Source: Chrysemys picta bellii
Lineage: Eukaryota
Assembly (NCBI RefSeq): GCF_011386835.1
Contig: NC_088794.1
Location: 12,958,001-13,022,000, forward strand
Direction: 5' to 3'
DNA length: 64,000 bases
Shown: piece by piece, positions 1 through 64,000 of the stretch
How the letters are laid out: every line of letters begins with the position of its first letter
How positions within the stretch are numbered: position 1 is the first letter of the stretch
Made by a program: the position numbers and the translations under genes
Notes under the pieces: model-generated
Seen by the model: the letters and a program-made list of their open reading frames with translations, nothing else
Databases searched by the model: none
Told to the model about the DNA's origin: nothing

Positions 1-2912
1 GCATGATGGGGCAGGTTTTCAGAGAATAGCCCAGTACTTGGAGACTGCGGTACAGTCTCATTGTGCATTAATTAAAAAGGCAACAGCCATTATGATTTCT
101 TATCATGTAGGCTAGCAGAACGTCTACTGCATCCTTAAAAGCTTGCTAGAAAGAACTGTCTCTTTGTCACTGACAGAGAGATTTATTCCTTGCATGTCCA
201 ACTTTGCACCAATCAGCCTCGCTGTGAGTTGTTCTTGTATCATGGCAGAGTTTATCATATATATGCAAATCATAGGTCAGCTCAGAAGTCAACTAAAGAT
301 TACTCAAATCCCACACCATAGTCTTTCTGAAAGGAGACTGCTTGCTTATTCTATTCTAAGGAGCGTATCAAAGAAATGTCATACAAACTGCATGCCTGGA
401 ATTAGTGATAATCACACTGCAGAGAGGAAAAACTGCATACCAGAGGTGGCTTTTAGGTTTTTGGATATCTCAGAGAATTTTTGTCTCTAAAAGTAGCACA
501 AAGCACTTAGTGGTTAGAACCCCTTCTCTGAATCCTAGCCCATGTCAGATCAGCCCCACATTTGTGAAGAAGAGATTAAAATAGCTCAAGAGAAGCAAGC
601 AGGTGTTATCTGTGTGCACTAGTCCTCTGCATACAAACTAGCAACGCCCGATGAGCCGTCTATAAACTAGCGTCCCACTGAGATCCGAGCAGCCACGAGT
701 CTTTGGGAGTATGTGCGACTGCCCATCACAACTCCAGGGCTATCTGGGGAAGGAACATGAAGAACTGCCGCTGGCAGACTCATTCCACCTGTGTCAGTTC
801 TCACAGGGGAGCCGTAAGCTGCTGGTGGGTTCCCCTGTAACTAGTGGCAGTAAATAGTTATAGAAGGCTCCATAGGTCCCAGCTGGGATCGGGCCCCACT
901 GTGCTGGGTGCTGCATGAGCATGGAAGAGACGCATCTCACACCCACAGAGCTTTCACTCTAATGGCCCTAACAGGCAAAGGGCAGGGGATGCCCCAGACA
1001 AGCTCAGGCACCCAGGGAGCTCAGCCCTGTGAATGCCACGAGCAGCAGGTGTTGGCTTTAATCGTTAGGAGCAAGGGAACAGCCCCAGCTTGTCATCTGA
1101 TGTTACCGACAAACACCTGAGCTCACTCCCTGGTCCTGAGGAGACCAGTGCTGCTCTTCCTGTCTCTAATTCTCTGGTGTCAGTCAGTCCTGGGGGGCAG
1201 GGTGATGCCAGGGGGCACTGGCCCAGAGCGCTCTGAAATGGGGCAGAGCCAGTGTCCATTCTTACCAGGGGCCCAAGGGGAGCCCCTGACTTCCAGCTGG
1301 AGGTGACCACTGGGTTGGGATGCAGGCACGTCCCAACCCACTCACCCCTAGCATCCATGCCTGCACCAAGGACCCGATCAGCATGCAACCACCCGAGCTT
1401 AGCCGAGGCCCAGCATGCTGTGTCCGAGGGGCCTGGTAAGCCTGGAACCTAAGCACCCTGGGACCCTTGCCCACTGGACAGGCCAGTGAGGAAGCATTCC
1501 CTCCAGTGTGTCTGTGACCGTGGCTGTCTTGGTCAGCACCAGAGACTGAATCCAGCCCCTGGAGAACTAAAGCAGCAGCTCCTACAGGACCAAGCCCCCT
1601 GGCAGGGCGCTGTCCCAGCCTGGTACTTCTGTGGCTCAGGCACTGAGGGGTGCATAGATACCTTTCATAGAGCTCTGCCAGTCTAGTGTTAAATGCCTTG
1701 AGATGGGATCTCCTGAGTCCCGTTCATTGCAAGACGATCACAGCATTAGTTGTTCAGCCTCCTTTCACACTGAGATTTTTAATATCTGGAGCTACAGTAA
1801 ATCACAGTTGACTCAGGTATAATCACATGAATCAGAGATCCAGATAATGAGATCCTCCAAGCAGTTTCCCTTTATAGGCAGCTGAGAAAGCATATTTGTC
1901 ACTCACATCTGACGGAAAACAGAATCATTATCTAGCCCTTTGATTAAATTATATGAACCACACATTTATCCGTCGCATTGGACTGCAGCAGTGACAGAAC
2001 CTGAACAAATCCCCTTAAAATGTACATCTTCATTGGCATGTTTTATCCAAAGATAAGTTGAATCCATACAGCATATTTATAACCCCTCAACTCTCAACCC
2101 CGGCCTGTGATGTCTCTGCAAGGTAGTGGGGGAGTGCTGGGGAGATGTTAGGAACCAAGTAACCAAGCGAGTATCTGTCTCCGTGTACCGAATGCCAGAC
2201 CTTGTCCAACACTGCTTGTCCAACACTGCTTAACGTTGGGCAGTGACTCTTAGGCCCCCATATTCCATCTACATTAATATAACAGAGAACTTGGGCTCTA
2301 TCAGCTAGGGAGAGCAGGTCAGGAGTCTGCCTCGTCTCAGTGGTGACAGCAATGCTGTTTATAGCATGCTGCCCTGCTGGGGCGCTCAGGGCCCTGGAGG
2401 AACCATTTGAAATCTAATATAATTAAACCTGTAAACAATCAATATAAAAACTGATACAATACTTTTAACAAGCCCCACCATGTGGTGCCACTTAAATGAA
2501 TCCACCAACCAACCATCCTGGGGCAACATCAGCAATAGCAGGCTATGTAGTGACAATTAGATTACAGCTGCCACACAGATCTACCCACAGTTACACCATG
2601 GGAGGAAAGCACAACACCGTTCATACTGGCTTTGGGAACACCTGCTAACAGGTCGGGCAGAGTGAGAATTCCCTGGTGCAATGACTGCCTCAGGACCCCA
2701 GGTGCTGCAGTGCAGTGAACAGCACCTGTCTATCTCCCGCTATCCTGAGGATTGGGAGCACTGACTAGTATTTGTGATTGGTTCAGCCCGATGCTGCTGT
2801 TCTCTGTGACCATAGTTAGCGCAGCAGCTTGATGGGGACCAGGCTCTGGCACAGACAGCCAAGCAATCATGTTTGTGAACATACTTAAATCGTTTTGGTT
2901 CCCCCTTCCAGT

Positions 2913-3304
2913 TACAGGCACCAACTTTCCATTGTGCCAGCAGGGCTCGACCCCTGGCTCTGCCCCAGGCCCCACCCCCATGCCACCCCTTCCCTCAAAG
3001 CCACACCCCGCCCTGCCCCGCCCCACCCACCTCTTCCCACCCCCACTCCACCCCCACCCCGCCTCTTTCCGCCCCCTCCGAGCGCGCCCCCAGCCTCCTG
3101 CATGCTGCGAAACAGCTAATTGCAGCGGGCGGCAGGAGCAGAGAGGGAGGGGAAAGTGCTGATCGGCGGGGCTCACCAGTGGGCAGGAGCCGTTGTGGGG
3201 AGGGGGAGGTGCTGATAGGGGGGCTGCCAGTGGGTTCGCAGCACCCACCATTTTTTCCCCATGGGTGCTCCAGCCTCGGAGCATCCACAGAGTCAGCGCC
3301 TATG
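2913..3304. mobile_element. Non-autonomous hAT-type MITE, GC-rich interior
   Basis: Imperfect TIRs tacaggcaccaact...agtcagcgcctatg; 8-bp TSD cttccagt (2905-2912) / ctcccagt (3305-3312), 7/8 match. Confidence 0.75.
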
Positions 3305-3708
3305 CTCCCAGTATTTCACTGGCATGAAGGACTTCCCCCAGGTGTCCTGTGGATGAAAGAAAAAGAGTAGGCATGGCCCCGATTCTCCTGGCTTTACCCA
3401 GCTAAAACAAGCCAACCCTCTATCTGTTGGCCAAGTGGGGGAAAAATCGCCTAGGATAAAATTAGTACAAACACCCGTCTGTATGGGTGAATATCTAGCA
3501 AGTGGAAATCTTTGGTTCACTCACAGGTCTGCAGCCAATGAGTCCAATGCCCAGGAAAGGAGAGCAAAGCAAGGCTAGGCCCTGAGGTGCTGCAAAGAAG
3601 CACCACCCATGCTGTGATGTCCCTAGCCAATCCATGTTAATGGATGTGTAGTGTGAGGCCCATCCCAGCCAGCTCTCCTGGAGGAGAGTTCTCAGCGGTG
3701 TCCTCTAA

Positions 3709-3978
3709 GGCTATGTCTACACTATGGACCTTACAGCTTCACAGCTGTGCCACTGCAGCTGCACCGCTGTAAGGTGTCCTGTGTAGCCGCTCTATGCCAT
3801 TGGGAAAGAGCTCTCCTGCCGGCATAATTAAACCACCCCCAATGAGCGGCGGTAGCTGTGTTCGCAGGAGACGCTCTCCCACCGGCATAGCGCTGTCCAC
3901 ACTGGTGCTTTTGTTGATGAAACTTATGTCCGTTAGGGGGGTCTTTTTGCCAACAAAAGTGCTAGTGTAGACATAGAC
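3709..3978. mobile_element. PIF/Harbinger-type MITE
   Basis: TIRs ggctatgtctacacta / tagtgtagacatagac; preceded by TAA; right TSD degraded. Confidence 0.75.
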
Positions 3979-5031
3979 AAAGTGTCAGTTCATCATAACC
4001 AATCAGGCGTTAGCTGCATGTTTCCTACTAATGTTGTGTTGAGCTGATTTCACAGCAAGTAGCATTTTCAATAAGTGTTAAATTAAAGTTTGGGGAAATC
4101 TCTTTAAATTATATCTCAAATAAGCATTTAATGTCGATGTGAAGATTTGCTTTCTCTGGGAGGGGAGGAATTTAAGGTCCATTATCTTTGCAGCAGGAGA
4201 GAGAGGTACGTTTTCAATGCCTTGACTATGAAACCTGTGTTGCTGTCAGAGGAGATATTCATAAAATGAATGAAGGGAAGCGATGAAGGTTAGGAATGAT
4301 ACAAAGTGCTCTAAGCCTCCAAAACAAGGGGAGGAGGTGCTGGAGCTGAACATTGGGCATTATCTTCAGCGAAATAAAAACAGTCCTTTCAGGCGACAAA
4401 CTGCAAGAAAATCAATCGTTTCATGTAGCTCTTAATGGTTTTTGGTAAACTTTCCTGGTCTCAAGCCAGAGGCTGCTAATGTCATGTAATCTTTCATTAT
4501 TAACTACAATAGTCACTGATTTCAAGAGATGTATGTTGCGTTTTCAAAGGTTAATCAATAGTTTATAATTGCAAAACCATTTCAATCAACAGGAAGAGCC
4601 AAGATGACTGGGGACTGACTGTATCAAGGGTTAATAAAACAAAATACAAATGGAATCCAGCACCTGAGTATAGATAAATAATTACTAGGGGTGTCAAGCG
4701 ATTAACCAAATTAATTGCAATTAATCGCGTGATTAAACAATAATAGAATACAATTTATTTAAATATTTTGGATGTTTTCTACATTTTCAGATATATTGAT
4801 TTCACTTACAACACAGAATACAAAGTGTACAGTGCTCGCTTTATATTTATTTTTATTACAAATATTTGCATTGTAAAAAACAAAAGAAGTAGTATTTATC
4901 AATTCACCTAATACAAGTACTGTAGTGCAATCTCTTTATCATGAAAGTTGAACTCACAAATGTAGAATTATGTACAAAAAAACGGAATTCAAAAATAAAA
5001 CAATGTAAAACTTTAGAGCCTACAAGTCCAA

Positions 5032-5600
5032 TCAGTCCTGCTTCTTGTTCAGCCAATCGCTCGGACAGACACGTTTGTTTACATTTGCAGAAGATAATGC
5101 TGCCTGCTTCTTGTTTACAATGTCACCTGAAAATGAGAACAGGCATTTGCATGGCACTGTTGTAGTCAGTGTCACGAGATATTTTGATGCGAAATGAACT
5201 AAAGAGTCAAATGTGCTTCGACCACCATTCCAGAGGACACGCGTCCATGCGGATGATGGGTTCTGCTCGATAATGATCCAAAGCAGTGCAGACCAATGCA
5301 TGTTCATTTTCATCATCTGAGTCAGATGCCACCAGCAGAAGGTTGATTTTCTTTTTTGGTGGTTTGGGTTCTGTAGTTTCCGCATCAGAGTGTTGTTCTT
5401 TTAAGACTTCTGAACGCACACTCCACACTTCGTCCCTCTCAGATTTTGGATGGCACTTCAGATTCTTAAATCTTGGGTCGAGTGTTGTAGCTATCTATAG
5501 ACATTTCACATTGGTACCTTCTTTGTATTTTGTCAAATTTTCAGTGAAAGTGTTCTTAAGACGAACATGTGCTCGGTCATCATCTGAGACTCTTATAACA
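5032..5600 (-). pseudogene. Frameshifted hAT transposase C-terminal (dimerisation domain) fragment
   Basis: ORF pieces CPLEWWSKH and KYLVTLTTTVPCKCLFSFSGDIVNKKQAALSSANVNK match the hAT C-terminal WW...A(T/S)S..ER.FS pattern. Confidence 0.85.
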
Positions 5601-5667
5601 TGAAATATATGGCAGAATGCGGGCAAAACAGAGCAGGAGACATATAATTCTCCCCCAAGGAATTCAG

Positions 5668-6899
5668 TCTCTTTCCTGATTAGTTGTAGCTAAATTAGCC
5701 CCCATCATATTGTATGTATAGTTGGGGTTATTTTTTCCAATGTGCATTACTTTACATTTATCCACATTAAATTTCATTTGCCATTTTGTTGTGCAATTAC
5801 TTAGTTTTGTGAGATCTTTTTGAAGTTCTTCACAGTCTGCTTTGGTCTTAACTATCTTGAGCAGTTTAGTATCATCTGCAAACTTTGCCACCTCACTGTT
5901 TACCCCTTTCTCCAGATCATTTATGAATGAGTTGAATAGGATTGGTCCGAGGACTGACCCTTGGGGAACACCGCTAGTTACCCCTCTCCATTCTGAAAAT
6001 TTACCATTTATTCCTACCCTTTGTTCCTTGTCTTTTAACCAGTTCTCAATCCATGAAAGGATCTTCCATCTCATCCCATGACAATTTACGTAAGAGCCTT
6101 TGATGTGGGACTTTGTCAAAGGCTTTCTGAAAATCTAAGTATATTATGTCCACTGGATCCCCCTTGTCCACATGTTTGTTGACCCCTTCAAAGAACTCTA
6201 ATAGATTAGTAAGACATGATTTCCCTTTACAGAAACCATGTTGACTTTTGCCCAACAATTTATGTTCTTCTATGTGTCTGACAATTTTATTCTTTATTAT
6301 TGTTTCAACTGATTTGCCCGGTACTGACGTTAGACTTACTGGTCTGTAATTGCCGGGATCACCTCTAGAGCCCTTTTTAAATATTGGCGTTATAGTAGCT
6401 ATCTTCCAGTCATTGGGTACAGAAGCTGATTTAAAGGACAGGTTGCAAACCATAGTTAATAGTTCCGCAATTTCACATTTGAGTTCTTTCAGAACTCTTG
6501 GGTGAATGCCATCTGGTCCCAGTGACTTGTTACTGTTAAGTTTATCAATTAATTCCTAAACCTCCTCTAGTGACACTTCAATCTGTGACAATTCCTCAGA
6601 TTTGTCACCTACCAAGGACCGCTCAGTTTTGGGAATCTCCCTAACATCCTCAGCCGTGAAGACTGAAGCAAAGAATTCATTTAGTTTCTCCGCAATGACT
6701 TTATCATCTTTAAGTGCTCCTTTTGTATCTCGATCGTCCAGGGGCCCCACTGGTTGTTTAGCAGGCTTCCTGCTTCTGATGTACTTAAAAATTTTTTAAG
6801 TACTTTTGTCATTACCTTTTGAGTTTTTGGCTAGCTGTTCTTCAAACTCCTTTTTGGCTTTTCTTATTACATTTTTACACTTAATTTGGCAGCGTTTAT
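5668..6899 (-). mobile_element. CR1 LINE ORF2 internal fragment (RT region), truncated at both ends
   Basis: ORFs 6556-6750, 6046-6453, 5664-6119 give CR1 motifs PIFKKG..DPGNYRPVSLTS, YLDFQKAFDKVPH, GVPQGSVLGP, KFADD; no 3' (ATTCTRTG)n tail. Confidence 0.93.
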
Positions 6900-8495
6900 T
6901 TTTTTGAGTAAATCGTGTGACTTAACTGTGATTAATCAACAATCCTAATAATTACCCAGCAAATATCTGCAGTTTTAGCACAGAGGAGTGAATGCTGCAG
7001 TTTTAGCGCAGAGGAGTGAAAATGGCTCTCTGATGAGTAACATGAAGGGTTGCTCCAGGCACAGACCAAGGAAGCCTCCTAATGCAGCAGCACTGACACC
7101 TCTGCATTGTACCCTTCACTGCCAATGATGTTAGAACGGAGCAAGTCTGACAAAGGGAGAGACTCGTGGTGGAGAGAGAGGTGAAGTGAGGTTGAGGCCA
7201 TTCCTATCTGTCTGTAATGGGCTGCCCTGGTGGGAATTTAACAGACAGGTTATCTTTAGATAGCACCTTTTCATCCCCAAGTGCTTTACAAACGATTGAA
7301 GTACAGAAAGCAACCCAAGTGCAGCCATCTCTGGGGCACAATCTCTCTGTCTAACCTAGGCATCTCAGCACCTGGGACAACGTTCCACAGTAAAGTTATT
7401 CTTCCAAGAACATCTCGGGAGTCAACCCCGTGGGTTCTGTGGCATAGCCAAAGTGCTAGTATTAGTCAGCTGCAGCACCAAGAAGCAGATACTATCCTGG
7501 TGAGAAAACTGAAGCAGGGAAATGCAGACAGATGTGTGTATTATTTTGTCAAGAGACGTGTATCCCTCGTGCTAAATACAGAGCAGCGGTGTTTAGAATC
7601 CTGTGCACAAGCTGGCTGTCTGCCTGTCTGTCCATCCATCTGTTGGCTTTCATTGTCGTGTGCCCTTGACACATTAAACTGCAAACCCAGAGCACCCACA
7701 TGTCTGGAGTTCTGAACAGGGGTGTGTAAGTAATGGGAAGCCTTAGGGGTCAGCACTGGGCTCCGGAGCTGGGGGTTCCAGCTCTCCTGAGCGGGTACTA
7801 GACAGAGATACTGCATCCTGAAAACATGCTAGAGACCCCGCCGCGGGCAAGGCCCGGACTGAGGTTGGACTCAGGAGGCTCAAAGAGCACATGGGTCCAG
7901 CAAGGTGGGCGCCAAACACAATAGACATGGGAGTGTCCGTCCTGAAGGGAGCTTACCAGGGCTCTGTGTGTGTGCATGTGCAACACAGGGTTTAATGGAA
8001 TATTATTGGTTGTAGTTAGGTTAATTAGTCCAAATCAGACCCATTATTTCAGAGAGCTACAGAATATCGCAACTCCATCGCACACATCTCTTTCCCTTAT
8101 GCTTAACATTGCTGTTCACTGTGCCTCTTTGGGTTCTTCACTTCAGAGATAAAGAAATAAACCTCAGCTTAACATTGTATGGAAAAGAGATACATCCTTC
8201 CTGGTTCTCTCAAAAGGGTAACAATGTGGCAGCGCATAAAATACTACAGGAGTTTATTTAACTAATGAATGATGGAGGAGAATGTGAAACTTCTGAGCGT
8301 GCGCTAGCAATCACAGGGAGTCGGGAGAAGACGCTAGCAGGCAAGGCAGATGTACGAGAAATATCAGACAAGACAATTATGTCCCCAGACTGCTGAAAAT
8401 TAACTGGTTTCAGAGTAACAGCCGTGTTAGTCTGTATCCGCAAAAAGAAGAACAGGAGTACTTGTGGCACCTTAGAGACTAACAAATTTATTAGA

Positions 8496-8535
8496 GCATA
8501 AGCTTTCGTGGACTACAGCCCACTTCTTCGGATGC
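8496..8535 (-). ncRNA. Minimal type-I hammerhead ribozyme motif in PLE pLTR
   Basis: gcat-CCGAAGA-a-gtgggc tgta gtccac-GAAA-gc-tt-atgc: stem I, core (U4C variant), stem II, GAAA, palindromic short stem III. Confidence 0.65.
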
Positions 8536-8915
8536 ATATAGAATGGAACATATATTGAGGAGATATATATACACACATACAGAGAGCATAAACAGGTGGG
8601 AGTTGTCCTACCAACTCTGAGAGGCCAACCAATTAAGAGAAAAAAAACTTTTGAAGTGATAATCAAGCTAGCCGAGCACAGACAGCCTGATAGACTGGGA
8701 ATGGCTGAGCCATTACAAACATTGACTCTATCTCCCCTTGTAAGTACTCTCACACTTATTATCAGGCTGTCTGTGCTCGGCTAGCTTGATTATCACTTCA
8801 AAAGTTTTTTTTCTCTTAATTGGTTGGCCTCTCAGAGTTGGTAGACAACTCCCACCTGTTTATGCTCTCTGTATGTGTGTATATATATCTCCTCAATATA
8901 TGTTCCATTCTATAT

Positions 8916-8955
8916 GCATCCGAAGAAGTGGGCTGTAGTCCATGAAAGCTTATGC
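8916..8955 (+). ncRNA. Minimal hammerhead motif, stem II closing C>T variant
   Basis: gcatccgaagaagtgggctgtagtccatgaaagcttatgc. Confidence 0.55.
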
Positions 8956-9048
8956 TCTAATAAATTTGTTAGTCTCTAAGGTGCCACAAGTACTCCTGTT
9001 CTTCTTTTTGAAAATTAACTGGCTGCTTCACTGCTTTTCCCAGGGAAG

Positions 9049-9283
9049 GTTTCAGAGTAGCAGCCGTGTTAGTCTGTATCCGCAAAAAGAAGAACAGGAG
9101 GACTTGTGGCACCTTAGAGACTAACAAATTTATTAGAGCATAAGCTTTCGTGGACTACAGCCCACTTCTTCGGATGCATGTTCCATTCTATATGCATCCG
9201 AAGAAGTGGGCTGTAGTCCACAAAAGCTTATGCTCTAATAAATTTGTTAGTCTCTAAGGTGCCACAAGTACTCCTGTTCTTCT
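9049..9283. mobile_element. Second PLE fold-back insertion
   Basis: ~100-bp inverted arms around a short loop; 14-bp TSD ttttcccagggaag (9035-9048, 9284-9297). Confidence 0.88.
9138..9177 (-). ncRNA. Minimal hammerhead motif (intact copy)
   Basis: Identical to the 8496-8535 motif; the partner + copy at 9194-9233 has GAAA>AAAA and is probably dead. Confidence 0.62.
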
Positions 9284-12200
9284 TTTTCCCAGGGAAGAAA
9301 TTATTTTCTTTTTGCCAGCGGTTGGGTCTCTGTGGGATATGAATAATCACCAAGAAAAACAATGACTGATACCCATTTGGGTTTTTGCTGAGTGTATTTG
9401 ACCCTGGATGAGGGCTCCATAAGCATTTCACTTCCTTCCACTCTATTTTAGTGGGAATATGAGCCTCGGGAATGGTGAACAGTTACTTGGCAAGAGGGCA
9501 CTGGTCCAGCCCTCTCAGCGGCTCTCAGGATGTATTTACATGGGGTTTCAGCCAGCAAGAGCTCCGTGAGGGGCTTCTGCCCACTGGGTGTATTTCACTA
9601 AGGGACTCAACTTGGACTGTCTCACATTGTCTGTTCTAATCCTGGTGTTGCCATCTCCACTGGAAAGTCTGCGTCTCCCCCTTTGAGTCCAGCAAAGCAC
9701 ACAATAGAGACTGAAGTGTGAGGGACATAGCAGGATGGGTGGGTTGGAGGGGGGACACTGTGACTGGTCAGTGACTGAGGAGGGGAAATGGATGGCGGTG
9801 AAATACAATGTTTTCTTCTACATAAAAAAACATCTTCTGAATCGGAGTACACAATTCCTCTCCCAGAACTGGTGCTTCAGCTTTCCTTCTCTGGGTGAGG
9901 TTTTGTACCGGATTCTGTGGTTTTCCCCTGCAGATTGCTCTGTGGAGGAGTTAGATGGTCTCCTATTAGAAATCCACAGGATGTAAATAGAGTCCTTTTC
10001 TAAACCCAATAATTCATCTAGAATGTGTACGCTTGCAAATGAAAACCAAGACTTGTTCTAAATTACATTACCCCCTTCCATGTGTGGAACTGCCTGATGA
10101 TATTTCCCTCCTCTCTCTATCTTGTTAATTATCTGTACGTGTTCCTAGCTTACACTGGAAACCCAGCCCTTACTAGATTTGCAAGTAATAAACTAAAAAG
10201 AATGACAGCTCCTGATCTTCCCTGGAGAGCGGCCTGGAGGCTGCAATACCTCACTGCAGGACTTCTTGACACATGCCAAAGGTGGATGTGTTCATTTTGG
10301 GGAGGCGTTACAGAGCAGCAGGAAAGCGCCTTATCTCCACAGGGGGTATTAGCTCTATTATCTACAAGAACACGGCACTTACTGTTCCCCTGTGATGTGT
10401 CTATAAGAGTTCAGCCAAATCTAAAGGCAGTGGCAAAAAGTCCACATCTGGGGACCAGAAGAAAGGGTTTAATTTACAGCTGCAGTGTTAGCTTGTGGCA
10501 TGGAAGGAGAAGAAAGGTGCTAAGAAGTCCAGGAAGACTTTAACAGATGCCATAACTAGTGATTTACTAACCTGTCTGCTTCCACTCATACACAATTTGC
10601 TCTTCAACCTACGGATCAGCTCCGTCAGCAGCCCCAGCAAACTGTGCTTGGTTTTAGGGTTTTGATATCACGCTAATGTGCTGAAGCCTCTTCCGAACTG
10701 CTCTGCGTCCGTCCAAGGTGCACAGGCTGTCAGAGCAGAAAGCAGCACGTACGGCAATGTCACCCCTTAGTTTGCCACTCCGGGGCTTTGAGGCAGCACC
10801 ACTTGGCTTTTGCAGAGACCCACCCCAGCCTGTGTTCTGCTTTCTCAGCCCTTGTGTCTTTGCTCTATCAAGCCTCTGAATTGTCCAGTTCCCTGGATGG
10901 GAGCTCAGTGTTGACTGTCTGGTCTGCAGAGCTGTAATAAAATGAAAACATAGGGCCAAATTCTGTTCTGTTATTCCAGTGTGAAACCAGAGTGACACCA
11001 CTGCAGTCAGTAGTTACTCCAGATTGATATTGGTTTCGCCCAAACGTTAGGTGGTGGGGTGGAGGCTGTGTTGTGCTGAAGTGGAGCATGGGCGCCCCAT
11101 GGGGTATCAAAAGTAACTCCCTCCCTGTCAACCAGAAAGAATCCAATAGCATCAGTTCTTCCCTGGCCTGAATAAAGAGACATCCCGAATTTGTGTGAAC
11201 AATTGAACCCTTTGTGACCACTGACTGCACCAGCTGAGAATCCGGCTCAATCCATGTAAAATTAACTTCTGCCAAGTGAAGAAAAAGAAAGGGCACATTT
11301 TACCTGCAGAACAATCCGCTACTGGCTAATTTAATCACAGGCCAAAGCCGGATGTTTGCTACTGGGGTTTGCTACTGAAGCTGGTTTCTTTCATCAGAGA
11401 ACGTGGTGTTTGTTCTTTCAGCCCACGTCTCTGCAAAGCTGCGCAATCAGTACATCCTATCGGGAGCTGCAAGTATGGAAAGCCTGCAGGGAGCTGGTCT
11501 AAAAATTCTCAGAGAGGAAATATTTTGTTGTTCATTTGCAGAAATCGAAAACGGCAGCCAAGGAATTCCCAACATTATTTGAAACATGCACCCCCAGGGC
11601 CTCGCAGATCGCAGAGGCATCCCAGGAGAGCGAACCACAGGGTTTCAGGCAGGGCAGCAAGAACATCTTCGGTTAAAAGCGGAGTTCAGGGAGACGGAAG
11701 GTAATTGCCCACATGGCACCAGGCTTAGCACCCAACTCCATGACACATGTGACAGCGTCTTCAATGACCACAAGCAGCCAGGGCCTTGACTTGCGTCTGG
11801 TCAGCACCGCGCTGTCCAATCGGCCCAGCCCCATTCTAGTCCAGACTCAGGAGAAGAGCATCAGCTGCTGAGTTCCCACCCAGACACTGTGCAAGGACAC
11901 TGGATCAGTCCTGCTGTCAGCTGGCAATAAAGAGGAGGAAGGATCTGCTTGTACTGAATAAAAAGGGGGTGTTTGGGGAGGCCCTGCACAGACAGAGCCA
12001 GGAGGTCTCTCTAGCTCTCTAGGTCCCAGGCTGACAAAGCAGCCTGTGCTGATGAATGTCAGCACACAGGCCTCCCAGCCATGGAAGGGACTGTTAACTG
12101 CACTGCATTGCTACTGACCCTGAGAAACACATGCCCCTAATGAGCCCCCAGTACTCCTGAGGATCCCTCGGCCTTGCCCATAACCTCAAGCTCCCTGGAC

Positions 12201-15200
12201 TCCAGCGTGTTTGGGTTAATTTCCTGAAATCAAGAGTTCCCAGATGCAGCAATAGAGATGGTGACATGATATTAATTAATCTGGTTCCCATTTCTTGCAC
12301 TTGCTTGTTTCTCTGCACCCTTTGAAGGAAGATCTTATGTTCCCTGGTAAATGGAAGCACAAACTACAGTCGTGGAATTATCCAGCTTGCATGGAAACAG
12401 TGGAAGAGGGGAAAATGGCCAACCAATAAACAACTTGATACAGTACCCAGGCCCAGCGAGAGCAAAGTTTTACAGGATTTATTGGCTCTGATCCCTTTTG
12501 ATTAGATTTAATTTATATTCCTTCCTTTATGCTGTTGCAAGCTGAACATTTCCATTTCTCAAGAGGACTTGAACGTGGACTACAAGGGATCAGGAGCCGA
12601 GCCGGCAGATAACTCTGACATTGAGTTGGCTCAGTTGGGGTAAATCTGGTTTTTCATTTAAAGTGTAACTTTCCTGGAAAAATACAGTAAGGGAAGAGTT
12701 GGCAATTCAGAGCAAAATGCAAGGAGTGATTACCTGCATTCACATCACTCCAGACCACAGCTGCGGGGCTGCAGGCTGCATGCAGTTTGCCTGTTATGGT
12801 GCTTTGGGTTTCAAAGCTTCAAGTGATTTTGTTTCAAGGTAAAAAAAAAAAACTAGAAAGACTGTAGGAGCCAGATAGTCATGGTCAGGAAGCCAACATT
12901 TATCAAGAAAAAGCTTCCCAGAGGGCAGAGATGTGATTTCCATTGCAAATTAGCTTATGTATTAACATTTCTCTTTCTTTGTTCTCATTTTCCTCTGGGT
13001 TTTTTTTAAATTTCAGTTTAATTTTTTAATTCTCTTGATTTCCTGCTTGGAGATTGCGCATCTCCCACACGCCGTTAACTCCTTTGTGGCAGGCAACTTA
13101 GCACTGGCTTTCCCTTAGCCCTGCTGTAACAACATACTTCATTCTGCCACATCACTTTAGGATACTTCAGGGTACAATGGGGATGGAGCAGCGTTTGGCT
13201 TGCACATTTGCTGCTCATATATCATCCCACAGTAACTCCTCTGGGCTGGGCTCCTCCACACAGTGTTGGATGGCTTTCAGCTTGGCATATCCCTGCTCCC
13301 TTGGGAAAAGAACACCTGTGCTCACACGTGCCCTTGGTCACCCCTGATCGCTACCAATCTTTATGAGCATTTCCTGGCCTGGCTAACCCCTTCCAGGAGA
13401 CAGAGTTCTGTTGAGTCTAAACAGTAGCAGGAATCTCTCTCTCTCACTTCTTGAGCTGTGATATTAATCAGGTGCCTCTTCTCCTACAGTACATATAATG
13501 ACCTGCCACTGTCCCCTCCCCCCCCCCCACAATGCACTGGGGCAGCACCACCAAGTGTTTCAAAGGGCTTCATCATATTTTCCCAGCACGCCAATCCAAG
13601 GGGTAGTCCAGCTCAGCACATGGGTTTGCTTCACATTTCTCAGCCTTGGGAACATCCAACTCTATCCACCTCTCTGGAATCCTAAAGCTCTCTATTTCTC
13701 AGGGACTTTGCTGGGTGTTTCCAAATAATCGAAATGAACAACAAAGAGGGGCAGATACAGGAGTTTCCTGTATGGGCAGTGCTAGGGCAAGACACGTGGC
13801 TTCCCCCATGTCAGACAGAGCACTCTTGAGCACCAGGCAAAGAAGATGGCTGGGTTTCTAAAGACTTGGCAGCACAGCTCCTGCTGAGTTGGTTGTTTTT
13901 GGTTTTTGTTTGTTTTTAAAGTTCTTGCTGCACGGTGAGTTTAAATGATAATCCAGTCAGGAGACAGTTCATCTTGCGGAGCAATGTCCCCGTCTCTGGT
14001 GAGCAGACAACATCTAGCAAAGAGAGACTATGCAGACTTATAGATAATAACAGTACGAGCATGATAGAAGCCAACCAGAGCCTTCCACTTTAACTACGTC
14101 AACACCTTTTTCCTCTACTGCAGTCTCCTAAATCCATCCCGATGCTGCAGCTCTTCCCAGCAGCTAGCAAGCAGAATTCCCAGACTCCCGAGTGGCATTC
14201 CCTATAAGGTGTGGGTGGTGACCCGCTGTTCCTTTCTTGCGAGTTTTGGGCACTTGCTCCCTCTGGCCTGAAGGGCTTGTTGCAGGGGATTGATGGGGCC
14301 TGAGCAGCATGCACGGAATAATGAGGAGACCTGGGCTGAAGTGTCCCCAGAGGACACAAGACCCAGAGGCACAAGTGCAATTACTCAGCAGGGGATACAG
14401 GAGCAGAAGGAGGAGATCAATCCATCTCAGGCAGTGAAGGACCCAGGGCATTTTCTCCAGGAATTTAAAAGAACGTATTTTAGTGCGATGGTGGCCATGC
14501 AAACAATCCATATTCCAGGCCTTCGGTGGCCTGTGCTGGGCATGGCAACTAACCCTCCCTTCTTCCACACAGCCCAGACTGCGCACTTGGGCCAGCCTGT
14601 CGGAGGCTGCAGAGAACATTGTGCTATCGCACAGCAGTACCGGAGAAAGTCTCTGGGATCTCGTAATTAACCATTGTCCTATTGTGCTGCCTACACACAG
14701 GAGGGCAGGGTTCACGCCGTGTGGGCGGCCTTCCTTGGACGTTCTCTGCCTCCCAAGTGCTTGACTGTCTCTCTGAATAGCAGTGTGATGGAATGAAGTA
14801 ATAACTAGGGCTTGCAAACACACCGGTTTGGGAGAAACTCAGCAGACGTTCTGCCTTTGGCAGTAACCCAGCCCGGGACCTCTGTGCCCGTGACACTGCG
14901 AGAAGGAGCCAGATCCAAAGCAACAGCATGATTCTCTGCTGGGCAGTCGCCAGCGAGGGCCAAAGGAGCCTCCACCGACCATCTCCTTGGAGGGACGGCA
15001 TGGCTGAGAGCAGCCCTGCAGTGGGCCAAGGACCCCCCAGAAGGGCCCAGCTGGCTGTCCAGCACACACATCCCAATCCTGCCTAGCATGGCTCAGAGAT
15101 GCTCTCTGTCCCACGGATGAGGCACCCAGGACCCGATTCTCAACTGCACAACAGCCCTGTGACGCCGCCCTGACAGTGGGTGTAAATGTCATTGGAGCCA

Positions 15201-16905
15201 GGGTGGTGTAGAGGGGCCATGCTGTAGCCCTGGTACTGTGGTGTCACCATGGGGCTAAAGAATATGGCTGACCCTGGCTCCCTGGGAGCTGGCAGAACTC
15301 TCTAGGTAGCCAGAGCAGCGAAGTCCCTGCATCATCCCTTGCTGATCCTCCCCAGTGGGATTCCCGCGGGAGAACAGGTCAGCGGGTGACAGAGGCTTCT
15401 CGGCAATGGGGTTAATGGCCAAGCTGGCTTTGGTTTTAATGCACATGTCATTTTGGTGCAAAAAGAATAGGTGGTGTTCAGGTCAGTCAGATTTCCTCCC
15501 TCATGGGCAGCACTCACCTCTCTGCATATTCCCAGCCCTCAGTCTTCACACGTGGCTTTGGAGCTGGGTAATTGAAGTCTTGTTAGTCTAAATTAACCCT
15601 AACACATCTCCTCATCCACTGGCAGTTATAGCTCCGCTTACAAATGGCTTTGGTCTCAGCTTTTGATAGCTGGGTCTTTGCAGGGTATTAAGAGAGGAAT
15701 TGCCAAAGAAATGGCTTCAGTTAAGAGAAGAGAAGAGACTGGAAAGAACAAAGTCCTTGTGCAGCTCCATGCTCACACAGCCAAGCTGAGAAGAGAAGGG
15801 GCTGCGTGTGAGACACATACACACAGCCTGGAACAGGCCCAGTGCCACTCTGCTAGTGAACCAGTGCTCCGCCGACAGCTTAGGCATGGCCACTGGGCAA
15901 GGCGAGCCCCACTGCATGAGGGCAACTCCAGCTCTCAGATGCTCCACCACCTTCCTCAGGTGGGGGCATTGGGTTAAACCCACGGTCCTGGCTTCATTTG
16001 GGGCCTGATTTCCAAAGGTGCTGAGCATGCTGGGACCAGGTAATGGTGTTCCACAAGCCCCAGTGCACAAGGGGTTAACCCAGGCCCCTTCCTCTCACCT
16101 GGGTAACTGGTGGGGGCATAGAGGGGAGGTGTGGGTTCTCAGCACTGCTGCAAACCAGGCCTGGGAAAAGACAAACACCCGGGGTAATTGTTGAGCATTT
16201 AAAGCCACTATATTGCAGCCCCTAGGGTGTGTAATGGTCTTTTCTGGAAAGTACGTTGCTCCAGTGTAGGAAATGCAAAGTCCTGCATATTGCAATGTGA
16301 CTCAGCCCCAGCCTGTGTAAGGAAAGAGACCCCCGCTTAGCCATTGTGCAGCACAGCAGCGTTAGTATGAATTGCTGACAGCCTGCGTGGTGCTGGACAG
16401 ACACATGGGCCCTGCCCAGTGACTTTACAGTCTTAGTCAGACACTGGTGTGAAGACACACCCCACTGCGTGGTCATTATCATGGGAGGAAATTCTCTCCA
16501 GTGGCCGTGCTGATGTGGTGAGTGCAGAGAGACCCGGGGCTGGGCACTTGCGACCAGGAACTTGTTTTATGAAACACACAGCTCAGAAAAAGGCTGGCTG
16601 GGGAAAGAGATACATTTTGCCTGCTGGCAAAGACATGGTGAGTCTCACAATCAGTCAGGGCTGCTCTGGTCTCTAGCCTAGGAGAGAGCAAGGAAGCCAA
16701 GTGTGGACGCAGGGGAGAGACCCCTCGATTTCATGTCCTGAGGGAGGGCTGGGTAACAGGCTTCTTGCTGCTGGAGTCACTCCTCATCCCAGGGGGGTGC
16801 AATTACCAGATCTGCCTACACCCAGAGAGAGAGCAATTATTGTGGGAACATTTCTCTCTGTCTGCCCCTCCCTGCCAACTCCAGGGCTTGCTCTGGGTAC
16901 TCTGA

Positions 16906-17166
16906 GGGTATGTCTACACTGAAATTGGACACCTGGGGCGGGGCTGTGCCAGCTCACTCAGGCTCAAGGGGCTATTTCATTGCAGTGTATACTTCTGCCC
17001 TTGGGCTGGAGCCTGGCTGTAGGACCCTGTGAGGTGCGAGGGTCCCACAGCTCCGACCGCAGCCCCAGCCAGGAAGTTAACACTGCAATGAAATAGGCCT
17101 GCACCATGAGCCAAGTCAGGTGGCATGGGCCACCCGCAGGGGTCTAATTACAGTGTAGACTTACCC
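16906..17166. mobile_element. PIF/Harbinger-type MITE
   Basis: TIRs gggtatgtctacactg / cagtgtagacttaccc; TSD degraded. Confidence 0.75.
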
Positions 17167-17999
17167 TTGCAGTCTTCTGTAACTAGGGGCATTTTCTCTA
17201 ATGCCCTTGTTTGGCTTTGCACCTAGATGTAGCTTTTATAAACTTCTAAAATGCTATACATCCCCCAGCAAACTGGGCTTCCAGTTAAGGCACAGAATTA
17301 CGCTGGATGGAGTTACAGTATGGACACAGAGAACCAGACACATTTTCCTATATGGGCCATACCATATATCACTGAAACCATTTCCACTAAATACACTGAG
17401 TGCCTCTCTTTGATGGACTTGCTGTATTTAGGACACGTTTCTTTCCACCACACACAGGGGAGTCTCTTCTGTAACATACTCTAAGATGTATCTTGAGTTA
17501 AAATTAGCCCCTGTAGTATTATGCACTGCATCATGTTTGCGTGCCGTTTCCCCCTTGCTGTCCTCAGCACATTTCAGAGGGAATCTTAAGGGTTTTGCAA
17601 TCCACTCCTTTTCACTTAGCATTAAGTCTATATTTGCACCTTCTGCACTTCCTGACTGAATAATAGGAACCAGCCCTCACCATTATGCTAAGCACCACTG
17701 ACTCCTGTGCCGCTGAGAGACTCCCTTGCCTAAGGAATTGCGAAAGTACACAGCACAACAAGAAGATAAGTTCATGCTCTGGGTTGTGGAGTAAGCAGTA
17801 AGTGATGATTTTGTTGCTGTTGTGTTGAAGAAGCAGATTGATGGCAGCGGTGGCCATGCCCTATCACCCTAGAAAGCTCACAAGTAATGCAAGAGAATTA
17901 GTAGAATCTCATATTAGCACTCAGCTCACTGGCCTAACGCAACATGGGTCACACCTGAGCGCTGGGGACTGAGTCCATTGTGGGAGCCACTGGACTATG

Positions 18000-18150
18000 T
18001 TCAAGGGGCTGGACTCAGGACTGTGCTGTCAGTTCCCAGCTCTGCTGGGGACGCCTCATGTGACCTCAGGCAAGTCGCTTACCCTGCCTGGGACCACAGT
18101 CCCGCTCTGTCTGATGGGGAAGATGCTCCTAGCCCCCAAGTTGTGCGCAT
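18000..18150 (+). repeat. Ancient MIR/CORE-SINE-like remnant
   Basis: tgtgacctcaggcaagtcgcttaccc resembles the CORE motif tgtgaccttgggcaagtcactta. Confidence 0.5.
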
Positions 18151-19919
18151 ACATTCTTCATTCATTAATGGTGCTGCAAGGCTGCTGACTAGCCCTTGAA
18201 AGCACCGAGGCAGAACAAAGGAGCTGCTCTTGAATTCTCTTGGAAGGAAATCCTGAGACAACGAGACCTGACGAGAGTGACCATTGGTTCTACGGGAGTC
18301 CAGATAATCTCCCTGCCCTGACCCAGCTTCACCGTCGTGTATGCTAGGGGGCTTCCCAAATGTCCACATGGCATTGGGGTTTGCCTGCGTGTTCTATGTG
18401 TGATCTTCCAGTCACCCTGCAGGAGGGGCTGCTTCTCCCGCTGCCAAACTGAGCAGTACGACTCTGGACACTCAGGCAGGCGGCAGAAGGGTTTGGATGA
18501 GAGCAGTCTTGAAGTGTGAGCCAGCAGGCCCAGGCAGGGGAGGAGTTTGCACATTACGATGCTTCAGTAGAAGAGAGGAAGTTGAGCACCTGTCCTCGGG
18601 TATCCTCCTGCCCCTCTGACCTACTGGGTGGCTGCTCTGCCATGCTAATGCCAGAGAGAGCAACACAGCGAGCCCTTGTGGCTGGGGATTGGAGAGATGC
18701 ACACACACTGCCTCTCACAACTGACACAGCACCCTCAGCCCCTGCTGCCCGGAGCTAGAAGCAGACACAATAATCCGTTCCCAGGAGGAGTCCATGAGAA
18801 GAGGGGCTGGGGTGGAGAGGTCTGAGCTCAGTGCCACAGCCTGCTGCATTTGGAGAAAGGCTGCCTGGAGAACGCAGTGTGAAAGGCAGTGGGGAAGCAG
18901 GTCCCAAGCACCCTCCTCTCAGTCCTTCTCCCCAGCGTCTATGCTCTTCTGATACCCCTCTCAAAGCCGCAGCCTTCAGCATTGCCAGACCAAGGCAGCT
19001 GTGCTCTGTGCATTTCATCAGACCTTCCTTCCTCAGCACCGGGCAAGTTTGCATTGTCCAGAGTTAACTGGCAATTTGTGGAGTAATCCTTTTAATTGCT
19101 CCGTTAGTGAGTCAATTGTGTGCTTCTCTGTTTCATCAGAAACACACTAATTGGTCATTTCTGTTTATTTTGACCTTGTCTCTCTGACAATAGCAGCAGT
19201 TCTCCATAATCACTGGTTTGTGACATGGTGCTAGCGAGCTCCAGGACCCCCAGGCTCACAAGGGAGGGTAGTGTTATCCACTGGTGGCTGGCTGGCCTCT
19301 TCCTCATCCCCCAGGTTAGCCCCTTAAAAGCATAATAAATTTATGTTTTACTTCTTCGCCTGTGATCTCCCAAATGCTCCAAGAGGCAGGCCTGGAATCT
19401 CTTCTGCTGCCTTCCCACGCGCTGGTCTCATCCTAGCCAGGGCCTGGTGAAGGGAGCTCAACGGAAACTGCCTGTTGCCAACTGCAAGGCAAAGCATATG
19501 TCTTTCGCCATGTGGCCAGTCTACAGCTGCTGCGGTAGTGATTCTGGATCGTTCTGCTGTCTCATTTGTTGACTAGGAAAGGAGCCTCCTCCTGAGGAGG
19601 ACTGAATCTTTCCCTGAAATGGAAGCTGGACTGGCTGCACCAGGAGGGGCGCCCTGTGCTGACTTGCTGGTCTCAGGGCTCTGAAGCGCCCGTTCGGGCT
19701 GGGTTTCTAGCTCTTGCTAGAGAGAGAAAGTGGCAGTTTTGTTAGTACTGTTTAACACCGTGAGTTGTGGGTGTCCTTCACAGAGAACAGGCACATCCAA
19801 AGAATCTTGGTATCTTAGGACCTCCACAGTCTTGAAAGGGTTAACAGTGAACCCTGTGTGGTATTATTGACTATCCCTGCTTTGCAGACAGAGACACTTA
19901 GATGCAGTGATGTGACTTT

Positions 19920-21081
19920 GTGGATGACACTAAGCTGGGGGGACTGGTAGATACGCTGGAGGGTAGGGATAGGATACAGAGGGACCTAGACAAACTAGAA
20001 GATTGGGCCAAAAGAAACCTGATGAGGTTCAACAAGGACAAGTGCAGAGTCCTGCACTTAGGACGGAAGAACCCCATGCACTGCTACAGGCTGGGGACTG
20101 ATTGGCTACGCAGCAGTTCTGCAGAAAAGGACCTAGGGGTTACAATGGACGAGAAGCTGGATATGAGTCGACGGTGTGCTCTTGTTGCCAAGAAGGCTAA
20201 CGGCATTTTGGGCTGTATAAATAGCCTGGCCAGCAGATCAAGGGATGTGATCATTCCCCTCTATTCGGCATTGGTGAGGCCTCATCTGGAGTACTGTGTC
20301 CAGTTTTAGTCCAAACTACAAGAAGGATGTGGAAAAATTGGAAAGAGTCCAGCGGAGGGCAACAAAAATGATTAGGGGACTGGAGCACATGACTTATGAG
20401 GAGAGGTTGAGGGCAGGGCCGGTGCTTCCACTAGGCGACCCTAGGCAGTCGCCTAGGGCGGCAGGATTTGGGGGGCGGCATTTTGCCGTCCTCGGCGGAA
20501 ATTCAGCGGCGGGGGGTCCTTCCGCTCCAGGTCTTTGGCAGAAATTCAGCGGCGGGTCCTTCACTTGCTCCGGGACCTGCGGCCAAAGTCCCCGAAGACG
20601 TGGAGCGGAAGGACCCCCGCAGCTGAATGCTCAGAGGAGGAGCGCTGCTGCCTAGGGCGGCAAAAACCCTGGCACCGCTCCTGGCTGAGGGAACTGCGAT
20701 TATTTAGTCTGCAGAAGAGAAGAATGAGGGGGGATTTGATAGCTGCTTTCAATTACCTGAAAGGGGGGTTCCAAAGAGGATGGAGCTTGGCTGTTCTCAG
20801 TGGTGGCAGAAGACAGAACAAGAAGCAACCGTCTCAAGTTGCAGTGAAGGAGGTTTAGGTTGTATATTAGGAAAAACTATTTCACTAGGAGGGTGGTGAA
20901 GCACTGGAATGGGTTACCTAGGGAGGTGGTGGAATCTCCTTCCTTAGAGGTTTTGAAAGTCAGTCTTGACAAAGCCCTGGCTGGGATGATTTAGTTGGGG
21001 ATTGGTCCTGCTCTGAGCAGGGGGTTGGACTAGATGACCACCTGAGGTCCCTTCCAACCCTGATATTCTGCGATTCTATGA
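19920..21081 (+). mobile_element. 5'-truncated CR1 LINE (RT C-terminus and 3' UTR), interrupted by a MITE
   Basis: DDTKLGG...[10 protein letters not shown]...LERVQRRATKMIRGLE motifs; ends attctgcgattctatga; possible short TSD tgactt. Confidence 0.93.
20414..20683. mobile_element. hAT-type MITE inserted in CR1
   Basis: TIRs cagggccgg / ccgctcctg; TSD gttgaggg / gctgaggg duplicates the CR1 ERLRE codons. Confidence 0.88.
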
Positions 21082-24000
21082 CTTACCTAGGGTAGCTCAG
21101 TGGGTCTGTGGCAGGCAGGGCTGCAAAGAGACTTGGGGGTTCCAGATCCTGGTTCTGGCTGCTATTGGTCTGAGAACAGAGAAAGAGACAGCGACACACT
21201 TTGCAATTGATGGGTTTGCGAGTTGAGAGACAGTCTCTCCCCCTGGGAATGTCAGCATTTGCTTTGGGTTTGGTTTTATAATGGAACTCGTGGTTTCAAG
21301 AAACACTTGAAAACATGCCCAGTGCAACTGAAAGGGTCAAAAAGCAGAAAGCAAATAAATGAACTGAAGATTTATAATGTTTTTAAATCTCACGATTTTA
21401 AAGCCAGTCAGATGATCTCTGAATACTTGGGGTTGGCAGTGCTGGCTCCAGAGCTGTCCTTCCCCTGCCGGAAAGGTCAGTCCAGGGCTAGGACTAGGGG
21501 ACTAAAGGGAATGAGGATTCCAGGCAGCAAAGGAAGGGTTTGTTGCTAGAAAGGATGGACTTAAAGGAGGACTAGGAGCTGACAACAGGGACAGAAAGCC
21601 CAGGATTTACTCTCAACCCTCCCGTCAGCAGGGAGAATCGTGATTCTTCTGGAACTTTTAGCTCATGAGAAATTGAGCTGTAGAAAGTTTGTACCAATTC
21701 CAGATGGACTCTGGGCTAGAGGCTCCATAACAATAATGAAGAACTGAGCTATTGGGAGGGGAGGGACATTTTAAACAATTGTGCAGCAGGAACTGCTCAA
21801 CTTCATATTTGCATGTCTTCTGAAAGCCTCGGTTTAAAAAAATTGCACTAAAAAAACAAAAACAAAAAACAGTCAAATTCTTCAGTTTGCAGTTGCAATA
21901 AACCGTGCTCCAGGATGAAATGTAAGCGGCATGGCAAGGATTGTCTCATTGTGGGTGACAGTCTTACTCAATAGAGATGCAATTATGTTATTGCAAATTG
22001 GAAACAGTTTATGCAACATAATCCATTGTGATCAAAGCATGGAAATAATTACAAATTTTCAGGCAAGTAATTGAAACTGTCCAAAAAATAATGAAAGATT
22101 GTTTCCTTCTGCACACTGCAATGATTCTTTGACAGGGTCACAAGCTCTGGCTGCGAATGTTTTGACTTTAAAACTTTATTTCGAAAGTGAGATTAAAAAA
22201 GCCATTCTGAAGAGTAGAAAGATGCCAGAAGGCAAGTCAAAGCCCTGCCATATGCAGCCGTGGGACGGAGCTGGACTATGTTGCTACTGGCCCTGCAGCT
22301 TTCCGGAGACCCCATCCGTTTCTGCAGGATATAAACTTCCATGTCTTCAGAAACAAAAGCTTGTAAGTCTTCTAGCTGCTCAGCTCTTGTTCTTGATGCA
22401 GGCCTGAGTCTGCAGACAGCCTGAAGCCATAGGCCGTGGGCTCAGAAGCTGCTGGCTGCAGAGGGAACACCGGCGGTTGTGCACAGAGGGCAGGGTGTAT
22501 AATACGCTGTGGAGAGGACGTGCAGGGGCTCAGATGTCTCTCCACCCATGGATGATGCTCCACAGGGGGGTTCCTTTCCCCAAAGCCCCCTTAGAAAATC
22601 CCATTTGTTCACACTGCAAGGGGGGAGCCCACATCCGCTCCTAACATAGGTATGCGCTGAGATAGCGGGCTGTTAACTCTTTCGGCTAACACCAGCAACT
22701 CCTGGTACCGTTAAGCATTTCATGGATGACCAGTCTAGCAGTAACAACTAGCTGCTCAGAGGTTGTGTATGGAGCCTGGGTAAAGTCCCACTTCCCTTCT
22801 TTTCAATCCAATGACAGTCGACATCAGGATACAGAACTGAAGCTGGATAGGGGTCAGCAGGGCTGTAATATATAGGGGCTGGGCCTGGCCACTGGAGGCA
22901 GAGGGCTCACAGATTTGTCTGTGGGGTCGTTAGATGGAGGAAGGCACACAGAGTCTGGAATAATCCTTGTTTCTGTGATGCTGCTAAACAGAGGGGAAGG
23001 GAAGGGAGATGCCCTGGTTATGCTGGATGCTAAGGGTGATGCAATCTTGGGAGATGGCTGGAGGACGGGTGGGTAGGGTAGCTCAGGGCAGAGGAGCTAA
23101 TGGAAGGCTGATGAGGATCCATCAGAAGCAGATCAAGGAAGCAAATACCAAGCTTCACCCATGTAAGGATATTCTGCCCCCAGCCCCCTCTCCAAGCTAT
23201 TTGGTGACTGTTCTCGTTAGAGCTAAACGGCTCTTTTACGTCTCCGCAAAGCGTTTCTACCACTCATTTTGCCAGGTGTTTCCTCTGGCTCAGAATCAGC
23301 ACTTGGGAATTCCAGCTGCATCGGGGGGAGTCCGTTAAGCAGCTGTAGCATGTTCAGTTCAGTCTTGAATTTCTCATTGGTGAAGACTTCAAACCAGAGC
23401 TCAGACTACTCCCAGGAGAGGTGAACTGGCAGCAGGCAGTTGGACAAGGCACAGTTGTTAAGGTCTCCTGCCTTCTTAGGGGGTATAAATCAAAGTGCAA
23501 TTGCAGACAGGAAAGTGACTATTTTAAACAGCTTCTTTGCACTCTACACGTCTGCTTCCTGTGTGTCCTTTGGGTCCCTCTGCTCCAGCATCTCTTCCTG
23601 TTAGCCATGCAGAGCGGGTACTGCCAGAGGCAAGTGAGCGAGGCTCTGACTGCAGAGGATCAAAGGACCCTGCTTACTTCTGTACAGGGGGAGTTGGACC
23701 CTAGAACAACTTGGGCCCATCGATCATTTGTTCTGGACTCACATTGCCACAGATGCTAAAACACTCTATGGGACATCTTGGAGGCTGGGTCACCAAGTCT
23801 TTGTTCTCCTGTAATGTCATCACGTGGCTGTGACAGAGGACAGTTCCTTTAAAATGAGAAAGGATGAGGTGCTGGGGTCTGTCCTTAAAACCAAAGGGCC
23901 TGGCCACTGCTCAGAGACTGAGAGCCCAAGCTGCTGCCACAGTGTTGCTCACTCCCCGGTACTCTCCCTGGGAGATGGGTTCTTCTGCCTAGCTGGGCGA

Positions 24001-24246
24001 GATCCTGGGCTGCATGGAGGGAGAGGGGCATCTGCAGTGAGCTGCGGAGATGATCTCGGAGCATGTTGGAGGCCGTACTTATATGTCAGATATCAGCTCT
24101 TGCAGGCCTGTGCCAGCACGGCTGGGCTGAGACTGGCTTTCCTTGCAGAAGGCAGAACATCCTGGGAAAACAGCCCACGGCAGGGCTGGTCCCCTGGCAG
24201 CCCCTGAGAACTATTGCTGAAAGGGGTCACTCCTCCCTGGCTTCTC

Positions 24247-24374
24247 TAGTGGTTCTCAACCTGTGGCCCGCAGTCCCCTGGGGGGTCACAGACTGTGTAA
24301 GATTTCCAAAGGGGGCCACACCACCATTTGACATTTTTAGGGGTCTGCAAATGCATTGAGGTTGAGAACCACTG
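24247..24374. mobile_element. Old hAT-Charlie/MER5-like MITE
   Basis: TIRs tagtggttctcaacct / aggttgagaaccactg; no TSD recovered. Confidence 0.7.
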
Positions 24375-25101
24375 TGCCAGGGTGTTGCTAGAGGAGGCTG
24401 CAGCTAGAGAGCAGACAAGAGGGCAGCTGCCCAGCACCGGGTGGGTTCAGCGAACCCATAGAAGGCAGTTGCTAACTGCTGCTCAGACATTATTTCATAT
24501 TCAAAGGCCTGTTTGAACCCCCTTCCCCGAAGGTTCTCTGGGTGGAGGACCCCTCGGGGCCAGGGAGGTTTCCCTGTGAGATGTTCCCTTTGCCACACGC
24601 TCAGCTTGGGGCTCTGCAAGCCCAGACTTTCTGGCAGGACTCGAAATGGGGGAGGGAGGAGGGTGCGAGTGGCCCTGGATCCCTGTCTGAATGCATCTGG
24701 CAGCCCAACACTGGTATTTTTACAGTAACAAGCCCTGGGTCACGTCGGATGGAGGAGAATGTGGCTCTGAGAGGAGAAACCTGATAATCTATGGCAAGAG
24801 GCCAGGTCCCTGGTACACACTCTCAGTTTACCCTGGTAAAATGACTTCTGGCAGGAGAGCTGGGGAATGGAGGTTAGATAAATGGCCATAGAGGCCTCTT
24901 CTGTGGTAGCTAGGGCATTGTGGGATCCTCCCTGAAGCGTGTGTTTGCTTTCTGTCCACATGAGCAGTAACACAACTGAAGCTGACTGAACTCAGGCTCA
25001 AAGATTAACCCATGAGCAGTCCAGGCTAACAAAAATGATTCCTAGCATGGTCCTCATAGCAGTGAGGGCTTAGACACAGAGTGTGTTAGTTGTGCTAGGG
25101 G

Positions 25102-25877
25102 TAGGGTTAACATATTTTGAGTGTCCAAAAAGAGGACACTCCACAGGGCCCCAGCCCTGCCCCCCGCCCCGCCCATGCCCCTGCCCCAACTCCACCCCTT
25201 CCCCAAAGTCCCCGCCCCAACTCCGCCCCCTCCCCTGCTTCCCGCGAACATTTGATTCGCAGGAAGCCTGAAGCAGGCAGCAGGTGAGCTGGGGGGGGGT
25301 GGAGGAGGCGCGGCCCAGTCTGCCCCCCCCCCCCCAACCGAGACGCTCCCTCCGGCGGCCGGCCCCGGCCCCAGCCCCAGCCCGGCTCGGCTTGGGCCCT
25401 GGGGTGCCGGCCCCGGGCCAGCCCCCGGCCGAGCACCGCCGGCCCCCAGCCTGGCCCTGCCCCGGCCCCCAGCCCAGCACTGCCAGGCCCCAGCCCCCGG
25501 CCCCGCACCTCCGGCTCAGCCCTCGGCCCCGCACTGCCGGCCCTGCACCGCCGAGCCCAGCCCAGCACTGCCGGCCCCGCACCACCGGGCCCGGCCCGGC
25601 CCCGCACCCCCGGGCCCCGGGCCAACCCCCGGCTGAGCACCCCCGGCCCAGCACTGCCGGCCCCGCACTGCCAGGCCCGGCCTCACACCCCCAGGCCCCG
25701 GGCCAGCCCCCAGCCGAGCACCCCCGGCCCAGCACCGCCGGCCCCAGCCCGGCCCCTGGCCCAGCACCTCCCTATTTTCCCGGACATGTTCGGCTTTTTG
25801 GGATTTCCCCCCGGACGGGGATTTGAGGCCCAAAAAGCTGGACATGTCCGGGAAAATCCGGATGTATGGTAACCCTA
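25102..25877. mobile_element. hAT-type MITE with GC-rich tandem interior
   Basis: TIRs tagggttaacata / tatggtaacccta; perfect 8-bp TSD gctagggg (25094-25101, 25878-25885). Confidence 0.9.
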
Positions 25878-25886
25878 GCTAGGGGG

Positions 25887-26006
25887 TCAAGTATCAGAGG
25901 GGTAGCCGTGTTAGTCTGAATCTGTAATACGCAACAGAGGGTCCTGTGGCACCTTTGAGACTAACAGAAGTTAGTCTCAAAGGTGCCACAGGACCCTCTG
26001 TTGCAT
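25887..26006. mobile_element. Short PLE fold-back insertion
   Basis: Perfect 35-bp hairpin (25931-25965 / 25970-26004, loop agaa); 12-bp TSD ctagctaggggg (25875-25886, 26007-26018). Confidence 0.85.
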
Positions 26007-28085
26007 CTAGCTAGGGGGAACGATCAATGCTAAACATGCTTCATGTCTCCAGTGAGCATGAGACCGGGGAGATGAGGTCCTCACAAGCTTTCCCTTAGCT
26101 CAGAGCGAGTTCATTTCCTGCTACTACGCAGCGCACCAGGGAATGTGGCTTGGGCTGGTGCCCGAGGAAACATAATGTGCTTCTAGGAGGATTCTTGTGC
26201 AATTCCAAATCTCCCTCTTCCCCCTTCATCACTGTTAGTCCTGTTGCCTTCCTATCGGCATTTGCTGTTAACACACCTGTGAGATGGGTCTCGCTTCTAG
26301 CGGGTCTAATATAAAGACCAGCATTGCTATATAGTTCAGTTGTGGCCTTATAACTCTGGCATTAATGAAAAGATCTGACTTCCCCAAGAGGAGGGTAACT
26401 AATCCAGTAAAATGGGCACCCCTCTAGCTCTCTGCCTGCCTTTCTGATGTGCCCAGCACTGCGACCCATAGGCAAAGTGGACACATTTAGCTAATGTCAC
26501 GGAGTAGACAACAAAGGGAACCTAAAACTCCACTAGCTGTTGCAGGGGGGGGAAGGGAGGGGAAGCACCCAACTCTGCTCAGGCTAGTGTGAAAAAGTTG
26601 CAGGGCCGGGGGGATTCCTAGGTCCCTGAAATTCTGCCTTTCTGAAGGAGGTGAACAAACTTTCCTGCAGAATTTAGGGTTTTGTGATTTATTCTTCATT
26701 TTCATTACAAAAAGGGCAAAGGTATCGCGCCCAACCTGCTGCCAAGCGAGTGTCTTCTGACACCTACAAGCTCATCTCGAGCTAGAGTATCCTCCCACTT
26801 GTGCTGTATAAAGCCGTGATAGACTGCATTGTTGCTTTGTAATTCCTGTGTGGTGAGTTAGAACTCTACCAGATGTTATGTGGGCAGAAGTACCTATTTG
26901 AAGCTAAAAGCCTGTGATTATACTTGCCAACCAGCCATTAAGAAAGAATTAAACTGAGAAATTATCCCCCATTCTTGTTTCACTACAATAGCATCTTTGT
27001 AATACACTTGTTTAAATTGCCTACTTTTAATTTTGCTCCTCTTCCTTCTAATGCAGCATGCAAGGCCATTTCACTTCATCAGTGAGTCCTTGTGAGCTGT
27101 ACAAAGAAAGAGGGAAAGAAAAGCCAAGGTGCTTGAAAATTAGTCAAAGGTGAGAAAAAAATAACCCTGGAAGAACTTGCCCTCACTTCCCCTACTGTTA
27201 AAATAAATCATTTCTCAATGTACTTTGCCAGAGAGCTTTCCAAAGGAAAGGATTTGCGAGAAGCAGAGATGAAAGGGATTATTACTTACAAAGGCTTTTA
27301 TTAGAGATAAAATATTTGGCAATTAAACCAATAGGAGCTGCAGAACCAGAAGGAAAATAAAGACTCAACTGGGGTAGTCACATAACGTATTTTCCACTAA
27401 CCTTTCATTATTGAAAGTGATAATATTACAATAAAGTGCAGTGCTGTGCAAAACCAGGCATTTAATGACTTTGTGCACCAATGAACTGCATTCAGGGCCC
27501 TGACTGAGCCATCAGTTCCTAGGGCAATGGATCAGAACAATGCTTTGTGGGATCAGATTGAGTTTCTATCTACAGATGCCTTCCTTGCAATGAGGGGACC
27601 TGCTATGACATGCATGTGGGGATGGGGTGCACACAAATAAGCTCGGAGGTTCTTTGTTGTCCTATGAACCCAGCTCATTTTCTAATCCCTCACCGGCAAT
27701 ACCATGAGGTAAGCTACAGTCCTTCCTCTGCCTCAGCCATCTGGGGGCATGCTGTGGTGCTAAGCTCTTTTGTTCAAGACAGACGAGTGATTCAGAAGGT
27801 TGTTTGCTTCTGGGGCCTTCCAGTGTGGAAGCTGGAGCTAGGCAAATTCAGACGAAAACCAACACCCTAGTTTTTAGCAGTGAGGGCAATTATCCCCTGG
27901 AAGTGTACCAAGGACCATGGTGGGCTGTGCCTCACTTGCAGTCCTTCCGTCAACCCTGGTGTCTTGCTAGAAGGTGTGCTACAGCTCAGAGCGCAGGGAC
28001 GGCTAGGTGCAGGAAGCACTGGCTAAGGGTCTCTGGCCTGTGCTCTCCAGGGGGTCAGAGCAGATGATAGAATAGGGGCATCCAT

Positions 28086-28210
28086 GCATGAGATGAAGTG
28101 GGTTCTAGCCCACGAAAGCTTACGCCCAAATAAATTTGTTAGTCTGTATCAGCAAAAACAACGAGGAGTCCTTGTGGCACCTTAGAGACTAACATGGCTG
28201 CCGCTCTGAG
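28086..28210 (+). mobile_element. PLE pLTR fragment with degenerate hammerhead and an internal 40-bp inversion
   Basis: gatgaagtgggttctagcccacgaaagcttacgc followed by pLTR sequence flipped between tgttagtct and agactaaca. Confidence 0.8.
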
Positions 28211-31009
28211 TACTTACTAGTGCATCTTACTATTGTAACAGAGTTATTGTGATGGCTGAATGCCTGTGTCCCCATGCCTCCCCCCGCCCTCAGGCTCAAC
28301 TCCTTCCCTAAGGGAGGAGCCCTCGCCTGGGAAGTTCCGGGGGAGGGAAGGGGAACACTAGGTCACAGCCACAGCAGCAGGAGAAGGGACGCTGCCCCTG
28401 TGCTCTAATAAATAGGCATGGTTCTTTTGCTTACTTGATCCGGGTCCTGAATCCTTATTCCTCTCTGTGCCAGCTCCCCTCCCCCAGCCGCTGGACAAGG
28501 AGGTCATGCAATGCTGGGTAAGGTGAAGTTCACCCCTGTGCAGAAGGGCAGACCAAGGCCTGTGCACCCAGAGGGCTGAAGTGAATTAAGCCCTCCCAAA
28601 GCCTGTGCACCATGTAGGCAGTGTGTGTGTGGGGGGGGGGGAGCATTGGCTCTGCCTGGGGGCATTTCACAGCTGCCTGCAGCTGCCTATGGGAATCATG
28701 GCCTGTGCCCTGGATGGATGGCACAGGTTGGTTAAAGTCTGTGTGTATCTGACAGGAACTCCTGGGGTTGAGTTTGGGGGGTTTATTTGCCCTGTTCAGT
28801 CTTACCCGCCCCAGAGCGAGATGTCATCAAAGATCTGATGCCCCCTGCTGGGCACTCACCAGACTGCAGTGAGGGGATCCAAATGCCCTTAACTTGCTGG
28901 AGCATTGTCCCTACCCTGGCTTTGGGCCTTTAGGCAAACACTTCATGTGCAGATTTTGTGTCTGACAACTCCTGGCAGTGGGGATGCTATGGTCCAAATG
29001 CATATCTCCTGAAACGAGTGCCATCTCCTGCAAGCCTCCCCAGCAGCTCTTGCTTGTTCCCTAGAATCCTATTGAATGTGTTAGCCTTGTGTTTAACCCT
29101 TCAGGGGCATGTGATAGTGAAAGCCGTCAGTCAGATTGTGCACAGGATTCTAAAACACTTACTCTTTATTTAACAGCACGAGGGAGACAGATTTAGATTA
29201 AATAATAAATACACCTATTTGTGTTTTCCTTGCCTCATTTTCCTTATCACTCTGCAGAGTTCTTAGGGCTTGGCAGAGTCCACTGAGGCTCTGGGATCAT
29301 TCCCCTACAGTTCATGACTTACCTTCCAAAACATGAAGCCTTCTCTGACCTTGTCTGGTCTGCAGTTAAACAGGATCCCCTGCTTCAAAAGCATACCTGT
29401 CCCTTCCCCCTCCTGCCTAAAGCATCCCGTGTGGCTCTGTGGATCTTTTCCTGTTGCACCCAACTGGTGTGTTATTTAAAGGCATCAACATCCTGAAGTC
29501 TTTGTTCTGCGCTTAGGGATTTTCCACTCTCCAACTACCAGCCCCTTTGCAGAGAGGTGTAGGAGCTTGAATAGGTAACCACTGCATTATAACAACCCAC
29601 CATTGGGTCTGCTCTGGGAGGGACGTGACACAGCTCTTGTCAGCAAACGGTGGATTCCACATACAGTCTGGCAGTCTGTAATACAGCAGTTTCATAATAA
29701 CCTCATAGTATCATCCAGAGTTCATAAGTTGTACAGACAGATTTCCCAAATCATCACAGATGTGTTACCAGATTCCATTAATTCAAAGCAGTGGCACAAT
29801 CTTGATTTTTCTCAGCGACACATAGATATTTAAAGCAGAAAAATGTAATTGATAAATATCAACAGGACGTGAGATCTGCTGTTTGCACAAGACGTGCTGT
29901 TTCACTTACAATGAGAATCAAGTGGACTGAGGCTAAATTAGATCAGAAGCCCGGTGAGAGAGCTGCCGGAGAATTGCAGGTTGATATTTGAAACAGCCGT
30001 GTGTTTTTATCCTGTATTAAATAAGAACATGCTCATTCTGAATCATCATCCAGGTACTTTGAACCTTTGTTGTTTTTCTGTTTCAAGAACAACTCTGCTC
30101 TTCTGTTGAGTATTCTCCGGGCAATTCAAATGCATTTTTCTCTGAGGTTTCCTCTTCTTTATAGTTTTCTGTCAAATTGAATTATGGTAGAAACTCTTTG
30201 TGGTGGGATAAAGAAATTACTGCAACCAAGTGTGTGACCAAATACACAAAGGTACCATCGCTCTTCCTTGCTGCAGGGAAACAACTCAGGCACAGAGATA
30301 ATTGTACGAGCGGCGAGAATCTCCCCATTTTTAATATTCACATTTTGTATCCTTTTTTTATATTTTATTTCCCCCCAAATTAAGGCAGTTGAGGTCTCGT
30401 TGTTCCCAGGAGTCGTGGAACAAATGCTTTGTTTGCTCAGCCCCTGCCAGTTAGTAGGGCTGATTTACTGACGTTGTAATGAAACCCGTGAACTGCTGGA
30501 TCCAACACCAGCTCCAAGGGGAAAAATGCACATAGGACTTGGCCAGCTAAGAGCCATTAGGGGGAAGCCTTCTTCAGAGAGGGATGATGAGCTAGAGCTC
30601 CCTGGTCAGGAGCCCGGAGCCAAATGTCACCTCATAGAAGGAGCTCCAGTCAAAGCATCGCAGGTGAGATGGCTCTGAAGGCCAGGGGTGAGCCAGCAAA
30701 TCTGCCATCTCAGCCCTTAGATCTCCCTTAAATTGGTAGAAATGTTAGCTGCCCCAGGGAAATAGCTGAAGAGGCATAAATTGCCAGACGCGGGGTGGTG
30801 TTCCCACCTGCTTCAGTCCGAGCCTGGAGTTTCCCGCTTGCAGCTTCTCTGTTGGAGCCTTTCACTTCTTGTAACTATTGGGGTCACAAGGTTATTAGTA
30901 GTAATAGTCTGCAACTCACAGCCCCTTGAATATCCATCCTCTTCTCTGTCCTGGTCAGGTCTAAATCATCTGAGGAGTCCAGGGGCTTTATGAATCTGGA
31001 CAGCCACAG

Positions 31010-31125
31010 ACTCACCTCACCACTTCTCAACTGAGGAAACTGAGGCACAGAGGGGCCATGACATGCCCAAGGCCACTCTGGAAGGAACAGAAGCCCTAAC
31101 TCCCAGTCCCCTGCTCTGAACATGA
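31010..31125 (-). repeat. MIR/CORE-SINE-like remnant
   Basis: gaggaaactgaggcacagagggg...atgcccaaggccac resembles the reverse CORE. Confidence 0.55.
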
Positions 31126-31523
31126 GGTGACTTGTAACTCTCTGCTGCTCAGGATCCAAAGGGCGTTAACCGAGATGCTTCTAGGAGCTGTAAGAGCTGC
31201 ACTCAAATGTTTAGAAAGCAGCAAACAACCTACCAGCCCAGCTAAATGTACCACCACCACTGTGGGTTCTGCACAAGCACTGCTCCTCTCCACTCTCACT
31301 CTTATCCTTGTCCTCCCTCTGGGGGTAGAACAACAGCCACTCCCTGGTTGTGCACAGGCCCTGTCCTGACAAATACCAATAACACCCATGCAACAGTAGG
31401 CAGGCAATGATCCAGTGAGCCCATGGAGCTGTGACTCTGAACGTGCCAGGCGGCCCATTGCAAGCGCTAACAGTAACACCCGCCTGATCGTGGCAGGGCT
31501 TTTGTCTGGCCAGCTGTCGGCAT

Positions 31524-31776
31524 CAGGGCAGGCACCAGCACAGGAAGCAGGTGCTTGGGGCGGCCAATGAAAAGGAGTGGCACATTTGGGTCTTCGGCGG
31601 CAATTTGGCAGCAGGTCCCTCAGTCCCTCTCGGAGGGAAGGACCAGCCGCCGAATTGCCACCGAAGAATGAAGCGGCACGGTGGAGCTGCTGCCGAAGTG
31701 CCGCCGATCGCGGCTTTATCTTTTTTTTTTTTTTCCTTCTCTGCTTGGGGCGGCAAAAAAGCTGGCGCCAGCCCTG
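31524..31776. mobile_element. hAT-type MITE
   Basis: Ends cagggcaggc / gccagccctg; perfect 8-bp TSD gtcggcat (31516-31523, 31777-31784). Confidence 0.9.
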
Positions 31777-34307
31777 GTCGGCATGTGGCCTTGTTGGAGC
31801 CGCTCAGCACAGGGGTTGTGTGATGTGTCTTGCTGCTCTCAGGGGCTGGGTTTGCACTGACAGGGGAGAATTGCCTCACCTTTGAGTCCAGATAATTTGC
31901 TGCGTGATTTAAGCCTGCCCAGGCCCCAGCCCCAGCCCCAGAGAGGATGGAAATTCAAGGGCAGGGTGCGCTCTCGCTGCAGCCTGCATGCTGTCCCGGG
32001 GCAGAGGGGTGAGGAGAACTAAGAACTAGGCTGCTGGGATGGGATCTGCTTGTGCCAGCTCCAATGAACGAGAGATTCTACCCACGCGCCATGGGGCGAC
32101 ATCATCACTTTAAAGAAACAAGAGGACAGCGGCTCACTGGCCTTAGTGCCCCTTGGCAGACCCAGCACAATGCACAAAGCCGGGCCACAATGTGGCAGTG
32201 ATCGTACAGGGGAAATCAGCCAAACTGAATCCAGCCAACTCCCCCAATGGAGAGGGGGAGAGACTCCTCTGCTCTGTCTGCGGCCGTGGGGGATTTCTGC
32301 TTGCAGTGATTTCAGAGTATGTCATGTCTGCTGTCCTTCCCCATGAACAGTCCAGGACAATGCGTGTCTGCTGAGCCCTTCCTGCAGATTCCCTTGGAGG
32401 TCATGGCAGCAACTCCTGCAGGGCAGGCGGCCTCCCTCCAAGTGCACAAAGGACATGTTACCAAACTCACCAGGCACCAGCATCCTCCACTCCTGCAGCC
32501 TCCTTCCCATTCGTCTGCATCTGTCTGACTTGTCAGGGCAACAGCTAGTCCGGGCAATATCTTTGTCTACCCAGAAGCCCTGTCATGCCCCATTGTACAG
32601 CTCCTGAGCACAAGTCTTAGCGACAGCCGCTGAGAAATGTTCACCTTAAAGAGAGCCAGATGTTTCTATTGCCTCCCATAGGGCTCAGGCATGGCCCATG
32701 CCCTTATCTCCGACACCCAGTGGGGAGGCAACAGGGGGCAATATCCAGGCCCTGTGGCCCCTGTCACATGATGGAAGGTGGGAGGGTACCCATCTGGCAC
32801 ACGGGAATATGGCAGTGGTTTAACCCAGGGCAGCACAGAGGGTGCATTCAACCAGCCAAAGGAGAACTGTGCTTCCTTTGCCTTTTAAAGTTCTTTACAG
32901 CCCTTCCTCTGAATGATAAAACCTCAGGGGTTCCCCAGCAGGACAGCCCTTTCAGCCCTGCCAGGCTCCAAAATCCACATGAACCTTCCTAAGCGATGTG
33001 TCCAGTCCAAGGCAACCTGAGCGGTGTGACCTGACGTCATCTGTCCCGTTTATTGTTATCCCTTGAATGGTGTCTCTTTCCACTCTAAGACAGTAATGAT
33101 TTTTTCCAGAACTAAATGAGTGAAGGCAGGTTTGTTCCGTGTAACCCCAGAGCCGGTCTCGCTTGCTGGAATGAAAACGCTGTTGTAGACCAGACGTGAA
33201 TTTTGTAGAAGTGCTTTTCAGCAGAGGTGATGCATAGAGGGTTATTATGAGGATTAATTAGTTGATGTTTGTAAAGAACTTGGAAGATGTGACGTGCTGG
33301 CTGAGTGCTACTTTTCATAAGCTACTCAAGAATTGCAGCTGATTTTCCACTTTACTTCTGCTGCCCCTAAGTGTTTGTGCAAAATAAATTCTCCATAAAT
33401 ATTTGGGAGCAACAGAGGCTGCTCTAAACAATAGCAGAGGGTGCGGGACTAGGGACTCCTGTACTCAGTAGCTTGACATAGTTCCTCAGTGTTTTCTTCC
33501 CCCAAATTCCCTGGAAACAATCCCTTCTAACTGATCATTTCAAGACTTGGGGGTGACATGCAGTGAGGGTCTCAGTGCCTCATGCTAAGCCAGTCTCGGA
33601 CAGATTTATGGCTGCCCTTGTAATAGTTGGGATATACCTTATAGATTTCTTTTTGCTTTTCCAGCCATTCCCCCTTCACCCCCCACCCCAGTTAACTGCT
33701 TTACATCCAGCCCCCTTTTAGGATTAGTTCCTGCAGTAAAAATTGCTTTGCTTCTTTTTTTCTGCAGTTTTTTTTCTAGCACTATTTGTTGGAAGTTTTT
33801 CCCCAAGCAGTCCCAGTCTCCCCCTATACATCTCTGGGAAGTTCATAGAGGCCCCCTTTGGATTTAACCCACTGCTCCAGTGCCCTGGAAACTTCTTCCA
33901 ATAAACCCTTTCAGTTCCATTGCTAAACTGCTGGGTTGCGATTCGTGACAGTACAGAGCTACATGGATGATAAATTGTATGTTCCCTGCTCCATACAAAT
34001 GGATCCGATCCCATCATGGAACCACTATGTGGGGGATGGGAGGGCGAGATCTTTTTTACTTTGTTTTTTTAAGAACTTAGTTTGACTTTGGTTTTGTCAC
34101 TCAGATGATTTTATTTGGGAGACAGCGAAGGTATGTGGCGCTGATTACACTCAAGCGTTAGGAGTGGGTATAGCTCATACCACACATCCAAAGTTACACA
34201 GCAAACCTTATTTTATGTACATTTACACATTACATTAACTATACATTGCGTCGCACTTTCTGGAATTGGCTTGGTTACGTTGTAGGAACCAATTTCTGCA
34301 TGGCATG

Positions 34308-34780
34308 TGTTACGGAGTATTGGGGGACTTAGGGCCCTGCACCCCCGGCTTCCTGTGATTCACCATGACTCTCAGCCAGCCAGTAAAGCAGAAGGTTTAT
34401 TTGGATGACAGGAATACAGTCCAAGACAGGTCTTGCAGGCACAGACAACCGGGCCCCCCTCAGTTAGGTCCAGCTTGGGGTCCCAGGGCATGCCGGCCCA
34501 CCCCCCTTGGGGGGTCAGAGCCATCTCTGCCTCCCAGCCAACTCTCCAGCCTCCTTCCAGCCTGCTTCCAGCACTCTGCCTTTAGCGACCCCTCCCACAG
34601 CCTTTGTTCAGTTTTCCGGGCCCCGGAGTCATCTGACCTCCAACCCCCTCCTGGGTTCTCATGTTACAAGCTCAGGTATGTTCCCTTGGGCCGGCACCCA
34701 TCCCCCGATGCAGACCATCCTAGCCACACTCCCCTGTCAGCATTCACACACCCCAGCAAGAACAGTCCCAGTTTGTCACA
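34308..34780 (-). repeat. 3' LTR
   Basis: TGT...ACA termini; differs from the 5' LTR at only 2 positions by manual comparison; AATAAA at 34396-34401. Confidence 0.95.
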
Positions 34781-34793
34781 TCTCTCCCCCCTT
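34781..34793 (-). other. Polypurine tract
   Basis: aaggggggagaga directly abutting the 3' LTR. Confidence 0.9.
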
Positions 34794-35053
34794 CGAGACC
34801 GAACTGAGCGGGGTTACTTTAGCCAGTGACCTGGGGAAGTTCGAACCTACCCCCGTTCCCATGGATGCCCCCGCATTCCTCCAGTTCCTTGGTGAGAATT
34901 ACACCAGGCCCCTTCCGTTTCACGCCCCCCCTTAGGTCGGGGGTGCTTGATGGCACTCGCAGTTCGCATGTGGGAAGGTTTATGCGGCCTGTGCCCTTTT
35001 CCCACCCCCATACCTCTGGGGCTCCAACTGGGCTGTGGTCTTTTTCCAGCACT

Positions 35054-37591
35054 TCAGTTTGGAGGTCTGTGCTTTGGGCCCTCTTGGTTCAGAGCCGCCC
35101 TTTTAACCTTGGCCACCCTCTGGAAAGGATCCTTTATGCTGGGCAAGGGTCCTAAAGCTGTTTTCCCCTTGTCCCAGGCCTTCCTCCCCCTCTGACAGGG
35201 GTCACAGGATCCGCAGTACTGTCGGACAGTAACAAAGACCCCAGGCCAGTAAAAGCTCCGTAGCAGCCTCTGCTGGGTACGCCAGGTTCCCTGGTGCCCT
35301 GAGAGGGGAATGTCATGGGCCCGGCACAGCAGCTGGCGGCGATACTTCTGGGGTACCACCAGCTGCCTCCTGATCCCCCCTGACTCCATTTTCCCTGGGG
35401 GAGCCCATTTTCGGTACAGGAACCCCTTCTTCCACAGGAACCTTTTCCGGCCACCTTGTTTCATGGTCTGTACCGCATTGAGGTCGGCCAGGTCCCTTAT
35501 CTTCCGCAAGGAGGGGTTTCTCTGTAACTCGGCCTGGAACTCAGCAGCTGGGACAGGGATGGCCACCTGCTCTTTCTCGCCCGCTGGGTTCGAAGCTGCA
35601 GCCTCCCTGAGCCGCGTCCCTGGGCGTTCCCTCCCCACCAGGTTAGGGTCCTGCGCCTCAGGCAAGGCACCCCCCCCAAGGCCAGGGCGCAGGGCCCCTC
35701 GCCGGCTCTGACTGCGGGTCACAACCAGTGCCTTTTGGGGGTTGCTTGGCCAGTTCTCCAGGTCCCCCCCCATCAATACCTCAGTGGGCAAATACGGGTG
35801 TACCCCCACATCCTTGGGGCCCTCCTTGGCCCCCCACTTCAGGTGTACCCTTGCCACGGGCACTTTGACTGGTGTTCCGCCCACCCCCGTCAGGGTCAGG
35901 TAGGAGTTGGGCACCACCTGATCTGGGGCCACCACCTCGGGCCGGGCCAGCGTCACCTCTGCGCCCGTATTCCAGTATCCATTGACCTTCCTCCCATCCA
36001 CCTCCAGGGGAACAAGGTACTCTCTCCGGAGGGACAGCCCCGCGCCCACCGTATAAACCAAAAACCCTGAGTCTGGGGCATCCAGCCCCCTAGAGGAGCT
36101 GGCCTGGGGCCCTTCTCTCTCTTGAGCAGTTGATAAGCTGCCAGCCCCTCTTGCGTGAGAAGCCTGCCCCTTGTCCGTCTGGGCCTCTACCAAGTTAACC
36201 CTATGCAGGTTCGGTCTGCTCAGTCTGTCCTTGAGCTTGGGGCACTGGGCCCGAACGTGGCCTCTTCGGCCGCAGTAATAGCAGCTCATGTTCTGTGGGT
36301 CCCCTCGAGCCGGTTGGTTGTCCCTGATGCTGGGCATTTCCCGGGGGAGGGGATTCCCAATATTCCCCCTTTGGGAGGTCCCAGGGTGACTCTTTTTCTG
36401 CATCGCGGCGGGCCTGTTCCTTTGGGGCTCCTCCCTGCCACCCCCTGACCGGCTCTTTACAAACTCATCAGCCAGCTGCCCGGCGTGTCGCGGGTTCTCT
36501 GGCTTTCTGTCCACCAACCACAGCCTCAGGTCGGATGGGCACCGCTCATACAGTTGCTCCAGTACCAGCAGTTTAATCAGGTCCTCCTTCGTCTGGGCCC
36601 CACCAGCCCACTTGCTGGCGTATCTTCCCATGCGGACGGCTAGTTGCAGATATGAGATCTTAGGGGCTTTATTTTGACTTCGGAACCTTTCCCGGTACAT
36701 CTCAGGAGTCAGCCCAAACTCACGTAGCAGGGCCTTTTTGAATAGTTCGTAGTCCCCTTTCTCTGCCTCTTCCAGTTGGCGGTACAATGCCACGGATTTG
36801 GGGTCCAGTAAGGGGGTAAGGACCCGGAGTTTGTCCGCGGGATCAACCCGGTGCAGCTCGCAGGCCGTCTTAAAGGCCTTCAGGAAGTCGTCCATGTCCT
36901 CCCCCTCCTTGTATGGGGCCATGATGCACTTATCAAAGCTCCGTGCAGTCCTGGGTCCCCCCTCACTCACCGCAGCCGGGGGTTTGCTGCCCTTTAATTT
37001 CGCCAGTTCCAGGTTATGCTGTCTTTGTCTCTCATTCTCCTCCCGTTCACGCTGATGCTGTCTCTCTTTCTTCTTCCGTTTACGCTGATGCTGTTTCTCT
37101 TTCTCCTCCCGTTCACGCTGATGCTGTCTCTCTTTCTCCTCCCGTTCATGCTGTCTCTGTCGTTTACGATCCTCCAGCTCTCTCAGTTTTAGCTCTTTCT
37201 TCCATTCCAGCCAATTTCGCTCCACGGATGCCGAACGTCGCCGGGAGGATCCTCTGCTGGCCGGCGGGCTTCGCCGGGGGGATCCCCTGCTGGCCGGGGG
37301 GGCCACGGCGCCTTTGGTATTTGCTGGGCTCCTCCCCACCCTTCCCCTAGGCATAGGAAGGAGGGGTCTCGGGAAGCCCTTAGCAGCCGGCTGACCACTC
37401 CCAGCTGGGACAAACACTGGTGCCTGCGCTGCGTATGCCAGGCTGCTTTCCTGAGACACAGGGATCAGTTTATTCGCGCGATCTTCCGCCTCCAGCTGGG
37501 CAATGAGCTGTTCTTTGGTGAGCTTCCCAATGCGCAGCTGCCTCTGCTTGCACAGCTCCACCAGGTCGCTCTTAAGCCGCTTGGCATACAT
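35054..37591 (-). CDS. Gag-protease-integrase(N-terminal) polyprotein, 845 aa from ATG 37591; protease inactive, no RT/RNase H
   Basis: Coiled-coil QHQREREEKER repeats; SCAN-like LLVLEQLYERCP..LRLWLVDRKP; CCHC knuckle CYYCGRRGHVRAQC; protease W[N]TGAEV; integrase Zn domain AHDIPLSGHQG...CGSCDPC. Confidence 0.85.
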   Translation of the reverse strand: MYAKRLKSDLVELCKQRQLRIGKLTKEQLIAQLEAEDRANKLIPVSQESSLAYAAQAPVFVPAGSGQPAAKGFPRPLLPMPRGRVGRSPANTKGAVAPPASRGSPRRSPPASRGSSRRRSASVERNWLEWKKELKLRELEDRKRQRQHEREEKERQHQREREEKEKQHQRKRKKKERQHQREREENERQRQHNLELAKLKGSKPPAAVSEGGPRTARSFDKCIMAPYKEGEDMDDFLKAFKTACELHRVDPADKLRVLTPLLDPKSVALYRQLEEAEKGDYELFKKALLREFGLTPEMYRERFRSQNKAPKISYLQLAVRMGRYASKWAGGAQTKEDLIKLLVLEQLYERCPSDLRLWLVDRKPENPRHAGQLADEFVKSRSGGGREEPQRNRPAAMQKKSHPGTSQRGNIGNPLPREMPSIRDNQPARGDPQNMSCYYCGRRGHVRAQCPKLKDRLSRPNLHRVNLVEAQTDKGQASHARGAGSLSTAQEREGPQASSSRGLDAPDSGFLVYTVGAGLSLRREYLVPLEVDGRKVNGYWNTGAEVTLARPEVVAPDQVVPNSYLTLTGVGGTPVKVPVARVHLKWGAKEGPKDVGVHPYLPTEVLMGGDLENWPSNPQKALVVTRSQSRRGALRPGLGGGALPEAQDPNLVGRERPGTRLREAAASNPAGEKEQVAIPVPAAEFQAELQRNPSLRKIRDLADLNAVQTMKQGGRKRFLWKKGFLYRKWAPPGKMESGGIRRQLVVPQKYRRQLLCRAHDIPLSGHQGTWRTQQRLLRSFYWPGVFVTVRQYCGSCDPCQRGRKAWDKGKTALGPLPSIKDPFQRVAKVKRAALNQEGPKHRPPN

Positions 37592-37911
37592 CTTCCCGCT
37601 GGCCACTCACCGGCCTGTGTGCTCACAGCTCCCCACAGTTCCCAGGGGGCCCCCTAGTGTGCCAGCCCTTCTCGAGGTCACCACCTCTCTGCCAGGGTCG
37701 AGCTGCAGACTCCTCCGCCCCTGGGACCACTCGCTGCGATCCCCCCGGGGGACCCTGTTACTGCAAAAGTCCTTCTTGCTGGTCACACACTCCCAGGGGT
37801 AATAACCGTCTCTCTCCCACTCTTCAGCAGGCCTGGTCCCCGTTAATCCCCCTTCGTTTTACTGCTTCCCAGTTACTTACTGCAGGAAGCGCCGTCCACG
37901 GGGTGCAGTAG

Positions 37912-37929
37912 ATCCCACCGCTGCCACCA
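37912..37929 (-). other. Primer-binding site, tRNA-Leu
   Basis: TGGTGGCAGCGGTGGGAT, complementary to the 3' 18 nt of vertebrate tRNA-Leu(AAG/TAG), 2 nt from the 5' LTR. Confidence 0.9.
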
Positions 37930-37931
37930 GT

Positions 37932-38404
37932 TGTCACGGAGTATTGGGGGACTTAGGGCCCTGCACCCCCGGCTTCCTGTGATTCACCATGACTCTCAGC
38001 CAGCCAGTAAAGCAGAAGGTTTATTTGGATGACAGGAATACAGTCCAAGACAGGTCTTGCAGGCACAGACAACCGGGCCCCCCTCAGTTAGGTCCAGCTT
38101 GGGGTCCCAGGGCATGCCGGCCCACCCCCCTTGGGGGGTCAGAGCCATCTCTGCCTCCCAGCCAACTCTCCAGCCTCCTTCCAGCCTGCTTCCAGCACTC
38201 TGCCTTTAGCGACCCCTCCCACAGCCTTTGTTCAGTTTTCCGGGCCCCGGAGTCATCTGACCTCCAACCCCCTCCTGGGTTCTCATGTTACAAGCTCAGG
38301 TATGTTCCCTTGGGCCGGCACCCATCCCCCAATGCAGACCATCCTAGCCACACTCCCCTGTCAGCATTCACACACCCCAGCAAGAACAGTCCCAGTTTGT
38401 CACA
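37932..38404 (-). repeat. 5' LTR
   Basis: 473-bp direct repeat of 34308-34780. Confidence 0.95.
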
Positions 38405-38839
38405 GCATGCTCTATGTACGCACTGTTTATGCACAACTTGCTTTTTACCTTATTTTATGTTTTAGGGTTGTTTTATGCATTGTTAACTTGTCCATTGTAA
38501 GTTGTTCCCTGAGTGTTCCCTCTTCTCTTAGCTAGTACAGACGTTCTGTTCCCAGCCTGCTGATCCATTCACCTCTTTAATCCAAAAAATAAGGCTTCAC
38601 CCATGTCCAGTTACTCTTGTCGAGCCAAGCCTACATTAGCCATTATTACTGACCCCTTTCTCAAAAGATACTAGGAGTGGAGCTCACACAGAGCACAAGT
38701 AACATATGAAATTGGCTCAGGTCATCTACCAGCGTTTGGTGTGGGGTGGGAATGCAGACATGGAATTCAGCTGTGCAGAGAACCACGCAGCATCAGTATG
38801 AGTTACAGTATTTAGGGCTATGGACCCCTCTGCGTCAGA

Positions 38840-39030
38840 AACTGCCCTGTGGCGGGTAAAAGGGCGATCTGGTGGTGAAGGGGCTGGACTGGGAGATATG
38901 GATTCAGTTCCTGGCTCTGTCACAAACTTCCTGCTTGGCCCTGGGCTAGTCACTTGATCTCTCTGAGCCTCAGGTCTCCAGCTGTCAAATGGAGATGATG
39001 ATGATGATAATACTTCCCTTGTCCTAACTT
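38840..39030 (+). repeat. MIR/CORE-SINE-like remnant
   Basis: ctgggctagtcacttgatctctctgagcctcaggtctccagctgtcaaatggagatg resembles the CORE. Confidence 0.55.
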
Positions 39031-42000
39031 TTGTCTGCCATGGTTCTCCACTGTGTGTGTGCAGCACCCAGCACAGGGGAGCCCTGCTCTCAGGTTGGGC
39101 CTGTAGGTGCTGCGGCAGGATAGAGAGACCACTTGTCCCTGGAGTTCTGGTGGGGTCTGTGAGTGATCTCACCACCACCACCCCGGGTTCCTTTGGGATT
39201 AGAAGTTTAGGACTAGGAGACCAAAGGTTGCTCCTGTAGGGTCCCACTGCAATCCAGCGGCAGAGCTCTCTCGTAGCTTCATTTTGAAACCAGCGAGAAT
39301 TTCACAAGTCCCTTGGCAGTGTGCCCCCTGGAGAGTTACAGGGACATGCATGCTTTCTGGTGCTAAGGGGTTTGATTTGGGCTTTATATCATGGAAATGA
39401 GAGCAGCCCCTTTCTTAGCCTGGGAAGGGCTCAGATGCTCTCCATGAGACTCATGCCTGTATCCCGACCTGTGAGAGATTCACATTTTTCCTGGCCTTAT
39501 TTCAGTGTTGTTAACCAAACTGTAATGATTCCTCTCTCATGATGTGGCTGAGCAGCACTCCCCAGACTCGTGCCAAGCAGAGTCTAACCCTGATCAAACC
39601 CTCTGCCAAGCAGGAAGGGGGACATGGGGCAAGTGCCCTGAGGGCAGTGGAGCCCTGAGCCTGCCCCTCCGAACAGCGAGCTGCTCTTGGGAGAAAACAG
39701 GCACCAGTAAAAAGTGGCAGGATATGTCTGTGCGTGGGGAGGGCTCTTGTGAGCAGCCCCTCCCATTTATTCTGTTGCCTTCTCAAACTCCACTGCAGCC
39801 ATGGAGCCGGGAAGTATTGGCACAGCACCGATTGGCTGGCATGGAACAGGCTTTAAGGAGGGGGTCCTTTGGGCCAGTTAATTTCAGAAGAACGTGGCCA
39901 GAAAAGCCCAGGCTTCCTTTCTTTGTGGAGGGAGGTTACTTTTTGAGAGCACAGAGTTGGTGCACATGAGATAAAATCAACCACAGCCGTGGCTTCCACG
40001 CCTCACCCTGTGCTTTCGTCAGATGTTTATTTTAAACAGATTTTTCATTTAGAAACCGGCGGGTTTCAGCAATTTCCCCAACACATTTTCTGCAGAGTTC
40101 CACAGCACCATGCAGATATTTAGGGTACTTGTTCTGCTCGGTCGGCATGGCAACGGGACAGGTACGGTACCTGGAGAGATTTCAGGCATATTACAACGCT
40201 GCTTTTTATTCTTTGTACCTTCTGCCCATTTTAAAATGGCACATAGAGATGTGCAGGAGCCTTCTCCCACCATCGAGGACAGATTGCACTGACTGCAGCT
40301 GGCAGGGACCTTGGGAACAAGGACATCGCACAGGTTTTAAGTAGCTACATGGAGTTACCACACACGCTAAGCCGATGCTTGAAGACAGGAGAACGTCACT
40401 TGTTTATTGCCTGTGATATATCTGTGCATATGGCCATAGTGGATTGTAACCTCAACAGGGCTTTGCACAGACAGAACCCTGCCAACAGCTCGTTGTTTGC
40501 AAAATATTTCTTTCCTTGAATGAAACTGCAAAATGCTGCGAGGCATCGGGGCAGCCAGCGGGGTGGAAGGAGCTGCAGGGGCCTTGGGGCAGGGAGCTCG
40601 CTAGCTGCCTGTGGCGGTGTGAGAATGGGAAGGGAGAGGCGGTGTGGAGCATACAGCATTCCAATGGAAACAGGGAGTGAGCATCGTAGGAACACGTCCC
40701 TTGTTAAAGCCACACTCTCAAAGAAACTGGAGATGGTGAAGATCCATCCATCCATTGAAGGGTTTCCTCCAGCACTCGTCATCAGCATCTAGGTGCTTCC
40801 AGGATAATTCAGACTTGCATGGCAAGAATTCTAGTAAATTTCATGAGTCTTGGGATACGTCCAAACTGCAGCTGGGAGTAAGCCCGGGCAGACATGCTGA
40901 AAATAGCTGTGTGGACATTGGGCTGCAGCAGAGGCAGGGGCTCGCCGCCCAAGCTCAGAGCCCTTCTGCAACAGGGGTCCGAACTCGGGTGGCGAGCCAG
41001 AGCCTCTGCCAGCATCCTCCCTGCTGTTTTAGTGCACGCCCCACTAACTCAAGTCTGTCTGCCCGGGTGGGGAGGCTCACGCCCAGCTGCAGTGGAGACA
41101 TATCCTTGGATTCGTCTCTGCTACAGGAAGTTCTGCTTGGGCTGTGGACGTGACTTTTTTTTTTCTTTCCCATCCTGCTGCTGCAGTACAGCTCACCTCT
41201 CTCTAACAGAGCTGAAATATAAACAAATCTGTCTGAGATCTCTAAGCCCTGGCAAAGAACAGGACATGTGGAAAATCCCCCTGGATTTCCGTGTTCCCCG
41301 GGCAGAGAGGCAAGCAGCAAGAGATGAGCGCTCTGCTCCTCAGGCCCATGGAACTTTCTACACTAAGGGTCCAGCTCACCTGTGAGGAGACAGTTTGTGG
41401 AGTCAGAGAGCTTAAGGCCAGAAGGGGCCACCAGTTTGCAGGTTGCACCCATCACCTAGTCTGACCGACTGTATGCCACAGGCCCCTCAGTTTCACCCAC
41501 TTACCCTTTATGGAGCCCAATAATTCGTGTCTGGGCAAAGCATCTTGCAGAAAGGCCGCCATTGGTTCTTGCTGGACCTTTGTCTGCTGGATCACAGAGC
41601 CCTGTAGTACCCAGCGTCAGGAGCTCATGGAGAAAAGGAACCTTTGAACATTGCTGAGACAGCTCTTCCTGTACCAGCCCCAGAGACACACGGGCTCCTG
41701 CCCTCAGCCTTTTCCTACCTTTGCACATGTCACTTCCTGCTGAGGGCCTCTCTGGTGTCCAGCCTGGCGTTCCGGGACAGGCTTGACGGAATAAAAGGGT
41801 CCCCCTGCATCTTTTATTCTGAGAACTTGTCTGTCCAGCTCACCACCAGGGGAAGCCACAACACCTACACCCTGGTGACGTTCACAGATTTTCCAATCAA
41901 TCCATCCATGGTTTGCTGAGGAGAACATGGCTTCTCCCTGCAAAATTACTGCTCAAATAAAGCGAACGTCAAACAGGTTCAGGTGGGAAATAAGTGGTGC

Positions 42001-42080
42001 TTAAATATCGTGCAGGCCTCTGCACAGGTGACTTCTACCTTAGCTGGGAGACATTTTATAAATATGACTGTATCTGTAAT

Positions 42081-42181
42081 TTTCATTCCATGTGTCTGAA
42101 GAAGTAGGATTTTTTACCCACAAAAGCTTATGCTCAAATAAATCTGTTAGTCTTTAACGTGCCGCTAGACTCCTCGTTATT
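42081..42181 (+). mobile_element. Degenerate PLE pLTR fragment
   Basis: tctgaagaagtagg...cccacaaaagcttatgctcaaataaatctgttagtct. Confidence 0.7.
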
Positions 42182-45100
42182 CCTGTTACTGTAAAGCTAC
42201 TGATCTGGAAAAGGGGCCAGTAAATTAACTTGACAGTTCACACAGCCCTTCACACTTGGATAATTTCTCTGCTTGACTCACAACATGAGTTGAACTTTTC
42301 ACACCATGTATTTTAATCCCACTTTATACAACCAACCAATATTTTATGTATAAAGTGGACAGGTGTTAAGATGGCTGTTGCATTGCTGGTGAGGTCTCTT
42401 GAAGGGATAAAGGAGCAGGTGAATGGCTTGAATGGCTAAATGCGGGGGGCGGAAGGGGTGTCCCATTTGCCATAGCGTGGTCCCATGGTACAGCAAACAG
42501 CTGTGGGAGCCTACCCCATCTAGCCATGAAGAAAGGAAGGTTAGACCCTCTGGCTGAGAACCCAGGAAGTAACTGGCTCAGATAGCAGAACTTAACAAGG
42601 AAGGATTTACAAAAGGGTCAAGGATTTTGCAATTAGAGGAACCCCAGCTAAATGGATTCACTCAGGCTAATTCTGTTTCTCAGCCGCTGACTGGAGGAAC
42701 CAGTGCGCATGGCTAATTAGGCACAAGCTGTTAGCTGGGTTGTCCTGGTGAGGTCTCCCCTGAATGCTGGAGAGGAGAGAAACGCCCAGTAGAGAAAGTA
42801 AAAGTGACTGAGTAACTAAAGATCACACAGCAAGTGGGCGGCAGAGCCCAGAGAGAAGCCAGGTTGACTCAGTCCCCTGTTCCAACAACTGCAGTGCCCC
42901 CCACACCCTGTAGTGCTCCCCGGTGCCACTCTTCCCACACCCCTTCACATGCCAGCTCCACATGCAGCATCCCTTGTGCATGGAACGCCCCCACCCTGCT
43001 CACAACTATCCCCTTGTCCTCTCCCGTCTGACACGCTGCTCGGCTGTGTTGCCATTACGGCTGTGCCCTAAGAGGTTGTGAGACTGGTCGCTAGGGAGAG
43101 ACCGGGCTAGTGAAGGGAACATCAGGACCCTGCAACGCTCAGTGCATCCTTTCCACCCCGGCATGCAAGCCAGGCTGCTCTGTGGCTGCTTGGTAAGGTT
43201 GTGGGTCCTGGTGCAATGAAGCCGCCCTAGTGCAGCAAATCCTCCTTTCCCTTGGCTCCCCCAGCTGGTCAATAGCTGCCAGAGAAGGCCCAGTGCTGAA
43301 GCCGTCATTGCTGAACAGACACTCATCTGTTACGGGTCAAGGCCCTGGTGTTATCAGATGCCCTCTCCTTGTGCACACCTCTCTGGGCGACTCACCACAG
43401 GCCGCTCCATGCTAGGGTGTCCTTTGTGTGAGGCTTGCACCCAAAGCCCCCAATAGGGTCAGGGCCCCGTGGTGCTGGGTGGTGAAGACTGCCCCTAGCC
43501 TGAAGCACTCATGAGCTAAGAAGTTGTTGAGCACTGCACCCACCCCACCCCCCCATCTGTGGCCGGCTGCTCCTGTGTTTGCCTGAATCTAACAGGGATT
43601 GTAAAGCTTCTCAGAGCAGAGAGCTGCTCTGCCTGTCCAGTGCCCTCGGTGCCGAGCTGACAGCTGCGCAAGCCCTCTCAGGACTGCCCCCTTCGCTTGC
43701 TGCAGACAGGCTCCCTCCACGGCCCTTGGATCTCAGCTGCGAAGGTTTCTCTCCTCGGAGTGGGGCTCAATAAATGGTTTCATTGTCATTTTGGAGTTAC
43801 ACAGCAGTAGTGGTCTGACCACTGTGAAGCGCCAAAAAGAGAAGCGCGTACCTGGCCCAGATAAGTCTGGTGTCCTCCCCATCCTATCCAAACTCCCCTG
43901 TTGTCCCACGTGGCACCCATCTACAACACATGCCCGTTCACCCAAGCACTGCACAGCCAAGTCCTGAGATTCCTTATAGTTAGTTATTCCCAGTAAGAAA
44001 AAGGGAGGGATGGGGCATGAATGTATTGTGGCACATTTGTGCTAAGTCTGCCAGTGTTTGTCATCAAATGGGTGTAATTCTCGCTCTGATCACACCCCCA
44101 TCACTCCTGTGATTCCCTGGCTGGAATACTGACCAGGAACCCTCCTGCCTCCTTCAGCTGCACACAGCTATTTGCCTCTTCCCCACGTACAGTTCACTAG
44201 CCATTAACTGCCCCTCCCCCACCCCCACCTGTACAGTTGGTTTGGCTCTGGGCCCACCGTGGAGAGGCCTTTCACAGGAAATGCCCCACGGGCTGCACCT
44301 GCACTGGCCTTTCCTCTCTGCTACTTACTGCCTCTGGTGCAGCTCTCCCAGTGAGAGCCCTGAGGCAGCTGGTGCAGCAAGCAGGTTTAATGACACCATG
44401 GTGACAATGCTACCTATACTAGTATTGGCGGAGCCGCACTGGTGGGGGAGGCTGGAGGAGATAAGGCCTTGGTGTGAGGTGATCGCCCCAGAGTAGCCAA
44501 GGAAGCCCGCTAGTCCCCTCCCGTGTGGTTCCTTTCCTCCAAGCCTCACTGTGCAAACAGCTGTGCGTGTGAGCACAAACAGCTCGGCCTGCATTCTTCA
44601 TGGCCTTGCTTTGAAGCTGTTGCTCCGGCCAGCAGCCCAGTTAAGCTTAAGAACACGTTGCTTTTTGCGTCTCTGCTCTGGTCTTCACGGGGGGGTTTGT
44701 TTTTCACACTGTAGTACAGCCAGAGCAGGTTACTGGCTTGCAGGCTGGCAGGAACCCAACCAGAAGATGTAAGAGCCCGGCTGCTCCTGAACATGCTCAG
44801 GATGCCTTGTTGGCCGCAGTCCTTAGACACCCAAAGCCACAGCCCTTCCCAGAGACTGAGGTCCAGTTTTCTAGGGGAGGTGCTTTGCTGAATGAGCCCT
44901 GGTCAAAGAGAGGCATGGACATCACGGATCCCCTGACTTCTCCTAGCGTCCTCAGGGCTCTGCCCCAAGGCCTTGGCCTAATTCCCCCTCACCGCCATGC
45001 TGGGTGCTCTTGGCGCTCTGGCTGCTGCCCTCCACACTGAGGCGGTGGCATTTCAGAGGGGCTGGTTTGTACGGTGTGGGACTCCGCAAGGATGATGGCC

Positions 45101-45599
45101 CGGGGGACTGGCACCGCAGCTCAGCCACATGGTCCCAAACTCCTGTGAGAAAGGCTTTGTCTTCACTTCTGGCGAGGTCTGTGCTACCTCAGGGTGATTA
45201 ACGCATCAGGGAAGACAAGGTATGGTAGCTGTACCACGTGGGCAGCCCTACTCCCTATGGGCCATGCTCTGCCAGGCCCCAGGACACCATGGGCTGTGTG
45301 TAGCTGTGTGACTGAGGCTCTGCAGCCGGGCCTGGCGTGTTGTGACTCTGCAGGCGTTGGAGGGCCCCAGCCAGGCCCCATAGTAACGCAGACAGACGGA
45401 AGCGGACATCTGCCCAAGCCTCCTGGCCTGGCAGCAGGAACTCAGGCTGGGAGCAGGGGCAAGGGACCCATGGGTGGCAGTGTTCTCGCAGATCCAGCAC
45501 AGACCTTTGGGGTGGGAATGTCAGACCCTCCTAGCCCCTTGACTGCTTGCCTGCCAGCTTGACAAGTAACAAATCTAACTGTTCTTTGAGCTGGTCTTT

Positions 45600-45905
45600 C
45601 CCTATCTTCTATAGCACTCCTTGCTCCTGGCTGTTACATTAATGGTGTTAAGTGTCCGGTTACAATTGACCTATTTAGGGAGGACTGAAGCAAAACTGGC
45701 ATTAAACACCTCAGCCTTCTTGATGTCATGTGTTATTAGCGCTAAGTGGTGGATGTACACTTGCCTTCATCTTCCTCTTGCACCTAATGTATTTATAGAA
45801 ATTCCTATTGCCTTTTATGTCCCTTGCTGAGTGTCGCTCATTTTATGCTTAGCCTGTCTGATTTTGTCCCTACATGCGTGTGGTGTTCTTCTGTGCGCCT
45901 CCCTA
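45600..45905 (-). mobile_element. Old CR1 ORF2 fragment
   Basis: Minus strand reads approximately DIKGNRNFYKYIRCKRK...DIKKAEVFNASFASV, the CR1 pre-RT region. Confidence 0.75.
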
Positions 45906-46828
45906 GCAGTAATAGTCATGATAAAGCTCAGACAGTGTGGGGATGCACGGCAGCCTCACTTTGTAACCTGCTCCACACCAGCAGCTACAGGAGCCAGGCA
46001 TGCTGCAGAAGGAATAAATTAACTCTCCATTTCTGGACCTGCTGTGCAGCCACACCAGGGACCCCCGCTGCCAGCATGTCCTGACATGTCTGGGCCTTTG
46101 CTTCAGCCCGCCCTGTGTGTGAGCAACGATTAACTTTGCTAAAGATCGGTCATGGATCAAGGCCAGGGCAGGAATCTCACAGGTGGGTGAGGAGGGAAGA
46201 GACCAGGGCAAGACTAGGAGAGTGGAAAATCCTTTATTACACAAGAGTTTCTTTGGCTGCCTTCATCCTGAGGAGCTGGGGTTTGTGCTCTGGCTCTAAC
46301 AGCATTCCCGGCACTGCATTCCCATTGCAAAACCGTTCTCGGGGGTGGGGAATGTGCGGGTGGATTACTAGTGTAGTCAAAGTGCAGCGACAGCGTTTGT
46401 GGGAGACAAGCTAGTCCATACAAAAGGGGGAAGAAAGCAGGTTGCCATGTGTTTCAAGGGGGCACAACAGTATCTTAGCAGGAACTGAGCCACAGCATGT
46501 TCAGTGCAAAGTCTCTAGGCACACTAAGGTGGAACTAGGTCAGCAGCCTGTAGCTGGATGAATTTATCTAAAATCAAACCGGAGGTGGCTGTTCACACGG
46601 AGTACCGCCCTAGGTCACGCATCACTGATAGCTGTGAGAGCTCCAGAAAAACTTCAGCGTGACGTTCAGGCTGCTGAACCCACTCCCAACAGAGAGAAAG
46701 GCCCTTCTGTGGAACAGCACCAGGAGTGCACCATGGCAGGCCAAGCGGGAGCTGCCTTCGCCCAGCGAGGCCCCGCACACAGCTCCCTCTCTGAGGGCTC
46801 CGGCCAAGCCCACCTGCTGGTGAAGCTT

Positions 46829-46834
46829 TTTATT
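46829..46834 (-). terminator. OLFML3: Candidate OLFML3 polyadenylation signal
   Basis: AATAAA about 400 nt after the stop codon. Confidence 0.55.
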
Positions 46835-47227
46835 TTAAACCCTGTTAAATAACCCCAGACTTCCTGATGCTGTGAGTTGACGCCCAACGAAGTAACGGCT
46901 CCTTGCGTCCCTGGGGCTCATGCTGTCGGCCTGTGGCTGCCCCCTTACTGCCCGGGTGAGCAGGGGATCCCATGGCTGGTGCCATGGGGCCCTGCTGCAG
47001 TGAGCTGGGGAGTGTCAGTCAAGCGGCAGGGCTGGCCAGGGAGCTGCAGCACCATTCACAGTCACGGAGAGCCGGGAGCAGTGGTGGGCGTGTGGCCCTT
47101 GCATTAGCTCTGAGGAGCTGGCTCTGCCACCCTGAGGCAGGCTGGGCACTTGTGGACTGCACAGGCCAGGCACCGCTCAGCGTGAGGCAGGGTGGCAGAG
47201 CGAAGGGCAGGGCCGGATTGGCCCCTC

Positions 47228-48012
47228 TCAGATCTCCAGTTTCTTCTTCATCTCCATCCTGTAGATGATCTGGTAGCCATCGTCCCAGGCGTAGATCTGC
47301 CGCTCCTTGGGGTTGTACTTCATGCTGGAATGAGACCCATAGCGCTTGGGGAAGTACACCAAGGCAGCATCCTCGGGCGTCATGGCGCCACTGACGTCAA
47401 AGACGCACTGCACGCGGGAGCGGCTCGGCAGCCTCGTGTTGTACACCACATAGAGTGCCCCGCAAATGACAAAGGCACTCTCAGCGTTCTCCCGTGGGCA
47501 TGGCGTGTCCCACATCTGCTCTATGTCCAGGGAGACGGGGTCCAACTTGGCCAGGCAGATGTTCTTCTCATTCTCCCTGGTGGCATAGATGGCCCATAGC
47601 CCTTCCTCATCAGCTGCTATGTCGATGTAGTTGAAGGCAGAGAGGCCAAAGACAGGTACCTGCTCCTCGGCTGGGAACACGGAGCTGTCCACGATGGTCT
47701 TATTGGCCAAGCTGAACTTGATGACCTGGAAGGTGCCCTGCTGCCGAATGTAGTAGAGATGCCCCCCATACACCAGGTGCCCGGTGCCCACCCAGGGGTA
47801 GGGCAGCTTGATGCGGGCTGCCTTCCGCGTGGCGGAAAACAGCGTAAACTCCCTCATCCTGGGGAACACATAGACGGTGTCATTTCTGGAGCCATCGAAG
47901 ACATAGATCTTCTCCGAGCTCCCCACGGGGTCCTTGGTCCACAGCCCAGCACTGCTGCCAAATTTCTTCAGGATCTTCATGGCTTTCACCTGGGAGATGG
48001 TGTCACTGCAAT
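47228..48012 (-). CDS. OLFML3: Olfactomedin-like 3, coding exon 3 (olfactomedin domain)
   Basis: cag acceptor at 48013-48015, phase 1; DCSDTISQVKAMKILKKFG...GTGHLVYGG...DEEGLWAIYAT...YNPKERQIYAWDDGYQIIY; TGA at 47228-47230. Confidence 0.96.
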
Positions 48013-49811
48013 CTGTGAGGGCGCAGGAGAGCCTGTGAGAGCCAGCCCCCAGCAGCCAGCCAGGGCCCCAAGTGCCTTCACACCCTCCCTGGGCACCTCA
48101 GCACAGGGGCTGGGGACACCCCCCCCCCCCCCAGCGGGAGAAGCACCTGGGAGAAGGAAGGGGGGGTCTTTAGCAGAGAATATTTAGGGAGGGTTTTACT
48201 TTTGAGTCCTTACGGCAGGGCAATCTGATTCCTCCTCAGTGACATCTCCTACAGATGCAGGGAGGTCAGCCCCTGACCTGAGCCCCGCAAATACAAATTA
48301 CTTTCCTCTCCCTAGCTTGCTGCCTCGGGGTTTGGTACTTTTGCCCAGCACTGTCGCATCTGGGCGCCCTTCACAGAAAATCCACAGCAGTTGTGCAGTG
48401 GCCTCCCTGGAGCCCTTGGCTCCCTCCCTGCTTGGGGGTAGCGCTCTGCTCAGGATGGGGGAGGGCTTGGTTTTAGGGGGTCTCGGGTGGGAGGGAGAAA
48501 GGTGTTTGTCAAACAGGAAGGTTTTGCTGCATTTCCCAGACTCCGGATTTGCCTCTAGAAGTTGGTTTCCCAGCTCTCATGTGCTCTCATGTTCCCCGCA
48601 GGCCATGAGACCCGCGGGTGGGAGCTTGGCAGGTAGGGCCTTGTGTGTAATGTACCGAGTCCCTCGAGCTGTTACCTCAGGCAGATCTGGGCCAAGCTGC
48701 TGGCTTCTGAGGGAGAGCGGGAACCTTACTATGCCCACAACTTCCAGAGTAAAACCTGCTGTTTTTTCCTGCCTTGTATTTGGAGCCTGTCCGGAGTCAC
48801 CAAGCAGCATCAGCTGCTTCGTAGGCCCCTAACCAGGCCAAGTTGGCCGAAGTGCCCAGCCTGCTGGTCCCCCTGGGGCCGGTTTTGCCAGGGACTCAGT
48901 ACCCGGCCTGCCCCCAAGAGCTGCACTACCTGCAATCTCCAGGAGGCTCAAGCAAAGCACCCAAACAGACCATTTTTGAAAACTGTGGCCCAAGCCTCTT
49001 TGTTTAAGAAGGAGCCTGAACCAAACTTCCCCGTCCCTTTAGCCGCTCCAGGGCTGCCGGGAAGCAGGCACTGATTTGTTCGGGCAGCTGCATGGTTCTC
49101 CCTGGGGCTGCATTCCCTGCTCCAACAGGCACCTCAGTTCTGATGCTCAGGGAACTGATTGGACTCGTGGTATTGACAAGTCGTAAATCTTTCAGTCCCT
49201 GCATGCAGCAGTGCAGGACTCCTGGGGGCCAAGCAGCTCTGTGGTCCCTCAAGTGCTGCATGCCCAGGGATGGAGGGCAGGGGAAGACCACGGAGCACGA
49301 GTGTGCCAGGAGATGGAGGGAGCTGCCGTAGAACTGGCAGCAGGACTGGGCGAGCCCCTCACCAGCAAGTGGCAGGAGTCAGGGATTCAATGGAGAGCAC
49401 GAGGAGAGCATGGAGCAGGCGTTCAGTGACAGCCGAGCGCAGGGCCCCATTGTGCTAGGCAGTGTGGATCCTAGGAGACAGCCCCTGCCCCGCATGCGGC
49501 TAGTCCACAGTGGGTCTGGTGACCTCATTGTACAGACAGGGAGCTGAGGCACCGAGACATGACGTGACACACAGCAGAGCCCGACCTGCATGCAGATCTC
49601 AGCCCAGGGCCTATCCACAGAGCCAGGGGGCCGACAGACCCGTCCAGGGGAGAATTTTGCCGGGGCAGGGGCAGGGGCAGGGGCAGGGGCAGGACGGTAC
49701 TCCAGCCAGTGGCTCTGTACCTACACAAACATTCCTCAGCAGCTCCCTGTGGGAGTGTCTAGGCACCGCGCAAGGAGCATGTCGCTGGCTGGGGGAGACG
49801 CGTGCCCTCAC

Positions 49812-50097
49812 CTGTCAGCTTATCGTACTTCTCGTTCTTCCTCTTCTTGGCTGTGGAGACCTGGTTCTCCATCAGCTTCTCGTCCACCTCCACACAGGGC
49901 GGAGCGGGGTTCTGCGTCTCTAGGTAGTCCACCTCGCGCTCCAGCCGGTCCACCCGCACTGCCGTGTTCTCCACCTCCGTGCGCAGCCTGTCTTGTTCCT
50001 TCTCCATGTTCTCCAGCATTGTGATCACCTGGTTCTTGAACTCGCGCAGCTCGGTGGAGTAGCGGCTGCTCTGGTCATGCCACTGGGAAATCCTTTC
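49812..50097 (-). CDS. OLFML3: OLFML3 coding exon 2 (coiled coil)
   Basis: cag acceptor and GTGAGG donor; ERISQWHDQSSRYSTELREFKNQV...DRLEREVDYLETQNPAPPCVEVDEKL; 286 bp. Confidence 0.95.
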
Positions 50098-50703
50098 CTG
50101 GGGGATGGGAGGGTGAGGTGCTGGGGCCCCTATTTCCTGGAAGGGGCTAATGCAGAGTGTACGGGGGCAGCCCTCTCTCTCTCCCCCTGGCCGTCTGGGC
50201 CTGACACTAATGCCATTCTCATGGGCCATGCAGTGACTGGCAGCACCGTTCGCATGCCTGATGGTGTGTGCAAGGCTTCGCGTTACCCCCAGCCCTGTCC
50301 ACGATGCCCTGGAACAACAGCCCCCATCCTGCTCTGAACGGCAATGGCGGGAGGGCAGTTTGGAGACCTGCTCTGGCCCAAGCTCTCCTGCACTCCCCAA
50401 GCTGGCCACCTGCACAGGCGGCTCCTGCTCCTACACTCATTTCAGCCCTTGGCACCATGCAGCACATGTCCTCCTGGCTCCTCTCTCCCACCCGGCTCCT
50501 CTGTGCTCACAGCACTGCCGGACAGGGCCCCTTCACCCAGCCTCCCCCCACAGCCAGCGTTAGCTTTGCTTTAAGTGCAGGTAAAACAGTGTCGCCTGAG
50601 CAGAGAACCACGCTGCGAATGCGGCGGGTTGGGGAAAAGCCCGAGCCAGGCCTGGCACTGCTCCCCCACAGCAAGGCGGGGCAATGCAGAGACGTGCACT
50701 TAC

Positions 50704-50808
50704 CTCCAAGGCGCCAAATCTCCTATCCATGTACTCCATGTACTGCTGCTGAGCACTGCTGGCCCCTGCCAGGAGCAGGGCAAGGAGGAGGCTGAGCCTT
50801 GGGGCCAT
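50704..50808 (-). CDS. OLFML3: OLFML3 coding exon 1 (signal peptide)
   Basis: MAPRLSLLLALLLAGASSAQQQYMEYMDRRFGALE then GTAAGT donor; the three exons total 1176 nt (391 aa + stop). Confidence 0.93.
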
Positions 50809-52150
50809 GGCTGGCCTGGGAAGGCAGCGCTGCGCTGCTCTGCCTAGCAGGGTGGGCTCTGAGCTGGGCTCCAGCTCACGGCTTTGGAATGTTTGGACAG
50901 TTCCTGGGGGCGGAACGCTGCCTCATTCGCTGGCCTTTATTAAATCCAGATGGCTCAGGAGAGGGGCTGCTTGGTGCCAAAGGAAAACAGCTCCAAGTGC
51001 CTTAACCCCTTCGTGGATAGAAACAGCTGCAGCAAAAGACTACACCACAGTCCCACTTGGCTTTCCCAAGCATTGATGCTGCCCAGCTTCTTAGGAGGGT
51101 GGCAAGCAGGCTCCAGAGGGCTAAGCACAAGTTACAGTCATTGCTCAGTTTATGCAACGTGCAGGTTAGCTGCTGATTTTAGCTCTTCCCATCTCCCCAT
51201 GGCTACGCTGGGACGGGGCTCAGTCTGTCTAGGCATGGCACGTGCATGGCCTGGCACCACACCTGTGTGCCTTAGGATGGAGCACGATCCTTACCACAGA
51301 GCCTTGCTGGGGGGCATTGGCTGAGTGACTAACTCCTTTGTGCCCGATTCTCCCGGGGATACGTTACACACGCTTTGGCCCCAGTCTCGCAGTGCGGGGG
51401 CATGAGTGCCGGAACATTGCTGTACCAGACTAACGGCTCCTGGAAGGCGGGTTGTGGTGGTGGTGATCTGTGGGCTGGTTGCACCAAGAGGCTGAACTGA
51501 GATCGGACCCCCATTGTGCTGGATGCTGCACATACACATCATGCGAGACAGTTCCTGCCCCAGAGAACTTAGTCTGGATAGACAAAGGGTGGGAGGGGAA
51601 ACAGAGGCGTGGAGCAGAGACGTGACTTGGCCAAGGTTGTAGAGCAGGCAGAGCTTGGCACAGGGCCAGGTCCTGAGAGCCAGGCACTTCTCTGTAAGCT
51701 GGGGCCCGGGTTCAGTGTGAAGCTGTGACCTAGCAGTGACTCCAGCCCCCTCCCTGCCCCTCAGCACAGCACAGCACCAGCCAGCAGGGGATGGAACGCC
51801 TGCATAGTCTTTGCAGGAGGGGGTGGGATGTTTCCTTTCAGAGGTTAACCTCTGTCACTGGAATTCCCGGCCCCCGCGCTCCAAGGGGAGTTAAACAAAA
51901 CCAGGTGCGTCAGTGGTAGGCAGGGGGCTGTGCAGAAACTACTCCAAAGGAAACAGAGCCAGACCTGCGGAGATGCTGCTTGCAGGGAAAAGCTGGCTTG
52001 TTACTGAACAGCCCTTGGTACCAGAGTGTCAGCCTCATAGGGAGGATGGCCACAGGGCGCCACAGCCAGCGACCCATCTCTGCAACACCCTGGCACCAGC
52101 AACACAGAACGGTGGCCCGAGGGGAACACTAAGAGAGTCTGATGTAGAGC

Positions 52151-52326
52151 CAAGGCTCAGCGCTAGGACGGGGCGTGATGGTTCCCCAAGGCTCAGCGCT
52201 AGGACGGGGCGTGATGGTTCTTCAAGGCTCAGCGCTAGGACGGGCGTGATGGTTCCCCAAGGCTCAGCGCTAGGACGGGGTGTAATGGTTCTTCAAGGCT
52301 CAGCGCTCCGACAGGGCATGATGGTT
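52151..52326. repeat. 36-bp minisatellite, ~5 units
   Basis: caaggctcagcgctaggacggggcgtgatggtt(ccc/ctt) in tandem, no spacers. Confidence 0.95.
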
Positions 52327-52672
52327 ACTGTCACGGCCAGCCAAGGGCTATTGACAGTAATTAGGACATTGGCACTCGGCAAAAAACAAATGGTGGGAGC
52401 CTTCTGCAGAGCTCCAGGACTCAGCCCCACACTGCCCTGCTTCCACTGGGATACCTGGCAGATGGAGCCTTGGAGCTTTCTGGCTTTGCTCATACTCAGT
52501 GCCCAGTGCCCTGAGCATGGGCCGTGAAGGGGGCTGGGAGTCCCGCCGGGGCCTGCCTGAGCACAAGTAGCGTATGAAGAGCATGAGGACGCTGTGTGCT
52601 GCTCTCCATAGCTGAGGGAGGAGGAGGGGACTGGGGTAGGGTGTGATTCACAGAGAAACGTAGAGCTTGGGG

Positions 52673-53016
52673 CATAGAATATCAGGGTTGGAAAGGACCT
52701 CAGGAGGTCATCTAGTCCAACCCCCTGCTCAAAGCAGGACCAATCCCCAACTAAATCATCCCAGCCAGGGCTTTGTCAAGCCAGACCTTAAAAACCGCTA
52801 AGGAAGGAGATTCCACCACCTTCCTAGGTAACCCATTCCAGTGCTTCACCACCCTCCTAGTGAAAAAGTTTTTCCTAATATCCAACCTAAACCTCCCCCA
52901 CTGCAACTTGAGCCCATTGCTCCTTGTTCTGTCATCTGCCACCACTGAGAACAGTCTAGATCCATCCTCTTTGGAACCCCCCTTCAGGTAGTTGAAAGCA
53001 GCTATCAAATCCCCCC
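52673..53016 (-). mobile_element. CR1 3'-end fragment
   Basis: [10 protein letters not shown]...[24 protein letters not shown]; attctatg tail at 52673. Confidence 0.93.
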
Positions 53017-54663
53017 TGCTGCAAGGCAGCCCCGGTTGATTAAACTATGCGCAGCCATGCTGCTGGGCCCCATGCAGCCTGTGACATGGAGCAAGTGGAC
53101 GCCTGGCCCCAGGGCAGAGCCACACACCTGTCCTGGCCCTGTCACACTGCAGGACAGGAGGAGCTAAACTTGGCCTTTAGCCATTCTGTTGGAGTCAAAG
53201 CCGGGCTGACCACCCTGCTTCCCTGCACTGCCAACTGCACCAGCCTGTGGCACCCCATTTGGTCTGCTGCTCATGCTGTCTCTGAATTGATCACTGCCCT
53301 CTCCGGCTGAGCCCCCCTTGGACCCACATCTGCCCCTCCGCCCGCTGGAGCTGAGGCACCAAGTAATTGTTTGATTGGGTGGCCAAAAAGGGGAAAAAAT
53401 TGGTTAATTTCAAACCAGGCCTTGACCTTTCTTCTCTTTGAAATGAAAAATGAAACCCAGTCATCGGGGACCCACAAACTGCATGGCCGTTTCCACGCTG
53501 GGCTCAGGGCAGGGTTTGGGGGGTTTAGCTTAAACTAATCCCTGAATTTGACCCCAAGTGCCACACAGTTTCAGTGCTCCCAACAGTGCATTTTTGGGGT
53601 GAATTTACTGTTCACCAAAAGGATTTTACTCAGCTCTGCTGCCCCCAGCAACTCTGCCAACGACCAATCCCTGGGCAGAGGGACAAACATCGGCAACCTG
53701 GCTTCTCCCCTACCTGTCTACATGTGGACACCAGGAGTGCTGCTGTAACGGAAACTGCTGTCTCCCCCTGGAGTGTGAGCCCCTGACCAGGCAGGGGGGT
53801 GGGATGGAAAAGTCACACCTGAGACAGGCCCTGGGAGCACTGACTCCACAGCTGAGATGTGGGCTGTACTAGGATTGGCCTGGGTGACAGAAGTGGCCCT
53901 GTGGTGTTGCATAACCACGCTGGTGTCCTTTGCATCCATTAGTTTGTTTTACTCCCTATCAAAAATCCTGTAAAGGGGGAGGGGGGGATGTTATAACAAG
54001 GCTTATGACCTAAAACTGCCTCCGGTTACCAGACCCCAGTGCAGTAGCAAGCTCACCCTGTGCAGAAAATCCACGTCTTCCCAGGGCTCTGCTTCTATTG
54101 ACCTAGCACCGCAATTAGACCCGTGTCTCATTTGTGTCAACAATGCAGCCTCATTTTCTGCAGCTTTGGCTCTTAGCTTGCTCTTTATCCAAAGGTTTAT
54201 TGCGCCATCTAGTGTCTCTACCGAGAGCCTCACCCAAGCCACAAATCAGACTCCAGCATGTGTAGAGGCCTACAGTCAGCCGTATTTTGAAACGTCCAGG
54301 GAAAGGCATTTGCAGCAAGAGGGTGCCTGAATCTAGGATTTGCTCTTCCATTCTTTGGGCTGGATTTGGAGTCCAGTGCCTCACTCCTGTGCAACAAGCC
54401 GTATTTTACAGCCAAATGCCACTCACTTGAGACTATGTAAACGATGGCACAAGGTGCAGTGGAGACTGAGATGTTTGAATTGTTGAACACAGTGCAGGGT
54501 TCAACTCTTCACTTGTTTCTCTGCAGGGAAGTCAGTGCTGGGAGGATATTGGGGCTCTCCCAAAGAGGGAGCCTAGCTAGTCGCTAAGGAGCTGGCTGCT
54601 GTTTTTAATTTTTGTACCCACGCTCCATGCATTCATGAATACACACAGATCACCTTTCATTAT

Positions 54664-56016
54664 CTAATAAGTACCTTCAAAAACTCCTGGAGGACGGGTA
54701 AGGTGCCAGAGGACTGGAGAAGGGCAAACATAGCACTATCTTTAAAAAGGAGAACAAAGACAAGCAGGGAATTATAGCCCAGACAGCCTAACTTCGATAC
54801 CCAGAAAGTTACTGGAACAAATGATTAAACAATTGGTTTGTCAGCACCTGGAGAATAATGGGGTTATAAGGCACAGTCAGCAGGGATTTGTGAAGAACCA
54901 ACCAACCCAATTTCTTGCTTTGACAGGGATCCTGGCCTAATGGATGAGGGGAAAGCAGCAGATGTGATGTATCCTGATAGGCAAACTAGGGAAATGTGAT
55001 CTAGATTAAATGTCTATAAGATGGGTGCACAACTGGTTGAAAGGCCAGAGTAGTTATCAATGGGACAGCATAGCTAGCGGGGTACGGGAGGGGTCGGTCC
55101 TGGGCCTACCACTCTTCAATATTTTCATTATGACATGAATGATGGAATGGAGAGAGAGTGCTTATACAGTTTGCAGATGACACCAAGTCAAGAGGGGTTA
55201 CAAGCACTCTGAAAGACAGGATTAGAATTCAAAATGACCCTGAAATCAGAGAATTGGTCTGACTTCAATAAAGACAAGTGCAAAATACTTCACTTGTTGG
55301 GAGTAAAGTCCTTCACTTAGAAAGGAAAACTCAAATGCATAAACTACTACAAAATGGGGAATAACTGGCTAGGTGGCAGTACTGCTGAAATGGCTCTGGG
55401 AGTTAAAGCAGTCACAAATTAAATATGAGTCAACAAGGTGATGCAGTTGCGAAAAAGGCTAATATTCTGGGGTGTATTATCAGGAGTGTCACATATAAGA
55501 CATGGGAGTTAATTGTCCATCTCCACTCATTCTTGTGGGGCCTCAGCTGGAGGACTGGGTGCCATGCTTTAAGAAAGATGTGGACAAATCGGAGAGAGTC
55601 TAGAGGAGAGCAATAGAACAGTTTAAAAAACCTGACCTATGAGGAAAGGCTAAAAACCTGGGCATGTTTAGTCTTCAGAAAAGAAGACTGAGGGGGGAAC
55701 CTGATAAATCTTCAAATATGTTAAGGGCTGTTATAAAGAGAACGGTGATCAACTGTTCTCCATGTCACTGAAGGTAGGACAAGAATGGGCTTAATCCGAG
55801 CAAGGAAGATTTAGGTTAGATATTAGGAAACACTTCTAACCGCACGAGTGGTTAAGCACAGGAATAAATTCCCAAGGGAGCTTGTAGAATCACCGTTATT
55901 CGGGGTGTTTAAGAACAGGTTGGACAAACACTGGGTTCACTTGGTCCTGCCACAGTGCAGGAGCTGGACGACATGATGACCACTCAAGGGCCCTTCCAGC
56001 CCGACATTTCTATGAT
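54664..56016 (+). mobile_element. Older, heavily diverged CR1 3' half
   Basis: Degenerate ORF2 (gactggagaagggcaaac, gcagatgacaccaag, gatattaggaaa) ending tttctatgat. Confidence 0.88.
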
Positions 56017-57298
56017 ACTAACTGAAAATATTCCTCAGGGCAAACACACTATGAAAATGTAACCCTGTGTGAGTGATGGATAGACAGATCAGTGAGAGAC
56101 CATGTGAGGCACTTATAAAACACGCAACCTGCCCAGAACTATCACCACCAGAGTCAGGCTGAAAATTAGATGGTAAAATTTGGACTAACATGAGAGCATG
56201 CACTTTGCTCTTCTGGGCAAAGCCAAGATCCAGGTGCTAGGAACAGCCAGAGGACTTGGGGAGGAGGAGGGAGGTATGATTCAGTTTTATAATTGCCAGT
56301 GTTAAGTAATTTGAAAAAAGATGTTCCTTTAAAAGCTTTTGCAGTGGCAGAATGATGTCCCCAAAATACTCACTTGGAAGCCCAATAATCAAAGTGGAGT
56401 CTTGCCAGGTGCTCTCTGCTGATTTATTCCTCAGTCTCTCCTCTTTTGCTGCACCATGCAGGCAGCTGTCTGGGGAGCACCCAGCTGTCTACATCAAGAG
56501 GTCCTGGCTTTAGGCCCCAGACGACCTGCCAGGAGCTTTGTTACACAGACCTTCTAAAGAATCCTCTGCTCTTCTGGGTTAAAAGGCTTTCCCAGTGACT
56601 TCAGCTTATCGTGGGCCCAGTTCCTACGCTGCCAAAGCAGCACCATTGACTTCAGTGAGGTTGCAGGATATCAGGTTAATCACTGGTGTGTTTCATGGCA
56701 GCAGCAACCAGAATGTCACAGCTCAAGGAAATGCCAACTTCTCCCTTCTCATGTGGCTGTTCACTCATACTTAGAGTGCTAGATTCTTCAGAAGTGCCGA
56801 GTGACTGCAGCTCCCACTGACTGCAGCTGCTCAGGAACTCTGAAAATCAAGCCCAAGGTGCCTCCATGCCAAGGGAGCCCAAAACCTTTACACATAGTTA
56901 CATACGTAGCATGACTGGGATGCAGCCAGCCAGCCACCCAACTTGCTCCTAGCATCATGCACAGCTGTGAAAATTTTGGCCAAGGATACCAGAGCACCTC
57001 CCAACAGTTACACAACACCCTGGGCTTGGACCCGTATCATCAGCTCGGAAGAGCTCTGTTTTTAACATCTAATCCTGTAACCAGTTTGGGAGAGGCCCCA
57101 GCTATGCTTACTATCGAGGGTGTTTTGCTGCTCACTGTTGGGCATGTAGAACACAGAACTCAGCAATGACCCTTGCTTGGTCAGACAGTTAGAGGGTGCA
57201 GCTGGAAGCTACAGCGGTCTGAAAAGGGGCAGAGGGCTGCATTTATCCTAGATACTCTCCGAAACGGCCAAGTGAATAGAGAACAGAAAATTAACCCT

Positions 57299-57304
57299 TT
57301 TATT
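57299..57304 (-). terminator. HIPK1: Candidate distal HIPK1 polyadenylation signal (3' UTR about 57280-61442)
   Basis: AATAAA at the end of a ~4.1-kb AT-rich, nearly repeat-free tract following the stop codon. Confidence 0.65.
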
Positions 57305-57598
57305 GATGCATTGCAATTGTTCTACATTTTTACCATATTATGTAGAAAATACTTAAAATACAAGCTACTTTGTAAAACCAAAGACAAACACTGAATCCAA
57401 AGATAAACTGTGTTTTCACAATGGACCCTTTTCCCATATAGTTAGTATTAAATTTTTAAATATCTATATTTCTTTTGTTAAAATGATTTTTACATACCCC
57501 CTAAGTACATCGGCAATACAAACATAGATCAGTAAATGTCAGAAACTACCTGTATCTAGCGGCTTTAAAAAGGAAAAGCACAACCATAAAAGAAAGTT

Positions 57599-57734
57599 NN
57601 NNNNNNNNNNNNNNNNNNNNNNNNNNNNNNNNNNNNNNNNNNNNNNNNNNNNNNNNNNNNNNNNNNNNNNNNNNNNNNNNNNNNNNNNNNNNNNNNNNNN
57701 NNNNNNNNNNNNNNNNNNNNNNNNNNNNNNNNNN
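57599..57734. other. Assembly gap (136 N)
   Basis: N run within the putative HIPK1 3' UTR. Confidence 1.
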
Positions 57735-60700
57735 CTGAATCTGAAATCACACATTATAATAAAGTTTAGCAACGAACAAACAACCATGTAGACATGCGGC
57801 ACCATTCATAAGTTTAAATTAAAGAGAAAGCAGGGCTGTGCCAATCCTGTCATTTAGAAGCAATTTAGTTCCATGTACTAAAAAAAAATAATAATAATAA
57901 TAATTGCTGAATCAGAGGTAAATTACTGCATCAGTCAACTAGGTGCTAAGCAGAAAAGCTCTGAAGTTGCTTCTGCAGTAGGGTATCACAGCTGTGAATG
58001 CAAGTCAGCAAATAGGAACAACTCTAATTAAACACAGTTTGTGAATCACAAGAATTCATCTATAATTCAAAAGGTGAATCCCAAATTCCAGCTAATTGCT
58101 CATAGTTAAAGAAAGGACAAATATATATTCATCAATCGCATGTCTGGTTACACACTATGCAAACCAGCTGTGACAGTGAGGCCGCTCAGTCGTTAATGCT
58201 TCACTGGGGCCACATGGGCTGGAATGCACTGGGAGAAAGGCTGCACCTCCTCAGAACTGAATCTTTACCGTACCCTTGACGGGGCAACACACACTGTGGG
58301 CCACATTTTTATGTTACACCACTGTAAATCCAGTGCTGAGATCAGAATCTAGCCCTGTGGGGTTTTTAAATGGTGCGTATCACAGTTTAAATGGGATGTG
58401 ACATCTCATTGATGCAGGTCCCATCTCATCCTCCTTTTTCCAGTGCGGAGGGATGTTTGAATCAGTGGAGGAGATGAGAATGTTCTTAGTAGATAAATTT
58501 GGCAGTTTTTTTTTTTTTTTTAAACTATGTAAGAGGTGCTGGTTTTTTTTAGTTTCTTTTTAAACAAAGGCTTCCCCCCAGTTGATTAGTTCATTTTGTT
58601 AGAGGCCTTGGTTATTGTTCTCTTCTTAAGAACTTCCCAGGCAACACTTTACTCTTTGTGAAATGGGGTGAAAAGTTTTCATGTAATGCAGATGTTGGCG
58701 TTTGTTTGCCTTGTGAAGGAAAGGCACAACTCTGTATCCAAGAGGTATCTGTCTCGAGGGGGAAGTACTGAACACAAGCCACAACGCGGACAAAATAAGG
58801 ACGTGCTTGGCACTAAGTGAGAAACATTTGGATAACACAGAGCATTGGCACCACCAGTGATGGGATTGCTCAGTTATCCCCACATTTTGAGGAGCGCTGT
58901 GTCAGAAAATACACTAGACGATGACTTCTGGTTAGTGACGTTGCTAATTGCTCCCATCCAGTTCCAAAGTCCTTACTATGAAAGAGACACCAAACCTCCT
59001 ACAACTGATCAATTTCAGACCAGCCTAGACCTTCCTATCCCAGTAATGTGGAACTTCAGAATTGAACTTCTGCCCCTCTGGACACTGACATGTCATGCAC
59101 CAGTCATAGAACTCGACTGTTTTCAACTTGGACGGAACTGGGGTTCAAGGCTGCAAAAACCTCTTATTGCTGCAGCAATACCACTGCTCAAGCCAGTTCA
59201 TTATCCGTTTGGCCTCTGTACTGAAGGTCACGAAATAATTCCTAGTTCAACAGACCCAAGGAAACAAAGTGTAGTTTCATTTGGGTTACGCAAATGGAGT
59301 ATTCCTCATAACTAGTGCTACAGCTAATAAACCTTCCCAACAGTTCCACATCAGCAGATGAAATATACATTTTTTTAATGGTATTGTTATGTTATGTGCT
59401 TTACAGCAGGCTCTCTTTGGTATAAACATTCTGTCACCAAGCTAGCAATATTTTACAAGAAACGTCTGCTAGTAACACAGGGGAAGGTAACATCACACTC
59501 TAATCTAATAAAGTGATTGCACATACTTAATCACTTCTGCAATATCAGACTAAATATTCCAATGCATTCCCAGCACTACCCTATTTGAAATGCACCGACA
59601 GACATCTAACAGTATATGTGCCATTTCAAGGAAAGCTTAAGGAAACATCGCTTCACTCCAAACAAAAATGTAGCCTTTTATGTTAGCATTAAAACTGAGA
59701 ACAATGCATCTATGCAACATCCTGCTATTCTTGCTATGATAAGCTTAGTGAATTGCTTCAATTCAATGGGGGCTTGCTGGTCCCTCATAAGGCAAGCTCA
59801 CTGTAAACTCTATTCACACTACATCATCATTTAAGGCACTACAATAAGGGGACACAAACAATTCTTCATCACACATACCTGTGCAAAACAAATCAGAAGG
59901 TATCCTTTTCTCTCATGAGGCTCTACTTTCTCTCTCTCTCAGTGCTACAGTGATGAGCTCTAATGATTGCATTAATTCACATACATTCTGACGTATCGTT
60001 TTGGTTTAAATACAAAGGATACATCAATTTCATCCCCAGGAACGTTTAAGATTTAGACAAACACTAGGTACAGAGTTCAAGTATAATCACTACACATTTT
60101 GATTACAAAGACAGAACATTTGGGGTTAGCAGGAAGTTTTGCTTGTTATATTTTTTTCTCTAATCAATATGTACATATTTCATTTCATGTAAAATATTAA
60201 AACACCACCATTACAAAACTTCTAAAATAGTTTTAAATTCAGTAATAAACTTTAAAATCTGGATTTTTTTTTCTTCCCTCCTCCCCCCCTCAATTCCTAC
60301 ATGCACTTACTGTATGCAAGTCTTAATAAGAGCGCTTTAAAGCTGGCTGCTAGCATACCCAGGAGGAGAGGCTCACCGGAGTATAAAAAGCTGTACATGT
60401 CATTATTTCACTGTATTTCAGATTGTTCAGCTCCCTCCTAAATGAATCATGCAAGGAAAAAGAAAGAAAAGGAAAAAAAACAAAAGCCCTGGGCTTCTGA
60501 GAGAGGACTCCAGCTCCATTATAGGGCCAGTGTCTAATACTCCAAAGAAACCAAACTCAAAAGAGCAACGCAGCACTATCAATTCTCAGCTGAAGAACAC
60601 AGCATTTTGGCAAAGCAGTCATGTTACGTTATACAGTGAGATCTTGCATATAAATGAAAAACTTAATTTAATAGCTTCTGCAATGATAAAAACCCAGCTA

Positions 60701-61442
60701 CGTTATGGATATTCAGACTTTACAAGACAATAAAATGAAGATTTCATGGTTTACATGGACTTTTGAATATTAGGTTGCTAGTACAAGATAGCTGCCTCTA
60801 TCATACCCTTAAAGAAAGCAGGAAAGTAAACAGAAAATGTTGACAGGGACAAATAGAGATGTAATTGCTTTTGCAGAAACAGTAATCTACTAGTGAGAAA
60901 ATGAATTATGGAAAAACTTTAAAATATTAAACTGAAGTTTGAAATCTGCTCTAGCAACTTACTGAGATAAATGTGCATTATATTTTTAGTGGCAATTTGG
61001 ATTTGTGCAAGCTGCTAAAATATAATCTGCTAATCTGTTTAAATTATAAGAGTTAAAAAAAAATCAGCATCGGTCTTTAAAGGCATTGATTTTCCTTTTC
61101 TCCTCCGATTATCATAATATCACAATAGCTTTAAATAAATTGGACTGTGACCTTTTTAAAAGCATCTATAAAAATTAAGTAAAAGTTTAAAATCTTAATC
61201 AATGACCCTTGTACTGATACCAATGGATGCTGCCCAGTTAGTGACTGAATTCCCCAAGCAGAGACATTGTCATACGTGGTAAATCCAGACTTAGAGGAGA
61301 CTACGAGAGTACAGTCAACACCAGGTAAAGGTTCACCTGAAAACCTCCTTTAATTCTCCAGGCCTGTAGCGGAACCCAGCTCTCCCCAGAGTGGGCTAGT
61401 CACAATTACTGCAAACCCTACCGATCAAGGGCAGCCCCCGAA

Positions 61443-61928
61443 CTACAAGTATGAGTACTGGTTGATCTTTGTTGGGCTCAACGGGTATCCAGCGTAAATA
61501 GCAGATCCTCGGGAAGCACCAATATAGGACTGAGTAGCAAACTGATGTTGGTACTGGGCAGGCGGGACATTTGCAGAAGTCAGCAAGCTGGGCCCGACAC
61601 TCACTGGTACCTGGTGGACAAGAGTGCTAGGGTGGGCCGCGTACGTGGTGTGCCTGGAAGAGCCCTGAGGGGAGAAGAGATGAGCGAGAGAATTTGTGGA
61701 GCCCAGCGTTGTAGCAGTGCTCGGAGCATAGGTGTACATGTGGGGCTGGCTGGGAAGATGTGTGCTCGCTGTAGCTGCTGCCAGATGGGGATGAGCTGGG
61801 CTGCCGTGCTGAAACGTGTAGGGAGCCTGAGAAATAGCTGATGGGAGGGGAGCCACATACGCTTGCTGCCTGCGTGGAGCCGGATTTCCGCTTCTCTCCT
61901 GTGAGGCCAACACTGGCGTTGGCTGGTT
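61443..61928 (-). CDS. HIPK1: HIPK1 last coding exon
   Basis: cag acceptor 61929-61931, phase 0; [19 protein letters not shown]...[11 protein letters not shown]...[15 protein letters not shown]. Confidence 0.96.
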
Positions 61929-62662
61929 CTGCAAAGGAGAAAAATCAGTGAAGTGAGTGGGCACCTGCCATGTGATGCCTGTCAGTGGGGGAGGAAAACC
62001 AGATATGGGCGGGCCCTGCCCTGGGGACGTTCAAGCACTCATGGAGCAGGGCTCATAATGCTCTGCAGGAAGCACCAGGAGACTGGCAGCCTGAGGAAGG
62101 GCAGATCTCACTGACTACGGAGATAAGTCGGACTGTTACAGGGGGTTGAGGTGGAACCGCAGCCCTTCTGGTGCCGTGGCCAAGGCTCCCGCCTGGCCGC
62201 GTCTGGCCAGGCGCTGAGCACACCACAGGGAGGCTGCTCTAGTTCTGGATCTGGCAGGCAGGGCTGGTTGCACAGCAGCCACCGTTGGTGCAGCTGACGA
62301 AGGCGGAGTGGAGGCTGTGTACGTGGGGCCAGAGAAGCCTGGCTGGAGGTGCCGGGCACTGCTCTGTTGTGATCAGACAATCTGAGCTTGAGTCAAACAC
62401 GAGAGCCGGGGGCACCAGCTAAAGCGAGGCCAGGCTCAGGACCAGGAAGGGAATGCGCATATAGCTCATCAGAGCCATCTCTGGGCTGGTACCTGGCGAG
62501 ATCTGCAAGGGGGTGGGTGGGTGGGAGGCGCAGACGAGTCCTCCCTCCAGAGGCTAAGCCAGTCCACCTAGTATCTCCTTCCCCAGCATGGCAAGAGTAG
62601 GATCTGTGCCCTGCTTGGCCCCTTTCCCTGACACACCAGCTGCCAGGAGACACCCCCACAGG

Positions 62663-63527
62663 CAGGGCCAGCTCTAGGTTTTTTGCTGCCCCAAGCAAAA
62701 AAATTTTTGGCTGCCCCCAACCCCAGCCCTGGACTCCCCCCACACCCTCCTGCCACCCCAGCCCTGGGCTCTCCCCCCCCCCCACCCGCACCCCCTGCCA
62801 CCCCAACTCTGGGCTCTCACCCCCACCCCACCCACACTCCCTGCTGCTCCAGCCCTGGGCTCCCCCCAACCAGTGCTGACTCCGCCCTCTCCCCCTTCGT
62901 CTCCAGCCAGTCCGGCGCTGGCAGGGTCAGGGTAAGCAGCAGGGCTCCCGGACAGCGCCTCAGCCCAGGGTCCCTCCAGCCGGGGCTCCCGCCTCCAGGA
63001 CTGGCCGGGACCCGGGAGGGCAGAGCCAGGGGACCGCCCGGCAAAGGGCTGAGGAGCCGGGGCAGGGCAGCCCCAGAGGGAGTGGAGCCCCGGAGAGTGG
63101 GATGCGGGCCCCACACGGCAGCGCCCCAGGCACCGGTCCCCACTATGGCCTCACTGCTGCTGCTGCTCCTGGCCACCCTGCCACAGTCCCTGGGTGGCTC
63201 AGGCTGCTTCGCCCAGCCCCGGCTGCAGCGCCGAGGGGCAGCCGCCCTGCGGCACCTGCAGGCGGCTCCGTGCACCCCGCGGGGCGGCCCCCAGCCTGAG
63301 TGTCCCACGCTCGGAGCCTGCCCGGCCATAAGGTGCGGGCGCTGCTGCCCGACACGAACTGCAGCGGCCCCAGGGTGCCCCCCGTGCAGGACACACTGCT
63401 GCTGCCAGGGCCGGCTCTAGGCTTTTGCCGCCCCAAGTGCAAAAAAAAAGGCTGGCTGGAATGCTGCCCCTGAAAATGTGCTGTCCCAAGCACGTGCTTG
63501 GTTTGCTGGTGCCTGGAGCCGACCCTG
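62663..63527. mobile_element. hAT-type non-autonomous element in the HIPK1 last intron
   Basis: TIRs cagggccagctc / gagccgaccctg; perfect TSD cccacagg (62655-62662, 63528-63535); second left terminus at 63406. Confidence 0.9.
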
Positions 63528-63754
63528 CCCACAGGAGAGAGCACAAGTTTTATGCCATTCTGAACTGTCAAGGACTGAACCAGAACCAGCTACTTAATGC
63601 CAACAACGAGGAAGCAGCTATAGTGCTTCTGTCACTGGTAACCAGCCCTCTTCCTCTCCCCAGAACACAGGGTCCAGCACGACAGAGTCCTGTTTGGTAT
63701 TAACAAGCCTCAGGGACATGCAGAAGACAAAGCAAGAGCCACAGCCTTGCTTAC

Positions 63755-63891
63755 CTGGCTAAGGTTGAGTGGCTGCACGCCACCAGTCACCATGCGAGGT
63801 GGCCGGTACCCGGTTGGTGTTATACAGCATCCCGATGACTGCCCACTCACCGATGCCACTGGTTTGGTCTTGCTGACGCTACTCAGAATGC
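63755..63891 (-). CDS. HIPK1: HIPK1 penultimate coding exon
   Basis: cag acceptor 63892-63894, GTAAGC donor; [29 protein letters not shown]...QPLNLSQ; 137 bp, phase 1 to 0. Confidence 0.95.
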
Positions 63892-64000
63892 CTGAAAAAC
63901 ACGAGCAGGTTAGTCCATTCTTCTCCAACTCATTCCAGGACCTCACCAGCTTGTGTACCTTCAACAACGCAGGGGCCCTTCCCTTGCAGGGCCATTTCTC

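What the first reader, a model, noticed from the sequence alone, without database searches (positions are those of the whole stretch)
34847..37591. APOBEC-type G-to-A hypermutation of a young LTR retrotransposon in a non-mammal
Seen: adjacent 33-bp Gag repeat units 37064-37096 and 37097-37129 differ at 4 sites (37072, 37075, 37081, 37095). All are TC>TT on the + strand, which is the first-strand cDNA (GA>AA in sense). The protease DTG motif is NTG through the same change (35971). One LTR mismatch (34311) is also TC>TT. Many residues look like E>K, D>N or R>Q/K changes (e.g. FLWKKGFLYRKW, LQRNPSL, DLENW); this relies on my recollection of related elements. Most TGG codons survive, as a strict GA context predicts. 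Near-identical LTRs exclude age as the cause. Known: cDNA C-to-U editing by APOBECs gives this signature, APOBEC3 is a placental-mammal family, and edited LTR elements have been reported in non-mammalian vertebrates (Knisbacher & Levanon 2016). Inference: a TC-preferring turtle deaminase (APOBEC1-like or another AID/APOBEC) restricts this family in the germline.
Basis: partly seen in the sequence, partly recalled or inferred. Interest (0 to 1): 0.86.

Follow-up and report, generated by a model that had tools for sequence, protein, structure and literature searches.

The report
Deaminase-edited young retrotransposon copy in a turtle
One very recent copy of an abundant turtle retrotransposon carries about 50 strand-specific G-to-A changes, almost all at GA, that no other copy has. 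This is the mark of an APOBEC-type DNA-editing defence, which the literature I could search has not reported for turtles.

Summary
The element (34308-38404, minus strand) has 473-bp LTRs with 2 mismatches and a 5-bp target duplication. It is a non-autonomous Gmr1-like Ty3/gypsy derivative with one 845-codon Gag(SCAN)-CCHC-protease-integrase zinc finger ORF.

I compared it copy by copy, without a consensus, with five Chrysemys picta bellii copies. Those are 98.1-98.95% alike among themselves.
- The window copy has 72 private changes, of which 52 are G>A and 3 are C>T in sense.
- 50 of 358 GpA sites changed, against 2 of 1038 other G sites (Fisher 1.5e-28). The other copies have 9-23 unbiased private changes.
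- In contigs of four sequencing runs, 44-46 places read C where the window has T on the + strand. That C holds over 99% of the depth at almost every listed place, so the A alleles are not the family state.
- Four edits are present in both LTRs and one only in the 3' LTR. This fits editing of minus-strand cDNA in this copy's own reverse transcription.
- A contig from another individual shows the exact empty site, so the insertion is polymorphic.
- Two other family proteins look independently edited.

The enzyme was not identified.

The parts
34303..34307 (.). Target-site duplication GCATG, left copy
   Evidence: The same 5 bases follow the other LTR at 38405-38409. X37 contig record 25 joins 34302 directly to 38405, which is the exact empty site.
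34308..34780 (-). 3' LTR of the element in sense orientation, 473 bp, TG...CA ends
   Evidence: 471 of 473 positions are identical to the other LTR. It carries five private G>A sites. Four are also in the 5' LTR and one (34311) is not.
34781..34794 (-). Polypurine tract directly upstream of the 3' LTR
   Evidence: Read directly from the sequence.
35054..37591 (-). Single ORF of 845 codons plus stop: SCAN-like Gag, CCHC knuckle, protease (motif reads NTG), integrase zinc finger. No integrase core, RT or RNase H.
   Evidence: Pfam SCAN 1.6e-10, Integrase_H2C2 1.1e-17, zf-CCHC 2.7e-4. Relatives' ORFs are 888-924 aa. The stop overlaps a private site.
35183..35356 (-). Integrase_H2C2 zinc-binding domain (aa 746-803)
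35963..35971 (-). Protease active-site triplet, reads N-T-G here and D-T-G in relatives
   Evidence: In one search, 35971 is read as C at over 99% of contig depth.
36236..36286 (-). CCHC zinc knuckle (aa 436-452)
36449..36706 (-). SCAN-like capsid domain (aa 296-381)
37014..37178 (-). Tandem 33-bp repeats in gag (family D2). Copy number varies between family copies. One unit carries four private G>A sites (37072, 37075, 37081, 37095).
37911..37929 (-). Primer-binding-site-like stretch starting TGG, two bases after the 5' LTR
   Evidence: Read from the sequence. Its match to the 3' end of a tRNA-Leu rests on my memory only, because the window has no tRNA gene.
37932..38404 (-). 5' LTR in sense orientation, 473 bp
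38405..38409 (.). Target-site duplication GCATG, right copy
34311..38398 (-). 52 window-private G>A sites in sense (T on the + strand), 51 followed by A. 36 lie in the ORF: 32 amino-acid changes, 3 silent, 1 at the stop.
   Evidence: Coordinates are listed.

Best explanation
This is a very recent germline insertion of a non-autonomous Gmr1-like (Ty3/gypsy) LTR retrotransposon, most likely in the painted turtle. Its minus-strand cDNA was deaminated at about 48 cytosines in a 5'-TC context during the reverse transcription that made this copy. The uracils were copied as A on the plus strand and the edited DNA integrated. This leaves about 50 GA>AA changes (14% of all GpA sites). They include a changed protease active-site residue and an early stop.

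Shown:
- the strand bias and the dinucleotide specificity;
- that the changes are private to this copy;
- that they are confined to the element and were made before integration;
- that the insertion is young and polymorphic.

Inferred:
- The agent is an AID/APOBEC-family single-strand DNA cytidine deaminase. The strict TC context fits an APOBEC1-type enzyme or another TC-preferring paralogue, and does not fit AID.
- It acts as a defence in the germline or early embryo.
For: - Private-change spectrum against five close copies: 72 changes, 52 G>A and 3 C>T. The other copies have 9-23 changes with no bias.
- Context: 50 of 358 GpA against 2 of 1038 other G, p = 1.5e-28. With a sixth copy as outgroup, 51 of 52 are GpA.
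- Without its G>A sites the copy is 98.2-98.8% identical to the others. That is the range the others show among themselves, 98.1-98.95%.
- Pairwise alignments hold runs of 5-8 consecutive G>A mismatches.
- Contigs of four runs from three samples give T>C at 44-46 places, against A>G 4-6, C>T 10 and G>A 9-12. At almost all listed T>C places C holds over 99% of depth, and the remainder is near single-copy depth.
- Protein level: 24 of 28 private substitutions are of G>A type.
- Four edits are shared by both LTRs and one lies only in the 3' LTR U5 end (34311). No such changes occur in the flanks.
- The LTRs are 471/473 identical, and an exact empty-site contig exists in another individual (X37 record 25).
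- Recurrence: P0086 has 10 of 12 private residues explained by one G>A at GpA in relatives' codons. In the P0014 lineage 10 of 13 changes are E>K, D>N or R>K.
- Turtles have several APOBEC1 paralogues (PMC5889660), and reptiles have APOBEC5 (bioRxiv 10.1101/2025.05.21.655229).
Against: - No deaminase was examined, so the agent is inferred from the footprint alone.
- Only one copy is documented at the DNA level. The two further cases rest on protein sequences, with codons inferred from relatives.
- The expected gradient towards the PPT is weak (p = 0.03 with post hoc bins; rank test p = 0.81).
- The runs were available only as contigs, which drop rare variants. The evidence that the window's own alleles exist in reads is therefore indirect (residual depth).
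- The family remains very active, so any restriction is leaky.
Confidence: 0.85

Rival explanations
1. The editing happened one or more retrotransposition cycles earlier. This copy would then have inherited the A alleles from an edited progenitor, and a small edited subfamily would exist.
For: A non-autonomous element needs only its cis sequences to be copied again, so an edited copy could still propagate. Residual depth at some private sites is one to five times single-copy depth.
Against: - At almost all listed T>C places C holds over 99% of contig depth in all four runs.
- None of 8 DNA copies or 26 proteins shares the alleles.
- The share of the element's 31-mers held by the best run (0.62) equals the share already explained by six unedited copies (0.618).
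- A GpA edit present only in the U5 end of the 3' LTR (34311) would be lost in a further cycle.
Confidence: 0.1
2. Reverse transcriptase misincorporated bases under a skewed dNTP pool (low dCTP). This would give G>A changes without any deaminase.
For: This was the historical explanation of GpA-biased retroviral hypermutation (my own knowledge). Sequence alone cannot tell a U:G intermediate from a T:G misincorporation.
Against: - The specificity is near absolute (51 of 52 at GpA, 14% of GpA sites hit against 0.2% of other G). This is typical of TC-specific APOBEC enzymes.
- Sister copies made by the same family's machinery show no bias.
- The same signature recurs in only a minority of copies.
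Confidence: 0.04
3. The locus was deaminated after integration, for example on single-stranded DNA exposed by transcription, as in clustered mutation showers.
For: Strand-coordinated TC clusters also arise in genomic DNA (my own knowledge).
Against: - Four identical edits sit at homologous positions in both LTRs.
- The changes stop at the element's ends. The few flank differences between individuals are not T>C.
Confidence: 0.01
4. The changes are an assembly or sequencing artefact in this repeat copy.
For: The window's alleles are nearly absent from Logan contigs even in the likely source sample.
Against: - Contigs drop rare variants by construction.
- The residual depth at many private sites in X25 (12-40) is near the flank depth of about 20.
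- No known error mode gives strand-specific GpA>ApA changes confined to one element and repeated in both LTRs.
- Collapsing a repeat would import family alleles, not create new ones.
Confidence: 0.02

Closest known systems
APOBEC3F/A3A/A3B-type GA>AA hypermutation of retroviruses and endogenous retroviruses in placental mammals
   Same: - Sense-strand G>A excess with a 3' A, that is TC on the minus-strand cDNA.
- Clustered changes private to single integrated copies.
- Coding capacity is damaged.
- There is a weak extra preference for GAA (18/80 against 32/278), reminiscent of TTC.
   Different: APOBEC3 genes exist only in placental mammals (PMC4866542, PMC5889660), so a different paralogue must act here. 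The target is a Ty3/gypsy-class element, not an ERV.
DNA-edited LTR elements in birds and marsupials (Knisbacher and Levanon, PMC4866542; opossum ERVs, bioRxiv 10.1101/2025.05.21.655229)
   Same: The footprint appears in a genome without APOBEC3. It is detected by comparing an edited copy with its unedited relatives.
   Different: - The reported motifs are GG in songbirds and GY in opossum gammaretroviruses. Here it is GA.
- That screen found edited elements in 3 of 15 non-mammalian vertebrates, all birds.
- It covered ERVs. The word Gypsy does not occur in the main text.
Lizard APOBEC1 and G>A-edited L1 elements in Anolis (Lindic et al., PMC3880073)
   Same: A non-avian reptile with a DNA-mutator APOBEC1 and genomic G>A editing of retroelements.
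   Different: In Anolis the signal was in L1 only, not in L2, CR1 or LTR elements. Here an LTR element in a turtle is edited.
Gmr1-like Ty3/gypsy retrotransposons (integrase placed before RT) with SCAN-like Gag
   Same: Autonomous sea-turtle relatives have the order SCAN-Gag, CCHC, protease, integrase (H2C2, rve, SH3), RT, RNase H. The window copy shares Gag, protease and the integrase zinc finger at 61-68% protein identity with full-length relatives.
   Different: The window family stops after the integrase zinc finger and lacks the integrase core, RT and RNase H. It must therefore be mobilised in trans.

Membership tests
APOBEC-type minus-strand cDNA hypermutation footprint | Excess of G>A over C>T on the element's sense strand | tested here: met
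   52 of 1396 G sites against 3 of 985 C sites, p = 1.9e-9. In contigs, T>C at 44-46 places against A>G at 4-6.
APOBEC-type minus-strand cDNA hypermutation footprint | Dinucleotide context specificity | tested here: met
   50 of 358 GpA against 2 of 1038 other G, p = 1.5e-28. 51 of 52 with the stricter set.
APOBEC-type minus-strand cDNA hypermutation footprint | Changes are private to the copy, and close unedited relatives exist | tested here: met
   Without the G>A sites the copy is 98.2-98.8% identical to five copies.
APOBEC-type minus-strand cDNA hypermutation footprint | Clusters of consecutive G>A mismatches in pairwise alignments (five or more, as used in the avian APOBEC1 preprint that adapted Knisbacher and Levanon's method) | tested here: met
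   Longest runs are 5-8 against each of five copies.
APOBEC-type minus-strand cDNA hypermutation footprint | Made before integration: confined to the element, same edits in both LTRs | tested here: met
   Four shared LTR edits and one 3'-LTR-only edit. The flanks are free of the signature.
APOBEC-type minus-strand cDNA hypermutation footprint | Editing density rises towards the polypurine tract | tested here: inconclusive
   7 of 23 in the last 324 nt against 43 of 335 elsewhere, p = 0.03 with post hoc bins. Rank test p = 0.81.
APOBEC-type minus-strand cDNA hypermutation footprint | A host AID/APOBEC deaminase with the matching TC preference | not testable with these tools
   Literature only. 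Turtles have several APOBEC1 paralogues (PMC5889660), and reptiles have APOBEC5 (2025 preprint). The TC preference of APOBEC1 is from my own knowledge.
APOBEC3-mediated editing | Host carries APOBEC3 genes | not tested
   By the literature APOBEC3 is confined to placental mammals (PMC4866542, PMC5889660). I do not file the finding here.
Gmr1-like Ty3/gypsy LTR retrotransposon | LTRs with TG...CA ends, target-site duplication, PBS and PPT | tested here: met
.
Gmr1-like Ty3/gypsy LTR retrotransposon | Pol order with integrase before RT | tested here: met
   Met in the autonomous relatives P0008 and P0013. In the window copy the integrase zinc finger follows the protease.
Gmr1-like Ty3/gypsy LTR retrotransposon | Own RT, RNase H and integrase core (autonomy) | tested here: not met
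   Pfam finds none in the window ORF or in P0001. It is a non-autonomous derivative.

The most novel reading that the evidence does not exclude
Painted turtles have a currently active cDNA-deaminase defence that is almost strictly TC-specific. It is probably one of the expanded turtle APOBEC1 paralogues or APOBEC5. It repeatedly edits a highly active Gmr1-like retrotransposon family in the germline. This would be the first DNA-editing footprint on an LTR element in a non-avian reptile and on a Ty3/gypsy-class element in a vertebrate. Its GA motif differs from the GG of birds and the GY of marsupials.
Probability: 0.5. Interest if true: 0.78.

Novelty: new member of a known kind. Interest (0 to 1): 0.7.

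Why it matters
APOBEC3 explains retroelement editing in placental mammals. Which enzymes do this job elsewhere is still open, and reptiles are the least documented group. In Anolis only L1 editing was seen, and the large LTR screen of 2016 found non-mammalian cases only in birds.

This case offers:
- a statistically clean footprint with a sharp GA motif;
- a family that is still jumping, shown by 100% identical LTRs in sister copies and by a polymorphic insertion;
- a host lineage already known to have several APOBEC1 paralogues.

That makes the enzyme question directly testable. The motif predicts which turtle paralogue should prefer TC. It also shows that non-ERV LTR elements are targets.

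Tried and rejected
- A search for further copies in the window found none.
- Earlier notes of this scan near the place held nothing. A word search including APOBEC held nothing.
No DNA is on record for P0014, and I did not try P0086 for the same reason.
- The second copy in L004 and the more distant copy L002 were tested for the same bias. They show none and serve as controls.
- The gradient towards the PPT was inconclusive. Preferences at positions -1, +2 and -2 were only weak trends (p = 0.11, 0.07, 0.89).
- The window has no tRNA gene, so the tRNA-Leu assignment of the PBS stays a recollection.
- The supplement of PMC4866542 is not held. I cannot say whether the painted turtle was among its ten other non-mammalian vertebrates.
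- I first placed the LTR ends 2 nt too far right, which made the X37 contig look 2 nt off. With the correct ends (34780 and 38404) it is an exact empty site.
- Two joints (34293 to 38495 and 34293 to 38506) have short sides. The adjoining flank bins are about 30 times deeper than single copy. I read these joints as paralogues of a host repeat, not as alleles.
- A looser protein screen under-counted the window's private changes because of its filters, so I do not use it as evidence.
Full report
**Anatomy**

The finding lies in a complete LTR element on the minus strand, 34308-38404.
- It has 473-bp LTRs (34308-34780 and 37932-38404) that differ at two positions.
- It is flanked by a 5-bp target duplication, GCATG.
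- A polypurine tract abuts the 3' LTR.
- A TGG-initiated primer-binding-like stretch lies two bases after the 5' LTR.
- One ORF runs from 37591 to a stop at 35054-35056, 845 codons.
- Pfam finds a SCAN-like capsid domain, a CCHC knuckle and the integrase H2C2 zinc finger. The protease triplet reads NTG.
- There is no integrase core, RT or RNase H.

Full-length relatives in sea turtles have the order Gag(SCAN), CCHC, protease, integrase, RT, RNase H. This is the Gmr1-like order. The window family is therefore a derivative that ends after the integrase zinc finger and must be copied in trans. Two earlier first-stage notes on other pieces of this genome describe the same family in the same terms.

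**Relatives**

The protein search found the same RT-less architecture in many Chrysemys picta bellii proteins, and in Malaclemys and Terrapene. I fetched the DNA of six copies. Five are full-length and 98.1-98.95% identical to one another, but only 96.4-97.3% identical to the window copy. Their own LTR pairs are 99.8-100% identical apart from one gap. The family is therefore active now or was very recently.

I counted sites where one copy differs from all the others and the others agree.
- The window copy has 72 such private changes. 52 are G>A in sense, 3 are C>T and 4 are A>G.
- The five other copies have 9-23 private changes with no bias.
- Of the G sites on which the other copies agree, 50 of 358 followed by A changed, against 2 of 1038 followed by C, G or T (Fisher p = 1.5e-28).
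- G>A against C>T gives p = 1.9e-9.
- With the more distant copy L002 also required to agree, there are again 52 G>A, 51 of them at GpA.
- Set the G>A sites aside and the window copy is 98.2-98.8% identical to the others, exactly their own range. It is an ordinary member plus about 50 edits.
- Pairwise alignments hold runs of 5-8 consecutive G>A mismatches.
- The 5' neighbour of the edited G is not mainly C, so CpG decay is not the cause.
- L002 and a second copy in L004 show no bias.

All six named sites are private G>A at GpA: the four repeat-unit sites, the protease site 35971 and the LTR mismatch 34311.
- In the ORF, 36 edits give 32 amino-acid changes, 3 silent changes and one that overlaps the stop. 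The relatives' ORFs run 43-79 codons further.
- Against 26 family proteins, 24 of the window's 28 private substitutions are E>K, D>N, R>K, R>Q or G>E.

**Independent check with sequencing runs**

The unique flank is held at 0.99 by a run of organism A that may be the source sample. I laid contigs of four runs, from three samples and three studies, on 33900-38800.
- The family's depth is thousands of times that of the flank.
- There are 44-46 places where the contigs read C and the window has T on the + strand. This compares with 4-6 for the mirror change A>G, 10 for C>T and 9-12 for G>A.
- At almost all listed T>C places C holds over 99% of the depth. What remains is often close to single-copy depth.
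- The share of the element's 31-mers held by the best run (0.62) equals the share explained by the six unedited copies (0.618).

The A alleles are therefore rare or unique in the genome, not the family state.

**Timing**

- Four edits are present at homologous places in both LTRs, and none of the signature is in the flanks. The changes therefore arose before integration.
- One GpA edit (34311) is only in the U5 end of the 3' LTR.
- By the standard model of reverse transcription (established knowledge), the minus strand of the 3' LTR is copied twice. The first copy is plus-strand strong-stop DNA, which ends up in the 5' LTR. The second copy is made when the plus strand is completed.
- A deamination between the two copying steps marks only the 3' LTR, and it would be erased by a further cycle. 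This is inference from a single site. It points to editing in the reverse transcription that made this very copy.
- The other LTR mismatch is a CpG transition in the 5' LTR, an ordinary change after insertion.

**Age**

Contig record 25 of run X37 comes from another individual of organism A and has single-copy depth. It joins 34302 directly to 38405. That is the flank, one GCATG and the other flank, which is the exact empty site. A contig of X19 starts at the same place. In the likely source run a contig runs from the flank 29 nt into the LTR. The insertion is thus polymorphic, in line with its near-identical LTRs.

**Recurrence**

Two other C. picta bellii family proteins look independently edited.
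- P0086 differs from all six DNA-backed relatives at 12 residues. Ten are explained by one G>A at GpA in the relatives' codons. The sites differ from the window's, and its DTG is intact.
- In a three-way comparison the P0014 lineage has 13 changes, of which E>K 5, D>N 4 and R>K 1.
- No DNA is on record for P0014, so both cases are hints rather than proof.

**Mechanism and agent**

Sense-strand G>A at GpA means C>U at TC on minus-strand DNA. This is the footprint of TC-preferring AID/APOBEC enzymes: A3A, A3B, A3C and A3F in PMC5391955 Table 1, and APOBEC1 from my own knowledge.
- AID prefers WRC, which would give GY in sense, and does not fit.
- APOBEC3 is confined to placental mammals (PMC4866542).
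- Turtles have several APOBEC1 paralogues or splice forms, Malaclemys among them (PMC5889660). Reptiles also have APOBEC5 (bioRxiv 10.1101/2025.05.21.655229).
- I could not test any enzyme.
- The old alternative of RT misincorporation under low dCTP cannot be excluded by sequence. It fits poorly with a 51 of 52 context specificity and with unbiased sister copies.

**Novelty**

- Knisbacher and Levanon found edited elements in 32 of 46 mammals and 3 of 15 non-mammalian vertebrates, all three of them birds. Adding the avian project genomes brought the birds to 37. Turtles are not mentioned.
- Lindic et al. found G>A editing in lizard L1 but not in lizard LTR elements.
- Searches for turtle or Testudines together with APOBEC and hypermutation returned nothing relevant.

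The kind of event is well known. The host clade, the element class and the GA motif outside placentals appear to be new within the library I could search.

**Limits**

- There is one DNA-level case.
- The runs were available only as contigs.
- The species is inferred from the relatives and from coded run labels.
- The gradient towards the PPT is weak.

Noticed in passing
window 34302/38405 junction; run X37 record 25 and run X19 record 15: Contigs from other individuals join the two flanks with a single GCATG. This is the exact empty site, so the insertion is polymorphic in the species.
   Followed up: partly
L001, L003, L004, L005, L006 (Chrysemys picta bellii, GCA_011386835.2): Five sister copies have 99.8-100% identical LTR pairs and intact 888-924 aa ORFs. 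The element's contig depth is thousands of times the flank depth. This is a very abundant non-autonomous family that is active now or was very recently.
   Followed up: partly
P0086 and P0014 (family proteins of C. picta bellii; no DNA held): Both show private E>K, D>N, R>K and G>E changes at sites other than the window's. This suggests two more independently GA>AA-edited copies.
   Followed up: partly
window 37014-37178 and the matching region of L001-L006: The number of 33-bp repeat units in gag (the EREEKERQHQR-type units) varies between copies.
   Followed up: no
window 34064-34227 and 38492-38655: The DNA next to the insertion is about 30 times deeper than single copy in all four runs. 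The element seems to sit inside another, moderately repeated sequence. Two short-sided joints (34293 to 38495 and 34293 to 38506) probably come from paralogues of that repeat.
   Followed up: no
P0005, P0016, P0026, P0030: Several annotated painted-turtle gene models (named CDK12-like, Ig-domain, GBP1-like) contain this family's Gag/SCAN part. They are probably chimeric gene predictions across insertions.
   Followed up: no
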